Positions 1 to 64,000 of a stretch of DNA of 64,000 bases are shown here, piece by piece. A model generated the notes under the pieces. It was not told where the DNA came from and ran no database searches. It was given only the letters and a program-made list of their open reading frames with translations. The position numbers were made by a program, and so were the translations under genes. Each line of letters opens with the position of its first letter. Within the stretch, counting starts at the first letter, position 1. Source of the stretch: an uncultured virus (IMG/VR IMGVR_UViG_3300020048_000069) (Duplodnaviria > Heunggongvirae > Uroviricota > Caudoviricetes); the IMG/VR virus record IMGVR_UViG_3300020048_000069; one strand, 5' to 3'.

Positions 1-876
1 GTTTGAAACCCATTGATATTGTGCAAGACCATGATTGCATTGAAACCCACGTGGAGGGTGCAAGACCAACGTCTCTGTGAAACCCATGCAGCACGTGCAA
101 GACCATCATCCAAATGAAACCCAAGCAATGCGTGCAAGACCATCATCCAAATGAAACCCAACAAGAAAATGCAAGACCACAGATGCACTGAAACCCATTT
201 CTTTTATGCAAGACCAGTGTCATGATGAAACCCATTATAGCCATGCAAGACCATGGTACTTCTGAAACCCAGGCGCTCCGTGCAAGACTATTCCTGAGAT
301 GAAATCCATTGAGAATGTGCAAGACCGTATCTTTCTTGAAACCCAAGATGGCTGTGCAAGACCAGGCCTTTTTTGAAACCTACTACACCAATGCAAGACC
401 ATCGCAAGTTTGAAACCCATTGATATTGTGCAAGACCATGGTGATTTTGAAACCCAGGAGAAGTTTGCAAGACCAGGATTTTTCTGAAACCCACAATAGG
501 GATGCAATACCACTCTGATTCTGAAACCCATTAGAACTGTGCAAGACCACTGATAACGCGAAACCCACTTGGAGGGTGCAAGACTATTGATCCTGTGAAA
601 CCCAAAGCAGTAATGCAAGACCATTGACCGAATGAAACCCAGAAGGTTTGTGCAAGACCAGTGTTTTTTTGAAACCCACAATAGGGATGCAAGACCATCG
701 CTCCTGTGAAACCCAATACAACCATGCAATACCATTGACCGAATGAAACCCAGGTGAAGTTTGCAATACCAGGATTTTTTTGAAACCCAGTAGAACGATG
801 CAAGACTGCTGTCAAAATGAAACCCACAAGGCAAGTGCAAGTCCACTTGACGATTGAAACCCATTAGGTTTTTGCA
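1..876 (+). repeat. TIGR-like dual-repeat guide-RNA array: [TGAAACCCA-N9-TGCAAGACCA-N9]n, 37-bp period, truncated by the window's left edge
   Basis: TGAAACCCA (or a 1-mismatch variant) starts at 4, 41, 78 ... 818, 855: 24 copies exactly 37 bp apart. 23 TGCAAGACCA-type repeats lie between them, and every spacer is 9 nt. The last second-type repeat decays into TGCAAAAAAA at 873. Strand is inferred from the downstream gene and the TG...CCA repeat ends. Confidence 0.9.
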
Positions 877-908
877 AAAAAAACCACTAACCCAATTAGG
901 AGAATCTT

Positions 909-1820
909 ATGTTAATCGAAGAACTGAAAACCCAGTACGACAAAGTAAAGGTGTCGGCTATCGAAGCCGATTGCAAAAATGCACTCAGCATATCTGCGCT
1001 GAACAGGGGTGATTTCATCCTCAAGCTGTATTACCTGGAGACGACCAAGCGTTTCAAGGAAAATAAAGTGTACAAGAACGATACCTTTGAGACGTATATC
1101 ATGCGTCTCTTTAACCTGCGATACAGCACGTTCAACAGGGAGAGGTTCGCCTTTATTGCTCACCCAGTCGCAACCGCCAAGTGGGGTGCCGGATTGATTG
1201 ACAAGATCAAAAACGACTGCGGCGCCGGGAAGGTGACTGATGTTATCCAGGCCATTGATGCAATTCCGAATATTGATCGTGCTGGCATCGACAGAATTAT
1301 CTCCAGTTTTAGGAAACCAAAAGTCGAGACCAAAACGACTGTTGAGGATACCAAACATGATCTGGAGCAAACGAATATCAAGAAGCAAAAGCAGATTGCT
1401 GAATATATTCAAACTGTGAACGAATTGACGGATCAACGAGAGCGGATGAAAGATACGATCATTCGGAAGGAAGTTGAAAATGTTGAATTGTCTGCTAAAA
1501 TCAACACTCTGATTGCAGGTGTTGGTAACGTTGACGAACGAATCAGTAAACTGATGACTGAAAACGCTGAGCATATAGGATTGAATGAACTGGCAATGAG
1601 TGAAATCGAAACATTGAAAGCTGAAAATGTTAAAAATATTCAGCTTATCCATGCTTTGAAAGCTGAGAACTTCGGATATATGCAAACGATTAGAGAACAG
1701 ACTGCGACAATAGAGCGACTGAAGGCTGAAAATGGTTCGCTCAGAGGCCAGCAGTTACCGGCGTTTATGCGGCATACTACTCAGCATGGACAGTTCAGAA
1801 ATCAAAATGCTCATGTCTGA
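909..1820 (+). CDS. Hypothetical phage protein: N-terminal putative DNA-binding region (DUF3102-like) and long C-terminal coiled coil
   Basis: AGGAG RBS before the ATG; motif KVYKNDTFETYIMRLFNLRYST; heptad-rich C-terminal half. No Nop, RuvC or HNH motifs seen. Confidence 0.75.
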   Translation: MLIEELKTQYDKVKVSAIEADCKNALSISALNRGDFILKLYYLETTKRFKENKVYKNDTFETYIMRLFNLRYSTFNRERFAFIAHPVATAKWGAGLIDKIKNDCGAGKVTDVIQAIDAIPNIDRAGIDRIISSFRKPKVETKTTVEDTKHDLEQTNIKKQKQIAEYIQTVNELTDQRERMKDTIIRKEVENVELSAKINTLIAGVGNVDERISKLMTENAEHIGLNELAMSEIETLKAENVKNIQLIHALKAENFGYMQTIREQTATIERLKAENGSLRGQQLPAFMRHTTQHGQFRNQNAHV

Positions 1821-2318
1821 TCCCTGAAAACAAAAATCCCGCAATATGGGTATTTTTCTTGAATTTTTACCTATATTTTAAAGATATGTCGGTTGTGTAC
1901 TCATGTTGAAAAGGATCAGGCAAATGTCAAGTTATGCGATTTTCGTAGTCGGTGTTATTTGCGGGGTGTTTCTGACTGTGATTGTTTACGAAAACATGTT
2001 GTATCACGACGAGAAGAAGAAAAAGTGGAGGTGGTGATGATACTAAAAATTCTATATTGTTTGTTCCTGATATTGATCCATTGCAATTATTTCGTAATTT
2101 TCGGTTTCCTGGTGTTCATGTCGTTCATCAACAGTTTCAAAAGAAAGGATTACGGACATGATTTCAAAATGCACTTGTCAACATGAGTTCCAGGACGCGC
2201 GTTACGGTAAATTCAACCGCGTTTTTAACGTCTGCACAAACTCAAAAATCCGGTGTTCAGTTTGTTTGAAGCAGGACGTTTCTTCGGAAAAAACGAAAGA
2301 AAAAAAGTGAAATAGTAG

Positions 2319-2338
2319 CGAATATTCGCGAATATTCG
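2319..2338. promoter_or_regulatory. 20-bp perfect palindrome (tandem CGAATATTCG x2), candidate operator
   Basis: CGAATATTCGCGAATATTCG read directly in intergenic DNA. Confidence 0.4.
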
Positions 2339-2374
2339 TAAAGGAGAGCAAATATACTTAGTAAAATCAAATAG

Positions 2375-2415
2375 AAACGGGTGATTCAGATTTAATCTGT
2401 TTCACCCGTTTTTTT
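2375..2415. terminator. Intrinsic terminator between convergent units, possibly bidirectional
   Basis: AAACGGGTGA-TT-CAGAT-TTA-ATCTG-TT-TCACCCGTTT followed by a T run; just past the stop of the minus-strand operon. Confidence 0.75.
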
Positions 2416-2426
2416 ATAAGAGTAGT

Positions 2427-2675
2427 TCACTTCAGTTTTTTGATCCAGCTCCAGCCAATCTCTATCCCACAAGATTTGATTGCATCCATGCTCTTGATGA
2501 GTTGGCGGGATGATTTTGTAACATCTCCAATTCTCAGCAAGCCATTGTGACATCTCAATTCTGTCAGCGCGGCGGTGCGCATATCTTGTCTGGCATCGTA
2601 GGAATTGGATTCAACGGCAATCAAAAACTTACCGAATGGGGATGTTATCACAGATTTGTAAATTGCCAGCTTCAT
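2427..2675 (-). CDS. Hypothetical protein (probable start MKLAIYK)
   Basis: Last gene of a tightly packed minus-strand cluster; GGAG RBS; overlaps the upstream stop (ATGA). Confidence 0.6.
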   Translation of the reverse strand: MKLAIYKSVITSPFGKFLIAVESNSYDARQDMRTAALTELRCHNGLLRIGDVTKSSRQLIKSMDAIKSCGIEIGWSWIKKLK

Positions 2676-2992
2676 ATTTTTTCTCCAATCCAAAACGGAC
2701 AGTACTCATTTGGTTGATCCTCCACCCATTCTCCAGCGCGCTGTCTATCTATCCAATCAATCCATTCCGGAGCATCAAAATCCGGATAACATTGGCCTTG
2801 AACCGGCCATTGTTTGTAAATGGCACAACTCGGTTTCAGGCACTTCAGATGAGACGCGGTGTGTCCTTCCCAGCGTTTCAATGCTCCAATCTTCCCATTT
2901 TGGCGGCAGGAAGCTGTTTTTTTTTCGTTTTTTGCCTTACCGCCTTTGCGTCCCATAGCAGCGGCGGCAATGCTGATTTCTTCATTCTTCAT
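2672..2992 (-). CDS. Small basic protein with KGG-type motif
   Basis: AAAAMGRKGGKAKNEKKTASCRQNGKIG; ATGA overlap with the upstream gene. Confidence 0.65.
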   Translation of the reverse strand: MKNEEISIAAAAMGRKGGKAKNEKKTASCRQNGKIGALKRWEGHTASHLKCLKPSCAIYKQWPVQGQCYPDFDAPEWIDWIDRQRAGEWVEDQPNEYCPFWIGEKI

Positions 2993-3381
2993 TCGTCAGC
3001 CTCGCTATATGCAAAACTGAATTCTGGGTCTCCATGCTCCCCCCAGCCATAATGTTCCTCAATATCAGCAAGGCTGCACTTGCATCCAAAAGACAAATCC
3101 CCAGGATAAACCATTATTCCGCAAACAGGACAAAACGGATAATTTTCTCTGGATACGAATGTGCGGGTAGGATCGCCAATAGATGGGCCTGCAACACCAT
3201 TATTTATTGATCGGAAGTAATCATCCCCCAGGTTGATCCAGTTATTGTCATGGGGTATTGAGGACTTAATATCTAATGATTGCTCGCCGTCTCCCATGTT
3301 GGTAATCAGGATAATCTTTTTTGCATCGTCAAGTTGCATATTTGCTTCCTTCCCGGCGATTGCCTCGCCGGTGGTTATCAA
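2989..3381 (-). CDS. Hypothetical protein with CxxC/CxC zinc-finger-like motif
   Basis: CPVCG...CKC; packed between neighbouring genes; exact start uncertain. Confidence 0.6.
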   Translation of the reverse strand: MITTGEAIAGKEANMQLDDAKKIILITNMGDGEQSLDIKSSIPHDNNWINLGDDYFRSINNGVAGPSIGDPTRTFVSRENYPFCPVCGIMVYPGDLSFGCKCSLADIEEHYGWGEHGDPEFSFAYSEADE

Positions 3382-3383
3382 TT

Positions 3384-3578
3384 TTACGCCGTCCTGATAA
3401 CGTCGGCTTCATTAATGAGATAGGTCGCCTCGCCGATTTCTAATTCCATAAGGTCGTTCATTTCGTTAACCGAGAGATCGTCAAATTCAATATGTTTGTC
3501 AAATCTGTATCCATTCGACAAATAAACTTGGAATTCCTGCCGTTTTACTCTCTGCATTTCTCTGGCTTTTTTTAACAT
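3384..3578 (-). CDS. Hypothetical protein
   Basis: Strong RBS GCAAAGGAGAGAAC-ATG. Confidence 0.65.
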   Translation of the reverse strand: MLKKAREMQRVKRQEFQVYLSNGYRFDKHIEFDDLSVNEMNDLMELEIGEATYLINEADVIRTA

Positions 3579-3617
3579 GTTCTCTCCTTTGCCCCCTTCG
3601 GGGCGGTGATTGTATTA

Positions 3618-3794
3618 TCAAATGCTCCCTACATACGGGTTTGTATCATTATCGTTATAATCGTCATGATTCCAAACGTGAGCAATCCAGGGATACCGAT
3701 CAACAGGCCAGTCACACGAGCAGAATAATCTTGCCAACCTTTGACTCATTGGCCAGTATTGTTTCTCTTTATCTGTAAAATATACCTTTTTCAT
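3618..3794 (-). CDS. 58-aa hypothetical protein missing from the ORF track (MKKVYFTDKEKQYWPMSQRLARLFCSCDWP...)
   Basis: Translated by hand; RBS GCAAAGGAGAGAAACT-ATG matches the leader of 3384..3578. Confidence 0.6.
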   Translation of the reverse strand: MKKVYFTDKEKQYWPMSQRLARLFCSCDWPVDRYPWIAHVWNHDDYNDNDTNPYVGSI

Positions 3795-4031
3795 AGTTTC
3801 TCTCCTTTGCTTTTGGGTTCTAACTTGATTTTACACTGGTGTAATACAATTTTTAAGCCATGCCAAAACGTTTTGCTAATATTTTTTATAAACTATTGAA
3901 ACATAAGGATATATATATTTTTCATGGCAAAAACGAATGGATAACAAGTATCCAATAGCTTTACAAAACTGGATACTTGTGTAAAAAGTATGCGGATATA
4001 GTGGGTAATAAGTATCCAGTTCATTTTTTTC

Positions 4032-4059
4032 TTGACATATAGTGCAATGTGTGTATCAT
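4032..4059 (+). promoter_or_regulatory. Sigma70-type promoter for the packaging operon
   Basis: TTGACA-16 nt-TATCAT, 53 bp upstream of terS. Confidence 0.55.
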
Positions 4060-4067
4060 GTAGAAAA

Positions 4068-4109
4068 TGAGACACTTTTGAGACATGAGACACTTTGTGA
4101 GACACTTTT
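4068..4109 (+). repeat. Four TGAGACA(CTTT) direct repeats just upstream of terS
   Basis: TGAGACA at 4068, 4079, 4086 and 4098. Confidence 0.8.
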
Positions 4110-4112
4110 CCA

Positions 4113-4526
4113 ATGGCAAACTATAACGGGCTATCTCCGAAAGAAAAATTGTTTGTTACCGAATACATGATAGACCTCAATGCGTCGCAGGCATTTCATC
4201 GTGCTGGGTATAAAGGTAAACGGTTAAATGCAGGTGCGGGTAAGCTAATGTCAAAAGATAACATTCGTGAAGCAATCAAAGAAGCGCAGGAAGAAAGATC
4301 AAAAAGAACAATAATTACAATAGATAAGGTACTGACTGACATCGAGCTAATAAAAGCAGATGCTATGAAAGAGATTGATGGTAAGATGGCTGATAGAGCC
4401 GCAGCACTAAAAGGCTGTGAATTGCTCGGTAAACATCTGAAAATGTTCACCGATAAGGTCGAACACACCGGCGCTAATGGCAAACCACTATTTGAAAAAA
4501 TCACAATTGAACTGGTACATGTCTGA
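4113..4526 (+). CDS. terS: Terminase small subunit
   Basis: LSPKEKLFVTEYMIDLNASQAFHRAGY HTH start; ELLGKHLKMFTDKVEHTG end; overlaps terL. Confidence 0.92.
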   Translation: MANYNGLSPKEKLFVTEYMIDLNASQAFHRAGYKGKRLNAGAGKLMSKDNIREAIKEAQEERSKRTIITIDKVLTDIELIKADAMKEIDGKMADRAAALKGCELLGKHLKMFTDKVEHTGANGKPLFEKITIELVHV

Positions 4527-5827
4527 TGGCTGTGTTACGCGCTAAGTTTCCAGATAAAACAGGATTCCTTTTTGAGCCACATCGCTACAAATGCTTAATG
4601 GGTGGACGAGGAAGCGGAAAGAGCTATGCTATAGCGCGGTTCTTGCTGATAGAAGGATTATCTCGCAACGTTCGAGTGCTTTGCACACGAGAAGTCCAAA
4701 AGAGTATCCGGGATAGTGTTAAGCGCCTGCTTGATGATCAGATAGAAATCATGGGTCTCGGACAGCATTATCAATCTCTGGAGACAGAGATACGCGGCAA
4801 AAACGGTACGCTGTTTCTGTTTAATGGCCTATCAAATGAAACAGTTGAGAGTTTGAAAAGCTATGAAAATATTACATATTGCTGGTGCGAAGAGGCACAA
4901 AGCATAAGTAAACGTTCATGGGATGTACTAATCCCGACTATCAGAGCAGACGGTTCTGAGATTATTATGTCGTTCAATCCACAACTCGAATCCGATGAAA
5001 CATACCAGCGTTTCATAGTTAACCCCCCTCCTGATTGTGTCTCAGCGCACATGTCATATAAAGACAATCCTTGGTTTCCTGATGTGCTGGAGCAGGAGCG
5101 CAAGCACTGTGAACGAGCTAACCCAGATGATTATCCTAATATATGGCTCGGTCTTTGTAAACCCGCAGTGGCAGGCGCAATTTTTTTCAAAGAAATCCAG
5201 GCGGCACAACTTGAAAATCGTATTTGCCGAGTGCCATACGATCCACTATTAAAGGTGCATGTCGTGTTCGATCTTGGCTTCAACGATTTGATGGCGATTG
5301 GCCTCGTTCAGAAATTTCAGTCAGATATACGAATTATAAGGTATATGGAGGGTAGGGGGCAGACGCTTGCGGCCTACTCAAGCGATTTGAGAACGTTAAA
5401 TTTTAATTGGGGACGCTGCTGGTTGCCACATGACGGATATTCGAGGGATTTTAAGACCGGACACTCATCTGCTGAGATTATGCGGAGCCTGGGATGGGAC
5501 GTGCCAGATCGTTCGGAAATTGTCGAATTATCGGTTGAAGAGGGGATTCGAACAGTTCGGATGACGTTCCCGCAGATAGTTTTCGACGAAGAAAATACCG
5601 TAGATTTGGTTGAATGTCTGAAACGCTATCGGCGGCAGATAAACAGGCAGACGCAGGTAGCTGGTGCTCCGCTACATGACGATTTTTCGAATGGTGCTGA
5701 TTTTTTACGCTATACTTGCGTTAATGCGCCGCAGATGACGAATGATTCAATTGACGACTATTGGGCTGATAGCCAGAACCATCATAGATATAACAGTGAC
5801 AGCGTGAACCAATCAACGGGATACTGA
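4526..5827 (+). CDS. terL: Terminase large subunit (PBSX/Terminase_3-like)
   Basis: Walker A GGRGSGKS, Walker B CWCEEA, SFNP coupling motif, nuclease FDLG and HDD..D. Confidence 0.95.
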   Translation: MAVLRAKFPDKTGFLFEPHRYKCLMGGRGSGKSYAIARFLLIEGLSRNVRVLCTREVQKSIRDSVKRLLDDQIEIMGLGQHYQSLETEIRGKNGTLFLFNGLSNETVESLKSYENITYCWCEEAQSISKRSWDVLIPTIRADGSEIIMSFNPQLESDETYQRFIVNPPPDCVSAHMSYKDNPWFPDVLEQERKHCERANPDDYPNIWLGLCKPAVAGAIFFKEIQAAQLENRICRVPYDPLLKVHVVFDLGFNDLMAIGLVQKFQSDIRIIRYMEGRGQTLAAYSSDLRTLNFNWGRCWLPHDGYSRDFKTGHSSAEIMRSLGWDVPDRSEIVELSVEEGIRTVRMTFPQIVFDEENTVDLVECLKRYRRQINRQTQVAGAPLHDDFSNGADFLRYTCVNAPQMTNDSIDDYWADSQNHHRYNSDSVNQSTGY

Positions 5828-5828
5828 C

Positions 5829-6071
5829 ATGCAAGATTGTGATGATAGTCCAGATGATAAGATAGGCGATAAACCAGATGGTAGTCCAGATGATGATATA
5901 TATGGTATGCCTGTGTCTGCTATAGAGCAGGAGCGATATGAGAAAGAATTATTAGGCGAATTACCACCAACAAGTTTTACAACATTTTTGTGGGCGCGCA
6001 TTAAAGAAATAGCACCGGATAAGTTTGTACACAAAAATAAAATCAATATGGACTGGAGTACATTAACGTAA
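5829..6071 (+). CDS. Small acidic hypothetical protein
   Basis: Starts 1 nt after the terL stop; followed by a terminator. Confidence 0.45.
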   Translation: MQDCDDSPDDKIGDKPDGSPDDDIYGMPVSAIEQERYEKELLGELPPTSFTTFLWARIKEIAPDKFVHKNKINMDWSTLT

Positions 6072-6123
6072 TCATCCGAGAGTGTTTGATTGCGATTACC
6101 GAGTAAGAGAAGCGCCTTATAGG

Positions 6124-6173
6124 AGGCCGGAAGATCAAGGGATAGTTATCTCCTGATGTTTCGGCCTTTTTTT
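6124..6173 (+). terminator. Long-stem intrinsic terminator after the terminase genes
   Basis: AGGCCGGAAGATCAAGGGATA-GT-TATCTCCTGATGTTTCGGCCT plus T run. Confidence 0.75.
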
Positions 6174-6391
6174 GTTTTGTAATTAGCCAAACGAGTTGGC
6201 TGGGGAGAAATCTTGAATGTTAACTTCTATACAATAGTTAACATTCGTCAAAATCAATTAAAAGTAATCATATCTTATACTTAATGCTGTTTTTCTTAAA
6301 ATTGGTTTTTGGGATATATTTTTTAGCATTAAGTTTTATTCATGAGAACAGCAAAAGATAACATTCAGCCAACTCAAATGGATTTATAGAA

Positions 6392-8593
6392 ATGCCAATA
6401 ATCCCACAAGAAATTCCCAATGACCCACAGGCGCAGGCGCTCGGCCAATTTCCATATTCTGATGAGCAGGCAATTCAGCAAAAGCCGCAGGTTGACGTGG
6501 TATCTCAGCTCAATGCTCAATTCGCAATGACGAATATCGCAGATAATTTATCCAAAGAAAAACTGGCGACTATCGGACAGCGGGTTCTTGACGATTTCGA
6601 TGCAGATAAAAACAGCCGGGTTGACTGGGAGAAAGAACAAGAAGCTATCGCCAAAATTGCAGGCATGACGACTGAGATAAAACACTGGGCTGGTAAGGTT
6701 GTATCGAATGTCAAATACCCAATGATTATGAGCGCGGCAATCCATTTTGCATCAAGAGCATATCCAGAAATCGTGAAAGGTCGTGATGTTGTCAAATGCG
6801 CCGTGGTCGGCAAAGATACTGATGGCCAAAAGGCGGCAAAGGCAAGCCGTGTCGGACAGCACATGTCATATCAAATTCTCGAAGAAATGGATTGGGAATC
6901 TGAACTGGATCAGATGCTTATGACATATTCAATCACAGGCAGCGAGTTCAAAAAAACATATTACTGTCCGATCAAAGAGAAGAACGTCTCAGAGTTGGTG
7001 ATGTCTAAAGACCTGGTTGTTGACTATTGGAGCAAGTCCATAGAAACCGCTGCAAGGGTAACACACATCCTTGAAATGAGTCGTAATGACATCATAGAGC
7101 GGATCAACATGGGGGTGTTCCGTGGTGATCTCACGATTGACGATTTCGGGTATCCTGAACAAGATGAAGAAACAATCACGTCTATAAATGATGAGGATTC
7201 GCCTCATACGTTTTTGGAGCAACACCGAAGCCTTGATCTAGATGACGATGGATACCAGGAGCCGTACATTGTGACTGTACATAAACAGACTGCAATCGTT
7301 GTCCGGGTCTGTGCAAGGTATGATGTGGCTGGTATTAAAGTATCTGATTCAGGACAGATGACGCGCATTGAACCAGTGTCTTATTTCACGCATTTCAAAT
7401 TTATGCCTGCCATTGACGGCGGATTTTACGGCATGGGGTTTGGCAAGTTATTGTTTGGCTTGAATAACGCTGTCAATGCAATCACAAATCAGCTCATTGA
7501 CGCAGGGACGGCCAATAACCGGATGTCCGGGTTTGTGGGTAGAGGCATCCAAATAGGCCGCACATCTGCAAGTACAGACGGTTTTGCGCTCGGATCAGGT
7601 GAGTGGAAGTCCATCCCCAGCACTGGTGATGATGTCCGCAAAAATATCGTCCCAATGCCGAGCAAGGAACCATCGCATGTTTTGTTCACAATGCTGCAAT
7701 TTCTAATCGAAACAGGCAAAAGTCTATCGAACGTATCGGATATTTTATCTGGTGAATCACCGGGGCCTAACGTCCCAGCAGCGTCCACACTTGCGCTGAT
7801 CGAACAGGGGATGAAAGTATTCAGCGGCATCTTCAAACGATTGTACCGAAGTCTCAAGGACGAGTTCAGAAAAATTGCAAGGTTGAATCGCTTGTATCTG
7901 CCAGAAGAATCTTACTTTGCAATTCTTGACGATGAAATGGCGATATTTCAAGAAGATTATAGCGAAACGTCTCTGGATATTATTCCAATTGCAGACCCAA
8001 GCAATCTCTCTGATATGGGCCGGGCAATGAAAATGCAGGCATTGATGCAGCTCTCTGGTAAGGGCCTCAATGACATGGCAATTAAAAAGAGATTTCTCGA
8101 ATCGCTGAATATTGAAAACGTCGAAGAACTTCTTCCGAAAGAACCCGAAGGGCCGCCACCAATACCGCCGGAAGTCCAGGCAGCATTTGATAAGATCATG
8201 GCTGAGACTGAAAAGATAAAGATCGAAGCCGAGAAGATAAAACTCGAATCAGAAAAGATCAAAGTCGAAACTGTCACAAGTGCCGTTACATCGCAATTTA
8301 GCGCAATGCAGGCAGCTAATGTGATCGCAACATCACTAGGTACAGCTCCGATTGCTGATGCACTTCTTCTGAGTGCCGGTTTCGTTGATCGTAATGGGCC
8401 TCCGATTGTCCCGCAGGGATTAGCGCCGCAACCTGGACTTCCGCAACTCCCGCAGAACACATCGCCATTGTTTCCGGACAAGATCGCCAGTCCAGCACAG
8501 GGGATGAATATGGGGATTGAGACACCGGCTAATGACGGGTTGGTTCAACCTGGTACTGAGCAAGTTATGGTTCAGCCTGTGATGGAGGTGTAG
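6392..8593 (+). CDS. Portal protein
   Basis: 733 aa directly after terL; motifs NVKYPMI..AAIHFASRAYPE and GFYGMG.G; coiled-coil and Pro-rich C-terminus. Confidence 0.85.
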   Translation: MPIIPQEIPNDPQAQALGQFPYSDEQAIQQKPQVDVVSQLNAQFAMTNIADNLSKEKLATIGQRVLDDFDADKNSRVDWEKEQEAIAKIAGMTTEIKHWAGKVVSNVKYPMIMSAAIHFASRAYPEIVKGRDVVKCAVVGKDTDGQKAAKASRVGQHMSYQILEEMDWESELDQMLMTYSITGSEFKKTYYCPIKEKNVSELVMSKDLVVDYWSKSIETAARVTHILEMSRNDIIERINMGVFRGDLTIDDFGYPEQDEETITSINDEDSPHTFLEQHRSLDLDDDGYQEPYIVTVHKQTAIVVRVCARYDVAGIKVSDSGQMTRIEPVSYFTHFKFMPAIDGGFYGMGFGKLLFGLNNAVNAITNQLIDAGTANNRMSGFVGRGIQIGRTSASTDGFALGSGEWKSIPSTGDDVRKNIVPMPSKEPSHVLFTMLQFLIETGKSLSNVSDILSGESPGPNVPAASTLALIEQGMKVFSGIFKRLYRSLKDEFRKIARLNRLYLPEESYFAILDDEMAIFQEDYSETSLDIIPIADPSNLSDMGRAMKMQALMQLSGKGLNDMAIKKRFLESLNIENVEELLPKEPEGPPPIPPEVQAAFDKIMAETEKIKIEAEKIKLESEKIKVETVTSAVTSQFSAMQAANVIATSLGTAPIADALLLSAGFVDRNGPPIVPQGLAPQPGLPQLPQNTSPLFPDKIASPAQGMNMGIETPANDGLVQPGTEQVMVQPVMEV

Positions 8594-8597
8594 TGGC

Positions 8598-9578
8598 ATG
8601 AGCGAAACAACTAAATTGACAATAATAAAATCGGTAGAAGATCGAGCAATTGAAATCATGTCCAGGATCAAGATTTTTGAAAGGGATGGGGAATCATGGA
8701 CGGATAGCTTGTCGGTGGCAGATGTATTCGGGAAAGAACACAAAGACATATTAAAAGTTATTAGAAAAATTGATGAAGAAAATCAAATAGTTGGTCTGCG
8801 TAGTTTTGCGCCGACCTTTTATATTGATAAATTCAATCGTGAACAGCCATTTTACGAGATGACCGAGACCGGCTTTTTCTCCCTGGTCGCCAGATTCAAC
8901 GACCAGAAAGACAAAGACATTTCGTTGATTCGTTCATGCTACTTCAAAGAATTTGATCGGCTGAAACGAGAAAAACGAACGGTCATAACTGGCAATGACA
9001 TTCTTATCGGTTTATCCATAAAGCTGACAAACATGCTCGAAGAACTGAAAGATCAAAACATTCAAAACAAAATTGAGCATCATGAAATCAAACATGAAGT
9101 GATTCAGTTCAATGGAAGAATTCATACGGTCGAAAAGAAAGTGGATACAGCATGTGATAAAATCAATTCGTTTGAATCCAAGTTGATTGAATTAACAGAG
9201 AAGCGACGGGATGTTTCTATGCCAAATCAACGGCTGCATATCCTATATACATTTCAAAAGTACAGTGGGAGTTGTCCATTGTGCCGAGAGTCCCTGGTGC
9301 TGGATACTCATCAGAAAAGAATTAACGATAGCGAGTTTGATCACTTCTTCGATAAGAAAAAGAATCGTCTCGATCAGACATGGCTCATTTGCCGTGACTG
9401 CAATAGTCAGATGAACGTTGCAAAGAAAGACAGAACCGGCATTGCTTATCGGGATGCTCAGATTATGTTTAACGCATATCAAATCGGCCTAACTCAATGG
9501 CAAAAGAAACGAGACAGCCAGAAAGCCTTTGATTTTTCAATGGTGCTACAAGCAGGTTGCACAAATCAACAGAATTGA
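8598..9578 (+). CDS. Rha-family regulator fused to coiled coil and C-terminal HNH-like zinc-finger nuclease domain
   Basis: DSLSVADVFGKEHKDILKVIR...YIDKFNREQPFYEMTETGFFSLV (Rha); CPLC...EFDH...N...LICRDCN (HNH). Confidence 0.8.
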   Translation: MSETTKLTIIKSVEDRAIEIMSRIKIFERDGESWTDSLSVADVFGKEHKDILKVIRKIDEENQIVGLRSFAPTFYIDKFNREQPFYEMTETGFFSLVARFNDQKDKDISLIRSCYFKEFDRLKREKRTVITGNDILIGLSIKLTNMLEELKDQNIQNKIEHHEIKHEVIQFNGRIHTVEKKVDTACDKINSFESKLIELTEKRRDVSMPNQRLHILYTFQKYSGSCPLCRESLVLDTHQKRINDSEFDHFFDKKKNRLDQTWLICRDCNSQMNVAKKDRTGIAYRDAQIMFNAYQIGLTQWQKKRDSQKAFDFSMVLQAGCTNQQN

Positions 9579-9756
9579 AAGTTAGAATTATTTTGAAATC
9601 TGTGTTAGAATTTGAAATACTTGAATTATATCCAGAAGAAGATATAATCAAAATTGATCTGGACAAAGAAGAGTTTAAGAAAGCGCCGTTTGTTTCTATG
9701 AAAGAATTCACGTTCACATGTACTCTGGAGACGGAAAAATAAGAAAGGAAAACAAC

Positions 9757-10098
9757 ATGGGTTTAGAAATGACTAACATGAAGATCAAGAAGAAGTCAGG
9801 CAAGAAATCCATTTCATTTACGACAAGTTCAGGCGGGTATCCATACGGCCTACAAATCTCTCTCGACAAAGACGTTATCAAAAAACTTCAACTCGAAGCA
9901 TAGGACTTGATAGTTGGTGATTCAATTCGATTTTGCATCACAGCAAGGATTATCAGCACATCAATTGAAGCTGACGCAAAAGATATATCTCGATGTGAGC
10001 TACAGATAACTGACATGTGTGAAATGGAAGACGAAAATGAAGATGTAACGTATTCACTCGTACCATCACTAAAAACGCAGGGTAAGAAGAAAGGATAA
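9757..10098 (+). pseudogene. Conserved small head-associated protein (YPYGL...ELQITDM type) interrupted by an in-frame TAG at 9901-9903
   Basis: AAAGGA RBS; ORFs 9718..9903 and 9907..10098 share one frame and read ...YPYGLQISLDKDVIKKLQLEA*DLIVGDSIRFCITARIISTS...ELQITDM. Confidence 0.55.
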
Positions 10099-10103
10099 AG
10101 ATC

Positions 10104-10289
10104 ATGGTAGCCAAAAAGAAGAAGACTCCGACACTTGAGGATATGGGAAGTGCAGAACCTATGCCTATGCCAACGAATAGAATGCCAGCCAACACACAGC
10201 CAATGGCTCCGCCGACAACCAGAATGCCGATCAATGGATCATCTGGTATGCCTCCCGTAGCGGTTGTAAAACCAAAAAAGAAGAAGTGA
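10104..10289 (+). CDS. Small Pro/Met-rich protein with Lys-rich ends
   Basis: AAAGGA RBS; packed between neighbouring genes. Confidence 0.55.
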   Translation: MVAKKKKTPTLEDMGSAEPMPMPTNRMPANTQPMAPPTTRMPINGSSGMPPVAVVKPKKKK

Positions 10290-10290
10290 T

Positions 10291-10539
10291 ATGCAAACGC
10301 AACCAGAAGTATCTCCAGAAGAACTCGCAGAATGGCGCACCAGTCATGTCACAAAGAAAGTGCTTGAATGGATAATCATTGAAAAAGAGATTGTCTCCGG
10401 CGCATTTGAACGTGGCGAACTCTTGAACATAGAGAACCCTGTAGTCACGCATGGCAACACGGCAAGAGCATGGGGACAGTTGGAAGCATTGAAGGCAATG
10501 ATAGAATTTATGACCGATAGTAAAAAAACTCTTGCATAA
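10291..10539 (+). CDS. Small hypothetical protein upstream of GroES
   Basis: Starts 1 nt after the previous stop; helical EELAEWRTSHVTKKV pattern. Confidence 0.65.
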   Translation: MQTQPEVSPEELAEWRTSHVTKKVLEWIIIEKEIVSGAFERGELLNIENPVVTHGNTARAWGQLEALKAMIEFMTDSKKTLA

Positions 10540-10752
10540 TCTTTTAAATGCTGTCAATAATGTTTTAGATACTTGTAAAAACAAGTATTTACTTATTTAG
10601 GTGTAGATGAAACCAGAATTAGTCAATATCTTTAATGTGATAAATAAATGGATTCTGGCTGCAATGACTGGGAACTTGTCGATTTCGATTGATTTTAATC
10701 AGGGTGGAATACGAAATATTGAAGTAAACGAAAAGACAAAATTAAAATCTTG

Positions 10753-10853
10753 AAGTAACGTAGTTTAGGATTGCTTGATTCCCCAGGTTTAAAACTGGGA
10801 CAAATACAAGACCCGATAGAGTGCCAATAGTGGCGTTTTATCGGGTTTTTTTT
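10753..10853 (+). promoter_or_regulatory. Structured leader/terminator element, copy A
   Basis: CCCAG/CTGGG hairpin, then ACCCGATAGAGTGCCA-ATAG-TGGCGTTTTATCGGGT plus T run; homologous to 10865-10950 and 57770-57869. Confidence 0.7.
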
Positions 10854-10864
10854 GTTTGTAAATA

Positions 10865-10950
10865 GGACTACTCGAATACTCAGCGCAAAGCTGGAATATC
10901 TACGAGACCCGACAGATAACCCTTAGTGGGTGTTTGCCGGGTTTTTTTTT
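10865..10950 (+). promoter_or_regulatory. Structured leader/terminator element, copy C
   Basis: GGACTACTCGAATACTCAG..CTGG..TACGAGACCCGAC...GCCGGGT plus T run, directly before the groES RBS. Confidence 0.65.
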
Positions 10951-10968
10951 GTTTTTAGGAGGTTACTT

Positions 10969-11289
10969 ATGAGTGAGCAGATAAGCCTGCACCCAACCGG
11001 CCACCATGTGGTCGTAAAAGTAGAAGAAGCCAGCGAGAAGACATCTGGCGGTTTGTATGTGCCGATCCAAGCAAGAGAGAAGCGCATGAACGAAGGGAAC
11101 ATCGGAATACTGATTGCAGCGGGGCCTCAAGCATGGAAAGCATTTGCAGACGGCGAACCCTGGGCGAAAGTCGGGGATCGTGTGCTTTGTATCAAACATG
11201 CTGGAGTTGCTCTGGACAAAACGCCAAACATTCGGCTGATGAACGATGAAGATATTTTGGCTGTAATCGGTAGCGAGACGGAGGTTTAA
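10969..11289 (+). CDS. groES: Phage-encoded co-chaperonin GroES (Cpn10)
   Basis: LHPTGHHVVVK..EKTSGGLYVP...GILIAAGP...KVGDRV...RLMNDEDILAVI; AGGAGG RBS. Confidence 0.9.
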   Translation: MSEQISLHPTGHHVVVKVEEASEKTSGGLYVPIQAREKRMNEGNIGILIAAGPQAWKAFADGEPWAKVGDRVLCIKHAGVALDKTPNIRLMNDEDILAVIGSETEV

Positions 11290-11292
11290 ATC

Positions 11293-12090
11293 ATGAGTGA
11301 TGAACTGGCAGCAGATGATGCCGTAGAAGCTGAGGAAACCGTAGAGGTTGACGAGACTCCACAAGCAGTTAAAGAATTGGCGAAGGCGCTTGGTTGGAAC
11401 GAAAACTTTGAGGATAATCCAGATAAGTTTGTCGATGCAGCAACATATATCATGCGTAGCAAAGACATCAATACTGGACTACGCAAACAGATTAAAGAAA
11501 TCACGAATGTTGTTTCTGAGCTTAAAGTCCACAATGAACGTGTTTTTAAAGCTGAGGTTCAGCGATTGACACAGGAATTGGTGGAGCTTAAAGCACAAAG
11601 AAAGACAGCGATAGAGGATGGTGACGTTGACCGCGTTGAAAAGATCGAAAGTCAGATTGACGATATTAAGGAGAAGACGGTCGGCCATCAGGAAGCTGCT
11701 CCGGTTGTCACTAATACCGTTTTTGAAGAATGGGTAGAGGACAATCAGTGGTATCGCAGTGATGAAGATATGCGTACATTTGCCGATAAGGCGGGCCTCG
11801 AATACGAAGGCTTACCATTTGATAGGATTTTGAAACTTGTCAGAAAAGATATTGAAGCTGAATTCCCTGAGAAGTTTGGAAAGAAAGGAAAGGCGGTAGG
11901 TGTGCCTTCAACTCGTCCAGTCGCTTCTTCGGTTGAGTCCGGTTCAAAGCGGATATCACCTAATAAAACGACAAGATCGGAATCCGATTTATCATCGGCT
12001 CAAAAGAATATCATGAATCAGTTTGTACGGCATGGAGTCATGACCAAGGCCGAGTACATATCTGATTTGGTGAAACGAGGTGAAATATGA
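11293..12090 (+). CDS. Putative capsid scaffolding protein
   Basis: Acidic N-terminus, AKALGW motif, coiled coil, W..DNQWY motif; located before the capsid genes. Confidence 0.7.
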   Translation: MSDELAADDAVEAEETVEVDETPQAVKELAKALGWNENFEDNPDKFVDAATYIMRSKDINTGLRKQIKEITNVVSELKVHNERVFKAEVQRLTQELVELKAQRKTAIEDGDVDRVEKIESQIDDIKEKTVGHQEAAPVVTNTVFEEWVEDNQWYRSDEDMRTFADKAGLEYEGLPFDRILKLVRKDIEAEFPEKFGKKGKAVGVPSTRPVASSVESGSKRISPNKTTRSESDLSSAQKNIMNQFVRHGVMTKAEYISDLVKRGEI

Positions 12091-12488
12091 ACGATCAATC
12101 TTTGGCCAAAGGGCCAGTAGGAAGGCCATCAAGAAGGCCAGTAAGTCGCCGAGTTGTACTGTCTGCACCGCAAAGAGCTGGGTATGTCAGACGATGGGTG
12201 AACGATGCTGAGGGAAGAATCAAGATATTTGAGGAAGGTGGTTGGAAGCCTGTCCAGAACGATCCCGGACTTGAGACCGCCGATAAATCAAGACTTGCTG
12301 AATCATCCCTTGGAAGTGTCGTAACAAGACATGTTGGAAACAGCATGAAATCCGTCCTGATGGAGATCAAACAGGAATACTTTAACGAGGATCAGGCGAA
12401 GAAAGCCGAGAATATCAAGGCCAGCGAGAGTGATATTTTATCACGCCGAGCAGATGGTCAGTATGGAAAGATTGAAATTGAACGATAA
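12087..12488 (+). CDS. Conserved head-region hypothetical protein
   Basis: GYVRRWVND...GWKPV...LMEIKQEYF; ATGA overlap. Confidence 0.75.
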   Translation: MNDQSLAKGPVGRPSRRPVSRRVVLSAPQRAGYVRRWVNDAEGRIKIFEEGGWKPVQNDPGLETADKSRLAESSLGSVVTRHVGNSMKSVLMEIKQEYFNEDQAKKAENIKASESDILSRRADGQYGKIEIER

Positions 12489-12517
12489 CAATTCATTCTC
12501 TATAAAGGAGAAAAGAT

Positions 12518-13108
12518 ATGGCGAATACAGATAGTCCCTTCGGGTTGATTCCCCGCATGTACGCGAACGGATCACCGTGGAATGGCAAATACAATATTTA
12601 TTATATCCCGGTCGGAAACGCTTCTGCTATTTTCAAAGGCGATCTTGTTTCGATGGCTGGATCGGCAAGTGCAGACGGTAAGTATCCTGACATTGCTCAG
12701 ACTGCCGCAGCAGGTACCACTATTGTTGGTGTGGTCATTGGTTTTGGCACAACTCCTGATTTGATGTTTGACATCAATAACTTGACTCGTAATTACTGTC
12801 CGGCGCAAACGGCCATGTATGCGGCTGTTGTTGACGATCCCAATGTTATTTTCGAAATCCAGGAAGATTCCGTCGGAGGCGCAATTGCTGTGACGGCTGT
12901 TGGTAATAATGCTGATGTCGTAGTTGGCTCAGGCAATACCACCACTGGACAGTCTGCAATGGAGCTTGATTCCAGCGACGTTGTTACTACGGCTCAGCAG
13001 CTTCGAATTCTTCGGTTGGCTGATACACCTGATAACGTACTTGGGGCCAACGCAAAATGGCTCGTGCGGATCAATGAGCACATTTACAATACGACAGTCG
13101 GGTCGTAA
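12518..13108 (+). CDS. Putative capsid decoration/cement protein
   Basis: MANTDSPFGL..., AIFKGDLV, VVDDPNVIFEIQ; directly upstream of the major capsid gene; AAGGAG RBS. Confidence 0.7.
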   Translation: MANTDSPFGLIPRMYANGSPWNGKYNIYYIPVGNASAIFKGDLVSMAGSASADGKYPDIAQTAAAGTTIVGVVIGFGTTPDLMFDINNLTRNYCPAQTAMYAAVVDDPNVIFEIQEDSVGGAIAVTAVGNNADVVVGSGNTTTGQSAMELDSSDVVTTAQQLRILRLADTPDNVLGANAKWLVRINEHIYNTTVGS

Positions 13109-13121
13109 GGAGGATTGACAC

Positions 13122-14036
13122 ATGGGCGTAATGAATAGATCAAGTTTCGCCAAGGATTTATATCCTGGCGTTAATAAGTGGTTTGGTCTCAAATACAATG
13201 AGTATCCAAACGAATTTCTGCAAATTTTTGAAAAGAACACCAGTGATAAGGCGTTCGTTGAGGAAATGAGTGTTTCTACTATGGGAATGCTTCAGCAGAA
13301 AACGGAAGGCGGCGGGATTGCTTATGATGAAATGGCTCAGGGAAACCTGTATCGCTATACGTTCGCAACCTATGCTCTCGGATTTATGATTACTCGTGAG
13401 CTTTATGAAGATGGTTTGGCGGTTACTCAGGGGATGAGACGTGCGCAGGCTTTGGCTTTCTCTGCAAGGCAGACACAGGAAACCCTGGCTGCCAATATCC
13501 TCAATCGTGCGTTTGATGCCAACTACACCTACATCGACGGGAAAGAACTTTGCGCTACTGCAAGGCCGCTTGGAAGATATGGTGGAACCTGGGCGAACAA
13601 ACTGGCGATTGACTCGGATCTGAGTGAAGCGGCTCTTGAGCAGGCGTGTATTGACATTGGCAATTTTACGAATGACAGGGGTCTTAAGATCGCTGTTCGT
13701 CCACAGAAATTAGTCATTTCAAATTCTCTCCAGTTCGAGGCTGCGCGTATTCTCAAAAGTGACAAGCAGGCTGGAACCGCTAACAATGACATCAATGCAA
13801 TGAAGTCAATGGGGCAGTTCCCTGGTGGTGTTGTTGTCAATCATTATCTGACTGATTCCGATGCCTGGTTTATTCTCACTGATTGTCCGGATGGCATGAA
13901 ATACTTCGAAAGGCGTGCAATTTCCTTCGACACAGACAATGATTTCGAGACGGAAAATGCCCGGTACAAGTGCAGCGCAAGATGGGGATTCGGAATGACA
14001 GATCCCAGATGCTTGCTTGGGTCAAGTGGCGCATAG
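13122..14036 (+). CDS. Major capsid protein (HK97 fold, Mu gpT-like family)
   Basis: 304 aa; KTEGGGIAYD, YALGFMITRELYED, GTANNDINA, HYLTDSDAWFILTD, RWGFGMTDPR; GGAGG RBS. Confidence 0.88.
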   Translation: MGVMNRSSFAKDLYPGVNKWFGLKYNEYPNEFLQIFEKNTSDKAFVEEMSVSTMGMLQQKTEGGGIAYDEMAQGNLYRYTFATYALGFMITRELYEDGLAVTQGMRRAQALAFSARQTQETLAANILNRAFDANYTYIDGKELCATARPLGRYGGTWANKLAIDSDLSEAALEQACIDIGNFTNDRGLKIAVRPQKLVISNSLQFEAARILKSDKQAGTANNDINAMKSMGQFPGGVVVNHYLTDSDAWFILTDCPDGMKYFERRAISFDTDNDFETENARYKCSARWGFGMTDPRCLLGSSGA

Positions 14037-14056
14037 CCTATAATTTCAATCACTTA

Positions 14057-14117
14057 TGCGCTATCTATCATCCCGATAGGTAGCGCAATTTCACCCACTG
14101 GGTAGCCTTCGCTGCCT
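14057..14117 (+). other. Two RNA hairpins after the capsid gene (possible stability or processing element)
   Basis: TGCGCTATCTATC-ATCCC-GATAGGTAGCGCA (13-bp stem) and GGGTAGC-CTTC-GCTGCCT; no long U tract. Confidence 0.5.
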
Positions 14118-14141
14118 GTCTTAAAAAAGGATGGTGGACTT

Positions 14142-15116
14142 ATGACGATGACAAATTTCCCAAATGGCGTTTCTTCTTTTGGTATCCCGATGGTTGGTGG
14201 TGGTATCCCCGCGACTTCCGGAACGGTTATATTCGTTGATGCTGACAATGGTTCAGATGGCGTTTCTCTGAAAAGCAATAGTATCAAGCGCGGGTTCAAG
14301 ACGATTGCCAAGGCTTATGATCTGGCAACCACAAACAAAAACGATGTGATTGCATTATCTGCAAATGCCTCACATGTACTTACTGAAATGCTGACCGTGG
14401 CAAAAAACAGAGTCCATTTTGTGGGACTTGATGGAGCAGGCAGGATGTATGGACAGGGTGCAAAGGTTGCTCTTGGTATTACAGGAGTTGCTACAAATCT
14501 TGGAACAATCCTGAATACCGGAGTCCGCAATTCATTTCAGAACATCAAATTTACAAACGCTGATACCGTGGCTCAGGGGCTTTATACGTTTCTGGATGGT
14601 GGCGAGTATATGTTCATGGCCAACTGCGAGATTTACAAAAGCACCTTGCTTACAACCACATTGGCATCCGAAATGGTTATGAATGGTGATAGCGCACAAG
14701 TTGTGAACACAACTATTGGATCACTTGCAGATGCGCAGACGACTCAAACCATTAGAGCGAATATCAGGATGACAAAAGGGCTTGCTGGGACAGGGCTTGT
14801 TGCCAGGGATGTAGTTTTCAAAAATTGCAATTTCTGGAAGAAAGCTGGTCATGTTGACAACAGGTTTGTTTATGGAGCCAATGCAACAGATGTCGAAAGA
14901 ATGCTTTTATTTGACAACTGTCTTTTCTTTTCTCAGAAACTTTCAGTGGCCGCTCCTGCACAATGTGTGGCTTTTGCTGCTGAACAAACAGCAGGGTACT
15001 GCTTGATCAGGAATTGTGATTCCGTTGGCAATACTAAACTGTCAACCACTACCGGGGTTTATATCACTGGTGCCGTCCCGACATACGCGACTTCCGGAAT
15101 TGCGGTTGCTTCGTAA
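14142..15116 (+). CDS. Virion protein with probable beta-helix (pectin-lyase-like) fold
   Basis: TNFPNGVSSFG N-terminus; VIFVD..NGSDG...FKTIAKAY...NDVI. Confidence 0.7.
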   Translation: MTMTNFPNGVSSFGIPMVGGGIPATSGTVIFVDADNGSDGVSLKSNSIKRGFKTIAKAYDLATTNKNDVIALSANASHVLTEMLTVAKNRVHFVGLDGAGRMYGQGAKVALGITGVATNLGTILNTGVRNSFQNIKFTNADTVAQGLYTFLDGGEYMFMANCEIYKSTLLTTTLASEMVMNGDSAQVVNTTIGSLADAQTTQTIRANIRMTKGLAGTGLVARDVVFKNCNFWKKAGHVDNRFVYGANATDVERMLLFDNCLFFSQKLSVAAPAQCVAFAAEQTAGYCLIRNCDSVGNTKLSTTTGVYITGAVPTYATSGIAVAS

Positions 15117-15135
15117 TCTATAAGGGAGGTCCAGA

Positions 15136-15744
15136 ATGAGACCTAAACATAAAACCTATACGATTGCTCCCGGCGCTGCTACGGCTGTTGGTTTGGCTCA
15201 AACCAAGGCAGGTGCCGGGGCGCTTCTTATCAATGGCCTTTTGGCTGTTGGTGGTGTTGCAACATTTCCAATTGCAAGGCATGTTTCAATCGCTGCTGTT
15301 GCCGATGAACACCTGATAACCTTTACGGTTGTGGGTACTGATCGGTATGGAGCGGAAATGACAGAAGCCTTAATCGGGCCTGCTGCGGGGCTTACTGTCA
15401 GTACCACCAAGAACTTTAAAACCGTTGCAGGCGTTTCTGTGAGTGCTGCCTTGACTGGCAATGTCACTCTTGGCACTGGAGATAGCCTGGAGACGGCTTG
15501 GATACCTGTTGAGCTGATTGGAAGTATTGATGCTGGTTACACGGTATCTTCCGGGGGTTCAATGACAAAGGTTCTGCAAACCACAATGGGGGATGTCTTC
15601 AATATGAATGAACATGATCTTCCTATTGATGGTGCGCTCGCCACCGCCATTGGACTTAAGACAGCAACAGCTATCCGACTGAAAATTACCGAGCATGTGT
15701 CTGGTAACATTACTTTGGATATTATCAATAGGCCGGGGTGTTGA
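15136..15744 (+). CDS. Virion structural protein
   Basis: ITFTVVGTDRYG...E.L.GP...TTKNFKTV; GGAGG RBS. Confidence 0.7.
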   Translation: MRPKHKTYTIAPGAATAVGLAQTKAGAGALLINGLLAVGGVATFPIARHVSIAAVADEHLITFTVVGTDRYGAEMTEALIGPAAGLTVSTTKNFKTVAGVSVSAALTGNVTLGTGDSLETAWIPVELIGSIDAGYTVSSGGSMTKVLQTTMGDVFNMNEHDLPIDGALATAIGLKTATAIRLKITEHVSGNITLDIINRPGC

Positions 15745-15745
15745 T

Positions 15746-15973
15746 ATGGCATATCGTCCTGGAGATTCGTGGGCTATGTGCGATCAGTGCGGATTTAAGC
15801 GGTATATGTCCGAAATGAGAAAAACTTGGGATGGGTGGCTTGTCTGTAGCAACACTTGTTATGAAGACAAGCACCCATCACTTGAACAGCACAAACTTCC
15901 ATCTGATAAAATCACTCCAAAGAACATCAGACCAGACCAGTATTATTTCATCGAACCATCGGAGACCCCGTAA
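15746..15973 (+). CDS. Small zinc-binding virion-region protein
   Basis: MAYRPGDSWAMCDQCGFK...WDGWLVC..CYEDKHP. Confidence 0.7.
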   Translation: MAYRPGDSWAMCDQCGFKRYMSEMRKTWDGWLVCSNTCYEDKHPSLEQHKLPSDKITPKNIRPDQYYFIEPSETP

Positions 15974-16617
15974 TGAATCTCGAAGTATTGACTGAAAGAG
16001 TCGATAAGATTGTTCAGGATAACGATTTTGATTCTGATGCAATTGCAGTTTATTTAAACCGTGGGATGCTTGAGATAGCAGGTGGCATGAAGCGGTCTGA
16101 TTCATCTGTTCTTACTCAGCCATTGCCTCTTTTGTTTACCGTTGGCACAGTTGCGACAACAACAACATTCAAAGCCAGTTTGCCAGTAACGTATCAGCGG
16201 GATTTGGTGTTTGCGATTGATTACCTGGGTAGAGAGCTTTCAATTTACGATTCGTTTGTGGAGTTTTTCAAAGTTTATCGTTTAATGAACGCTGTTGGAG
16301 CTGTGAACGCCGTGGCTGTGAAAGGAAGGGATTTATATTACCAGAATATCCCTGCGGTATCAGAACTTATTACAGTCCATTTTCATCGGTATCCCGTTGA
16401 TATGGTATCCAGCACGGACGTACCAGATGGACTTCCTTCAAGCTTTCACGATATGCTTGTGAGTTATGCCTGCAAAGAAATTTACAGCATCATCGAGGAT
16501 GGGGTTGATGGTAAGATGGTGAATACCATGAAGTATGAGCAGAAGTTCCAGCGTTCACTTGATTCGCTGGAAGCCAGTATTGCGGCTGAGGCCGCGCCGT
16601 TTAGTTTTTTCGCTTAA
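15973..16617 (+). CDS. Putative head-tail adaptor
   Basis: N-terminal helices (YLNRGMLEI), P..FHDMLVSYA motif; position after the head genes. Confidence 0.65.
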   Translation: MNLEVLTERVDKIVQDNDFDSDAIAVYLNRGMLEIAGGMKRSDSSVLTQPLPLLFTVGTVATTTTFKASLPVTYQRDLVFAIDYLGRELSIYDSFVEFFKVYRLMNAVGAVNAVAVKGRDLYYQNIPAVSELITVHFHRYPVDMVSSTDVPDGLPSSFHDMLVSYACKEIYSIIEDGVDGKMVNTMKYEQKFQRSLDSLEASIAAEAAPFSFFA

Positions 16618-16683
16618 TACCCTACCATAGTGCTGCAAAAGTGCGGCCTTGATTGCTGAGTTAATCCGAAATCATAGGTTCGC

Positions 16684-17940
16684 ATGGCCAGTCCTGAAAT
16701 ATCAATATCCGGGTTCTCCGGCATGAACAACGTCAAAAGGGATGAGAATTTTTATTCAGAAGAAGGCATTGCTGAACCCAGAATCATCTTAAATGCTGAC
16801 GTTGACATCACACAAAGCATTGTATCCCGTCCTGGGACAACCAGGGTCACGACAATTTCAAGTCCACATAGTTTGTGGGCCGGGCTTTCCTGTATGCTGT
16901 GTGTGGCTGGCGGTTCGCTGTATCGGATCAGTAATGATGTGGCTGTGTCCATTGGTGTTATTGGGGATCGCAATACGCCGGTAAGCTACGTTGAAATAGA
17001 AGGAAAAGTATATTTCTCGAATCAGTATTGCCAAGGGGTATTCAATCCCGTAACCAATACAATATCTGATTGGGGTGTTCTTCCTCCTGGTGGGCCGATG
17101 TTATTGACGGGTTCAGGTGGGCTTATACCTGGTATCTATAACGTGGCTATGACCAATGTTGTTGGTGATCAGATTTCAGGCACAGGGCCAATAACATCTA
17201 TTGAACTGACAGCAGAAGGCGGTATCCAAGTTATAAACCGTCCTTCTGGTGCGATAGTTTGGTGTACAGACGCAAACGAATTTATCTTTTACCGCATTGG
17301 CGCTGTAAATCAAATTACCAGTATTCCGACTGTTGAACCCTGTCCTTCTCTTCTTTGTTCCCCTCCGCCGTTTCTATCGAATCTCTGTTACGCCTTCGGA
17401 CGAGTGTGGGGATCTTCTGGTAAAACTCTTTATTATAGCCAGGCGTTTAAGTTCGGTTGGTTCAGAATATCCGCCAACAGGTTTGAGTTTGAATCAGACG
17501 TTACGATGATTGCCAAGGTACCGTCCGGATTATTTATCGGCATGAAGGATAAGACGCGGTTTCTCGAAGGCACCGAGCCTGAAAAGATGCAGCAATCAGA
17601 CGCGGGTGCTGGAAGCGTTCAGGGGACTTTGGCATATTGCAATAACGTTCCTTATCTGGCTGACGTACTTGGAACCGCAGAAAAGGGATATGTGGATGTA
17701 CCTATTTGGGTTACTACCGAGGGGATAGTGGTCGGTAATGCAAATGGAAGATTGTTTAATTTGACGAAAAATAAATTGAAGTTTGGGACACCTGAGACTG
17801 GCGCGTCTTTATATCGTAATCAGAATGGCGTGTTCCAATTTCTTTCGAGTTTCAGGCAAGGTGCAACTGGGTCAGGCGCGGGTTTTAGTGACGAGGCGAC
17901 CTGTGAAGTGTTTAGGAACGGGACGCTTGTCCCAAGTTGA
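16684..17940 (+). CDS. Putative tail/nozzle (DNA stabilisation) protein
   Basis: FSGMNN start, NADVD...RPG, GRVW....LYYS motif; beta-rich. Confidence 0.6.
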   Translation: MASPEISISGFSGMNNVKRDENFYSEEGIAEPRIILNADVDITQSIVSRPGTTRVTTISSPHSLWAGLSCMLCVAGGSLYRISNDVAVSIGVIGDRNTPVSYVEIEGKVYFSNQYCQGVFNPVTNTISDWGVLPPGGPMLLTGSGGLIPGIYNVAMTNVVGDQISGTGPITSIELTAEGGIQVINRPSGAIVWCTDANEFIFYRIGAVNQITSIPTVEPCPSLLCSPPPFLSNLCYAFGRVWGSSGKTLYYSQAFKFGWFRISANRFEFESDVTMIAKVPSGLFIGMKDKTRFLEGTEPEKMQQSDAGAGSVQGTLAYCNNVPYLADVLGTAEKGYVDVPIWVTTEGIVVGNANGRLFNLTKNKLKFGTPETGASLYRNQNGVFQFLSSFRQGATGSGAGFSDEATCEVFRNGTLVPS

Positions 17941-17958
17941 TGTTAAAAGGATAGATAA

Positions 17959-18543
17959 ATGAATATTATACACAAAGTTCCACTGATTATCGAACCGGCT
18001 ATGGACAACATGAAAGAACTTCTCTCTGGTCAAATGGCTTTGAAGGGGATGGTGACGTGTGAGCATTATCGTCACGGCGGGTTGATTCATGAGCAGACTG
18101 GGTTTAACACGTTTATGACTGAGGGCATGGCGAAGATTTGCAATATTATTTTTGGTAGTACTGCAAAAACCGGTGCAGCCGGAACATATATTGGCTTAAT
18201 CGGTAAAAATATAACTCCTAATAGTTCAGATACCGCTGCTAAACTTGGAGCATCTGGTAATGCTTATGGAGAGTTGTTAATTGATTATACTCCGGCAACA
18301 AATAGGCCAGTATATACCATCGCAGTTACTTCAACAGCAGGATGTACTAACGCTGCATCGAAAGCAGAGTTTACAATTATTACATCTGCGGTTACGGTTT
18401 ACGGCGCTTTTATTTCTATGGTGGCTACTAAGACCGATGTGACAGGACCTCTATTATGTGCTAAGGCATTTACGACAGCACGAGCAACTGAGATTGGTGA
18501 TGTTATTGCTATTAGTTATGTTATCGCATTGACTACGAGTTAA
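17959..18543 (+). CDS. Virion structural protein
   Basis: N...TEG...AEFTI...TVYGAFI...GPLLCAKAF...GDVIAISY pattern; AAGGA RBS. Confidence 0.7.
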   Translation: MNIIHKVPLIIEPAMDNMKELLSGQMALKGMVTCEHYRHGGLIHEQTGFNTFMTEGMAKICNIIFGSTAKTGAAGTYIGLIGKNITPNSSDTAAKLGASGNAYGELLIDYTPATNRPVYTIAVTSTAGCTNAASKAEFTIITSAVTVYGAFISMVATKTDVTGPLLCAKAFTTARATEIGDVIAISYVIALTTS

Positions 18544-18549
18544 GGTTCT

Positions 18550-20829
18550 ATGCCAACTTTAAACTACGCAAATATAGGAGTAGTGCTTAAACGGCAGTAT
18601 ATAACCGGTGTTATTACTGCGTTTGATCATGAAGAGCAAACAGCAACCGTCAGGACTATATCTCCTGCGGTTGTTGATGATCCTTTGACTCCTAAAGTGG
18701 ATGAAACGGAATACACTCCTGTTATTAAGAAAGAATACAGTGGTGTTACTTTTTATTATCATTGCAATAATAGTTCTGTTGACAGGGTAAAGGATAAATC
18801 AATAGAGGGCGGTATTACAGGTTTTGCTATTGGCGATGAAGTGATAATGGAAGGGACTGTTTCAGATACTCTTCCATTATCTACTGATTTCACAGACTTA
18901 AAGATTATCAGTCGTGCTGACGAACCGAGAAAGTGTACACGAATTAGGATTTATCAAACCTATGTTGAAGGTGGTAATTGGTATGTTGGGGTTTATGAAA
19001 AGATTAATGGTGCAGTAACTAAAACTCAAACACTTGATCCTAAAAATGACTTTAACTCGCGTTATGATATTCAGTCTAATCAACCTATTTATATCGTAGG
19101 AGCGCATTTAGACACCAATAAGTTGTTTTTGGTTATTCATTATAAAACACAAGTTCTTGGGGTTGATTATATTTGGCCGTTAATGGTTAAGTATCCTATC
19201 AGAACATTGTATAGTTTTAACGATGTTTATTACATGCCTCAGTTGCGGTGGAGCGTAAATACTGATCAGCCTTTTGCGTTTAACTGCGGAGAACCGTGGA
19301 ATAATGGGGTACTTGGTGGGGGTTTTAGAGTCTATGTGTCACATTCTCAAGTAGGCGTGACACAAGCAACTGGTCTTACTCAATACCAAATAGCAAATCT
19401 TTGGGGAAAGAATGTTAAGAGAACTGAAGAAAGTGACTATGAAGGAAGAGCTGGAACAAGATGGCTTCCTTGGTTAGTGGGGATTGCTAATAGTGGTGAT
19501 CTAAATCCTTATGGTGATTTTGCCTGGCCGAGTTTTCAAGTACAGGATAAAATGTGGCTTGATGATGTTGTGGATAATACTCCTGATTTTTTTGATGAGC
19601 ATATCCCGCATCACTTAGGGACTATTAATGATATTCCTCTTTATGGAACTCATGATGGTACAGCGTTTTGGACGGAGATGAATCCTTTTGATTATTATCA
19701 AAGATATGTTCAAGTCCGTGGGGTGGGATTCTTAGACAACAGAATGATTCTTGGTGTTTTAATTTGCTATGATGATGAGCATACACCTACTCCTTATAGT
19801 TATGAGGATTATTATCCTTCTAAGTGTGATCCGTGCCAAGATAAGTTTCTGGTTGAGTGTTACATTGCAATATTTGAAGGGCCAAATTATACCTATATTT
19901 ATCCATTTTTAATAGACGATGCAGAATCGGATTATTGGCAAACTCCAGCGTTTCTTGATTTTAAACAGACAGAACTTTTAACTTTTTCAACAATTGCTGA
20001 GTTTGAAAGAATTAATCAAATTCTTGGGTATGATGAAAGAATTTTTATCTCTTTTAGACTTCCAGCAGAGATTTATGTGTACGATGATACTGGTGCTGTT
20101 TTAGCGAATATTGCTCCTGGTGGGGATAATCTTTGTAATATGGCGATAGTAGAAAGCGCAGTTAACGGAAAGCCTTGTCTTGCTTGTCAGGCATTTGGCG
20201 GGTCAATGGTATTCTATGACATTGATACTCTTGATGTAGTTGAAACATTTGACATTCCTGATGCTTTTGTTCCTCCTATGCTTCTTCCTGGAGGTGCTGA
20301 GGAAAGACAGTCATCTTTAGTGGTTAATGTTCCTATCTTACCTAAAGCTATTTTGCATTTAGAGGCATATAGGTACGTTACAAATAGTAACATTGATGAA
20401 ATGCGAATTATTAATTATAGTTCTGTAGCGAGTAAAGCCGCGCAGGAACACGCTAACTGGTGTGTTGAGAATGGAAGATGTTCTCATGATGGCCTGAATG
20501 GAGAATGGTCTCATCTTAGGTTGTATAAATACGGGATTTTAAACACGTCTGAAAATCTTGTAATTGTTTATACTGGCGCTCCAGTAGAAGAGGCTATCGC
20601 GGCATGGAAATCTTCTCCGGGGCATGATGCAAATTTACTTTATCCAACAGACGAAGGAGTTGGGTGGGGTATGGCAACTTATCCAGTAAGTTGTACTGAA
20701 ATCATTGCTGGAGCAGGAGCATATATCCCTGAAACAGGTGGTTATACTACAGGAGATACTGTTTTTTTAGTTCCAGAAGAGTATCGTGGAAGAATGAAGA
20801 TTTATGTATTTAATGGTTATGTTTTTTAA
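18550..20829 (+). CDS. Virion-region protein with C-terminal CAP/SCP domain
   Basis: AAQEHANW...SHDG...ENL...AIAAWKSSPGHDANLL...GWG. Confidence 0.75.
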   Translation: MPTLNYANIGVVLKRQYITGVITAFDHEEQTATVRTISPAVVDDPLTPKVDETEYTPVIKKEYSGVTFYYHCNNSSVDRVKDKSIEGGITGFAIGDEVIMEGTVSDTLPLSTDFTDLKIISRADEPRKCTRIRIYQTYVEGGNWYVGVYEKINGAVTKTQTLDPKNDFNSRYDIQSNQPIYIVGAHLDTNKLFLVIHYKTQVLGVDYIWPLMVKYPIRTLYSFNDVYYMPQLRWSVNTDQPFAFNCGEPWNNGVLGGGFRVYVSHSQVGVTQATGLTQYQIANLWGKNVKRTEESDYEGRAGTRWLPWLVGIANSGDLNPYGDFAWPSFQVQDKMWLDDVVDNTPDFFDEHIPHHLGTINDIPLYGTHDGTAFWTEMNPFDYYQRYVQVRGVGFLDNRMILGVLICYDDEHTPTPYSYEDYYPSKCDPCQDKFLVECYIAIFEGPNYTYIYPFLIDDAESDYWQTPAFLDFKQTELLTFSTIAEFERINQILGYDERIFISFRLPAEIYVYDDTGAVLANIAPGGDNLCNMAIVESAVNGKPCLACQAFGGSMVFYDIDTLDVVETFDIPDAFVPPMLLPGGAEERQSSLVVNVPILPKAILHLEAYRYVTNSNIDEMRIINYSSVASKAAQEHANWCVENGRCSHDGLNGEWSHLRLYKYGILNTSENLVIVYTGAPVEEAIAAWKSSPGHDANLLYPTDEGVGWGMATYPVSCTEIIAGAGAYIPETGGYTTGDTVFLVPEEYRGRMKIYVFNGYVF

Positions 20830-20876
20830 TAAAGAAATGTCAAATATTGACAAACTTAGTAAAAGGAGTACTTATT

Positions 20877-21308
20877 ATGGCAGTTACAGTAACAGTATCA
20901 AATCATTTTAAATATCAAAAAGACAAGAAACTTGTTGATATGTCAACGGATGTATTCAAGGCGATTTTGATGAATACGACTTTTGCTTTTGACAAAGATA
21001 CTCATGCGACATTGGCGCTTGTAACCGGTGATCAACTTGCTACAAATTATGGTTATACGCAAAATGACAAAGTGTTAGCTAATGTTTCAGTAACAGAAAG
21101 TGATTCAGAGGATGCGTCAATTACTACTTGGGATAATGTAACATGGACAGCATCAGGTGGTGATATTGGGCCTACCGGAGCATGTATTATTTATGATGAT
21201 ACGACATCTGATAAGACAGTTGTTGCCTGTATTGATTTTGGTACAGATTATACGATACCAGCAACCGCAAGTTTTCAATTACAAACTCTTTCCCATAAAA
21301 GTTCGTAA
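20877..21308 (+). CDS. Virion structural protein
   Basis: D.FKAILM...GYTQ...NVTWTASGG.IG...IIYDDT...IDFG; AAGGAG RBS. Confidence 0.75.
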   Translation: MAVTVTVSNHFKYQKDKKLVDMSTDVFKAILMNTTFAFDKDTHATLALVTGDQLATNYGYTQNDKVLANVSVTESDSEDASITTWDNVTWTASGGDIGPTGACIIYDDTTSDKTVVACIDFGTDYTIPATASFQLQTLSHKSS

Positions 21309-21323
21309 TTAGGATTTAATATT

Positions 21324-24300
21324 ATGGCTGGAAATGATGCTTATACCAAACTACTGCTCCACATGGATGGTAATAATGGAGATACTGTTTTTGTGGATAG
21401 TAGTCCGTCTGCTAAAACAGTTACACGATATACCAATGCTACAATAACAACAGCAGAAAGTGTATTTGGTGGATCATCTGCGTTATTTCCTGTTACTGGT
21501 GTTGGTTATTTGAGTGTTGCTGATTCTGATGATTGGTATTTTGGCTCGGATGATTTTACAATTGATTTCTGGATCAAACGTTTTGTAAATAATTACACAA
21601 GACACGTTTGGGCGCAATATATTGATGGAAGTAATCAGATAAGACTGTATATAAATTCAACTACAAACAAGTTGATTTTTTATGTGGGATATGCTGGTAC
21701 ACCTATCGCTTATTTCGAGAGCAATTCTGCCGTTCTATCTGCAACAGACCTTGATTGGCATCATTTTGCATTGGTGCGGAGTGGAATATCCCCCGGGTGT
21801 TTAAAGGCATATAAAGATGGTATTTTAATTCCCATTACCACCACAAATGATTTAGCAAATAATTCTATGCCAAATCTTGCTTCAGTCGCCAGAATTGGTA
21901 GTCGTTCTGGACCAGATTATTTCAGCGGGTATTTGGATGAGTTAAGGATTTCAAAAGGAATTGCAAGATGGACAACAAATTTCACTCCTCCAACAGAAGC
22001 GTATTCAATTGAAGTAGAGAACATAAACATCAGTATTCCATTAATTGAATCGCTAATTACTTTTTCATTAATACCGTACAATATAACTCAAGCCGCAATT
22101 GTTCCTTTCTTCGGAGAAGAAGATACTTTTTACTCAGGCATCCCTTTTTATTTGCTTTATAAAGTTGAAGTTCCTTTAATTGAAATTATTTCAACAGCGA
22201 TCTCTGAAACTTTATTTACACCGCCGACCACTTATACAGTTTATGTTCCAAGTATAAATACTGCTATTGTATTTGATTCTTATACGACATTTTTATATCC
22301 AAGTGATTATGCGTACACATGGGAAAGAAAATATCCAATAGGATCAGATATAAGCAGTTATTATGAACACAGTTCTGCCATAAGTGATAATGGCCAAGTA
22401 ATGTTGGTTTGTGACCTCAATAATTTTTACAGGTCACTAAATGCAGGAATTACTTGGAATTCTTTCTGGCCTGCTGGTGATTCGGGACAGGTGTATGCAA
22501 AATGTTTGGCATGTAATACAGATGGATCAGTCATATTGGCAGGATATTGGGGACAAAGATTATGGAAATCTGTAGATACTGGTAATACTTGGGTTGAAGT
22601 TCGTCCTGCTGGGGATAACGATAAATATTGGAACTGTTTATCTGTAAGTAGCGATGGTTCCGTTATGGTCGCAGGAGTATTTTCAGGAAGAATTTATTTA
22701 TCTATAAATTCAGGAGTATCATGGTCAGAAATACAGCCTTATGGTGATATTAATTATGTTTGGGGGGAATGTAGTGTTTCCGGTGATGGCAGTATAATTG
22801 CTGTTGCTATTGGAGGTAATTCATATTCTGGAAGATTGTTCATATCAAACAACACAGGTTCATCCTGGGTACAGGTAATACCAACAGGAGATCGAAATAG
22901 TGAATGGAAAGTTGCGTCTGTAAGTAATACAGGACAATTTATTTTAGTCGGCGCAAATTATTTTGGCTTTTATTTATCTTCCGATTATGGATCAACTTGG
23001 TCACGAATTATAGATAGCGGAGGTTATGGGATATACGATGGTGGGTTAAGTGGTGATGGCCAGATTATATTAACCGCAGGAAAATGGGGTGATGGTGCAT
23101 CCAGAATTTCACTTTCAAGAAATTATGGCAGTACATGGGAAGTTCAAAGTGATCTTGATTATTATTCTAAGGTAAATTGCAGGACAGTTGCAGTTGCCAA
23201 AAATAAGAAAATATTTTTTATCGCTGCCAATTTAGGAGGATTTGATGTATGCACTGGAGAACCTCATTGCTATGAACAAATTATCCCTACATTTGAAGTA
23301 GAAAATAGTTTAACCTTTGAAAAACTACTTGTTTCCATAGATTCGTTTAGTATTCCCGCGTCTCAAATTAATGGTTTGATTGAATGCTCTCCGCTTTTTG
23401 GTTGGTTTATTGAAGTTCCTATTGTCGAATTGATAATTGATATACTTATTACTCCTATAGTTGCATTTGTTCTTCCAAGCATTAATACAAGTTCTATAGT
23501 ATCTTTAACTTCCAGAGTTGTTCAATCTGAAATAATAATTCCAATAATTGAAACAGTTAATTCGTTGACGATGGAAGGAAGTTTTATTGGTGATTGGATT
23601 GAAATACCAATAATTGAAAATCATATCAATATTACTTTCACTCTTCATCCTGGATGGCATGAAATTCGTCCTGGTGGGGATATAGACAGTCCAACATCTG
23701 CTTACTATGTTAGTAGTGATGCCACAACAGCACTTATTGTTGTGGGATTAACCACTTTGTATCGAACAGATGATTCGGGAGAAACTTGGCAGCCAATAGA
23801 TTTATATTCTCCTGGAGAAACAGTATATTCAGGATACGGCCCTTGCGCGGTTAGCGGCAATGGTCAAGTTATGATTGTCACAATTTCTGAGTATTCTACG
23901 CGTAAAATATTTATTTCAAGAGATCGAGGTGTCTCATGGGCTGAAATTAATCTTTACCAAATGTGGATTGATGTGTCCATAAATTATGATGGTTCCATTA
24001 TTTTGGTAAGTGGGGATTATAGCTACGCTGGAAAATTATATTTATCTAAAGATATAGGAAACACATGGTCTCAGGTTCTTCCTTTAAATGCTGGTTGGCT
24101 CCATGCAGTAAGCGGAGACGGCTTAGCAATACTTGCAGGATATACATCCTTATACTTATCTATTGATTCGGGGGTTACATGGGATTTAATTGCTCCAGCA
24201 GGGGTGATTACAGGATTTTGGAAGGATATGTATCTTAACTATGATGGTTCTGTTATGTTAGCAAAGGTTCATACAGAACTAAAAAGTCAGGATCGTTTTT

Positions 24301-25976
24301 ATAAATCCTTAAATAGTGGAATAACTTGGGAAGAAGTAATTCCGACAGGTTTTGTTTATTCTGATGAGTGGGTTCCTTACAGTCAATCATGGAGTTGTGC
24401 AATAAGTGAGGATGGAGTAAAATTATTAGAAGGAAGATATGGAGGACGATTATATTTATCCCTTGATGAAGGAGAAACATGGGACGAAAAATTTCCTGTA
24501 GGATCACTTGATCTGAATTGGGATTTTGTTAAGTTTAATGGAGATGATTTACTTGCCATAGCTTTTGATGGTGATGCTCAAACAAGAACTTTATATCAGT
24601 CATTTGATGGAGGTTCCGTTTGGTCTGCTATGACAGCAGCACATCATGCTCACTTAGGGTGGTCATCGTGTGCTATGTCTGACGATGGTCGGATTATGTT
24701 GGCTGGAGGATACGCTGAACGCCTTTATTTATCAACCAATTCAGGACAAACATGGTCAGAAACACGTCCTTTTTATAATACTGATGCACAGTGGTCTTCT
24801 TGTGCTATGAGTTTTGATGGGCAATATATGATTGCAGAATCATATATTCCATTAATTGGCCCTGTACTTTATGTTTCAAATGATACCGGGGATAGTTGGA
24901 ATATTATTCCTCCTGCTTGGGATATAGTAGATGATGGCACTGATCCAGATTTTCCTTACGGGATTGCAGATGTATTTTGCAATTCAGTATCAATAAGTAA
25001 AGATGGAAGAACCATGCTTGCAGCTTACGGTTCTTTTTGGGTAGGTTCCAAAGTATATTTATCTACAAATTATGGAGTTTCTTGGCGTGAAGTTATGCCA
25101 GCGGGAGATGTTTATAGAAATTGGGAAGAAACAGAGATTAATTATAATGGTTCAGTAATGTACACAGCTACCATGGATAATATTTATCGTTCTTATGATT
25201 CAGTTGTGTGGACAGATATAACTCCAATTGATATGACTGAATGGTGTATCTCTTTAAGTATTAATTTAAATGGTCAGATTATTTATGCTGGAACGTATAA
25301 TGGGGACTTGTTTAAGTCGGATGACTTTGGGGTTACTTGGATAAAGGTGTTTCCAGCTGGTGTTGGAGTATATAATTGGTATTCTGTGTCGATGAACAGT
25401 GCAGCCAGTATTATACTTGCATCAGCACATGGAAATCGTGTTTATATGTCAATTGATTCAGGTGTTACCTGGGCGGATCAAGTTATTCAAGGTAATATTA
25501 ATGGAAACTGGTATTTAAGCGCATTAAGTGATGATGGAAGTGTTAGGATAGCAGGAACAGATAATAACAGAATATACTCCTATAGCATTGTTCAAGACAC
25601 GCTTCCTATTATTCCTGTAGAAGTTTCTAAGATTCCAATTACGTCACTATTATTTATTAGAAGCAATTTTAATCAAGTTTCTACGCAATCTTCATTTGCT
25701 CAAATAGAAATACAAACAGTTAATCCTGTTTTACAGCTAACTAAGTTATCTAATTCTGACAGCGTACAAAGATATATCTTGACTGGTAGTGAGGAAAGTT
25801 TATCGGATGCAGCACTTCCAATAACTGATTTTAAATACAGCGGATCTCAAATATCAACTGCTGAAGTATCACTTTTACCTAAACAAATAATTGCAGGACA
25901 AGATCATGATATACCTTATGGTTATGGCAGGTTTTGCGAATTAAACCCAACATCTATTTTTTGTCCTGTGGTATAA
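21324..25976 (+). CDS. Large adhesin-like protein: LamG/concanavalin domain plus many BNR/Asp-box beta-propeller repeats
   Basis: TKLLLHMDG...DFTIDFW...WHHFALVR...GYLDELRISKGIARWT.NFTPP; more than 15 S.D/N.G.TW repeats. Confidence 0.85.
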   Translation: MAGNDAYTKLLLHMDGNNGDTVFVDSSPSAKTVTRYTNATITTAESVFGGSSALFPVTGVGYLSVADSDDWYFGSDDFTIDFWIKRFVNNYTRHVWAQYIDGSNQIRLYINSTTNKLIFYVGYAGTPIAYFESNSAVLSATDLDWHHFALVRSGISPGCLKAYKDGILIPITTTNDLANNSMPNLASVARIGSRSGPDYFSGYLDELRISKGIARWTTNFTPPTEAYSIEVENINISIPLIESLITFSLIPYNITQAAIVPFFGEEDTFYSGIPFYLLYKVEVPLIEIISTAISETLFTPPTTYTVYVPSINTAIVFDSYTTFLYPSDYAYTWERKYPIGSDISSYYEHSSAISDNGQVMLVCDLNNFYRSLNAGITWNSFWPAGDSGQVYAKCLACNTDGSVILAGYWGQRLWKSVDTGNTWVEVRPAGDNDKYWNCLSVSSDGSVMVAGVFSGRIYLSINSGVSWSEIQPYGDINYVWGECSVSGDGSIIAVAIGGNSYSGRLFISNNTGSSWVQVIPTGDRNSEWKVASVSNTGQFILVGANYFGFYLSSDYGSTWSRIIDSGGYGIYDGGLSGDGQIILTAGKWGDGASRISLSRNYGSTWEVQSDLDYYSKVNCRTVAVAKNKKIFFIAANLGGFDVCTGEPHCYEQIIPTFEVENSLTFEKLLVSIDSFSIPASQINGLIECSPLFGWFIEVPIVELIIDILITPIVAFVLPSINTSSIVSLTSRVVQSEIIIPIIETVNSLTMEGSFIGDWIEIPIIENHINITFTLHPGWHEIRPGGDIDSPTSAYYVSSDATTALIVVGLTTLYRTDDSGETWQPIDLYSPGETVYSGYGPCAVSGNGQVMIVTISEYSTRKIFISRDRGVSWAEINLYQMWIDVSINYDGSIILVSGDYSYAGKLYLSKDIGNTWSQVLPLNAGWLHAVSGDGLAILAGYTSLYLSIDSGVTWDLIAPAGVITGFWKDMYLNYDGSVMLAKVHTELKSQDRFYKSLNSGITWEEVIPTGFVYSDEWVPYSQSWSCAISEDGVKLLEGRYGGRLYLSLDEGETWDEKFPVGSLDLNWDFVKFNGDDLLAIAFDGDAQTRTLYQSFDGGSVWSAMTAAHHAHLGWSSCAMSDDGRIMLAGGYAERLYLSTNSGQTWSETRPFYNTDAQWSSCAMSFDGQYMIAESYIPLIGPVLYVSNDTGDSWNIIPPAWDIVDDGTDPDFPYGIADVFCNSVSISKDGRTMLAAYGSFWVGSKVYLSTNYGVSWREVMPAGDVYRNWEETEINYNGSVMYTATMDNIYRSYDSVVWTDITPIDMTEWCISLSINLNGQIIYAGTYNGDLFKSDDFGVTWIKVFPAGVGVYNWYSVSMNSAASIILASAHGNRVYMSIDSGVTWADQVIQGNINGNWYLSALSDDGSVRIAGTDNNRIYSYSIVQDTLPIIPVEVSKIPITSLLFIRSNFNQVSTQSSFAQIEIQTVNPVLQLTKLSNSDSVQRYILTGSEESLSDAALPITDFKYSGSQISTAEVSLLPKQIIAGQDHDIPYGYGRFCELNPTSIFCPVV

Positions 25977-25977
25977 T

Positions 25978-28623
25978 ATGATTTCTACAATTGAAACAAC
26001 ATATAATCAAGTGCTTAACCTGTTTACTTATCGTTATGATTCTGAACAGTTCCCAGGCGTTCCTGACGACTGGAGAAGTTACGCAGATGATGTCGAGTTA
26101 GGGATTCCATTTCAAGATGATTGTGACGGCTTTGCTTTAACTGTAGCTGAACTTCTTATTAGAAGATCAGTCCCCGCTGATTCGGTATCACTTGCTATTT
26201 GTGAAACAGAAACTTCTACTGGTCACCTTGTTTGTATGGTAGATGGGTTGTTATTAGATTACAGACGACCGTTGTTTTTAGCTTGGGATAAGGCTAATTA
26301 TACATGGTACGGCTATATGAAAATGAGTACTCCTGGAGTATGGAAATACATAACAGCCGTTGAAAATGTTCCTGTATCTGGCGTAACACGGAATTATTTA
26401 AGTATTACAATACCGTCCAATATTTCTATACCTAATATCGTAACAGATAATGACGATGAGTTATTAATCTCAACAGATTCAGGGATAACAGGAATTAGTT
26501 TAAGTTCTCTTACAGAAGAAATTTGGTGGAATAATCCAATTACTGATGTGTATGAGATTATAGGTTCATCAGAACCTTTGGACTTATTATGGGGATGTTT
26601 TGGAATCAGTGGTAATAAACAGGTTTTAGTTGTTGGAACACAGCTAAAACAAATTCCTTATTCTGGCTCTTTGTACAAGTCAATTGATTCTGGTGCGCAT
26701 TGGATAGAGCAGCATGGTTTTTCTGTTACTCCATCATGGCAATATTCCAATGTTTCTATTAATTATACTGGATCAATAATACTGGTAGGAGATGGTGAAG
26801 ACCTGTTTCGATATAGCAACAGTGTTTGGAGTAAAATATATCCAGGGAACACTGTAGGAAATAATATTTGGAAAGGTGCAGTTAGTTATTCTGGGCGTAC
26901 CATGTTAGCTGGTATTGATAGAGTTGCAGGTAAACTATGGAAGTCTATAAATTATGGTGTTACATGGGTTGAAGTTCTGCCAATAGACGCATCTGATAGA
27001 TATTGGACATCTTGCAATATAAACAGCAATGGATCGGTTTTAGTTGTTGGAATATCTCAATATACTATAGGTACAGGTTATTCAAATGTTCAAATTTTTA
27101 AATCTACTGATTCAGGTGTTACATGGGGAGAGCAAATTATATGCGGAGAACCTATTGGCACTGGTCTTATTGTTTATACAGGAAGTGATGGACTATGGTC
27201 TGATAGGGAGACTGTCGTGCCTATAGAAGAAACGATTAACGACACATTAGATATAACATCTACTATAATCCTTTGGGCTGATAAGTATTTTGAGTATCTC
27301 GTTAATGAGTATTTAAACTTGGATTCAGACGCAAATAGCCAACTTCATTTGTTAGTGACTGATTTTTTGACTTCCATTGATTCACAGTTAGTAAAATGGA
27401 ACGGAACAAAAACACTAACTGATACTTTCTCAATTTACGAAGACATTAAACTCCAGTTCATAAAGACAATCAATGAAGCATTAACCCTTACTGATTCACC
27501 CTCGGCAATGCTTGAACTTCTTCTCTCTGAGTTTATTTTATTCGCCGAGTCGATAAAAGCAAACTGGAATACGACGAGAACGGTTAATGACGGAGTGACT
27601 TTAACTGATTCAATTGTTCAGGCATTACAACTATTCATTACTGAATCATTGGTATTGACTGATGCGCAAGTTGTTCAATTGCAGTTAGTTCTTTCTGAGT
27701 TTGTGCAGTTGTCAGAAAGTGTTATACCAAACTGGAACACTACGAGAATAGTTACAGACACCTTTGATGTTAAGGACTTTCTTTATCAGCAACTTAATTT
27801 AATTTTAACAGAGGCTTTAACGGTTACAGACTCAACGCCTTTGTGCCAATTAGGACTTGCGATATATGAATATCTTGGCTTTACTGAGCTGTTATCCGCA
27901 CCAGGCAGTTTCACGCAAGGAGTAACCGATTCTTTAGATGCTGCCGATTCTTTGAACTTCGGTTATTCTCAAGTCATAAACGATGTTTTCTCTCTGGTCG
28001 ATGTGGCTGATACCGTTCGACTGTTGTTAAATACTGTTTCTGAATCACTTGGACTGTCTGAAACTTTAATGGGTTCATTGAGATCAACTTTGCCGGTTAC
28101 AGAGTCCTTGGTATTGGCCGACACAGTAGCAAGCCAAGGTCGTCTTTACAATACAGTTTATGATACTTTGTTTTTGAATGTAACAGTTGAAATGGACGGT
28201 GAGACATGGGAATGTTATGTTCTTAATACTCCAAAGTTTCTTCCATCAATTTACACTGGATTCAATTTCAATTCTTACGCAGTTTTTCAAAATCGTGCTT
28301 ATGGGTGTAAGTCAGATGGCATTTATGAATTAACTGGGGATACTGATAATGGTGTAGTGTTTCACACCGGGGTTCAGTTATCTGAAACAAAGTTCGGCCT
28401 ACCGAATCAAAAGAGGTTTAGAAAAGCCTACATTGGAGTATCCGGTGCAACACCGCTTTTAACAATGGAGACTGAGGCCGGCGAAACAAAGACTTACTCA
28501 ATTGATTCAGACGGCGAGGTTGATGCCTCCCGCGTTCTCCGGAGTAAGAAGTGGAAACTCACTTTGACTGACTTTGATCAACTCGACTTCATTAAACTTG
28601 TCCCAGTTGTTTTAGCTAAGTAA
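25978..28623 (+). CDS. Multidomain virion protein: N-terminal transglutaminase-like cysteine protease (BTLCP/C93-like), BNR repeats, repetitive stalk, C-terminal domain
   Basis: DDCDGFAL...GHLVC.V...LLD (Cys-His-Asp order); S.DSG..W repeats; LTD/LSE repeats. Confidence 0.75.
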   Translation: MISTIETTYNQVLNLFTYRYDSEQFPGVPDDWRSYADDVELGIPFQDDCDGFALTVAELLIRRSVPADSVSLAICETETSTGHLVCMVDGLLLDYRRPLFLAWDKANYTWYGYMKMSTPGVWKYITAVENVPVSGVTRNYLSITIPSNISIPNIVTDNDDELLISTDSGITGISLSSLTEEIWWNNPITDVYEIIGSSEPLDLLWGCFGISGNKQVLVVGTQLKQIPYSGSLYKSIDSGAHWIEQHGFSVTPSWQYSNVSINYTGSIILVGDGEDLFRYSNSVWSKIYPGNTVGNNIWKGAVSYSGRTMLAGIDRVAGKLWKSINYGVTWVEVLPIDASDRYWTSCNINSNGSVLVVGISQYTIGTGYSNVQIFKSTDSGVTWGEQIICGEPIGTGLIVYTGSDGLWSDRETVVPIEETINDTLDITSTIILWADKYFEYLVNEYLNLDSDANSQLHLLVTDFLTSIDSQLVKWNGTKTLTDTFSIYEDIKLQFIKTINEALTLTDSPSAMLELLLSEFILFAESIKANWNTTRTVNDGVTLTDSIVQALQLFITESLVLTDAQVVQLQLVLSEFVQLSESVIPNWNTTRIVTDTFDVKDFLYQQLNLILTEALTVTDSTPLCQLGLAIYEYLGFTELLSAPGSFTQGVTDSLDAADSLNFGYSQVINDVFSLVDVADTVRLLLNTVSESLGLSETLMGSLRSTLPVTESLVLADTVASQGRLYNTVYDTLFLNVTVEMDGETWECYVLNTPKFLPSIYTGFNFNSYAVFQNRAYGCKSDGIYELTGDTDNGVVFHTGVQLSETKFGLPNQKRFRKAYIGVSGATPLLTMETEAGETKTYSIDSDGEVDASRVLRSKKWKLTLTDFDQLDFIKLVPVVLAK

Positions 28624-28634
28624 AAGGAAATCCC

Positions 28635-30554
28635 ATGAGCACTCAAATGGAAAAGCAAATTTGGTCACGACAGAAACAGAGTGTCGTGCAGGGGTTTATT
28701 GATGAAAGAAAGAAACTTGTTTCGGCGGTGGCCGGGAGAGGTTTTCTTTTGGCTCCGGGGTTTCTTTATGAGTTTGAGACTGGACTTGAGATTGATACCA
28801 AGCAAAAACTGTCTGAGGTAAGTTTTAAGATTCTGTCTGATGCTATTGATCGAGATTTGAAACAGGCTGGGCTTGATTATAACTATGCGTATAAAGATGC
28901 TGCAATGGCCTGGGAACTTGAGAAGCAAGGTGTATTGATTGCTTGGGATCAAGAACTTGCCATGATTAAGAAAAGTTGGCAAGATCGTGAAGAAGTTCTT
29001 AACCAAATGGCGATTGAGGTGTCACTCAGAGGTGCTGCACTTATTGATGCAAAGACTGCTATTGAGTTGGATGCAGAGGCGTTGAGAGCTGAATTGGCTG
29101 GACTTGAAGATGATACAGCGGATTATGAGGTTCAACTTGTTCGACAAAAGATTGTCACAGCGAATAAAAAACTTGAAGTTATCCCTATTCTTCAGCAGAT
29201 TCTTGCAGTTGAACAAAATATAATTGCCAAAGAGCAACTGATTGTTGCAAAAGAACAGCAGATTGCTGGACAGGAAACTGTAAAGATTGGTGTAATTACT
29301 ACACTCGTTGGTAAAGAAACAGAAGTTGCTGTTAAAAAACAAAATGTATTACTTCCTGAAATGCAAATTGAAGTTGCTGCAAATGAACGATTAAATGTTG
29401 CTATTGAAGCAGAGACGGCATTTGAGAGACTAATAATGACAGAGAAAGTTACCTCTGCCGAGTTGATGGTTGATAAAGCTGAAAAACAAGTTCTTATAGT
29501 TAAAAAAGAAATTGAGATTGAGGGTAAGCAGATTGAGATAGCTGGTATTGCAGTTCAAAAGAGCGAAAAACAAGTAGAGTTATTTGACAAAGAGATTGAG
29601 TTAGAAGGACGAGGTATTACTGTTGCAGACATCAATGTTCAAAAGAGTGAGAAGCAGGTAACGCTTCTTGAAAAAGATGCTGATCTTGAAATTAAGAAGA
29701 TTGAAAGTGCTGAGATTGGTATTGAGAAAGTTGATAAGCAAATTGAATTAAGCAATAAAGAAATAGAAGTCGAGGGTAAGCAGATTGATTTGGCCGAAGT
29801 TTCTATCTTGGAAGTGGATAAGAAAATTGAGCTGCTTAACAAAACGATTGAAGTTGAAGGTAAGCAACTTGAAATAGCGGATATTGCAGTACAAAAGAAT
29901 GTGAAGCAAGTTGAAATTACTGGTATTGAAATTGAAGGAATGGGGAAACAGATTCAACTTGCTCAGATTGGTGTCGATAAGTCTAAAAAGCAAACTGAAC
30001 TTGTTTTGAAAGATATTGACTACGAAGTAAAAAGACTTGAGTTAATGGATGTTGCAGTTGAAAAGTCAGAACAAAATGTTCTTATTGCTGAGGAAGAAGT
30101 TAATCTTGAACAAGAAAGAATCAATCTTGCAGAAGTTGCTGTTGATAAAGCAGAAAAAAGAAATGAGTTGACAGAGCAAGAGATTCTTACTTCTGATGAA
30201 AGCATAAAACACATTGGTATTAAAACTAAAATAACTGAACAGCAAAGTGCAAATGCACTGCTTGTTGCTAATACTTCACAGACGAGTATGACGGCATTGG
30301 ACGCAGCGCAAACCGCCGCTAATGCGAGTGTCATGGAAAAAGAAAGGGAAGTAAGAAGTGATGTGAGTAATAAAACGAGCGCTTTGTCTTTAGATAAAAT
30401 AGAACAAGAACTTACATCAACAACTACCTCTTCGACAGCGCATGTAGATAGTTCAATTAATATCGCACAGATTAAGGCTTATGGAATCACAGGAGAAGCA
30501 GATATAAATGCTGCAAAGACTTTAACCGCAGAACTCGTTCATTTGATAGGATAG
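28635..30554 (+). CDS. Coiled-coil protein with 28-aa repeats
   Basis: KQV.L..KEIE.EGKQI.IA.I.V.KSE units; AAAGGA RBS. Confidence 0.8.
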   Translation: MSTQMEKQIWSRQKQSVVQGFIDERKKLVSAVAGRGFLLAPGFLYEFETGLEIDTKQKLSEVSFKILSDAIDRDLKQAGLDYNYAYKDAAMAWELEKQGVLIAWDQELAMIKKSWQDREEVLNQMAIEVSLRGAALIDAKTAIELDAEALRAELAGLEDDTADYEVQLVRQKIVTANKKLEVIPILQQILAVEQNIIAKEQLIVAKEQQIAGQETVKIGVITTLVGKETEVAVKKQNVLLPEMQIEVAANERLNVAIEAETAFERLIMTEKVTSAELMVDKAEKQVLIVKKEIEIEGKQIEIAGIAVQKSEKQVELFDKEIELEGRGITVADINVQKSEKQVTLLEKDADLEIKKIESAEIGIEKVDKQIELSNKEIEVEGKQIDLAEVSILEVDKKIELLNKTIEVEGKQLEIADIAVQKNVKQVEITGIEIEGMGKQIQLAQIGVDKSKKQTELVLKDIDYEVKRLELMDVAVEKSEQNVLIAEEEVNLEQERINLAEVAVDKAEKRNELTEQEILTSDESIKHIGIKTKITEQQSANALLVANTSQTSMTALDAAQTAANASVMEKEREVRSDVSNKTSALSLDKIEQELTSTTTSSTAHVDSSINIAQIKAYGITGEADINAAKTLTAELVHLIG

Positions 30555-30558
30555 AGCT

Positions 30559-32424
30559 ATGGGACTTCAAGCATTTGATAATTCAAGAAGCAGGGAAACA
30601 GCTATTTGGGTGCCGTTTCAGTATTACGGTTCTTATAGTGTTTTTCAAGATGATGAACGTAGGATTATCTTTGGACTATATTCAAACAGTTATTTGAATA
30701 ACGATACTTATCTATCCGGTGTAGAATCAATTTCATTAAGTCAAATGCTTGATGATTACAATTCTAAAATAGCAGAGCTTGACGTTGAGTCTCAAAAGCT
30801 TGTTATGGATATACTGGCGAAAAGATATATCACGAATCTTGAAACACTGATTCACGATGAAAAAATGCTGACGAAACTGCAAGGCATTAATGCTGATGAC
30901 GCTATGTGGGACGCGAAATTCGGAGCGTTAGAAGCTGACCGCGCCGCGCTGGAAACACTGCGGGTTAAGATTAATGCTGAGATAAAACGCATTGCTGCAA
31001 AGATTGAAGAACTACAAGCATATATCGAGATCGAAAAAGCTCAACTTGCACTTGTTGACATTGAGATCGCTGAAAAAGAAATTGCTAAGGCCAGTAAAGA
31101 CCTTGAGTTAGTAACCAAAGAAGTGCAGATGTCCAGGAAAGAGATTGAACTTCTTCAAGTGGCGAATGAGATTGCTCAGGTTCAATTAAAGATTGTTGAG
31201 GCCGGGCTTGAACTTGTTAATGTTGACTTGCAGGTTGCAAAAACAAAGAACCAAGTCGCACAGATTGAAAATCAAATTTCCAAAGCTGAATTGGTAGAAG
31301 GCGAACTTACAATTGCCAAAGCTCATGTCACAGCGGAACGAGCAGATTTATCAACTTATGGCGCTAAACTTGATTTAGCTGAGCAAAAGTTAGTAGTGAA
31401 AGAATCTGAGGTAGAAGTTGAACAGTCTGAACTTAAACTGTTTACGTCTAAACTTGCAATGGCCGATCAAAGGATTGAAGTTAAAGACAGTGAAATTGAA
31501 GTGATGAGGGCCGAACTTTCTACTTACGATATCAAGATTGATATAGCAGAACAACGGATAGAAATTAAGGGTAAAGAAATAGAAGCTGAACGAAAAGAAC
31601 TTGAATTATTCACGTCTAAACTTGAAATGGCCGGCAGAAGAATTGAAATTAAAAATAAAGAGATAGAAGCCGCCAATAAAGAACTTGCAACTTATGATAC
31701 CAAAATTGATGCTGAAACAGTTCGTGGTGAAATCAAAGATAAAGAGATTGAAGTCGAACAATCTGAACTTGACTTAATGGATTCAAAGATTGACATCGCA
31801 AACCAAAAACTTGAAGTTCAAGATAGTGAGATTGAAGCAGTGACAGAAGAACTTGGAACTTTCGATACAAAGATTGCTCTTGAGGATAGTAAGATAGAAT
31901 CTCTTGGAAAACAAATTACTGTTGAGAAATCGGAAGTCGATATTCTTAAATCAAAAGTGACTTTGATAAAAGCAAAAGTTGAGGTTGCTCAGGCTGAAGT
32001 AAGAGCTGATGAAGCAGCACTCGCCTTATTCGATAATCAAATTGCTCTTGAAGAGTCAAAGACAACTGCGGCTGAGGAAGAAACTACTGCTTTGAATACT
32101 GCTCTTGCAAATGACGCAAAAATTAATACTGCTAAGGCAACTGAGGAAAGTACAAGAGATACTATGCGTTTAAATGATCTTGCGCATAGAACAGAAATGA
32201 CATTGTTTAATCTTGAAGATCGTCAAGTTGCAATTGATTTACAGCAGGCGATATGGGATGCTCAGGTTCCTACTCTTACGCAAATTGACGAGCAAAGAGT
32301 ACGGCCTACTTATGCAGACGCGACAAGTCAGAGTATAATAATTCAAGCCGGGCTTACCGCAGCAGCGACAATCGCTGGGGCCAAGATAGCCTCTGAATTA
32401 ACACACACTATCAGGGCAGCGTAA
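30559..32424 (+). CDS. Coiled-coil protein with 28-aa repeats (probable paralogue of the upstream gene)
   Basis: EL..(F/Y)..K...A..R.E.K..EIE units; similar C-terminus. Confidence 0.8.
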   Translation: MGLQAFDNSRSRETAIWVPFQYYGSYSVFQDDERRIIFGLYSNSYLNNDTYLSGVESISLSQMLDDYNSKIAELDVESQKLVMDILAKRYITNLETLIHDEKMLTKLQGINADDAMWDAKFGALEADRAALETLRVKINAEIKRIAAKIEELQAYIEIEKAQLALVDIEIAEKEIAKASKDLELVTKEVQMSRKEIELLQVANEIAQVQLKIVEAGLELVNVDLQVAKTKNQVAQIENQISKAELVEGELTIAKAHVTAERADLSTYGAKLDLAEQKLVVKESEVEVEQSELKLFTSKLAMADQRIEVKDSEIEVMRAELSTYDIKIDIAEQRIEIKGKEIEAERKELELFTSKLEMAGRRIEIKNKEIEAANKELATYDTKIDAETVRGEIKDKEIEVEQSELDLMDSKIDIANQKLEVQDSEIEAVTEELGTFDTKIALEDSKIESLGKQITVEKSEVDILKSKVTLIKAKVEVAQAEVRADEAALALFDNQIALEESKTTAAEEETTALNTALANDAKINTAKATEESTRDTMRLNDLAHRTEMTLFNLEDRQVAIDLQQAIWDAQVPTLTQIDEQRVRPTYADATSQSIIIQAGLTAAATIAGAKIASELTHTIRAA

Positions 32425-33824
32425 TGAGTGCAGAACGTCAAATAGTTGAAGGAGTTATTAATTCGCTGAAGGGTATTGGTGGAACTGGGCAACTTCTTGC
32501 TAAGGCTTCTGAACGTCTTTTGAAATTAATGATTGAACCAGGAGACTACGTGTTCGGCGGGAAGTCTCCTGTAAAGATGACCGTTCCACTTGCACATGAT
32601 CTTTGGTACTTAAACAACGCCGTTAATTTAGTCCATCACATTGACCCCGCGACTGATTCAGAAGTTTATGTTTCAGAAAATTTGAAATTTTTAGAAGATA
32701 AACTTAATGGCTTAAAGCCAATGAAGGCTGTGACCAAAGAAACACTTATTAACTACGGGAAAGAAACAGGCGAATTGCAAGACCCTCCTACGGTAGATTC
32801 AAGCAATTGGACACCAGAAGAAGGTTATCCAGATAAACCTTTACCTGAACCTGATATGGACTTGGAAAGACTTCATAAATATGTTGCATCTTTAGTCGCA
32901 TGGGCCAAAGCGTGTAAAGACATAAAGGCCGCAAGTTTAACTAAGTTTAGAGACTTTAAAGATTCTTGGGCAAACGAAGGCGCTTATTTCATTCAAGTAA
33001 TGCCTTACGAATTAGGACAAGAAGGAACAGCTTTTGATTATGACAGCAATGTACCAGGTGGAGCAAACAAAGATGATTACTGTGGATGTCTCATGTTCCC
33101 AGTCGGACAGCTCGGAATCATGGAAGTTGTTTCAATGTTTCAAGAAACTGAACTTGAAGTTGACGGTTTCTCTCTTGAAGAGACTGAAAGACCAGTTATC
33201 CTCGATGACCCGCAAATGTTTCCTCCTATGGAACACGCCGGCGAAGGATGGAGTTTTGGAAAGTATCTTGTTGAAAGGGGATATTTGGTACCTGAAGATG
33301 TTAAAAGCCAAGTTGAACTCATGTCAACAGTTGTCATTTCAAAAGCCGATTACACTCAAGATGTTAAGCCGAAAAGCTGGACTAAATGGTGGATCAAGAA
33401 AGAAGATAAACTGCCAGTTCCGGGAGAGTTCATCGGGATACTTATTAAACCGCTCTCAGTCCCCCCACATGTTTGGTGGTTTCAGGAATCTACCCCGCTC
33501 CTCTATGCAGGCAACTGGGTGGAAACGGAGAACTTAACAAGTGGCGTAATAACACAGGTGACTCTTGAAGCGAATAGAACCGATGGAGGGGTTGGTAATG
33601 AATACTGGGTTAAGATCAATGGTATTGAGTGCATTGCTTATGCTTCTGATTTTAAACTTTATGCGGTTGATGAGCGGGTAGCGGTTTTAAAACGCTGGAC
33701 AACGAGTGAGAAATCTGTTAGATCATTTACGTGGAAAGATCAACGGGATGGCCAGCATCCTGTAAAAAACGAAGTAACGCAAGAATTCATGATAATGCCT
33801 ATCACGTTTTACAAGGAATCCTGA
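32424..33824 (+). CDS. Hypothetical virion-region protein
   Basis: 466-aa ORF coupled to the upstream gene (TAATG). Confidence 0.8.
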   Translation: MSAERQIVEGVINSLKGIGGTGQLLAKASERLLKLMIEPGDYVFGGKSPVKMTVPLAHDLWYLNNAVNLVHHIDPATDSEVYVSENLKFLEDKLNGLKPMKAVTKETLINYGKETGELQDPPTVDSSNWTPEEGYPDKPLPEPDMDLERLHKYVASLVAWAKACKDIKAASLTKFRDFKDSWANEGAYFIQVMPYELGQEGTAFDYDSNVPGGANKDDYCGCLMFPVGQLGIMEVVSMFQETELEVDGFSLEETERPVILDDPQMFPPMEHAGEGWSFGKYLVERGYLVPEDVKSQVELMSTVVISKADYTQDVKPKSWTKWWIKKEDKLPVPGEFIGILIKPLSVPPHVWWFQESTPLLYAGNWVETENLTSGVITQVTLEANRTDGGVGNEYWVKINGIECIAYASDFKLYAVDERVAVLKRWTTSEKSVRSFTWKDQRDGQHPVKNEVTQEFMIMPITFYKES

Positions 33825-33826
33825 CA

Positions 33827-33925
33827 ATGGTTGATACAATACTTTTAAATATTTTTATACCTTGTACGACTATCGTAGGTCTTATTGCTATATTTTTAAT
33901 ACTCAGCAAGACTGTGAAAAAATGA
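33827..33925 (+). CDS. 32-aa single-transmembrane peptide (MVDTILLNIFIPCTTIVGLIAIFLILSKTVKK)
   Basis: AAGGA RBS; hydrophobic core and basic tail. Confidence 0.4.
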   Translation: MVDTILLNIFIPCTTIVGLIAIFLILSKTVKK

Positions 33926-33989
33926 ATTCATCAGTAATATCGCTATTTTTTTTACATCTGACAGCTCTCGTTAATCGTAAAAAGGAATC

Positions 33990-34319
33990 ATGACAATGCC
34001 TACACCTCTTTCATTAGCTGAGCAAGAACGCCTCGACGCTATCAAAAGAAAACAGCAGTTAGAAAGACTTTATCAAAAATATGGTGCTGATAAAACAGAG
34101 ACTCCTGTCGAGCCAGCGAAACCAGATACCCCTTGGTATAAGCGCGCTGCAAATGCTGTAACTGGTGGTTTAGAACAGATGGGTAGTTCCTCACAGCAAG
34201 CAGAGGCATCAATGACAAATGAACCTGTCAAGAAAAAGAAAAAGAAACTCAGCGATGAAGACGCACTGAAACTTAATACTCAGGGTGGGCAGATTGAATA
34301 TTTGAATCAGGAATCGTAA
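33990..34319 (+). CDS. Hypothetical protein, possible internal virion protein
   Basis: AAAGGA RBS; charged low-complexity sequence. Confidence 0.7.
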   Translation: MTMPTPLSLAEQERLDAIKRKQQLERLYQKYGADKTETPVEPAKPDTPWYKRAANAVTGGLEQMGSSSQQAEASMTNEPVKKKKKKLSDEDALKLNTQGGQIEYLNQES

Positions 34320-34331
34320 AGGATACCAATT

Positions 34332-36254
34332 ATGGGCTTAAATCTTGAAGATATTGTCAATAAAAGTATGAAGATGGCAGAAGCCACTCAAAAAGCTCGT
34401 GGCATTGATAACTTTGGTTCGATTGGATTCAAGTATCAACAGGAACGCGCATATAATGACGCTGAACGCAATAAGCGATGGGGCCAAATAGACGAAGAGC
34501 AAAAACGAAAAGATTTGTTGTCTAATGCCGAAAAAGAACGTGAGAAATCATTTACTCTTGCGGATATGCAAAATAAACGTGAGGAAGGCGTTAACCAGCG
34601 ATACTTTGACGTTGCACGGATAAGACGTGGCGATCCATTAAATCCAGAAGGTGACTTTTCTGGCAATGCAGTGCCGGGTGTTGGCGGCGGTGGTGGAAGT
34701 CGGACTGGTTCGAGAGGTTCGGGTGGCAAAGCAGAAATGTCTCCTGCGGAAAGAAAATTTGACGCATTTGTTAAATCTAATTCTAACAATGGGCTTACAA
34801 TGGATCAAATAAATTCTGCGCATGATTCAGCTTACGCAACCAAGCCAAATGCAGAAGGCGTTAAAGCATTTACTGGTGAAAACAGCACTGCTCCTGAAGC
34901 TTCTCGTTTTCCAAGATATGACGGAAAACCTTATACCCCAATATCTGAACCGATTGCGCAAGGAATTGGTTCTACGGTTGCAGCTCAAAACATACCACAA
35001 AGATCAGGGTTGTCTGCGTCACCGAGTTTATCTGTTCAGGGTTCTCCACAGCTTTCTGATGTTGAAGAGCGCAATAGGATCAGAACTGAAAGACAGGCAA
35101 GAACCGGTTATGTCCCAACTCCTAACGGGCCTGGGTATGGGTATTACAAAGGTGAAGACCTGCCTCCAGTTGGTAGTTACATGAATGGCCGCAATGGTTT
35201 AACGGAAGTCACACCAGCGTTACAGGAGCAACTCAGAACTGGTACGGCCGGTACTGTATCTCAGGGGCAATATCCAGGCGTTAAGCCGGGGGTGACGGCG
35301 CAAGGTGTTCAGAATGTGGCACCAACAAGATCATTGCCAGAACAAGGACAACCATCTTCATCTCAAGGTATGCAATTCAATCGTCTTGTACCGGGGATGC
35401 AAGGGGAACGAGTTGCAGAATTTATCCGGCCTGATGGCATATCTTTCTTCACCAATAATGAATCCATGATTCAAGGCGCAACCGCACCTAAAAATTTATC
35501 TGCAAGCGAAAAACAAGCAGTTGTTGATTCGGAACAAATGTCAAGAGAGAGCAATCGTAAATCTACCGATGTTGATAAAGTCAAATTGGCTCCATTGAGT
35601 GAACAGGATCAAAAGATAAAAAGCGATAATGTTCAGAATGTCCAGAAGGATAATGGATTACTTCAAAGATATACCGATGCTTATAACGAATTTTCAAATA
35701 CTCCGATTGGTTTTGGGATGGGTCTTCAAGGCATTAACCAGTTTGCGCAAGGCGCGATTGGACTTAACGATAAGATCACACAGGGAGTGGTTCAACCAGC
35801 GATTGACTATTTAACTACTCCAATGAATCGTAACCAAAACAGCATATCTGATGGTATATCTAACATAGCAAAGAATGTTGCGCCATATCTTACTGACAAT
35901 TCGATTAAGAACGGTATGTCTAACATAGCAAAGAATGTTGCGCCTGGGATAGGATTAACTGATGGATTAATAAAGTCGCAAGTGCCTTTATCTCAACAGG
36001 AAGAAAGGCAAGCAGTTCTGGGTGATTCTGAGAGACGTGTCAGAGAAGAACGTCTTAAAGATAGACAAAATCGCAGAACAGTAACCAGTCCGAGCGCCAT
36101 TGTTTATCCAACAGAGACATCTTCACCAAGTGCTATTACAGTTGAACCACAAAGACAGCCTATTAATTTAGCACAAATGGGTGATTCTGAGAGACGTGTC
36201 AGAGAAGAGCAAGGTAAGAAAAGAAAAAAACGTCGATCACCGGACAATGAATAA
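34332..36254 (+). CDS. Putative ejection/internal virion protein, largely disordered
   Basis: Q/G/S/P-rich; internal duplications SNIAKNVAP x2 and GDSERRVREE x2; precedes the giant protein. Confidence 0.7.
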   Translation: MGLNLEDIVNKSMKMAEATQKARGIDNFGSIGFKYQQERAYNDAERNKRWGQIDEEQKRKDLLSNAEKEREKSFTLADMQNKREEGVNQRYFDVARIRRGDPLNPEGDFSGNAVPGVGGGGGSRTGSRGSGGKAEMSPAERKFDAFVKSNSNNGLTMDQINSAHDSAYATKPNAEGVKAFTGENSTAPEASRFPRYDGKPYTPISEPIAQGIGSTVAAQNIPQRSGLSASPSLSVQGSPQLSDVEERNRIRTERQARTGYVPTPNGPGYGYYKGEDLPPVGSYMNGRNGLTEVTPALQEQLRTGTAGTVSQGQYPGVKPGVTAQGVQNVAPTRSLPEQGQPSSSQGMQFNRLVPGMQGERVAEFIRPDGISFFTNNESMIQGATAPKNLSASEKQAVVDSEQMSRESNRKSTDVDKVKLAPLSEQDQKIKSDNVQNVQKDNGLLQRYTDAYNEFSNTPIGFGMGLQGINQFAQGAIGLNDKITQGVVQPAIDYLTTPMNRNQNSISDGISNIAKNVAPYLTDNSIKNGMSNIAKNVAPGIGLTDGLIKSQVPLSQQEERQAVLGDSERRVREERLKDRQNRRTVTSPSAIVYPTETSSPSAITVEPQRQPINLAQMGDSERRVREEQGKKRKKRRSPDNE

Positions 36255-36319
36255 ACATTTGAATAACTTGTTATATTTAAACATTAGCTCTAATAATTAT
36301 CCCAATAGGATTTACGATC

Positions 36320-39300
36320 ATGGCTTTTGATCTGAATGGTTTCTATAATCAATACAAAGATTATTATGGTGATGTTCCTCTTGAGAATGTTGCTAAAGAT
36401 GCTTTCTCATTATTAGATATGGGTAAAGATGTCACTTATGACGATTGGAAGAAACAAAGTGGCGTTAGTCCGATTATCGAAGAAGATAAATATCAGCGTG
36501 AATCCCAAAAAGCCAGACTGGACACACCAGGGATACTCGGAGAATTTGGAAGATCAATAGGCCGTGGTGTAACTCAAACATTACCTGGACAAATTGGTAA
36601 AGGTCTTCAATGGCTTGATCCAGATGGTGGTAATGAATTTGTCTCTAACGCCGGTAAGTCACTTGAACAGCTTGGCATTGATAATCAGAAACAGTTTCCA
36701 GGCTTAACCATGTCTGCCGAAGCTGAAAATGCCAGCAATTGGAATCCAAGAAAATGGGTGGCTCACGGTGGCGAATCTCTGGTGCAGTCCGTTGCGCCGA
36801 TGGCAATTGGTTTGGCTGCTGGAGCAGTTGGTGGGCCTGTCGCTGGATTACTTGGGGCTGGTGCTGCTGCTGCCGGAACAATCGGTAAAGTTGCTGGTGC
36901 TGCTACTGGTTTGGCTGCACTTGGTGAAATGTTTTATGGTGGTACTGCTGAGGATACTTACAGAAAAGGGATCAAGAAAGGACTTTCGCCACAAGAGGCC
37001 AAAGACCTTGCGAATATAACAGGAGGGGTTGAAGCTGGTGGTGAATTGGTTCAAGATTTAATCCCAATCCCATTTTTTAAAGGACTTGGCAAAGCTGCAA
37101 AGGGTACTATCATAAAAACGCTTACCAGCAGAGCGCCTGCTAAGGTTATGCTTGGTAATGTGTTGAAGACAATCGCTGGAGAAGAGTTGACAGAATCCAG
37201 CCAGCAAGCCGCACAAACGTATGCTGCACAAAGATATGGCGTAGCAGATCAAAGCATCATGGATAGTGTGCAAGAAGTTTGGGGGCCGACACTTGTAACA
37301 TCTCTGATATTTGGTGCTGGAGGTATTGGATACAATACGGCGCATCGTGCGAATGTTCGTAAAGCACTTACAGACCCAAATGTTGATCCTAACACCAGGT
37401 TATCCGCTATCAATGAAGTGGCTCAAGCAGCGCGTGATTCCAATAAAGAAATTGGCGATAATTTTTATGCTAAAGCTGTTGATCTTTGGATACAAGCAAA
37501 GCCAATCACCATAGATGACGATCAGTTTTATGCTCCGGCTGTGCCACCAACAACCGGGACACCACCGGGGGGTGCTGGTACTGGTGATGTTGGCACAAAC
37601 GCGATAACCATTGGCGACCTATCGGGGCCTGGGATGGGTGTTGGTGGTACGACAACAATTACGCCACCAACCGGGCCGATAACTGCGGCGCTCAGCACGG
37701 TAACAAATATCGGCATTCCAAACGAAATGCTTACACCGATGGCACCATCAACCGCCGAGCAATCAGCGCAGGTTCTTGCCGGAGCGCAGACACCGGCCAT
37801 TGATTCAGCAGGGGTATTTCAAGATGCCATTAATCGTGGTGATCTTAATGTGCCTTATGCTCCTGGAGTTAATGAAGACCAAGGGTTCGACACAGAGATA
37901 AAGCCAAGAGATATAACAGGACTTTCATTAGAAGATTTACGCAAGGCGCGTCCAGCGTTTGAAGCCAGAAACCGGCCTGACGTTCTTGTAATGATTGATG
38001 ATGAGATCGCAAAGAAGAAAAATAAAATACCTGAACCTTTGCAGAAAATTTTCGGGATCATGTGGGATGAAATCAATGCTGGTGGTGTTGAAAGCGCAAG
38101 AAATTTAAGCGAAGGTGGTAAGCCTGAACCTGTCGGCACAGCTTCTACTCATGCTCAATGGGTTCGGGATTTAAACGATGACCTGAAAAAAGAAGGTGGT
38201 TTTGGCAAAGAAGTTTTCAATACTGTCGTATCCAAGAAAATGAATGATCAGCCATTGACAGATACTCAGTCGGTAGTTTGGAAAGCATTGGAGGCTAAGG
38301 CTGGTGACTATAATAAACAGCATCCTGATACCATAGCAGACCTCGATGATGCGGCAATGCGGGAAGCCGGTTTTGAACCTTATAGAGATCCGATACCTGT
38401 CAAAGAAATGCAATACGGGGATCGGTTATTTATCAAAGGTGAGATATTTGAATTGACCGGCCATGATATGGACGGCAATTATGTAATGCAGGATGGCGAA
38501 CCTATAACGGTTCATCCTGATGGTATCGTGACTGGTGTTGAGGGAGTTGCTTATGGCGACAAGGTAAAAGAGCCGATAATATATGGATCAGAGAAAAAAG
38601 ATCAGCCGGTGGCGAATGCACCTATTGATCCAGAGGGAGCCGTTGATTTAACGAGTCCCGTTGATGTGCCTGCCGTTGCTGCACCTGTCTCAGCGCCTAT
38701 TGAACAGGCATTGCAGGAAACTGAACCACAAATCACTGGTGATGCCTCTGGGTTGAAAGCCGGAATACAGTCACCTGAAATCAGACAGCCTCCGGTGGAA
38801 CAGCCAGTGTCAACTCAAGATTTAACCAGAAAAGATATAGCCAAACAGGTAAAGGATTATCAAGGCACAGGTGGCATTACCACTGAGGCAAGGAAAAACA
38901 ATTTTACATCTGCATTCAGGGATAATGAAACTGGAAAACTTTATCCTGTTAAAGGCATTCATGATTTAAATCAGTTGCCAGACGAACTGGTAACGTATAG
39001 GCACCCAGAGGATAACGAAGTTGAAGCGGTAAAATCAAGTGTTGAACCTGGTTTTATGAAAGATGGCCAGTTTTTCACCAGAGACGAAGCAGTTAAAGAA
39101 CAACAGAAAGGGGTGATACCAGATGGCAAAAGTCAAGAAACCGAAACCCTGTTGACGTTTGAAGAAGCCAAGTCAATCGAGGAAAATATTTATTCTGAAC
39201 AGCCTGCGCCGTTAAAGAAATCCCAGCAAGGCGATATTGCGGCTATGTCTGCTTACGATAAAGCCAAGTCAGAGTGGAATAAGAGATACCGTGAAGCTGT

Positions 39301-42300
39301 AAAGAATACAGATCAGGCACAACTTAGAAACAACACCCCGGACGCATCTGATGTAAGCGCACCATCCGGGGTTACTTCTGAAGCTGATGTGCCAGGCGCA
39401 CAAACAGTTACGCCACCGCTCGATGAAGCTGAGGCAGCATCAAAACAACCTTGGGAAATGAGTTATGAAGAATTGCGTAATGCCGTATCACCTTCGACAA
39501 AAGAAGAGTTAGAAAAATCTCGTCCTCTTTTAAAAGAACTTTACAAAGATCAACTATCGGATGCCGGTGATCCCTGGGGGTTGGTTCGAGCAGTTGAAAA
39601 AGGTGATGAGCTACCAAGAACACCTACAGTTGATTTATCTCAAAGACATAGAAAGGCAATTCTAACCGCTATATCCGAAGGTAAGCAGATACCTCAAAAT
39701 GTTCTTGATGAATATCCAGGATTGCAAGATACTTTGACTGGTGAAGCGGAGGCAGCACCCAACACTACTGGACAGCTACCAACACAAGCTCCCAACGTTA
39801 CCAGCGAAGCTCCCAACATTACAGATAACAAACCTGCTCATTTAATGACAAAAGATGAACACGATAAAGTTTTCGATGATATTATCGGTGCTGGTGATTC
39901 TGTTAAACCTGACTATGATGCAATAAAGAAACATGACACCTTGTTGACTTTCGCAAAAGGGAAGTTTGAAAAGGTACAGAAACAGTTTGATAACTCTTCA
40001 GCGCCGAGCTTAGAATTGCGTAGCAACCTCGACAAAGCACGAACGAAATATGAATTATTATCAGCAGAAAATCAAGAATTGCATGATGGCGCAAATGCGA
40101 ATTGGGATAACAGACAGGCTGAAAGAGTAAGAACCGCCAAGGAAAAGTATCAACATCTTATTGATTCTGGAAACATTCAAGAGCAACCACATAAACCAGG
40201 CCAGTCATGGTTGACGATAGAGCAACACAAGGACGCTGTTAAAAATGCTGTGAAGTCTGGACAGCTATCCCCTGCGGATTATGCAAGTTTGCATGAAGGG
40301 ACTTACGGGCCGATTGAGAAATTTGCTCCGGGTGTTGCTGCAACAGAAAAAGTTGAGACAGCCGAGACGGGTGTTGTTGCTCGACCGCCTGAAAAAGTTG
40401 GCACCATCGTATCCAACGGCATGGACTTCGGAAAGCTGTATAAGAGTGACGGCAATCCAATGGTTCGTATTGAAAACAAACCAAGTGTACCGTGGACGAA
40501 AGACTGGACGGATGCAGGGGTAGAGGCTGGAAGTGAAATAGGCGTAAGAAAAGTAACTCGCAAAGATGAGCTTCTTGTTGGTAAATTCAAGGCGTTTGTT
40601 CAAAATGCGAAACCGTCTATTGGAGGGACTATAGCTGTTGATGCCTTTGGTGATTCGGAGTACGAAGCGAAAGAACGAGCAATTCAAGCATATAAGGATG
40701 ATATTACCAGCAGGGTTAAACAAACGCAAGCTACTGATAGCAATTTCAATCCATTAGATTTGTTAATGAACAGTGAAGCACAACCGCCTGCTCCGAAGAC
40801 TGTTGAAAAAACCATTACCGCAAAACAAGAAGTCATTTCAAAACTAAGCGATATTCGTGATTCAATATCGAAAGAGATAGCAGACCGTACAGCCAAAGAT
40901 GTAACTGTCCCCAATAATAGCAGGATAGATTGGAATGAAAGACAAGAAATAAAGAGAAACCGTGCTCTCATTAAAGTTGAACAGGTAGCACTTGACGATA
41001 TAAATGATGCAATGAAGCGGGTTGAATCCAATGAGGATATCAGGAAAGTTTTGTCCGATCATAGGTTGAATCTGGATAATTATATTGCGAAGTATAAAGA
41101 CTGGCACGCTGGTATCTTGGAGAAGTTGGAGACTGAGCAACCACCGGCATCTGCAACCGAAGCCTCGCCAAATGACGCAGGTGAAGCGCAAGCGGGTGAA
41201 GGCATACAAGTACAAGGGGTAAAACCAGAAGAATCACAGAATAAGGTAATGGATGCTTATGCAAAAGTAAAAGCGCGAGGGAAGTTTTCAGATGTATGGA
41301 TTTCTGATTTGCAGGAGCAATCTGGTATTGGAATGGATACGCTAAAAACTTTCTTACTAAAAGAGAGCCGTGAAGGAAGAGCTGTATTAAGCCTGGGTGA
41401 TTGGTCACTCTCTTCCGCCGCAAATAAAGCTGGAGTTATAGAGATTAACGGTGATCGGTATATCATGGTTCGGTTTTTGGAACATGCTATTAAGCAGGCG
41501 AAAGAGAAGGCAGCCGTTATCCAAACGCCGGAAGTGGTGCCGGAAGTCACACCAGTTACTTCAGATAAATTGCAAAGCAAAGTTATGACCGCTTATGCAA
41601 AAGTAAAAGAACGGTTCAAGTTTTCTGACGTATGGATTTCTGATTTACGAAATGAAGCTGGAATTGGGATGGATGTACTGGAACCCTTTCTGTTAAAAGA
41701 GAGTCGTGAAGGCCGTGCTGTATTGAGTTATGGTGATTGGTCACTTTCTTCTGATGATGTTCATTCAGCAGCCATAGAGATTAATGGTGATCAACATCTG
41801 ATGGTTCGGTTTTTGGATCATGCTATTAAGCAAACGCCTAAAACTGATAACAGCATCAAAACAGACGTAATCCGTGGTGTTGTAAGCGGCCATGAAGATA
41901 ATTTCATTGGACAGAATGGGAACGGCGTTAATCTATATCAAGATGAAAAAGGCAAGCGATATAAAATAACTGGAGACGTTAGAATTAATGAACCGAATCC
42001 TTTGACTACGAGTCGTGGCGCGGTGATTGGTGTTAGAAAAGATTCTGGATGGCAGACGGTTAAAGAGGTGCAGGATGCCAGTAAAGTTACTGATGATATC
42101 GTTCTTGAGCCTATCGACGAAGAGCCAAAACATGTTTTTAATAAAGAACAATTTGTCAAAGATGTTTTAGCTACAGCTCAAGCGACTAAAACAGGATGGT
42201 TTGGCGAGAAGGTGTTCATATCTCATGTTTGGGATGAGTTCAGTAAAAAGCACCCAGAATATGGTTTTGATATAGATACGTTTAAAAAACAACTTGTTAA

Positions 42301-45300
42301 TTCAGATAGATCAATGTTGAGTCGTGCCGATTTGGTGTCGGTAATGAATCCAAAAGTTGTATCTGAATCTGAAGCTAAATATCTTGGAGCTACGTTTCAT
42401 TTCATTCACGCTCTGCCTGGCGAAAAACTATTTAACTCTGATGGCAAAATACAATCAAGACGTGAAGATGAAACGCCGTCTTCGGCAAAACCTGCTTTAT
42501 ACAAAATTGGTGATATTGTTGTACCTACCAAATATAGCGGTATTAAGGATAATGGGCCTGGTGAAGTTCAGCACTCAACATATTCCAATGGGATGCAGAA
42601 CATTCAGGTTGATGGATATGGTGGGATGCACTTTTATGCTTCTGATTTTGAGTTGTATAACACACCTATTGAACCTGTTGCAAAATCTGATAGAGCAACC
42701 GAAACCAAAGCAGAACCCGAAACACTTAATGATAAACATCAAACTATTACAAATAAAGCCAATTCCTTGAGTTTGGATGAATTAGAATCTATGTTTGATG
42801 ATGTCATTGAAGAAAAACAGACTGCTCCCCCAAGTGTAGAACCATCTGATATCAAAACATCTGTAATAGCACTACCACTATCAACTTCTTCCACAGCAAT
42901 AGTAGCGCAGTCTGGCCGTGATAACAAAAACACCACGGTTGTAGCTACCCGGTCACTTGGAGATATACTGGGTGATGCTACCTTTGCTGGCATGAAAGGT
43001 GTCGATGAATCTCTTAAAGGACTTTTTGAGTTATTTGGTGGTTCGACATTAAAATCGTTTCCTGGCGGATTTGATGAAGACGCTTACCGCAAAGCCAAGC
43101 CACATTTTCAAGCTATGCTTGAAAGTTTTGAATTAGCCGGTAAAAATATCAAAGAGTTTTTCACTGCTATTGCCGACAAGTTCGGAGCTGGAATCAAACC
43201 ATATTTAATGCGATTTATGCAGGATTTAAAAGGTGTTGCTCAGGAAACACCCATAACTGAAACCGATATGGAGAAATCTGAATCAGTTGTAATCCCTGAT
43301 AATAACCAGGATACGGTTGAATCTGAACCTATTGCCGAAACCGAATTGGAAATAAAACCCGAAACTGAACCAGTTGTTGCTACGGATACTGAAACAGGTG
43401 AGGCAATAACTGTCGAGGATGTATCAGGTACAAAAGGGGGAGTCACCGGGAGACACAAAGGCCGCAAGCAAACAGACGTTGGCGAAAAAATGTGGGGAAA
43501 GATTTCTGCAAATAATCATAGCGCCAGGGTTGAACGACTGAACATGGATTTGGAAGATGATTTTTTCAACAAAAATCCTGCATCTGTTCTTCGACTGGTG
43601 AAAAGCAAAACCAGCAAGGCTACCATATTTACCATTATTCCAGTTGAAGGAGCTGCGCCGGGAGTGCGCCGGGTTCTTGATCATATACGGATGAAGTTTC
43701 AGGGTTTTGATGGGTATTATAAACAGTATGGCGGGAATCTGGCAAGTGATATTGAGGAATGGCAGGATCGCGTAAAAGAGAAAGCGGCTAAGTACATCAG
43801 CGCATTGGAAGTTATGCGAGACACATTAAACGGCCATACTACGGTCGAAGGTGTCCGTGATGCCTTTCAGGGGATAATGAATACAGAGGAAACGGCTGTT
43901 CATAACGAGATCCTCAGAATGGCTACATCGTCTGGTCTTCAAGATGTTTTCTCTATGATGGATGGTTCATGGTTTGTTCCTTATATTGATGGTCAGCATG
44001 AAGCAACGAAAGATTTACAGATTCGACGTGAGAGGGTTCGTCTTGAAGATTTGAATATGCCGGGGGATCGCCGGGATGGGAAAGACATTAAGGCGTCCAC
44101 ACTTATTGATGAATTTGAATTGCGAGGGGTTGAGTTTGGAGAATGGGTTGATTCTGTTCATGGGCAGTTATCGGTAAATTTCACCTATGACGCATTTCAT
44201 GACTTGGCTGAAATTATCGGTGCAACGGTTAAGGGAATATCTCTAAACGCAAGAACGCGGCTTGGCATTGCATTTGGAAGTCGTGGGAAGTCGAGCGCCG
44301 CTGCGCATTTTGAACCCGGCAACCACGTTATCAATTTAACCAAAACAAATGGTGACGGATCACTGGCGCATGAATGGGCGCACGCTTTTGACGGGATGAC
44401 CGGGGAGCTTCCGGTTATATTTAAAGATCATGCTGGCAATACTATTGATACCCGTGCTGTGCAGGATTTAAAGAATGCGTTATGCACATCGTTTAATCTG
44501 GACGGGATGGCAAAAGACATTGAAGATTTGCTTCGTGGTGGGGTGAGGCAGGGACGAAAAGTTAAGGCATCCGATAGAGTGAACGCTGCAAAAGAAATGT
44601 TGAAAGGCTGGAAAGCCAAGTATGCAGTCAGAACCGAGTATTTTAAAAATGCCATTGAACTTGATAAGGGTGAGATAAACGCTTATTGGTCAAAAGAAAA
44701 TGAGTTGTTTGCACGGGCGTTTGAGTCGTTTATTGCGGATCAACTGCAAGGGGCTAACCCATATCTGGTGAACAAAGATTTTGTTGCTCCTGGTGGAGTT
44801 GAGGCAATGTTCAACCGAAGTTATGGGGCCTATCCAACAGAAGCAGAACGAAGTCGGTTTAATGGGTTATTCAAAGATTTCTTTGCAGGGCTTGAGTGGA
44901 GCAAAGATGGTATCGCCACGGTCAAAGAAGGATATGAGCCAGTAACCGCCAAGGAAATTCGGCTGTTAAATGATACTGTTGTTGAACTGGAAAGCAAACT
45001 GCAAGATATTTTTGACAGCATGTTCGCCGGAGAACAATCTGCGGATGGATTGTACTGGTATGGATTCAAGGATATGCAGCGGGGCGTTCGGATGCAACCG
45101 GACGGGTATATGGGATTCAATGATGAATTCGATGTGAAAACACTTGAAAACAGTACTGGATTTGCTGGAAAAGGTGCGATAGGATATGGCAACAAGTTAT
45201 CATCATCGGAAGTGTTGGATTATGGCCTTACACCTATAATCCATATAGCGACCGATAAAACAGTTTATTTGGAGGTGAAAGATGGCATTTCCGCACTGCT

Positions 45301-48300
45301 TCGCGAGGATGGCGAAACGGCATTGGGAGGAGCATCGACCACAGATGGTGAAGTATCTGAAAAGCCTGGGGATGTACGAGGAGATACTGGAAGAAGTGGA
45401 CGACAAGACGAGGGACGAGATAGACGATCTATTGGATCGGGGGGGAGCGACACCGGACGCAGCACGGGAGATAGCGATGGATCAGTGGATATATCTACCG
45501 TCGGAGGAAGAACAGAAGATTTTGCCAGCGAGCAGGTGGCCGTATCCTCAACCAAAAACGACTTCCTCTTAACATCTGAGGACATACCAACCAAGGTATC
45601 TGCGGATCAGCATTATCTAAATGCCATTTCTGCAATCAGACTTTTAAAACAGATTGAAACAGAAAATAGACTTGCCACACCAGAAGAACAGCGTGTTCTT
45701 GCGAAGATGCCTGGATGGGGGACGCTGGCTGAATCTTTAGCGTCATATCCAAAAGCAGCCTGGAAGTCACGAGCTGAGGCATTGGCCGCAGAACTTACCG
45801 AAAAAGAGTTACACTCTGCTCAGGATGCAACTCTCACATCTTATTTTACTCCGATTGAAGCACTGGATTTTATTTATAAGGCTGTACAGGGTATGGGTTT
45901 TAATGGTGGCCGCATGTTGGAGCCTGCCGTTGGACTGGGGCATTTTATTGGTGCCATGCCTATGTCAATGCGTAAATCTTCTATGGTTACGGCAGTTGAA
46001 AAAGATGGTTTTCTGGTTCGATTCGCCAAACAGCTTTATCAGAGCGCCGGGATTTTAAATTCAGCTTACGAAAACACCAACATTCCTTCCGATTTCTTCG
46101 ATTTCACGGCAACCAATGTACCGTTTGCTAATTTTGCTCCAACAGATAAAACACACAATCCGTTAAAATTACTGCTTCACGATTACTATATCATTAAATC
46201 CCTGAACATGCTGCGGCCTGGTGGGATCGGTGTCATGCTGACATCATCTGGAACAATGGACAAGACTACAACCACAGCACGAGAAGAAATGGCGCGAGTC
46301 GCTGATTTCCTTGGTGCGGTTCGGCTTCCAAGCAGCGCGTTTAATGCAACTCAATCATCTGTAACAACTGACATTCTGTTCTTCCGAAAGAAAAGTCCGG
46401 ACGCACCGAAGGTGACAAAGCATGAATGGATTAAAACCGTATCACAGAAACTCAAATATTCTCGTGGTGAAGGCGCAGAATACAATCATATCGACATGAA
46501 TCAGTATTTTGTCGATCATCCTGAAATGGTTTTAGGTGAACTTTCAATCAAGTCCGGAAGATATGGTGATAATTATGAAATAAATGTTGCTGGAACCCTT
46601 GCTGATATTGCTGATAAATTAAATGACGTATCAAAACATCTTCCTCAAAACATTTATTATGAAACCGGTAATGTAAATACTCAGGATATTTTAGATATTC
46701 TGGCCAAGCCTGCCGACATCAAAAATGGGTCTTTTTATATTGGAGAAGATGGTGAAGTTTATCAAAATGAAAGTGGAACACCAGTAAAAATTGAAGTTAA
46801 AAATCTTAAAGGTGGCGATAAAAGTCTATCTGATCAACGAAAAGTTGATGTAATAAAAGGTTTTGTAGGGCTTCGAACAAACATTCGTGAAGTGCTTAGG
46901 TCGCAGGCGACAGAAATAAATCCTGGGGATATAAAGAGATTTCAGGCAAGGTTAAGCAAGCAGTATGATTTGTTTGTTAAGAAGTTTGGTTTTTTAAATA
47001 AAAAAGAAAATAGACGATCATTTGTAGGTGATCCAGATTTAGGCATGGTCTTAGGACTTGAGAAATGGGATGCAGATCATGGTATTGCCACTAAGACAGC
47101 CATCTTCACCGAGAATTTAATTGAACGGTCTATCCCTCCAAGCCATGTAGATACCAGCGCAGACGCAATGACGGTATCTCTTAATTTTAGAAACCGTATT
47201 GATCTTCCATACATGGCGAACCTTACCGGCATGACCCAAGAGCAGATTATATCTGAGCTTTCCGGAGAGATATTCAATGATCCTATGATGGGATGGGTCA
47301 CATCCGATCATTATCTGAGCGGGAATATTCTGGATAAAATCAAAGTCGCAGAACAAGCGGCCAAGGCTGATAGCAAGTTCGAGGCAAATGTTAAGGCGCT
47401 TCAAGCTGTTATTCCAACGCCAATTCCTCATGACAAAATTCATGTTCAGTTAGGTAGTTCATGGATTGATCCAGAATATTACAATGATTTCACAACATAT
47501 TTGCTTAATTATGGAAGCAATATACCAGGATTAATTGTATCAAAATCTCCTTTGGGCGCATGGGATATATCGTTTCATGGTGGGACAAACTGGAGAACTT
47601 ATAAAGAAAATAAATCCAAGTCGAAGCAGCGTAAAAGAGATGCTTATTCGATATACGAGGCTCATTCCAGATGGGGCACAGATGGTGACAATGGGAACTA
47701 TTTTTCTTTGCTATCAAATCTTTTAAACGGTACATCGCCGGTTATCTACTATCCAACTGATCAAGGTGAAAAGCGGGAAGTCAATAGAGACGCAACAGAT
47801 GCCGCTATTATGAAGATGTACGAAATCAAAGAAGCGTTCAATAGTTGGTTATGGAAAGATCGCAATAGAAGAGACGAGCTTTCTGCAAAATATAACGAGT
47901 CTATGAATGCTGTAAGACGACAAAAGCCTGATACTTCTCCGCTGCTGCTTCCGGGTAAAGTACCCGATGCCATTATCACATTGGCTGGTCACCAGAACGC
48001 TGCTATCCGCAGATTTTTACAATCCGGGACTGCTTACTTTGCGCACGATGTTGGAACAGGCAAAACCTTTTCGATGATTGCAAGTATCATGGAATCCAAG
48101 AGGCTTGGACTTTCAAAACGTCCGGTGTTATTGGTTAAGAAATCTACCTTAACGCAGATTCAGGAACAGTTCTATCGACTATATCCAGGAGCCAACATTT
48201 TAACCATCAATGTTCCTGATAATGCTGCCGCAAGAGTTAGAGAACTTCAAAAGATTGCAAGTGGTAATTGGGATTGCGTTATCATGACGCATGAATCATT

Positions 48301-51300
48301 TAATAAAATGCCAATTAGTCCTGAAATAGAATCAAATTTTCTGGACGAAGAACGCAGACGGCTGACTATTGCACTCGAAACAATGCGAACAGGCAAATCA
48401 TCTCGCAGATTAATTAAGCAAGTGTCTGCAAAGCTTCAAGGACTTGAGGCAAAAATAAAAGAACTGTCTGAAAAAGATCATGCAAAAGACCCTATCCCAA
48501 CATTTGATGAACTTGGAATAGATATGGTTGTGGCTGATGAAGCGCATGTCTATAAAAATCTGCCTATTGAGACCGTTAAAGGCAATGTCCGGGGGTTGAA
48601 TATCGTAGGATCAGATATGGCCTTTGATATGTTCATGAAAACATCTTATCTACAATCCACATATAAACGAGGCTTGATTTTCGCTTCTGGAACTCCTGTC
48701 ACAAACTCTGTCGGGGAATTATATTCCATTTCCAGATATTTACAGCCTGAAGCATTGCGAGAGAGAGGAATCGAATCATTTGATATATGGGCCAATACCT
48801 TTGGTGATATAGGCCAGGCGACACGTTATGCTCCGGAAGGTGGAGGCTTTCAAACCATAACCAAATTTCGAAATTTTGTTAATCTGCCTGAATTAATGCA
48901 GATGGTTGGTCAGGTTATGGATATCGTAAAGTTTGAAGATACGGGCATGAAGCGGCCACCGATAAAAGATGGGAAGCCTCAATCCGTTGTAATACCACTA
49001 AGTGATCTTACTGCTCGACTGGCTGAGAGCATTAAAGAACGAGCAGTAGCATATCGTAGAGATCCAAAGAGCGTTGCACCGGACAATATGTGGAAGATTA
49101 TTTCTGATGGTCGAAACGCCGCTATGGACCCACGGCTTTATGATCCATCATTTCCTGATATTCCAGAAACTAAAACCAATTATGCTGTTCCTGTAATCAT
49201 GGAATTCTATAACAAGCTTCATGATGCTGTTGATCCAAATGGTAAAGCATATAAGGAAAAGAAAGGTGTCCAGCTTGTTTTTTGTGATCGTGGTGTTCCA
49301 GGTAAGGATAAAGGTTTCCATATTTATGGTGATTTAAAGAAAAAACTTATCAAGTCTGGTATCCCTGAAAAAGAGATTGCATTTATTCACGATGCTACAA
49401 GTGATCAGTCTAAGCAGCAATTGTTCAAAAAAATTCAAAATGGAGATGTTAGAATTATCATCGGTTCTACCGAGAAATTGGGAACTGGTCTTAATGTGCA
49501 AGATAGAATAGTCGCTATCCATAACCTGGATATTGGATGGACGTTTGAAGGTTTTGAGCAGCGCCTTGGTCGGGGGCTTCGATATGGGAACCGAATCAAC
49601 GAGGTCGCCGTATTCAACTATGGTACAGAAAAGACGGTTGATGCGTTTATGTGGGATACCGTGGCAAGTAAGGGCAAGGTTATTGGTCAGGTTATGGTGC
49701 AAAGTCCGATAGCAAGGTCTGCTGATGATATTGCTCTTGATCCCAAAACCATGTCTGGCGATGAAATGGTTGCAGCCTTTTCAAATGATCCACTGGTAAA
49801 AGAGAAGAAAGAACTTGAGGATAATATATCCAGGATGCGGGCTGTACGGGGAGGATTTGAGCGGAGACGTGCAGAATTACAGTCCGAAGTCGCCAAAGCT
49901 CCAGCAAAATTAGAAGGATTAAAAACCAGATTAGATAAGGCTACCAGCGTAGTAAAATCTCTGGAGCCGATAGATGCAATAAAGATGTCAGGCCAAGAAA
50001 ATATATTTGTTTTAAGCAAAGATGGTGGCAAGGCTAATCTTATTGCAGAAAAATATTCTGGTGATATGGACGCAATCAATCGGGCAAAGGCAGGAATAGA
50101 TTCTGGAACCGGTCAAGATACATTGCGGATGATAGGCCATTTTGGGGTATCCTCAGAAGAATTAAAGCAGGTAACTGTTACTGATAAAGATGGTAAAGAA
50201 AGCATTAAGACAGAAAAGATTCTTAATTTTGCTCCATCTGATGCAAGGCTTTTAGTGTTCTTCCAGCAGAGTTGGAATAAAAATGAAATGCTTGCATCGT
50301 TAATGATTCGAACTGGAAAAGGCGAAGTAATACAATATTATGGCCCAGTAGAAGCAGGGGTATCCCGAACGCTAACCACCCTCAAGGGTAAGTTGAATGA
50401 CCAAATATCAGAAGTGAATGCGAGCATTGAAAAGATAAACCGAGAAATGCCAGAAATGCAGGCAGACCTTGAGAAGCCATTTGTTCATGAAAAATCTTTA
50501 TCTGAATCCGAAGCACGGTTATTTGCTGTGAACAGGGAATTAATTGATCAACAGATACGAAATGAGGCAGAAATTGCAAGTAGAAGCACCAAAACTGATA
50601 TAACAAACACCTCCAGCGCAGTAAGCGAACCCGCAAGCGGATATGACGCAACATCAGGCGATAAAATCCTGTTCTCCGATGCTAATGTCACAAAAGACAA
50701 GTCAGGCGTTGGTAGTGTTTCAATGAAACAAGCAGAAAACGCATTACAGCCGATGATTGACAAGGTTAATGCTCAAGGAAAGATAAAGATTATTCTCGAT
50801 GCTTCGGTTGAAACTATTGAAGATATCGCCACAAGAACCGTTATAACCAACTATAAAAATCAAGGAAGAAGAGTAAAGGCTTATCTGGATAATCAGACAC
50901 AAGAAATACATCTGATTGTAGAGAATGCGTCAAGTATTGATGGCTTAACCAAAGCACTTATCCATGAACTCGTTGGACATCATGGGTTGTATGAGTTCAT
51001 GGGTGCTGATTTAACGCCGTTTTTGGACTTCCTGAACCGACATTCAAAATACAGCGAACAAGTAAAAGCAGAGGCCAAGGTGCGTGGTATCAGCATGAAT
51101 ACAAAGGCTGGACAAGATCGCGCAGCTAAAGAGTGGTTCGCCGGTATTGTCGAACGTGGGGAAATTGAACCGAGTCTTTGGACACAGATAGTGAAGTATT
51201 TCAAGTCTGCATTGCGAAACATGGGTTTTAACGTCGAGTTTACCGATAGTGATATTGCTGAAATCATCAGGGGCGCAAGAAAGGCAGTTGAAGGAAGGGG

Positions 51301-54300
51301 CGCTGAGTATAGTAAGTCTGGGGTGTTCGGTAAGCCAGCGTTTGATTTGCAAGACGTGTTTCATGGTGGGCCGCATGTATGGTCGCCGGAGCCTGGTTTT
51401 CCGCATGGCAGGCCAAGGTTGGATAAGATAGGTACGGGGGAAGGTGCGGCGGTTTACGGGTGGGGATGGTATTCGTCTGATACTGAGGCGGTTGGACGGC
51501 AATATAAAGCAGCATTACGTTGGGACGTTATTAAGAAATTTCCGTACAGTAATGTCTCTCAAGCTGCAAGGGAAATCGAAGCGGGTATCCCAGAATTAGA
51601 AGTGCGCGATGGATTATTAATAATGGGAATACCTAAAAAAGAACACGACAACATTATCAAACAAGCAAAAGAAATGCTTGAAAGCATAGGCGCTCTATAT
51701 AAACTGGACATCCCGGATGAAATTATTGGATCTGTGCCGGATGTTGGGTTTTCTAAGGGACGCCCAAGAATTGATATTGACGAGTTATTGTCAGAAATTG
51801 ATAGACAGATTGCTACTGGGAGATCGACGAGTGGCGACATAAAGCCCACGACTACGAAAAGCCTGAACGATGGCACGGCGAGAGACGCAGCATTTGTTGG
51901 CAATATCGTCGAGAGTAGCACCTTCCGAGCGCATGGACTTGGCGGTTTCGATATCCCAACTCAACGGATGATGTATTCTGCTGTGCTCCGTCTTGCTGAG
52001 AACCAGCAAATTTTCGATTCTATTGTCGGACTTATTCCCGTTGACGTGATGAATAACTTCAGACGCAGTAAGTTTTCTTCCGATATTGGCCTCAACAATG
52101 AGGCGGTGAACTTTTCTGGCTCTGTTTCCAAAGGACTGGCGGGAGTACCCATTGGAATCCAACCCGCCAATTCGATCATAGTCGCCACGGCAACTATGGC
52201 CGCAAAAAAGATTCTTGCTCCGCTTAAACTCGCTGGGATACCTATTGATCTCTTTACCGCAGAACGCGCAATTAGTCTTCATCGTGATTCTCCTTCTCAT
52301 GGTTTCGATATAACCAGAATACCACAAGCAGAGTTTTTGTCAACACCAAAAGAGGTATTGTCTAAGATCGCCGTAGTTGACGATAGTAAGCTATTGGACT
52401 GGGACAAATCCTGGAATGATCAGTCTTCTTATGTAAAAAAAGCCATTAGACAAGCATATAAAAATCTTGACCTATATTCTTTAGACTTACGCAACCAACA
52501 GATAAACGGAGAATTCATTTATGATGAAATCCAAAATAGTTTTAACGAGTTTGGTCGTAATATAGGTAAAAAAGAATCTAAAGACTCGCAAAAGGCCGCT
52601 TCTGAATACCTTGCATCCATCGGTATTCCTGGTAACAAATATCTTGATCAATTGAGCCGAAAAGTAAGTGTTAAGCAGAATGTTCAAACAGGAGCCTGGT
52701 TTGTTGATGGTGCCGGGGTTGGTAGAGCGTTTAAGACAAAAGAAGCTGCATGGAGAGAAGCTGAAAAATCAATAAGTCGTAATTACGTTTTGTGGGATCA
52801 AAAAGTCCTGAACCAAGTGGCATTACTTGAACGCAATGGCGAGAAGCTGGACGCAATCAGAGGCGCGGAGAATCAGATTGATTACTCGATGGCTGGACAA
52901 AAGGCCAAAACCGCTGATTTAGGGACGTTGAAGCAAGCTGAGCAGATGGATAAATCAGGGAAAAGTCGTGAAGCAATCCTGAAAGCAACCGGCTGGTGGA
53001 AGGGATATGAAGGAAGTTGGAAGTTCGAGATAATCCCTGAAAACATTCAAACTACCAAAACTTTTGAGACTGTGTTTAATGATTTCAAGAACAAGAATAC
53101 TGGAAAATATCTACAGGCTCCAGTGGTCAACATTGAGAATATCTTACCGAGCCGTAGGCCGGTTATAAAGGGTACAGTTGAAAGATCGGTAGTTGACGAA
53201 AGTTGGGAAATAGAACTGCATAAAACGCCTGAAGGTGGTGGGTTTGTGCAACTTGTCAGTAACGAGGGTGACATAGACATCATTTCGAGACGTGATCTTT
53301 TTGCCGATGCAAAGAAAGTGTACGATAAGCAGATTGAAACTATCAACAATCAGAACGTACAGCAGGCGAAACTTAAGCCGGTAGCTATATGGGAAGGCAG
53401 CGTATCTGATCTTATAAAATATGATGAGTTGTTCAATGCGTATCCAGACTTAAAGAATTTTCAGGTAGTCATAAGGGACAAGACAGCCAAAGACACATCT
53501 GGTGGTTATGCGGCGCCGGATCATATCGCGCTTCTGTTATATGACAAGGATGGCCGGACGTTAAAAAAGTTTGATCCAACCACAAGCGATCTTGAAAATA
53601 AAAACATAGCCAATACCTTAATCCATGAGTTGCAGCATGTGATTCAGAATAAAGAAGATTTTGCCAGAGGCATTGATCCAAAATATATCGCTCTTACTGA
53701 CAAGAATGCCAAGGCCGTTGATGATGCTGATAATAAATTGCCAGAATTCAACAAAGAAAGAATCGCATGGTGGGAATCAAAAGCATACGCCAAGATTGCA
53801 AAAGCAATGAAGAAGGCGTTTAAAACTGGTGATAATGCCGAGTTCGATAAATTGAGAAAAGAAGCCAATGATCCTATTGACGCAATAAACAAAAGAGAAG
53901 AGGCATTTAGAAAATCTATCCGTGGACAAGATGGATCGTATGTAAAATACATGAAGACAATGGGTGAAGCCGAAGCTCGCATGGTTACGATCAGAACGAA
54001 CATGACGCCAGAGCAGCGCAAGGCTGAGGCTCCGTGGGTTACAATGGAAAGGATGATGCTTGACGAAGGGCTGTTGAAACCCGGACAGAAGCCGGAGGAT
54101 GTGCTGGTTAATCGTGGCGCATGGAACGGTTTTTCAATGGCAACATCTGAAGAGTTGAAGGGGATGGGATGGAAGCCTGAAAATGCTCAGAGAACGCAGA
54201 TAACCAACACTGTAAAAACTTATGAGAAGATAAGGGAATATCTACAGTCAATCGGTGTATCAAACAATATTCTTGACTATGGCGCAGGTAAAGGACTTGG

Positions 54301-57300
54301 TTCAAATGTGCTTAGTTCTGATTCGTTTGAACCTTTTCCGAATGGATGGGAACCTTCATTTAAAAATCCAAAAGATATTAACAAGAAATATGACGCAATC
54401 GTATCCAGTTATGTTTTGAATGTTGTTCCTGATGATATAAGGGATGGTATAGTTTCTCATATCGGGACATTATTAAAAGATGGTGGTAAGGCGATTATTC
54501 TTGCCAGAGGTAAAGATGTTCTTGACGCTAAAACTGGAGTAAGCACTGGTGATATGGAAGTGCTTACCGGAAAAGGAACTTTTCAAAAAGGTTTTACAAA
54601 TGCCGAATTGAAAACGTATGTGTCAAGCATATTGGGTGATGGTTATAAAGTCTCTAACGTGTCTATTGGTTCAGCGCCAGCAGCTATTTTGGTTGAAAAG
54701 AAAAGTAATTTTACGCCGGAGTTTTCTGGCATATCTGCTGCGCCTGATCCTCGTATTGACTTTTCCGATACCATCGAAGATGCACCCCTTACCGGGACTG
54801 TTCTTCCACAAATATCCAGACTGACCGCATGGTTGGATAGTCATGGATACAAAGAAAAAGCTGAGCAAATTGCAACGTATTTCTGGGATCAAAACGCTTC
54901 TATAACCGCAAGGCAAAAAGAACTTGGGGAACTGCCGGAAAGCCAGGATTATGATATGAAGATACGGCTTATGGGTAAGCGCATTGCTGATGAAGTGGAG
55001 TTGTTTAACAGAGACAGGGTTAAGCCAATTATACAAGAAATGGCTGATAACAATCTGAAAACTGAAAACATTGATGAACTTCTCCATGCAGATCATGCGC
55101 CGGAGAGAAATCTGCAAATGAAGCGGATTAATGCGCGTAGATATATTGATGCTGTCATTGGCAATATGACAGATGCCGAAGCTGCACCATATCAAAGCAT
55201 GATTTATGAAATTGGTGATGAACTGGATGCTGCGGGTTTGTTCAATGGCGATATATCCGTATTGAACGAAAAGCGAGACGCTTACGTTGAAATGATGGAT
55301 GCCTTATCCCGGAATGTTTCATCCACCGCAGATGTGGAACAACAGAAGATAGACGATCTGACGGACACGTTAAATAACAGGGAGTTTACCGAAGAAGAGA
55401 TAGAAAAAGGAACGCAGGCTCGAAAACAAAAAGAAATTGATAACAGGCAAAAGAGACTTGATCAAAGAATCAGCATTACTGAATATTGGGAAGATGTAAA
55501 AGATAGATTGTCTGGCATGACAAATGAAAAATCAAAGGAAATCAAGGATAAGTGGGCTGGTAATACTGCAATAAAATCTATCGCGGATAAGTTACGCAAA
55601 ATCAATTCTGATGCTTTTGATATGATGCACGATATTGGGGAATTAACAGATGAAGAGTATGATGTTATGGGTTCTCCGTATGAACTCCACGTTCCGCTTA
55701 TGCGCGAAGGATTCCCAGAAGGAAAAGCTGCGACTGGCATGTCTGGATATGGGCCGCTTGGCAAGCCTATTAAAATCGCTGTAGGATCAACCAGGAAGGT
55801 GATTAACATCACAGCCAATATCATTGATAGGTATCAATCAGAGATAAACCGTAAGCACAAACTGGATGCTTCCAGAGCATTATATGAAATGGTATTGAAC
55901 AATCCAGATGAAAACAGATGGAAGATTGTTAAACAAAAGAAAGTACCAAGGCTGGATGATGAAGGAAATGTCAGATATTTTAACGAAAACCCAAGAAATC
56001 TTGAAGATAACGAGGTGTTTGTCAAGGTGGATGGTCAGCTTTACAAAATCGGCGTACCATTTGATAATCCCTCGATGATGAGATGGATGGAGGCTATTAA
56101 ACGAACGCCAACTGAACTGGGTCCTTTTTTGAAATCATCCCAAAAGATTGTTCGGTTTTTGGCTGGATTAAATACGTCCTTTTCACCAGAATTTTTGATA
56201 AGCAACTTTATCCGTGATTTCCCTGTAGCAATGATTAACCTTGAATCCATTGATGGCGTTAAAGGCGCACAGAAAGCCGTCATGAAGCACATCAAGTCTG
56301 CGATTAGGGGAATATACCAGGCGGAACGCGGTGATGAATCAAGCGAAATGGCGAAGTTATATCGTGATTTTGCAAAGCATGGCGGTAAGGTTGGGTGGAT
56401 GCAGGGATATGATTCTGTTGCAGAACTGGCCAAGAGCTTTGAAAAAGAGTTAGCTTTCAAAGAAGGTAAACATCCCAACATGGAGAAGCTGCAAAAACTT
56501 GGTAAGTGGATAACTGATATGAACACCGCAGTAGAAAACGGGGTTCGGTTATCCGCATATAAGGTTATGATTGATGGTGGCATGTCAAAACTCAAAGCTG
56601 CAACGGAAGCATCAGGACTAACGATCGACTTCACACAACATGGGACTGCCGGGCCAATAATCAACTCTCTTTACATGTTTGCAAACGCCGGTATCCAAGG
56701 TAATGTCCGGATGATCAAAGCATTAAACACGCCGAAGATTCGTAAAATTGCAGCAACCATTGTTGGGTTTGGTATTGTTGCAAATTTGTTGGGATCAATG
56801 ACTGGCGGAGACGATGATGACGGCGAGCCGTATTATGATAAATTGAAACGAACGAATCCTGATTTATTTGAACGGAACATGGTATTTATGATACCAGGTT
56901 CAAAGGGTAAATATTTTAAAAATCCTATGCCTTATGGTTACAATGCTTTTTTTGTTCTTGGCAATGAAATGGCGGGGGTAATCCGGGGACAGTCACCCAT
57001 AGATAGTATGGCTCGGATTGGTTCTGTTTTGATGAATGTGGTAAATCCATTGGCTTCTGCGACACTTCTTCAAACAGTTATGCCAACCATCGGAGATCCT
57101 ATTGCTCAGGTTATGGAAAACAAGTCATACAGTGGTAATGCACTCATGCCAGAAAAAAGTCCGTTTGGTATCCCGGCTCCAGATAGCGAACGATACTTTA
57201 AATCGGTAAACCCTGCGCTTAAATCAGTGGCGCAATGGGTAAACTCTGTGACAGGTGGAAATAAATATAAACCTGGATTGATTGATGTATCACCAGAGAC

Positions 57301-57733
57301 ATTGGAAATGGTTGTTGAAACATTTACGGGATCTGCTGGAAGATTGCTTAAAGATGCAATGTTTTTGCCTTCTTCGGCTGTCAGTGGTGATCTGGAAATG
57401 AACAAGGTGCCATTTGTCAGAAGAGTGTTTGGGAGCACTTCAGAGAAAATCAATAACAGTATCTACCGTGAAAATAACGACAAAGTGGATATTCTTATCA
57501 AGCGCATGAAGGATGCGGATGGCTCAGACCGTACTGAGTTGGCGAAGAATCCTTTATCGCAAATGGTTGCTTTTCATAAAAACGTTGAGTCAAGAATGTT
57601 GAGGCTTAATAAAATGAATAAGATTGCCGAGAAATTAGGCAGAGAAGAAAACATAAAAAAGAATGAAGAAGAAATGATGAGATTGAAAATTCAGTATAAC
57701 AAACGATTCAATCAACTCATCAACGTTAAGTAA
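36320..57733 (+). CDS. Giant (7137 aa) polyvalent DarA/DarB-like internal virion protein
   Basis: Gly/Ala hydrophobic N-region; LPD1-like (LAHEWAH..ELFARAFE); DarA C-terminal-like segment; N6-adenine MTase (LEPAVGLGHF, TNVPF); SNF2 helicase (HDVGTGKT, DEAH, SGTP, QRLGRGLRYGN); zincin HELVGH; ART-like FHGGPH..GTGEG..YGWGWY; LPD23-like TGWWKG..GSWKFEI and HELQH; second MTase (LDYGAGKG, YVLNVV); LPD38-like C-terminus. Confidence 0.9.
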   Translation: MAFDLNGFYNQYKDYYGDVPLENVAKDAFSLLDMGKDVTYDDWKKQSGVSPIIEEDKYQRESQKARLDTPGILGEFGRSIGRGVTQTLPGQIGKGLQWLDPDGGNEFVSNAGKSLEQLGIDNQKQFPGLTMSAEAENASNWNPRKWVAHGGESLVQSVAPMAIGLAAGAVGGPVAGLLGAGAAAAGTIGKVAGAATGLAALGEMFYGGTAEDTYRKGIKKGLSPQEAKDLANITGGVEAGGELVQDLIPIPFFKGLGKAAKGTIIKTLTSRAPAKVMLGNVLKTIAGEELTESSQQAAQTYAAQRYGVADQSIMDSVQEVWGPTLVTSLIFGAGGIGYNTAHRANVRKALTDPNVDPNTRLSAINEVAQAARDSNKEIGDNFYAKAVDLWIQAKPITIDDDQFYAPAVPPTTGTPPGGAGTGDVGTNAITIGDLSGPGMGVGGTTTITPPTGPITAALSTVTNIGIPNEMLTPMAPSTAEQSAQVLAGAQTPAIDSAGVFQDAINRGDLNVPYAPGVNEDQGFDTEIKPRDITGLSLEDLRKARPAFEARNRPDVLVMIDDEIAKKKNKIPEPLQKIFGIMWDEINAGGVESARNLSEGGKPEPVGTASTHAQWVRDLNDDLKKEGGFGKEVFNTVVSKKMNDQPLTDTQSVVWKALEAKAGDYNKQHPDTIADLDDAAMREAGFEPYRDPIPVKEMQYGDRLFIKGEIFELTGHDMDGNYVMQDGEPITVHPDGIVTGVEGVAYGDKVKEPIIYGSEKKDQPVANAPIDPEGAVDLTSPVDVPAVAAPVSAPIEQALQETEPQITGDASGLKAGIQSPEIRQPPVEQPVSTQDLTRKDIAKQVKDYQGTGGITTEARKNNFTSAFRDNETGKLYPVKGIHDLNQLPDELVTYRHPEDNEVEAVKSSVEPGFMKDGQFFTRDEAVKEQQKGVIPDGKSQETETLLTFEEAKSIEENIYSEQPAPLKKSQQGDIAAMSAYDKAKSEWNKRYREAVKNTDQAQLRNNTPDASDVSAPSGVTSEADVPGAQTVTPPLDEAEAASKQPWEMSYEELRNAVSPSTKEELEKSRPLLKELYKDQLSDAGDPWGLVRAVEKGDELPRTPTVDLSQRHRKAILTAISEGKQIPQNVLDEYPGLQDTLTGEAEAAPNTTGQLPTQAPNVTSEAPNITDNKPAHLMTKDEHDKVFDDIIGAGDSVKPDYDAIKKHDTLLTFAKGKFEKVQKQFDNSSAPSLELRSNLDKARTKYELLSAENQELHDGANANWDNRQAERVRTAKEKYQHLIDSGNIQEQPHKPGQSWLTIEQHKDAVKNAVKSGQLSPADYASLHEGTYGPIEKFAPGVAATEKVETAETGVVARPPEKVGTIVSNGMDFGKLYKSDGNPMVRIENKPSVPWTKDWTDAGVEAGSEIGVRKVTRKDELLVGKFKAFVQNAKPSIGGTIAVDAFGDSEYEAKERAIQAYKDDITSRVKQTQATDSNFNPLDLLMNSEAQPPAPKTVEKTITAKQEVISKLSDIRDSISKEIADRTAKDVTVPNNSRIDWNERQEIKRNRALIKVEQVALDDINDAMKRVESNEDIRKVLSDHRLNLDNYIAKYKDWHAGILEKLETEQPPASATEASPNDAGEAQAGEGIQVQGVKPEESQNKVMDAYAKVKARGKFSDVWISDLQEQSGIGMDTLKTFLLKESREGRAVLSLGDWSLSSAANKAGVIEINGDRYIMVRFLEHAIKQAKEKAAVIQTPEVVPEVTPVTSDKLQSKVMTAYAKVKERFKFSDVWISDLRNEAGIGMDVLEPFLLKESREGRAVLSYGDWSLSSDDVHSAAIEINGDQHLMVRFLDHAIKQTPKTDNSIKTDVIRGVVSGHEDNFIGQNGNGVNLYQDEKGKRYKITGDVRINEPNPLTTSRGAVIGVRKDSGWQTVKEVQDASKVTDDIVLEPIDEEPKHVFNKEQFVKDVLATAQATKTGWFGEKVFISHVWDEFSKKHPEYGFDIDTFKKQLVNSDRSMLSRADLVSVMNPKVVSESEAKYLGATFHFIHALPGEKLFNSDGKIQSRREDETPSSAKPALYKIGDIVVPTKYSGIKDNGPGEVQHSTYSNGMQNIQVDGYGGMHFYASDFELYNTPIEPVAKSDRATETKAEPETLNDKHQTITNKANSLSLDELESMFDDVIEEKQTAPPSVEPSDIKTSVIALPLSTSSTAIVAQSGRDNKNTTVVATRSLGDILGDATFAGMKGVDESLKGLFELFGGSTLKSFPGGFDEDAYRKAKPHFQAMLESFELAGKNIKEFFTAIADKFGAGIKPYLMRFMQDLKGVAQETPITETDMEKSESVVIPDNNQDTVESEPIAETELEIKPETEPVVATDTETGEAITVEDVSGTKGGVTGRHKGRKQTDVGEKMWGKISANNHSARVERLNMDLEDDFFNKNPASVLRLVKSKTSKATIFTIIPVEGAAPGVRRVLDHIRMKFQGFDGYYKQYGGNLASDIEEWQDRVKEKAAKYISALEVMRDTLNGHTTVEGVRDAFQGIMNTEETAVHNEILRMATSSGLQDVFSMMDGSWFVPYIDGQHEATKDLQIRRERVRLEDLNMPGDRRDGKDIKASTLIDEFELRGVEFGEWVDSVHGQLSVNFTYDAFHDLAEIIGATVKGISLNARTRLGIAFGSRGKSSAAAHFEPGNHVINLTKTNGDGSLAHEWAHAFDGMTGELPVIFKDHAGNTIDTRAVQDLKNALCTSFNLDGMAKDIEDLLRGGVRQGRKVKASDRVNAAKEMLKGWKAKYAVRTEYFKNAIELDKGEINAYWSKENELFARAFESFIADQLQGANPYLVNKDFVAPGGVEAMFNRSYGAYPTEAERSRFNGLFKDFFAGLEWSKDGIATVKEGYEPVTAKEIRLLNDTVVELESKLQDIFDSMFAGEQSADGLYWYGFKDMQRGVRMQPDGYMGFNDEFDVKTLENSTGFAGKGAIGYGNKLSSSEVLDYGLTPIIHIATDKTVYLEVKDGISALLREDGETALGGASTTDGEVSEKPGDVRGDTGRSGRQDEGRDRRSIGSGGSDTGRSTGDSDGSVDISTVGGRTEDFASEQVAVSSTKNDFLLTSEDIPTKVSADQHYLNAISAIRLLKQIETENRLATPEEQRVLAKMPGWGTLAESLASYPKAAWKSRAEALAAELTEKELHSAQDATLTSYFTPIEALDFIYKAVQGMGFNGGRMLEPAVGLGHFIGAMPMSMRKSSMVTAVEKDGFLVRFAKQLYQSAGILNSAYENTNIPSDFFDFTATNVPFANFAPTDKTHNPLKLLLHDYYIIKSLNMLRPGGIGVMLTSSGTMDKTTTTAREEMARVADFLGAVRLPSSAFNATQSSVTTDILFFRKKSPDAPKVTKHEWIKTVSQKLKYSRGEGAEYNHIDMNQYFVDHPEMVLGELSIKSGRYGDNYEINVAGTLADIADKLNDVSKHLPQNIYYETGNVNTQDILDILAKPADIKNGSFYIGEDGEVYQNESGTPVKIEVKNLKGGDKSLSDQRKVDVIKGFVGLRTNIREVLRSQATEINPGDIKRFQARLSKQYDLFVKKFGFLNKKENRRSFVGDPDLGMVLGLEKWDADHGIATKTAIFTENLIERSIPPSHVDTSADAMTVSLNFRNRIDLPYMANLTGMTQEQIISELSGEIFNDPMMGWVTSDHYLSGNILDKIKVAEQAAKADSKFEANVKALQAVIPTPIPHDKIHVQLGSSWIDPEYYNDFTTYLLNYGSNIPGLIVSKSPLGAWDISFHGGTNWRTYKENKSKSKQRKRDAYSIYEAHSRWGTDGDNGNYFSLLSNLLNGTSPVIYYPTDQGEKREVNRDATDAAIMKMYEIKEAFNSWLWKDRNRRDELSAKYNESMNAVRRQKPDTSPLLLPGKVPDAIITLAGHQNAAIRRFLQSGTAYFAHDVGTGKTFSMIASIMESKRLGLSKRPVLLVKKSTLTQIQEQFYRLYPGANILTINVPDNAAARVRELQKIASGNWDCVIMTHESFNKMPISPEIESNFLDEERRRLTIALETMRTGKSSRRLIKQVSAKLQGLEAKIKELSEKDHAKDPIPTFDELGIDMVVADEAHVYKNLPIETVKGNVRGLNIVGSDMAFDMFMKTSYLQSTYKRGLIFASGTPVTNSVGELYSISRYLQPEALRERGIESFDIWANTFGDIGQATRYAPEGGGFQTITKFRNFVNLPELMQMVGQVMDIVKFEDTGMKRPPIKDGKPQSVVIPLSDLTARLAESIKERAVAYRRDPKSVAPDNMWKIISDGRNAAMDPRLYDPSFPDIPETKTNYAVPVIMEFYNKLHDAVDPNGKAYKEKKGVQLVFCDRGVPGKDKGFHIYGDLKKKLIKSGIPEKEIAFIHDATSDQSKQQLFKKIQNGDVRIIIGSTEKLGTGLNVQDRIVAIHNLDIGWTFEGFEQRLGRGLRYGNRINEVAVFNYGTEKTVDAFMWDTVASKGKVIGQVMVQSPIARSADDIALDPKTMSGDEMVAAFSNDPLVKEKKELEDNISRMRAVRGGFERRRAELQSEVAKAPAKLEGLKTRLDKATSVVKSLEPIDAIKMSGQENIFVLSKDGGKANLIAEKYSGDMDAINRAKAGIDSGTGQDTLRMIGHFGVSSEELKQVTVTDKDGKESIKTEKILNFAPSDARLLVFFQQSWNKNEMLASLMIRTGKGEVIQYYGPVEAGVSRTLTTLKGKLNDQISEVNASIEKINREMPEMQADLEKPFVHEKSLSESEARLFAVNRELIDQQIRNEAEIASRSTKTDITNTSSAVSEPASGYDATSGDKILFSDANVTKDKSGVGSVSMKQAENALQPMIDKVNAQGKIKIILDASVETIEDIATRTVITNYKNQGRRVKAYLDNQTQEIHLIVENASSIDGLTKALIHELVGHHGLYEFMGADLTPFLDFLNRHSKYSEQVKAEAKVRGISMNTKAGQDRAAKEWFAGIVERGEIEPSLWTQIVKYFKSALRNMGFNVEFTDSDIAEIIRGARKAVEGRGAEYSKSGVFGKPAFDLQDVFHGGPHVWSPEPGFPHGRPRLDKIGTGEGAAVYGWGWYSSDTEAVGRQYKAALRWDVIKKFPYSNVSQAAREIEAGIPELEVRDGLLIMGIPKKEHDNIIKQAKEMLESIGALYKLDIPDEIIGSVPDVGFSKGRPRIDIDELLSEIDRQIATGRSTSGDIKPTTTKSLNDGTARDAAFVGNIVESSTFRAHGLGGFDIPTQRMMYSAVLRLAENQQIFDSIVGLIPVDVMNNFRRSKFSSDIGLNNEAVNFSGSVSKGLAGVPIGIQPANSIIVATATMAAKKILAPLKLAGIPIDLFTAERAISLHRDSPSHGFDITRIPQAEFLSTPKEVLSKIAVVDDSKLLDWDKSWNDQSSYVKKAIRQAYKNLDLYSLDLRNQQINGEFIYDEIQNSFNEFGRNIGKKESKDSQKAASEYLASIGIPGNKYLDQLSRKVSVKQNVQTGAWFVDGAGVGRAFKTKEAAWREAEKSISRNYVLWDQKVLNQVALLERNGEKLDAIRGAENQIDYSMAGQKAKTADLGTLKQAEQMDKSGKSREAILKATGWWKGYEGSWKFEIIPENIQTTKTFETVFNDFKNKNTGKYLQAPVVNIENILPSRRPVIKGTVERSVVDESWEIELHKTPEGGGFVQLVSNEGDIDIISRRDLFADAKKVYDKQIETINNQNVQQAKLKPVAIWEGSVSDLIKYDELFNAYPDLKNFQVVIRDKTAKDTSGGYAAPDHIALLLYDKDGRTLKKFDPTTSDLENKNIANTLIHELQHVIQNKEDFARGIDPKYIALTDKNAKAVDDADNKLPEFNKERIAWWESKAYAKIAKAMKKAFKTGDNAEFDKLRKEANDPIDAINKREEAFRKSIRGQDGSYVKYMKTMGEAEARMVTIRTNMTPEQRKAEAPWVTMERMMLDEGLLKPGQKPEDVLVNRGAWNGFSMATSEELKGMGWKPENAQRTQITNTVKTYEKIREYLQSIGVSNNILDYGAGKGLGSNVLSSDSFEPFPNGWEPSFKNPKDINKKYDAIVSSYVLNVVPDDIRDGIVSHIGTLLKDGGKAIILARGKDVLDAKTGVSTGDMEVLTGKGTFQKGFTNAELKTYVSSILGDGYKVSNVSIGSAPAAILVEKKSNFTPEFSGISAAPDPRIDFSDTIEDAPLTGTVLPQISRLTAWLDSHGYKEKAEQIATYFWDQNASITARQKELGELPESQDYDMKIRLMGKRIADEVELFNRDRVKPIIQEMADNNLKTENIDELLHADHAPERNLQMKRINARRYIDAVIGNMTDAEAAPYQSMIYEIGDELDAAGLFNGDISVLNEKRDAYVEMMDALSRNVSSTADVEQQKIDDLTDTLNNREFTEEEIEKGTQARKQKEIDNRQKRLDQRISITEYWEDVKDRLSGMTNEKSKEIKDKWAGNTAIKSIADKLRKINSDAFDMMHDIGELTDEEYDVMGSPYELHVPLMREGFPEGKAATGMSGYGPLGKPIKIAVGSTRKVINITANIIDRYQSEINRKHKLDASRALYEMVLNNPDENRWKIVKQKKVPRLDDEGNVRYFNENPRNLEDNEVFVKVDGQLYKIGVPFDNPSMMRWMEAIKRTPTELGPFLKSSQKIVRFLAGLNTSFSPEFLISNFIRDFPVAMINLESIDGVKGAQKAVMKHIKSAIRGIYQAERGDESSEMAKLYRDFAKHGGKVGWMQGYDSVAELAKSFEKELAFKEGKHPNMEKLQKLGKWITDMNTAVENGVRLSAYKVMIDGGMSKLKAATEASGLTIDFTQHGTAGPIINSLYMFANAGIQGNVRMIKALNTPKIRKIAATIVGFGIVANLLGSMTGGDDDDGEPYYDKLKRTNPDLFERNMVFMIPGSKGKYFKNPMPYGYNAFFVLGNEMAGVIRGQSPIDSMARIGSVLMNVVNPLASATLLQTVMPTIGDPIAQVMENKSYSGNALMPEKSPFGIPAPDSERYFKSVNPALKSVAQWVNSVTGGNKYKPGLIDVSPETLEMVVETFTGSAGRLLKDAMFLPSSAVSGDLEMNKVPFVRRVFGSTSEKINNSIYRENNDKVDILIKRMKDADGSDRTELAKNPLSQMVAFHKNVESRMLRLNKMNKIAEKLGREENIKKNEEEMMRLKIQYNKRFNQLINVK
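41236..41833 (+). repeat. Tandem duplication of an ~87-aa domain inside the giant protein
   Basis: KVM.AYAKVK.R.KFSDVWISDL....GIGMD.L..FLLKESREGRAVLS.GDWSLSS...IEINGD...MVRFL.HAIKQ occurs twice with high DNA identity. Confidence 0.9.
45282..45572 (+). CDS. Overprinted (+1 frame) small TnpV-like protein nested in the giant ORF
   Basis: GGAGGTG RBS; ARMAKRHWEEHRPQMVKYLKSLG..EE.L......AAREIAMDQWIY; the host frame here is low-complexity G/D/R/S linker. Confidence 0.6.
   Translation: MAFPHCFARMAKRHWEEHRPQMVKYLKSLGMYEEILEEVDDKTRDEIDDLLDRGGATPDAAREIAMDQWIYLPSEEEQKILPASRWPYPQPKTTSS
51791..52282 (-). CDS. HNH homing-type endonuclease nested antisense within the giant ORF
   Basis: CAFCG...FCGHSC zinc finger; GY...VHRLI.E...GR.L...EVIHHVNGNKSDNRIENL.V.S..EH...H; C-terminal HTH (GATLDDIANKCCVSRRAI); AAGGAG RBS. 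Confidence 0.85.
   Translation of the reverse strand: MKTNCAFCGKEINRYPSEFKRSKNLFCGHSCRGDYDRIGGLDSNGYSRQSFGNRARKVHRLIVEANIGRKLTASEVIHHVNGNKSDNRIENLLVLSKTEHSRIHHPLSWDIETAKSMRSEGATLDDIANKCCVSRRAIVQAFRSRGLYVATRRSPSSNLSINF
52316..52343 (-). promoter_or_regulatory. Sigma70-type promoter for the nested HNH gene
   Basis: Minus strand TTGACA-16 nt-TATTCT with extended -10 TG, 33 nt upstream of the ATG. Confidence 0.6.
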
Positions 57734-57769
57734 CTGTTTTTAATATCTGTTGCAAATATGAGAATTAAA

Positions 57770-57869
57770 AAGTAATGTGGTAACTGGATTGCTTTATCCC
57801 CCAGGGTTGAATCTGGGACAGATATGAGACCCAATGAAATGCTATTAACAGCGTTTTGTTGGTTTTTTT
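57770..57869 (+). promoter_or_regulatory. Structured leader/terminator element, copy B
   Basis: AAGTAATGTGG..GGATTGCTTTATCCCCCAGG..CTGGGACAGATATGAGACCCAATGAAATGCT..AGCGTTTTGTTGG plus T run; aligns with copy A. Confidence 0.7.
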
Positions 57870-57893
57870 GTTTTTAAACAGAGGGAGTTTCGC

Positions 57894-58322
57894 ATGACTG
57901 AGATAGCTTATAACTTTGGTGTTCCTCCTAATACTGCGTTGAGTATAGTTCAAGGAGCTACGTTTAGGAAGAGATGGAGGTTTAGGTATGGTACGACACT
58001 TGAGCCTTTTCCGTTTTTTACTACGGCTACTCCAGGAGTTTTACTTTGGAAAGGTAGATGTATGTTTAGGTCTGCTTTTACTGACGCTGTGCCAAAACTG
58101 AGTGTTACGACTACTGATGGCGGGGTTACGCTGGATTATGTTGACGATGCTGAGACGGGGTTAAGGTCTGTATTTTATGGGCTTTATCTTACTGCGGTTC
58201 AGACTGCTGCGTTACCATCTGGTAAAGTGTTTTATGATATTGAATTTGAAAGATTGACTGATGGTTGGGTGATTAGGCCACAGAAGGGAAAGGCCACTGT
58301 TGATCCGGAGGTTACGAAGTGA
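57894..58322 (+). CDS. Tail-associated protein (BppU-like N-terminal pattern)
   Basis: IVQGATF...LTAVQTAALP....YDIE......R...G...V.PEVT. Confidence 0.7.
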   Translation: MTEIAYNFGVPPNTALSIVQGATFRKRWRFRYGTTLEPFPFFTTATPGVLLWKGRCMFRSAFTDAVPKLSVTTTDGGVTLDYVDDAETGLRSVFYGLYLTAVQTAALPSGKVFYDIEFERLTDGWVIRPQKGKATVDPEVTK

Positions 58323-58945
58323 GTGATGATGTAGTAGAGATTGTTGAGGATGTTAGTGATGGTACTCTTGAAATTATAGAGAGTTCTTCTGTTGGGACTG
58401 TTGAAATAGTTAATACTGTTTTGGTGGAAGAACTTATTCTTGAGATTGTTGAGGATGCTGGAGATGATGTTCTTGAGATTGTAGAAGACTCTGCTATTGA
58501 TGTTGTTGAGGTTGTTAATGATACTTTGGTTCAAGAAGTTGTTATTGAAAGCGCGGGTATTATTCCTGGGCCAAGGGGAGCGGATGGGCTTCCTGGTGGA
58601 TCTACTTTAAGTTACCCGGCGGGTGAAATACTGTCTGGGCATAGGATGGTAGTTCTGAATGACGGGGAGTTGTTTTATGCTGATAGGACAATTACAGTCC
58701 ATGCGAAGAAGATTCTTGGAATGACTGTTGGGGCTACGATGCTTGGGGAACTTGCTGATGTTCAGACGGGAGGGGAAATTACTGAGCCTTCGTGGAGCTG
58801 GACTTTGGATGTTCCTGTTTGGTTAGGAGTTAATGGGTTGTTGACTCAAGTTATTCCAACCGTGGGGTTCAGTTTAATTATTGGTTTTCCTATTTCATCT
58901 ACAAAACTGCTGATACGAATCAGTGAACCTATTTTTTTACTTTAA
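58319..58945 (+). CDS. Virion protein with acidic EIVED repeats, short collagen-like segment and C-terminal capsid-fibre-like domain
   Basis: EIVED repeats; PGPRGADGLPG; AGE.LSGHR.V...WSWT...V.LG.NG.LTQ. Confidence 0.7.
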   Translation: MSDDVVEIVEDVSDGTLEIIESSSVGTVEIVNTVLVEELILEIVEDAGDDVLEIVEDSAIDVVEVVNDTLVQEVVIESAGIIPGPRGADGLPGGSTLSYPAGEILSGHRMVVLNDGELFYADRTITVHAKKILGMTVGATMLGELADVQTGGEITEPSWSWTLDVPVWLGVNGLLTQVIPTVGFSLIIGFPISSTKLLIRISEPIFLL

Positions 58946-58956
58946 AAGGAGTATAA

Positions 58957-59556
58957 ATGGCTGCGCATACATTTTTGAAGAATAATGCTGGAACAATTAC
59001 TGAGGAAACATCTGTTGCTACATCTGCCGGAGCAGGGGATGAAGGGAAAATCCCTGCATTGAACGCAACTGGCATTTTAGGGTCAACCATTGTCAACTCC
59101 AAAACTTCTTCTGCAGGAGTTGGTGATTCAGGAAAGTTGCCTGCATTGGATGGTACTGGGAAACTTTCTTTGACGTTTCTTCCATCTGGAATTGGCCCAG
59201 ATGTTTCTGAGATTACTGCGTCCGAGGCCCTGGCTGCGGGTGATTTGGTTAATCTGTTTGATTCTACTGGAGCAAAATGCCGGAAAGCTGATGCCTCGAC
59301 TGCGGGGAAAGAAGCGCATGGGTTTGTCCTGGCTGCCGTTGAACTTGCAGCGTTGGCTACTGTGTATTTTGAAGGGACGAATGATCAGGTTACTGGATTG
59401 ACACCAGGAAGACTTTTTCTTTCTACGACTCCTGGACTTTGCACATCCACTGCACCATCTGGATCAGCGAATGCAGTACAAAGGGTTGGGTTCGCCACCA
59501 GCAGTTCGTCTATGAACTTTCAGGCACAAACTCCTATTATCTTGTTGACGGTGTAA
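58957..59556 (+). CDS. Virion fibre/cement-like protein
   Basis: SAGAGDEGKIPALNATG repeat x2; ASEALAAGDLVN...AHGFV...GLTPG..FLS; AAGGAG RBS. Confidence 0.75.
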   Translation: MAAHTFLKNNAGTITEETSVATSAGAGDEGKIPALNATGILGSTIVNSKTSSAGVGDSGKLPALDGTGKLSLTFLPSGIGPDVSEITASEALAAGDLVNLFDSTGAKCRKADASTAGKEAHGFVLAAVELAALATVYFEGTNDQVTGLTPGRLFLSTTPGLCTSTAPSGSANAVQRVGFATSSSSMNFQAQTPIILLTV

Positions 59557-59559
59557 ACA

Positions 59560-59940
59560 ATGGCGACAAAACGGCCTCTCTGTAATTATGCAGGGGATAT
59601 TAAGGAGCTTGCACTTGGTGATAATGTTCCTGATATTTCTGGTGTTTCGTCTCTTCCTTATTGGCAGATTAACGTGGGGGAGGTTGTTTCAGTCGGGGAG
59701 AGGCAGGAATACGCGATAAATAGTGGGACACTGCTCAACAAAGGAATTATTACGTTGAGTGATGGTTCAATTTTAATCGTTGATGCAGTACACAAAAGGT
59801 TATCTCTTCCAAAATGGAAAATAAACACAGGTGTTGTTGTTTCAGTTGATGAAGGAGAAGAATACCTTATAGGAGGAACACTAATGGTTTTAGGAACTAT
59901 GTCTTTGATGCAGGATGTTGCATTGATTGTGAGGGCGTGA
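59560..59940 (+). CDS. Small virion protein with internal duplication
   Basis: SLP.W.IN.G.VVSV.E..EY occurs twice. Confidence 0.7.
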   Translation: MATKRPLCNYAGDIKELALGDNVPDISGVSSLPYWQINVGEVVSVGERQEYAINSGTLLNKGIITLSDGSILIVDAVHKRLSLPKWKINTGVVVSVDEGEEYLIGGTLMVLGTMSLMQDVALIVRA

Positions 59941-62498
59941 TGGCTGATGCTGCAAAGATTATTTTTACTGAGGGCGATGCTCCATTGGCTCCAGCAAGTG
60001 GGCAATCTGCCATTTACGCGAAAACTGACCATAAGTTTTATCGCAAAGACTCAACTGGGACTGAACTTGAATTTGGCGCAAGTGGGGATGTTTCAACTGA
60101 TGTGATATGGGACGCGGCTGGAGATTTGGTGGTTGGAACTGGAGCAAATACAGCCATTAAGTTGACCAAAGGAACAGAGGGAAAAGTCCTGACGGCTGGA
60201 GCAACAACATTGTCCTGGGAAACAATTTCAACCAGTCTTAGTTCCCAAACTCCCGAATCAATCCTTGCAAACGCAACAGAGAATACGGCTGTTCCGAGTG
60301 CTATGCCAATTGCAGAGCAAACAATCGTTGGAAGGGTTACGGGAAGGCACGTTGAAGACCTTTCGGCGGGGCAGGTTAGGACATTGCTCAATGTTGCAGA
60401 TGGAGCAACTAATTATGCTCATCCTACAGGTGACGGTAATTTACATATACCAGCGAACAGCACAACGAATAGTGGTAAGGTTCTAACCGCTGGAGCGGTT
60501 GCAGGAACTTATACTTGGGAGACTGCTGCAACTGGAGGCGATGTTGCCACGGATACTTTGTGGGATGCGGCGGGTGATTTGGTAGTTGGGACAGGAGCGA
60601 ACACAGCGGGTATACTAACAAAAGGAAGCGAAGGGAAAGTCCTGACTGCTGGAGCATCTACACTGTCCTGGGAAACTCCTTCAGCGATTGGATTGGCGAC
60701 TTCAATTTCAGACGGGGATATTACTCATGCTCCAGACGGGGATACTGTGTATCATGCGTTGGCAGGAAAGCAAGCTACTGGATTGAGTCCTTTGAACTCT
60801 CAAGCTACTGCTGAAAATGACTTTCTTGTCGGAGCTGCTACTCCTTTTGGTAGTTGGGCAAAGAAAACATTGGCGGAAACAAAAACTGTTTTAGGATTGG
60901 GTAGTGCTGCTTATACAGATTCCACAGCTTATGATCCCGCTGGAACTGCGGCAGGAAAGATTGCAGCGTCAATCTCAAACGGGGATATAACTCATTCGCC
61001 TGATGGAAACTCGGTTTATGATGCTCTGGTAGGAAAAGAAAGTTACCACGGAGTTCAGGCAATTGGTACAATTAGCTTTGATAATACAGAACACACCTTA
61101 TCAGTAGCTTCAGTAACATACTGGTATCAAGGAGTGTCATTTACAACTGCTACTCCTACAGTATGCGATTTTGATTTAACAGCGGATAGAGATCATGCAA
61201 GTGCATCATTAACAACAGGAGTGCTGTATTATTTTTATTTTAAGGACGTGACTGGAAAACTTTATTGGTCTCCAGTGTTTTGGAATCTTAAAACGATGAT
61301 TCCTGTTGCTACTGTTTTTTGGAATGGAAGTGCAGGAGCGATAAGTAAAGAAAGTCATAACCATACAAGAAATATTGACTGGCATATCTGGAGTCATTTA
61401 ACTGTTGGTGCAAGGTACGGATCAGGGCTGGATAAAACCTATCCCTCTACGAGTGTTGATGAGTCGTTGCAGATTGAGACAGGGACAGTTTATGATGAGG
61501 ATTTAACTGTAACAACCGGACAACAAACTACCATGAGAGGGTATTACAAGACAAATTCAACAACATGGACTTTTGCTGATTTTGCCTTTCCTTTTACTGG
61601 ATCAACAGGAGCACCTACTTACCTCAACACAGGTACATACGTTTTAACAACCTATGCTGACAACAGGTATGCCTGTTATTGGGTCTTTGCGACAACTGAT
61701 ATTGATAAGCCAATCGCTGTTATCCCGTCTCATGTGTCAGCTTCATATAGCCAAATAACCACGGCGAGGACAGAAGTATCGCCAGTCATTGCAGGAATTA
61801 ATCCTGAGTGGAAGCTGATTTACCGGTTTATCTATGCTGGTGATGGACAGTTTATAGAGAGTGCAGATTATAGATTGCAGTCGTCTTTGGCTGGTGCTGT
61901 ATCATCGGCCACTACTGCCGGTGCTGTTTCCTTTACTCCGAGTGGTGGGGTTATTGCAACTACAGTGCAAGGAGCGATTGAGGAATTGGATGCTGAGAAA
62001 GCGCCTATTTCTGGTGCAGCACTTGTTTCAGCGACAATAAATGCTTTGACGCCGACTGCATTGGCCACAGGTTTTACCATCGCCGGAGGAACAAAATCAA
62101 AAACGCTGACTGTGCCTCTTGATGCGAGTGTTAGTGGAACAAATACTGGCGATAAAAATCTTGCCAGAGTCAACCACTCCACAACTCCAGCCGACATGAC
62201 CGTCGCTGACTGCTCTGGATTTAACGTATTCACGAACACCGGCGCAACCGCCGAAGTCGTTATGAATCTGCCTGCTGGTGCTGATGGTCTCAGACTACCT
62301 GCGATTATCACCGCTGCCTACGATTTCACTTTTGTAGCAGACGGAACTGAGACAATCCGGTATCTTAGTACTGTGAGTAAAGCTGGTGGGAGCATTAAAT
62401 CAGCCAGTATTGGAGACGAGTTGCAGTTGGATTGGAATGGTACTCAATGGGTGGCGAGTGTTCTGGGACTTTCGACATGGTGGCTGGAAACATCGTAA
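59937..62498 (+). CDS. Putative tail fibre protein with internal repeats
   Basis: WDAAGDLVVGTGANTA..LTKG.EGKVLTAGA.TLSWET x2; SIS.GDITH.PDG..VY.AL.GK x2; LGLGSAAY; TVQGAIEEL. Confidence 0.8.
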   Translation: MMADAAKIIFTEGDAPLAPASGQSAIYAKTDHKFYRKDSTGTELEFGASGDVSTDVIWDAAGDLVVGTGANTAIKLTKGTEGKVLTAGATTLSWETISTSLSSQTPESILANATENTAVPSAMPIAEQTIVGRVTGRHVEDLSAGQVRTLLNVADGATNYAHPTGDGNLHIPANSTTNSGKVLTAGAVAGTYTWETAATGGDVATDTLWDAAGDLVVGTGANTAGILTKGSEGKVLTAGASTLSWETPSAIGLATSISDGDITHAPDGDTVYHALAGKQATGLSPLNSQATAENDFLVGAATPFGSWAKKTLAETKTVLGLGSAAYTDSTAYDPAGTAAGKIAASISNGDITHSPDGNSVYDALVGKESYHGVQAIGTISFDNTEHTLSVASVTYWYQGVSFTTATPTVCDFDLTADRDHASASLTTGVLYYFYFKDVTGKLYWSPVFWNLKTMIPVATVFWNGSAGAISKESHNHTRNIDWHIWSHLTVGARYGSGLDKTYPSTSVDESLQIETGTVYDEDLTVTTGQQTTMRGYYKTNSTTWTFADFAFPFTGSTGAPTYLNTGTYVLTTYADNRYACYWVFATTDIDKPIAVIPSHVSASYSQITTARTEVSPVIAGINPEWKLIYRFIYAGDGQFIESADYRLQSSLAGAVSSATTAGAVSFTPSGGVIATTVQGAIEELDAEKAPISGAALVSATINALTPTALATGFTIAGGTKSKTLTVPLDASVSGTNTGDKNLARVNHSTTPADMTVADCSGFNVFTNTGATAEVVMNLPAGADGLRLPAIITAAYDFTFVADGTETIRYLSTVSKAGGSIKSASIGDELQLDWNGTQWVASVLGLSTWWLETS

Positions 62499-62511
62499 AA
62501 AGGAGATATTC

Positions 62512-62805
62512 ATGGCTTTTAGTCGAATAGGACAATCAAACAAAGAATTGTTTTGCATGGTGATCTCCGAGAACATAAACGCTGCTTCAGTTGAATGGGT
62601 TGTTGTGCAATCAGGGATTGAGGGAGTGACTGGAGCAGTGTTTAATGAGGCTTTTAATCTTGCGCTCTCATTACTGGATACACTATCTACCATAGCACTC
62701 GTTTATGCAAACACAACAGCAAGAGCGGCGATTTACGCTAACACGGCGGCAAGAGCGGCAGTGGTTGCTTCAACGACGGCAACCGACTTGGGTGCGTGGG
62801 GATAA
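62512..62805 (+). CDS. Small protein paralogous to the N-terminus of the downstream gene
   Basis: AAGGAG RBS; MAFSRIGQSNKELF... aligns with MAFTALGTSKKLLY... Confidence 0.7.
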   Translation: MAFSRIGQSNKELFCMVISENINAASVEWVVVQSGIEGVTGAVFNEAFNLALSLLDTLSTIALVYANTTARAAIYANTAARAAVVASTTATDLGAWG

Positions 62806-62818
62806 AAGGAGATATAAA

Positions 62819-63889
62819 ATGGCGTTTACTGCTTTAGGAACATCGAAGAAATTACTTTATGCTGCTACATTGGCGAGGTCGATAAACAGTCAGTCGATTG
62901 ATTGGGCTTTTCTTGCTGCGGATAGAGATAAAATACTTGGGATAGTGGTTAATAATGCTTTTGGGTTGAATTGCTCGGCGATGGAATCGTTGCAGACTAT
63001 GGCTGCGGTAATTGCTAATGAGACGGCGAAAGCTGCTATATTATTATCAGTAGGAGCTGCGGCCGCGTGTATAGCAACAAGTATGGCTATAAATGCAGTA
63101 ACATGGGCAACAGGCGGAAATACTATCACATACTCTGGTGGTAAAAGAATTCACACGTTTACTGGTTCTGGAACGTTGGTTGTGCCTTATGGTATAAGTG
63201 TGGCGTATTTGGTGGCAGCGGGAGGAGGAGGCGGTGGTAGTGATTACGCAGCAGGTGGCGGAGGAGGCGGTGTAATTACAGGAACGGTATTTTTGAGTAT
63301 TAATAGTTATGCGATAGTTGTTGGTGATGGTGGTGAAGTAGTGTCAGAAGGCCGTGGGAATAATGGTTATAACTCGTCTTTCAATGGTAATACTGCAACT
63401 GGAGGAGGCGGAGGCGGTTCGTCTAAAGACCCTTCAGCTACCTACGGAATAGGAAAGAATGGGGGATGCGGTGGAGGAGGAGTTGGCGACTATACTGGAC
63501 GGGCTGGTGGAATTGGTTCTCAGGGATATAATGGAGGTACTGGAGCGTCTGGTTCAGCCTACGGATGCGCTGGTGGTGGGGGCATGGGAGGCGTGGGAGC
63601 AAATGGGACTACAACAGTAGGAGGTAATGGAGGGATAGGAATCGCTTCGTCTATTTCTGGTACCTCGACATATTATGGAGGTGGTGGGGGCGGCGGGATG
63701 AGAACAACTGCTACACGTGCATCTGGCGGTAATGGTGGAGGAGGACTTGGAGGCAATTCTGAACTACCTTCAACTGTGGGAGCGCCGAATACTGGCGGTG
63801 GAGGCGGTGGTGCAGCAACTAGTGTTGTAGATGGATCAGCAGGTGGCTCCGGCATAGTAATAATCTCATATCCTTCAGCGCCATTTTAA
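62819..63889 (+). CDS. Glycine-rich-domain virion/tail-fibre protein
   Basis: AAGGAG RBS; IHTFTGSGTL, YLVAAGGGGGG, GAPNTGGGGGG, GGSGIVIISYP. Confidence 0.85.
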   Translation: MAFTALGTSKKLLYAATLARSINSQSIDWAFLAADRDKILGIVVNNAFGLNCSAMESLQTMAAVIANETAKAAILLSVGAAAACIATSMAINAVTWATGGNTITYSGGKRIHTFTGSGTLVVPYGISVAYLVAAGGGGGGSDYAAGGGGGGVITGTVFLSINSYAIVVGDGGEVVSEGRGNNGYNSSFNGNTATGGGGGGSSKDPSATYGIGKNGGCGGGGVGDYTGRAGGIGSQGYNGGTGASGSAYGCAGGGGMGGVGANGTTTVGGNGGIGIASSISGTSTYYGGGGGGGMRTTATRASGGNGGGGLGGNSELPSTVGAPNTGGGGGGAATSVVDGSAGGSGIVIISYPSAPF

Positions 63890-63905
63890 ATAAAGGAATT
63901 AAAAA

Positions 63906-64000
63906 ATGACACTACAAGATCAAATCGAGCAGGGACTATCATCTGTTAAATCAGAGTTGCAGGAATCAATCAATGTTCTATCAATCCAACAACAATCTCT
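63906..64000 (+). CDS. Start of a further gene, truncated by the window edge
   Basis: AAAGGA RBS; MTLQDQIEQGLSSVKSELQESINVLSIQQQS stays open to the edge. Confidence 0.55.
   Translation, partial: MTLQDQIEQGLSSVKSELQESINVLSIQQQS

Follow-up and report, generated by a model that had tools for sequence, protein, structure and literature searches.

A phage-borne dual-repeat TIGR array and the nuclease-less TasA protein with which it very probably works

The array and the phage that carries it

The window, by which the whole analysed stretch of 64,000 nucleotides is meant, opened inside an array of two alternating short repeats, the loop and the edge, and the array was followed directly by a protein-coding gene referred to below as gene X. 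The features of this part of the window were as follows.

1..886, + strand: dual-repeat TIGR array with 24 loop repeats, 23 edge repeats and 47 half-spacers, truncated where the window begins
4+37k, + strand: loop repeats, consensus TGAAACCCA (9 nt), n=24
22+37k, + strand: edge repeats, consensus TGCAAGACCA (10 nt), n=23
281, 318, 503, 577, 725, 762, 799 and 836, + strand: edge variants with 1-2 mismatches each
Edges 281, 318, 577 and 799 and loops 374 and 559, + strand: guides in which box C or box D is altered, n=6
873-886, + strand: degenerate terminal edge (the 24th), made of TGCAA, an A-run and CCA, which closes the array
898..903, + strand: AGGAGA, resembling a ribosome-binding site, 5 nt before the ATG of gene X
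909..1820, + strand: gene X, 303 aa, beginning 22 nt after the array

Bases 4-891 were divided into 24 units of 37 nt, and each unit contained, in this order, a loop of 9 nt, a spacer of 9 nt, an edge of 10 nt and a second spacer of 9 nt. No indels were found in the 24 units and all 47 half-spacers were 9 nt long, which confirmed the strict 37-bp period and the exact spacer length described in an earlier, sequence-only reading of this DNA. The same reading had counted 24 and 23 repeats; these numbers held when variants were included, but not for exact copies, because 21 loop copies were identical to TGAAACCCA and three had one mismatch (at 300, 374 and 559), while 15 edge copies were identical to TGCAAGACCA and eight had 1-2 mismatches. 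A search of the 64-kb window for the loop-N9-edge pattern with up to two mismatches returned 23 matches (14 exact), all on the + strand and located from 4 to 845, and none outside the array; 0.00 matches were expected from 100 shuffles. Both consensus repeats started with TG and ended with CCA on the + strand, as had been proposed, so that the transcript would carry UG...CCA, equivalent to box D and box C. Taking a complete guide unit as edge, spacer A, loop, spacer B and edge, 23 units were counted, in agreement with the earlier estimate of at least 23 guides, and all box motifs were intact in 17 of these 23.

This anatomy was compared with the definition of dual-repeat TIGR arrays in PMC12045711, which describes two alternating repeats of 8-12 nt with 9-nt spacers, a UG start and a CCA end in both repeats, and an A-rich loop together with an edge that contains an additional C...G able to pair. 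All three features were found in the window array: the repeat and spacer sizes and the UG/CCA ends agreed, the loop was A-rich between its boxes (UG-AAAC-CCA), and the edge UGCAAGACCA carried C3 and G6 as does the edge UGCGAGCCA of the TaTIGR array. C3 and G6 may pair in the edge repeat, judging from the letters; three edge copies (TGCAATACCA) were without the G. The TaTIGR array, which belongs to the TaTIGR-TasR system of an archaeon in the Thermoproteota (Faure et al. 2025, PMC12045711; 9MTY), has the loop TGAAACCCA and the edge TGCGAGCCA (Table S1/S3 of the same paper), so its loop is identical to that of the window letter for letter. The edge TGCAAGACCA of the window differs from TGCGAGCCA by G4A and one inserted A. 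Owing to this inserted base the window edge has 10 nt and the unit has 37 nt instead of the 36 nt of TaTIGR, and the "37-nt variant" of the earlier reading is thus real but small. The 9+9-nt spacers and the UG/CCA boxes are common to both arrays as TaTIGR is described. The array is therefore a real dual-repeat TIGR array, as the sequence-only reading had inferred, and a fresh example of an already known system.

The assignment of edge and loop was based on the ends of two arrays: the last repeat of both the present array and a homologous array on contig L003 was of the edge type, as was the first repeat on L003. The L003 array ended in the same manner as that of the window, with the degenerate edge TGCAAAACCA. 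Published arrays close with a truncated edge repeat and, typically, a terminator, according to PMC12045711; a simple scan of the window array end revealed no terminator-like or promoter-like site. No stable fold was obtained for the array RNA (z -0.71), and neither Rfam matches nor tRNAs were found. On the left, bases 1-3 (GTT) were the tail of a spacer, which showed that the array runs on beyond the window. Logan contigs from three sequencing runs (X1-X3), which may represent the sample that the window came from, contained parts of the array with 0 differences; two such stretches were 150-436 and 457-1159, and the second spanned the junction from the array to the next gene. In two of these runs a loose end contained a further repeat unit, up to 255 nt left of base 20, which was compatible with a longer array. 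The repeat variants accumulated toward the 3' end of the array and were concentrated in its 3' half; because of this gathering and of the 6 of 23 guides with altered boxes, some of the array may be in decay.

The window encoded a small and a large terminase subunit, a capsid protein, an SU10-type adaptor, a Rha regulator and a Cpn10 protein (Pfam), a portal protein (PHROGs), and a polyvalent protein of 7137 aa with LPD1, LPD23 and LPD38 domains, an SNF2-type helicase and a methyltransferase. The large terminase shared 48-50% identity with its counterparts in an uncultured Caudoviricetes record and in the Pseudomonas phages H66 and LKA5, and a megablast search with window positions 1-6000 against GenBank phages returned no match. 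Judged by its gene content, the window is a tailed-phage genome, and the terminase subunits, capsid, adaptor and portal proteins bear out the earlier description of the array as phage-borne.

The TasA effector and the gene next to the array

A Nop-domain gene near the array had been predicted in the sequence-only reading. In the 64-kb window no tas gene was detected (tblastn best E 1.6), and no Nop-type protein was found by Pfam among its 34 larger ORFs. Such a gene was, however, present directly upstream of the homologous L003 array. A scan of a genome contig collection with the repeat pattern found only the contigs L001-L003, of which L003 (the same locus as L069) was a 37.6-kb MAG contig with the same two repeats; equivalent scans of viral and metagenome contig collections gave single, chance-like matches only. 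The gene order on L003 was a 307-aa ORF, the array with the same two repeats, and a homologue, 48% identical, of window gene 909-1820. The first of these is the following feature.

L003, 9267-10190: TasA ORF, 307 aa, ending ~40 nt before the array

The product of this ORF was homologous to the Nop/coiled-coil part of TaTasR (structure 9mty_A, E 9.2e-26) and aligned with the C-terminal Nop region of SpTasH (21kl_A, E 1.7e-7). A second protein, P0008 (333 aa), was 60% identical to it and gave E 8.3e-29 with 9mty_A and E 2e-5 with 21kl_A. The structure 9MTY is cited in PMC12045711, and the length of chain 9mty_A, 331 residues, equals the one stated there for TaTasR. The alignments started at TasR residue 126 for the L003 protein and 115 for P0008, corresponding to query residues 19-26. 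Since only ~20-25 residues precede the start of the alignment, neither protein has the RuvC or an HNH domain, and the L003 protein, with its Nop/coiled-coil homology and without RuvC, is a TasA. Among the Tas types named in the earlier reading (TasA, TasR and TasH), it is thus TasA, free of a nuclease, that applies here, and not TasR or TasH. Pfam gave only noise of the zinc-ribbon type for the L003 TasA. A CxxC...CxxC zinc-ribbon insertion was visible in alignments of 30 and 28 relatives; it is a feature of the present TasA clade that differs from TaTasR, in which an N-terminal RuvC nuclease, absent from the TasA proteins here, is found.

P0008 was recorded on one contig of 96,232 bp (JGI/IMG, ENA). 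By exact look-up, the gene X and TerL products of the window were found to lie on a contig of 96,232 bp as well, also in JGI/IMG and ENA. The equal size and the same sources were taken as strong indirect evidence that the window belongs to that contig and that P0008 is the TasA of the window phage, which would be encoded in the 32 kb outside the window. It is most probably the TasA that serves this array, an assignment made from the contig size of 96,232 bp and the sources rather than from read sequence, and the synteny suggests that tasA is located just left of base 1. In SpTasH, the residues that process the pre-tigRNA are reported to be Y289 and H296 (PMC13421893). Residues Y256/H263 of the L003 TasA and Y280/H287 of P0008 aligned with this pair, and the Tyr/His pair was invariant in the alignments of 30 (A1) and 28 (A5) TasA relatives.

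At least 251 relatives of the L003 TasA, of ~275 aa, were present in a large protein collection, and none had a Pfam domain recorded. Searches of viral contigs for related loci with single proteins found none for the L003 TasA and none for gene 909-1820, and GenBank phages contained two distant partial matches to TasA only. With the 30-row TasA alignment as the query, 54 loci in viral contigs and 12 in genome contigs were obtained, 66 in all, and in 62 of them at least one stretch repeated with a period of 36 or 37 nt. The consensus repeats extracted from these loci were mostly TGAAACCCA with TGCGAGCCA or TGCAAGCCA. The 37-nt period together with a 10-nt edge, TGC[AG]AGACCA, was found in L069, L060, L020/L021 and L075, and its presence in these few relatives shows that the 37-nt unit is a minor recurring variant. 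At L003/L069 and L060, an array built from the two repeats of the window came immediately after tasA. Dual-repeat guides are described as uniformly 36 nt in a preprint (10.64898/2026.09.09.750476), and repeats of 8-12 nt are allowed for in PMC12045711, whose Data S1 alignment already includes members of this TasA clade.

Gene X was matched by tblastn in 54 of the 66 TasA loci, mostly over its first ~135 residues. A crude de-replication of the TasA proteins at 95% left 49 groups; a gene X homologue lay beside tasA in 38 of them, downstream on the same strand in 34 and upstream in 4, and no match was present in 11, three of which had little downstream DNA. A narrower gene X alignment detected 7 loci, all on contigs already known from TasA, a circular result because the pattern was derived from those sequences. 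Within this TasA clade, gene X is a conserved partner and regularly forms the third component.

The AF2 models of gene X were confident, with a pLDDT of 88.5 over the full length and of 95.9 over residues 1-140. They contained an eight-helix domain (residues 1-133), followed by a helix of ~130 residues with a coiled coil at 149-282. No Pfam family was found for gene X, a profile search of the PDB matched coiled coils only, and the only PHROGs match covered the coiled-coil range (E 0.00096) and gave no function. Foldseek returned nothing at E <= 0.001, either from the PDB with the whole model and the N-domain or from BFVD, and VIA-align of the whole model gave coiled coils only. For the N-domain, the top match of an exhaustive aligner was the ParB DNA-binding domain 6s6h_B (Z 6.3, rmsd 3.9, 97 aligned), and further weak matches were KorB (1r71 and 8qa8, Z 5.1), Spo0J (1vz0, Z 4.9) and SopB (3mkw, Z 4.4). 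In the ESM Atlas, a ParB-family HTH part was matched with TM 0.55 over 115 residues, and DUF3102 clusters with 0.91-0.92. These structural leads were singly weak and mutually consistent, and they weakly suggest that the modelled N-domain resembles the HTH DNA-binding domain of ParB/KorB.

A parB-like gene, tasParB, is described in PMC12045711 as occurring in operons with tasA, with arrays sometimes placed between both genes. The TIGR-TasA operons with tasParB (Faure et al.), as far as described, likewise combine a nuclease-less TasA with an array between tasA and the second gene, and they share with the present locus repeats of ~10 nt and a partner protein that dimerises through its C-terminal part. 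Gene X differs in having no Pfam ParB match and no N-terminal CTPase-type domain of ParB; only its HTH-like part resembles ParB/KorB, and weakly so (Z 6.3 to 4.4). Gene X is probably a partner of the tasParB type, the comparison with tasParB being one of descriptions only.

Guides, targets and turnover of the array

The target geometry was taken from the published TasR substrates, in which one strand reads 5'-B + rc(A)-3' (Table S3, PMC12045711); gaps of 1-2 bp are tolerated in TasR targeting according to the same paper. In the window outside the array, 6 matches were found in the correct geometry, all with 3 mismatches, and both geometries together gave 9 matches vs ~6 expected. When 59 guides from four arrays were compared with 676 kb of loci, 15 matches with up to 2 mismatches were obtained vs 22.9 per replicate for mispaired guides. 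A larger set of 105 guides from 8 arrays, to which the G001 arrays, with some two dozen units, contributed only 3 parsed guides, was compared with 429 kb that included five whole contigs of relative phages; in the correct geometry no match occurred at 0-1 mismatch, and 12 occurred at 2 mismatches vs 8.95 in mispaired controls. The search for split-strand 9+9 matches proposed in the sequence-only reading, carried out in the window, the relative loci and the phage contigs, thus gave no excess over controls, and the competing mobile elements or host genes suggested there are hypothetical targets. Because the scans stayed at control level, regulation of these phages' own genomes is unsupported. 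Guides compared with the array itself gave 3 matches at 3 mismatches vs 3.4 in mispaired controls, and no 6-mer was common to any spacer and either repeat or its complement.

A single exact split-strand match in viral contigs was found for guide 1, the first complete guide of the array (spacer A 32-40, spacer B 50-58), and 0 matches for guide 2. The match was located inside a 4000-aa ORF of G006, a 45.5-kb contig of an uncultured phage. G006 has a homologue of the window capsid protein (23% over 298 aa, E 9e-11) and a 118-aa domain of the giant polyvalent protein that is 49% identical, and no other window guide matched it with fewer than 3 mismatches. In 596 Gb of prokaryote genomes, the guide 1 pattern had 11 exact matches (~0.02/Gb), which lay in unrelated taxa with no shared flanks. 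These scattered matches show that the single match in G006 is at chance level, and it stands as a lead. It is very unlikely that the G006 site is a natural TIGR-TasA target. If the match were real, it would suggest that one phage silences a giant early or anti-defence gene of a rival phage, and the recurrence of half-spacers described below would then reflect how guides are re-assorted through recombination at the short repeats.

Among the 47 half-spacers, seven pairs differing by no more than one base were found vs 0.25 expected, 1000 letter shuffles having given 3 at most, and all seven were within the same slot type. One neighbour pair, a spacer B with the following spacer A, recurred jointly, and the others recurred singly. 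This pattern is compatible with half-guides being duplicated and shuffled by recombination between the short repeats. A phage detected in the runs of another study (X4) was ~97% identical to the window over 878-1923 (28 differences) and combined the same repeats with a different set of spacers, a sign that the array is actively turning over. The recurrences and the spacer difference of X4 are modest clues to the evolution of the array.

Proposed function, alternatives and place among known systems

Taken together, positions 1-886 of the window are, with high confidence, the 3' portion of a tailed-phage TIGR array of the dual-repeat type, with TGCAAGACCA as the edge and TGAAACCCA as the loop, which most likely works with a nuclease-less TasA. 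The array would be transcribed on the + strand, probably together with the upstream tasA and the downstream gene 909-1820, and its precursor would be cut inside each edge repeat to give tigRNAs of ~37 nt. Each tigRNA would then carry the loop repeat with spacer A (9 nt) before it and spacer B (9 nt) after it. A dimer of the nuclease-less TasA, most probably P0008, would bind the UG/CCA box motifs, and TasA probably cuts the precursor itself by means of the conserved Tyr/His pair. The complex would bind double-stranded DNA that has on one strand, from 5' to 3', spacer B followed by the reverse complement of spacer A. Since TasA has no nuclease domain, the outcome would be binding and a transcriptional block, not cleavage, and RNA-guided DNA binding or repression without cutting appears to be the most likely function of the array. 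TasA proteins are described as RNA-guided repressors in the preprint 10.64898/2026.09.09.750476. MbTasA and FpTasA, tested as RNA-guided repressors or activators according to this preprint and a second one (10.64898/2026.08.11.744272), belong to the same effector class; the likeness would lie in the class and in the expected binding without cutting, and is one of class, not sequence.

It is very unlikely that the array is an orphan or a decaying one, in a phage that has no working TasA and leaves the guides unused or receives TasA in trans from a co-infecting element. Such a state would agree with the absence of a tas gene within the 64-kb window, with the variants among the edge (8/23) and loop (3/24) repeats, which are concentrated in the 3' half, and with the finding of no targets above chance. 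However, P0008 is full-length, its zinc-ribbon cysteines and Tyr/His pair are intact, and the length (96,232 bp) and sources of its contig match those for the window proteins; moreover, the period is exact over 24 units, all boxes are kept in 17 of the 23 guides, and the different spacers of the X4 phage with the same repeats indicate active turnover.

A still smaller chance is left for guides that direct DNA cutting by a nuclease recruited through TasA or through the product of gene 909-1820. TasR and TasH, which have near-identical repeats, are nucleases according to PMC12045711 and cut by nuclease domains fused to them, and gene 909-1820 has no assigned function. Both TasA candidates are nevertheless without RuvC or HNH, with only zinc-ribbon noise in Pfam, and the model of the gene 909-1820 product is all-helical, with a ParB-HTH-like part and a coiled coil, and appears to contain no nuclease fold. 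That the repeats are something other than a guide array (a protein-coding repeat, iterons for replication, or repeats of a packaging site close to the terminase genes) can practically be dismissed: a 209-aa ORF at 235-864 on the minus strand does span them and the small terminase gene lies ~3.2 kb downstream of the array, but the homologous L003 array yields similar spurious ORFs, any reading frame rotates through the repeats because 37 is not a multiple of 3, as the earlier rejection of a coding repeat had it, and the repeats match those of an experimentally processed TIGR array and occur with TasA in 62 of 66 related loci.

SpTIGR-TasH of Salicola phage CGphi29 (PMC13421893; PDB 21kl, 9w03) is, as described, likewise phage-borne and dual-repeat, but it has an HNH nuclease, 8+8-nt spacers and different repeats, whereas the candidate TasA of the window has no HNH and the spacers are 9+9. 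The logic of repeats and spacers is shared with CRISPR, whose spacers are ~30 nt rather than 9 nt, and no cas genes were seen. In box C/D snoRNPs and IS110 bridge RNAs, as in TIGR, a Nop domain binds box C/D motifs (PMC12045711). In contrast to CRISPR, snoRNAs and bridge RNAs, two different repeats are present here, with no palindromic repeat and no stable fold.

TIGR-Tas is an RNA-guided system that was first described in 2025 (PMC12045711), and its general picture is unchanged by this locus. The peculiarities of the array (the 37-nt unit, the great length, the ParB-HTH-like partner gene directly downstream and the recurrence of half-spacers) are small. The locus adds a natural array of at least 24 units whose repeats are nearly the same as those of the best-studied system, TaTasR, and which is most probably served by a nuclease-less TasA, and a 10-nt edge, and hence a 37-nt unit, is shown in a small set of relatives.

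Recurrence and turnover of half-spacers in the array

Comparison of the 47 half-spacers of the window array (13-872) revealed seven pairs that differed by at most one base, whereas 0.25 such pairs were expected. All seven lay within a single slot type, with A spacers pairing with A and B with B, and the half-spacers TTGATATTG, TCATCCAAA, CAATAGGGA and TTGACCGAA were examples of those present twice. This pattern suggests that half-guides were duplicated and re-assorted via recombination between the repeats.

A relative found in the contigs of X4, a public freshwater-metagenome run, was about 97% identical to the window over 878-1923 (28 differences). Over the compared region (window 392-1923), the repeats of its array were the same as those of the window, but the spacers were mostly different, so closely related phages differ through turnover of what their arrays contain. 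In the homologous array of the tasA-bearing MAG contig L069 (the same contig as L003), one unit occurred twice, at 6552-6600 and 6885-6935; its loop repeat was degenerate (TGAAAACTA or TGAAAACCG) and preceded the spacer AGAACCAAA. The start of this unit was also found among the unaligned letters of the X4 array, and the unit may represent a guide that is conserved or has been copied repeatedly. A further contig, L002, separate from L003 and belonging to the same MAG bin, carried a second array; tasA was not visible on this 1.5-kb contig.

L002 (reverse complement), about 709-888: short second array with 4 loop and 5 edge repeats, consensus as in the L003 array

Guide 1 match and polyvalent proteins

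Guide 1 (spacers at window 32-40 and 50-58) had one exact 18-nt match in the 45.5-kb uncultured phage contig G006 (IMGVR_UViG_3300047552_000557), at 9825-9842 on the minus strand. The match fitted the published split-strand geometry and sat within a 4000-aa giant ORF; the count of exact matches to guide 1 was at chance level. The G006 phage has in common with the window a homologous capsid protein and a single domain of the polyvalent protein. The window encodes the following:

10930-11289, +: GroES-like co-chaperonin Cpn10, phage-encoded (Pfam E 4e-10)
18550-25976, +: two large proteins, presumably of the tail or for host contact (domain matches)
36320-57733, +: single 7137-aa ORF (Pfam domains)

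Giant polyvalent proteins are known from phages and conjugative elements. The 7137-aa product is one of them: Pfam assigns it three polyvalent-protein domains (LPD1, LPD23 and LPD38), a methyltransferase domain and a helicase of the SNF2/ResIII type with Helicase_C. Of the presumed tail or host-contact proteins, one, of 759 aa, contained a CAP/cysteine-rich secretory domain, and the other, of 1550 aa, contained Sortilin-Vps10/BNR repeats.

Open reading frames spanning the arrays

An opposite-strand reading frame ran through the window array, and the L003 array was likewise covered by similar ORFs.

235-864, -: 209-aa ORF through the array

Owing to the 37-nt period, these ORFs are by-products of the repeats and not genes, and such spurious frames could mislead automatic annotation.

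Follow-up and report, generated by a model that had tools for sequence, protein, structure and literature searches.

How do TIGR arrays come by their paired spacers? In the available text of two reports from the same laboratory, Faure et al. 2025 (PMC12045711) and the preprint of Xu et al. 2026 (10.64898/2026.09.09.750476), the mechanism by which TIGR spacers are acquired, kept and expanded is given as unknown. The question is raised in a specific form by the left end of the window (that is, the whole 64,000-nt stretch of DNA from an uncultured tailed virus analyzed here), where 9-nt half-spacers reappear along an array beside partners that mostly differ. A sequence-only reading had noted this reuse and had proposed that new guides may arise by recombination between units and by point drift that tracks escape variants. 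In the present analysis, the observation was confirmed whereas its interpretation was partly supported.

The array spans positions 1-882 (plus strand). From base 4 on, its 24 units follow one another in strict register, and each unit consists of TGAAACCCA (9 nt), 9 variable nucleotides, TGCAAGACCA (10 nt) and 9 more variable nucleotides. The 24 copies of TGAAACCCA, the loop repeat, start at 4+37k, and the 24 copies of TGCAAGACCA, the edge repeat, start at 22+37k. The 37-nt period holds at 23 of 23 intervals between successive loops, all 47 half-spacers are 9 nt long, and exact copies make up 21 of the 24 loops and 15 of the 24 edges. Base 1 of the window falls inside the array, the start of which lies outside the window. 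At the other end, the last edge repeat (873-882, plus strand) keeps its first five bases, TGCAA, and then decays into a run of A, marking the 3' end of the array. Both repeats have the TG...CCA form, the design of box D and box C. Across the parsed array families, the box D of one repeat changes together with that of the other (TG with TG, AG with AG), and in related arrays the box C variants of the loop and the edge mostly change together.

This layout closely resembles the dual-repeat TIGR arrays of Faure et al. 2025 (Science, PMC12045711), which, in the available text, consist of two alternating 8-12-nt repeats, both of the form UG...CCA, with spacers A and B of 9 nt in a unit of ~36 nt; the loop is A-rich, the edge has an extra G-C pair, and the arrays terminate in a truncated edge repeat. 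The window has two alternating repeats, two ~9-nt spacers per unit, box D and box C, and a truncated 3' edge, and arrays with the same repeats directly follow tas genes. On these grounds, positions 1-882 appear to be the downstream part of a dual-repeat TIGR array in a tailed freshwater phage. In contrast, the hallmarks of CRISPR, namely, a single repeat of ~23-50 nt, similarly sized spacers and cas genes, are not seen here, with no cas family among the 35 ORFs of the window.

With the published TIGR-TasA systems, the locus shares the two UG...CCA repeats, the 9-nt spacers A and B, the truncated last edge and the location in a phage, as well as, in the relatives of this phage, a putative nuclease-free, Nop-domain Tas beside the array. 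It differs in the unit length, which is 37 nt rather than ~36 nt because the edge repeat has 10 nt, and in the size of the array, with 24 units and more upstream, compared to the usual 5-15. Furthermore, no tas gene is present inside the window. A Tas profile built from 32 relatives gave a best E-value of 1.6 over 633 six-frame pieces of the window, against 7e-137 for the L075 control.

The pair of repeats present in the window was found in only two further arrays. The first, L002, is a 6.5-kb viral contig in which an 11-unit array begins at the stop codon of the tas ORF, and the second, L075, is a contig of 37.6 kb assigned to a MAG, with the order tas homologue, 34-unit array and homologue of ORF909, the gene that follows the array in the window. 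In the repeat-pattern searches, the viral contigs yielded an array only in L002 (L001 and L003 were single chance matches), the JGI metagenomes gave 8 single chance matches and zero arrays, and in the species genomes the matches in L075 and L074 were real and that in L073 was due to chance. Megablast of positions 860-6000 against the phage collection produced no match. Because the arrays of both L002 and L075 directly follow tas, the tas gene of the window is expected just upstream of base 1, a linkage that derives from these relatives.

The effector encoded there would presumably lack a nuclease. The C-terminus of the L002 Tas matched the TasR chain 9mty_A with an E-value of 3e-11 and TasH with an E-value of 8e-7. 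Full-length Tas relatives have 270-300 aa, and for one of them, P0003, the alignment with the 331-aa TasR chain is confined to residues 114-325, which indicates that these relatives are devoid of the nuclease domain and hence TasA-like. The TasA subtype is defined by a Nop domain and a coiled coil, without RuvC or HNH, and TasA-type effectors are reported as repressors in the part of the Xu et al. 2026 preprint (10.64898/2026.09.09.750476) that was accessible.

The distinction between loop and edge, which had been held to be unsettleable, indeed cannot be made from the window sequence alone, but comparison with other arrays settles it, with three lines of evidence agreeing on TGCAAGACCA as the edge and TGAAACCCA as the loop. 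The Tas profile search yielded 61 viral loci, and 55 of the 56 loci that were given repeat motifs were parsed into arrays of the same dual-repeat design as that of the window. In all parsed arrays, an A-rich repeat of the xGAAAyCCA type is combined with a second repeat of the xGCGAGCxA or xGCAAG(A)CCA type, in which C3 and G6 are constant. The first type corresponds to the loop and the second to the edge, given that this fits the A-rich loop and the extra G-C pair of the edge in the accessible description of Faure et al. Secondly, the decayed terminal repeat is of the second type in the window as well as in L012, L013, L016, L034, L046 and L075, and a degenerate terminal repeat is how the same text describes the edge. 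Thirdly, in eight related arrays that share guides, the half on the far side of the loop-type repeat from a matched half (at least 8/9 identity) was similar as well in 21 of 32 cases, compared to only 4 of 31 for the half on the far side of the edge-type repeat. The inherited unit is thus edge - spacer A - loop - spacer B - edge, and such co-inheritance provides a comparative rule that separates loop from edge without RNA data.

With the slots so defined, spacer A follows the edge and spacer B follows the loop. Four half-spacers recur exactly (all copies on the plus strand), at the very units where they had been reported. In the spacer B slot, ttgatattg occurs at 13-21 and 420-428, within a 33-nt identity tract that begins 3 nt ahead of the loop and stops 2 nt beyond the edge, and caataggga occurs at 494-502 and 679-687, where its partners across the loop, ggatttttc and gtgtttttt, respectively, are identical at 6 of the 9 positions. 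In the spacer A slot, tcatccaaa occupies 106-114 and, in the adjacent unit, 143-151, with partners across the loop that are 2/9 identical, and ttgaccgaa occupies 624-632 and, three units downstream, 735-743. The two slots supply recurrent halves about equally, two spacers A and two spacers B in the window, and four and three in other arrays.

The reported one-base variants are all present as well. The half cgtggaggg (50-58, plus strand) differs from cttggaggg (568-576, plus strand) at spacer position 2. The remaining two pairs lie inside a segment of two halves joined by an edge repeat, ggagaagtt - edge - ggatttttc (457-484, plus strand), of which ggtgaagtt - edge - ggatttttt (753-780, plus strand), eight units downstream, is a near copy with 8/9 identity in each half (457-465 against 753-761, and 476-484 against 772-780). 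The outer partners of the two copies differ, and because the co-recurrence spans an edge, both its ends lie in loops.

Such recurrence far exceeds chance expectation for 9-mers. Among the 47 half-spacers, 4 exact same-slot pairs were observed against 0.007 expected, and none of 5000 column shuffles and none of 5000 within-spacer shuffles attained this number. Same-slot pairs with one mismatch numbered 3 against 0.18 expected (4 of 5000 column and 1 of 5000 within-spacer shuffles reached this number), and at 7/9 identity or better there were 12 pairs against 1.96 expected (0 of 2000 shuffles). Across slots, not a single exact or one-mismatch pair was detected among these 47 half-spacers. Nor did any of the 47 mirror the repeats of the array itself at one mismatch or fewer.

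The claim that the same half often has a different partner held up too. The partner across the loop is readable for 6 of the 7 recurrences in the window, and the two partners are identical at 1, 2, 2, 4, 6 and 3 of 9 positions; thus, in 5 of the 6 cases, identity is 4/9 or less, and in one it is 6/9, with a background mean of 2.66. The partners differ whichever repeat is taken as the loop. The identity tracts in the window are 23-33 nt long and end in or beside the flanking repeats, and the edge variants that flank two of the copies differ. One block, which includes the ttgaccgaa copy at 735-743, shows a more extended pattern: three successive spacers A in units 16-18 and 19-21 are 7, 9 and 7 of 9 identical, with after-loop halves at 3, 4 and 3 of 9 and spacer B partners across the loop at 4, 3 and 4 of 9. 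In the lag analysis, only lag 3, in one slot, was weakly raised (p 0.033, uncorrected).

The repeats might have made the assembler stitch together or duplicate units of different strains. We consider such an assembly or strain-mixture artefact highly improbable. The Logan contigs (k=31), built with a different assembler, cover in run X1 positions 10-123, 95-160, 133-179, 150-436 and 457-1159 with 0 other letters; from X1 and X3, the stretches 10-436 and 457-1159 are thus recovered without any discrepancy. The 31-mer common to units 3 and 4 forms a separate record at approximately double depth, 10 against 4.7 in X1 and 8 against 4 in X3. The agreement excludes an assembler artefact as the origin of the recurrences; X1 and X3 may be the window's own source, so that this is reproduction by a second assembler and not evidence from an independent sample. 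The shared tracts of 23-33 nt are, moreover, shorter than the reads, and halves also recur in independent assemblies, namely, L075, L016/L017, L013, L040, L046 and L034. On the other side, the contigs of X1 and X3 contain a second context for the half at 32-40 as well as a loose end ahead of base 20, beyond which the upstream units are different. This implies that more than one arrangement, or further upstream units, exist in the sample; indeed, an X1/X3 contig continues upstream of base 20 with further array units, and a 1103-nt contig of X1 extends at least 255 nt past base 1 of the window. Exact tandem duplicates of whole units, being exact repeats of at least 73 nt, are prone to collapse by short-read assemblers, and the predominance of half-only recurrence may therefore be inflated.

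The related arrays show the same pattern, with half-only recurrences and not merely duplication of whole units. L075, the closest array with the same repeats, has 4 exact pairs within a slot, where 0.017 would be expected (0 of 3000 shuffles). One of its spacers B is present in three copies, each beside a different partner, and another in two copies, both of which come with an unusual loop variant. In run X4, a contig combines this loop variant and half with a further, different partner. A survey of 72 other distinct array segments from 45 loci, with 1104 half-spacers, revealed 7 exact same-slot pairs against 0.11 expected and 9 one-mismatch pairs against 2.0 expected, so that about 2 of the 12 one-mismatch pairs in the window and the segments combined are expected by chance. 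No exact recurrence across slots was detected in L075 or in the 72 segments.

When the 23 within-array recurrences with at least 8/9 identity were pooled, 14 of 21 partners across the loop had no more than 4/9 identity and 6 of 21 had at least 6/9; of the neighbors across the edge, 3 of 23 had at least 6/9. In L040 and L034, as in the window, a spacer A is repeated in two neighboring units beside unrelated spacers B, and loop variants were copied along with the half in L046, L016 and L075. One clean duplicate of a whole guide was identified in L016. The process is sporadic among arrays: no recurrence was seen in L002, with its 11 units, or in most of the 72 segments.

Drift is evident in L042 and L043, which are distinguished by one spacer base. 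No exact spacer is common to the window and L002, L016 or L075. A relative detected in runs X4 and X5 of another study encodes an ORF909 that is 97.4% identical (16 differences in 623 nt), and yet, with the same repeats, only 7 pieces of 29-68 nt could be aligned to the window array, at 88% likeness.

Taken together, these recurrences are non-random, specific to a slot, mostly limited to one half and repeated in related arrays, and the unit inherited between arrays is bounded by edges. We favor, with appreciable reservations, the explanation that in-register exchange between the 9-10-nt repeats, combined with point substitutions, produces duplicate and chimeric guide units. In-register exchange is suggested by the facts that the slot never changes, the period is kept, the tracts end in repeats, variants of the repeats are copied along, and perfect halves stand beside unrelated partners. 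The exchange could proceed through unequal crossing-over, replication slippage or template switching, or short-patch conversion. With its breakpoint in an edge repeat, an exchange would duplicate whole guides; with a breakpoint in a loop, or one on each side of a single spacer, it would place a single half beside a new partner, yielding a chimeric guide; point substitutions would then accumulate, mainly at the outer spacer positions. Against exchange, no recombination intermediate was seen, nor a pair of sister arrays differing by one event, and 9-10 nt of homology is short for classical recombination.

CRISPR arrays likewise duplicate and delete units through recombination between repeats, and recombination-driven spacer loss in CRISPR is cited in the available text of Faure et al. 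2025 (PMC12045711). The TIGR repeats differ from those of CRISPR in being only 9-10 nt long and of two kinds, and because there are two kinds, exchange can split a guide midway and create a chimeric guide, unlike in CRISPR. Neither cas1 and cas2 nor leader-polarized acquisition, both features of CRISPR, is known for TIGR. In accord with the earlier remark that no acquisition module is visible, Cas1, Cas2, integrase and reverse transcriptase families were absent from the 35 ORFs and the 3 pieces of the giant ORF, 38 queries in all, searched against Pfam, and from the 35 ORFs searched against PHROGs. The guides of box C/D snoRNAs and IS110 bridge RNAs, for their part, are single units or loose clusters rather than regular arrays with exchangeable halves.

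The main competing scenario is duplication of whole units or blocks followed by rapid divergence of one half, with the other half being selected, for instance, when the diversified half follows variant targets. Some of our data are of the kind that this scenario predicts: partners of intermediate identity, at 6/9 in the window, 7/9 for the spacers B of adjacent units in L013, and 6/9 in L034 and L012; the lag-3 block, which keeps its three spacers A at 7-9 of 9; and the excess of same-slot pairs at 7/9 or better. However, the 14 partners at 4/9 or less are at the background level, so that one half would have to be saturated with changes while the other half and the repeats stayed unchanged, and uniform drift after duplication of a whole unit cannot be expected to leave a 9/9 half beside such a partner. 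Furthermore, both slots supply recurrent halves about equally, and no mutator, such as a reverse transcriptase, was found near the arrays examined. We therefore regard this scenario as unlikely, if worth keeping in view.

It is also conceivable that recurrence is driven by the targets, with the same 9-mer being independently acquired or retained because natural targets share it, such as a repeated element or a regulatory motif beside variable sequence, with the guides that share a half all being functional. The recurrent halves do keep their slot. In either slot, more spacers begin with TTGA than with any other 4-mer (15 of 544 and 15 of 547 distinct halves), and, in a post hoc count, TTGA also starts 4 of the 13 distinct exactly recurrent halves; if TasA-type effectors are repressors, as the accessible part of the Xu et al. 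2026 preprint has it, shared halves that resemble promoters are imaginable. The position-specific information in spacers is, however, at most 0.19 bit per position, with no spacer motif, and a shared motif of this kind cannot give exact 9/9 identity. The loop variants that were copied with a half point to DNA copying and not to convergence. No target came to light either in the window or in 575 kb of DNA: for 509 guide units searched against the latter, near-hits were no more frequent in real than in control geometries, and in positions 901-64000 of the window, there were no self-targets at one mismatch or fewer under four geometries with gaps 0-8, and 8 scattered hits at 2 mismatches. All this makes convergence on shared targets quite improbable.

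In the favored explanation, exchange with point substitution, the one-base variants deserve separate attention because they had been taken to track escape variants. Within arrays, the changed base falls within spacer positions 1-3 or at position 9 in 11 of the 12 variants, and in no variant does it fall at positions 4-5 (binomial p 0.001, with the grouping chosen post hoc). From the C-5 rule and the seed definition in the available text of Faure et al. 2025, we infer that positions 4-5 form the seed and that the ends are tolerant. Variants at tolerant ends look like neutral change under constraint rather than like guides chasing escape mutants, and this distribution would thus seem to point away from escape tracking. 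The proposal of recombination and drift fares better in other respects, given that the halves behave as slot-specific, exchangeable modules, that the tracts end in or at repeats, and that one-base variants exist. As the source of new guides, it falls short: most halves are unique, and the array of the 97.4% identical relative is largely different, so exchange and drift are not the source of most guides.

How the units would function can be outlined from the literature and from the relatives. The 37-nt unit, consisting of half an edge, spacer A, the loop, spacer B and half an edge, would be excised from a long transcript as a tigRNA and held by a dimer of the Nop-domain Tas, the gene of which would be located just upstream of the array, outside the window. 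Given that the TasA-like relatives, of ~275 aa, have no nuclease, the complex would bind DNA without cutting it, with one strand matching spacer A and the other matching spacer B; the probable outcome would be silencing of a gene in a competitor or in the host. By which molecular route halves are exchanged, how the array is expressed and processed, and whatever chimeric guides may do are likewise inferred.

Could the array have nothing to do with guides, being instead an iteron-like or centromere-like binding field for a coiled-coil neighbor, or a coding repeat? A conserved gene does follow such arrays, and long mechanical ORFs cross the array on the minus strand. However, the 37-nt period is not a multiple of 3; both repeats carry box D and box C in the TG...CCA form, with box D covarying between them; and a Tas homologue adjoins the array in L002, L075 and the loci found with the Tas profile. 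We find a non-guide origin barely credible.

The neighboring gene itself, ORF909 (909-1820, plus strand; 303 aa), is directly 3' of the array and is preceded by a ribosome-binding site. The product is predicted to consist of an all-helical N-terminal domain and a long coiled coil. Homologues were identified with tblastn in 38 of the 61 tas loci, with 50% identity to that of L002 and 48% to that of L075; ORF909 is a conserved neighbor of tas-linked arrays. A query against the viral contigs recovered only L002. TasParB, according to the available text of Faure et al. 2025 (PMC12045711), is a ParB-like protein that is operonic with tasA and arrays. We do not equate ORF909 with it: the Pfam ParB family was detected in 0 of 19 members of the ORF909 family, Foldseek gave no match for the ORF909 model, and VIA-align found only coiled-coil look-alikes over residues 141-302, the query having included the coiled coil, which fills the list. 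The remainder of the window is a tailed phage, with the terminase subunits (4113-5827), the portal (6392-8593), the capsid (13122-14036) and a polyvalent ORF of 7137 aa (36320-57733).

Phage-borne TIGR-TasA arrays are known, whereas the half-guide mosaic was not found in print: we came across no description of half-spacer reuse in TIGR arrays in the literature or, specifically, in the available text of Faure et al. 2025, of which fig. S4, like TIGRSafari, could hold such data. The mosaic bears on the open question of how TIGR arrays gain, keep and expand their paired spacers. Within arrays, the half-spacer with its flanking repeats is a unit of copying, and between arrays the whole guide bounded by edges is the unit of inheritance. 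The finding does not reveal the source of new spacer sequence, but the predictions of half exchange are testable in lake phage populations by long-read or time-series sequencing. A broader and rather doubtful extension is that TIGR arrays diversify combinatorially, with the loop and edge repeats serving as crossover points that reassort 9-nt half-guides into new dual guides. If true, this would constitute a Cas1-independent route to new or broadened specificity, useful if a match of one half already gives TasA some binding or repression, and it would offer a first mechanistic clue to the expansion and change of TIGR arrays, an enigma to their discoverers.

Directly 3' of the array lies ORF909, an open reading frame of 303 amino acids (window 909-1820, plus strand). 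In the predicted model of its product, residues 1-133 form an all-helical domain, which is accompanied by a single helix of about 150 residues. No Pfam family was found for ORF909, and its product could be the published TasParB or a different protein. The arrangement recurs beyond the window: in 38 of the 61 viral tas loci retrieved with the Tas profile, a tas-linked array is followed by an ORF909 homologue, and a further array located 3' of the homologue is frequent among these loci. Many tas loci carry 2-4 separate arrays per locus (L012, L019, L020, L035, L040, L047, L050, L053 and others), which are located upstream of tas, directly downstream of tas, and after the ORF909 homologue.

Two other contigs share both repeats of the window. 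One of these, L002, encodes a second Tas-like fragment (1439-1858, minus strand) that matches residues 131-192 of the TasR chain 9mty_A (E 1e-7); this fragment lies downstream of the ORF909 homologue, on the opposite strand, and overlaps the end of the homologue. The other, L075, is a contig of a MAG labelled Desulfobacteraceae and contains a module of phage type, in the order tas - array - ORF909, whose repeats are exactly those of the window. This contig may come from a prophage, or from a phage that was mis-binned.

At its other end, the array extends past the start of the window, given that a contig from sequencing runs X1 and X3, which reproduce the array and are possibly the source of the window itself, joins the window at base 20 and carries different units upstream of the join. 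On the same evidence, a second partner probably exists for the half-spacer at 32-40. The first 33 nucleotides of the window are identical to 408-440. A mechanically called minus-strand ORF of 209 amino acids (235-864) overlaps the array, as do several others on this strand; they arise from the lack of stop codons on the reverse strand of the repeats. Given the 37-nt period of the array, the ORF was rejected as a gene.

The two spacer slots of the array (window 1-882) differ in composition. After-loop halves are rich in purines (A 68, G 64, T 54, C 30) and after-edge halves in T (T 81, C 44, A 42, G 40), an asymmetry that was absent in the pooled related arrays. Post hoc counts over the parsed arrays of the window, L002 and the tas loci L012-L072 identified TTGA as the most frequent spacer-initial 4-mer in either slot (15 of 544 distinct halves in one, 15 of 547 in the other); by another post hoc count, it also begins 4 of the 13 halves that recur exactly. 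Also post hoc, C was found to be scarce at spacer position 9 in all parsed arrays (0.07-0.12).

Elsewhere in this phage genome, a single ORF of 7137 amino acids (window 36320-57733) combines LPD1, SNF2-type helicase, LPD23, methyltransferase and LPD38 domains. It encodes a giant polyvalent protein, of the type found in some phages and conjugative elements.
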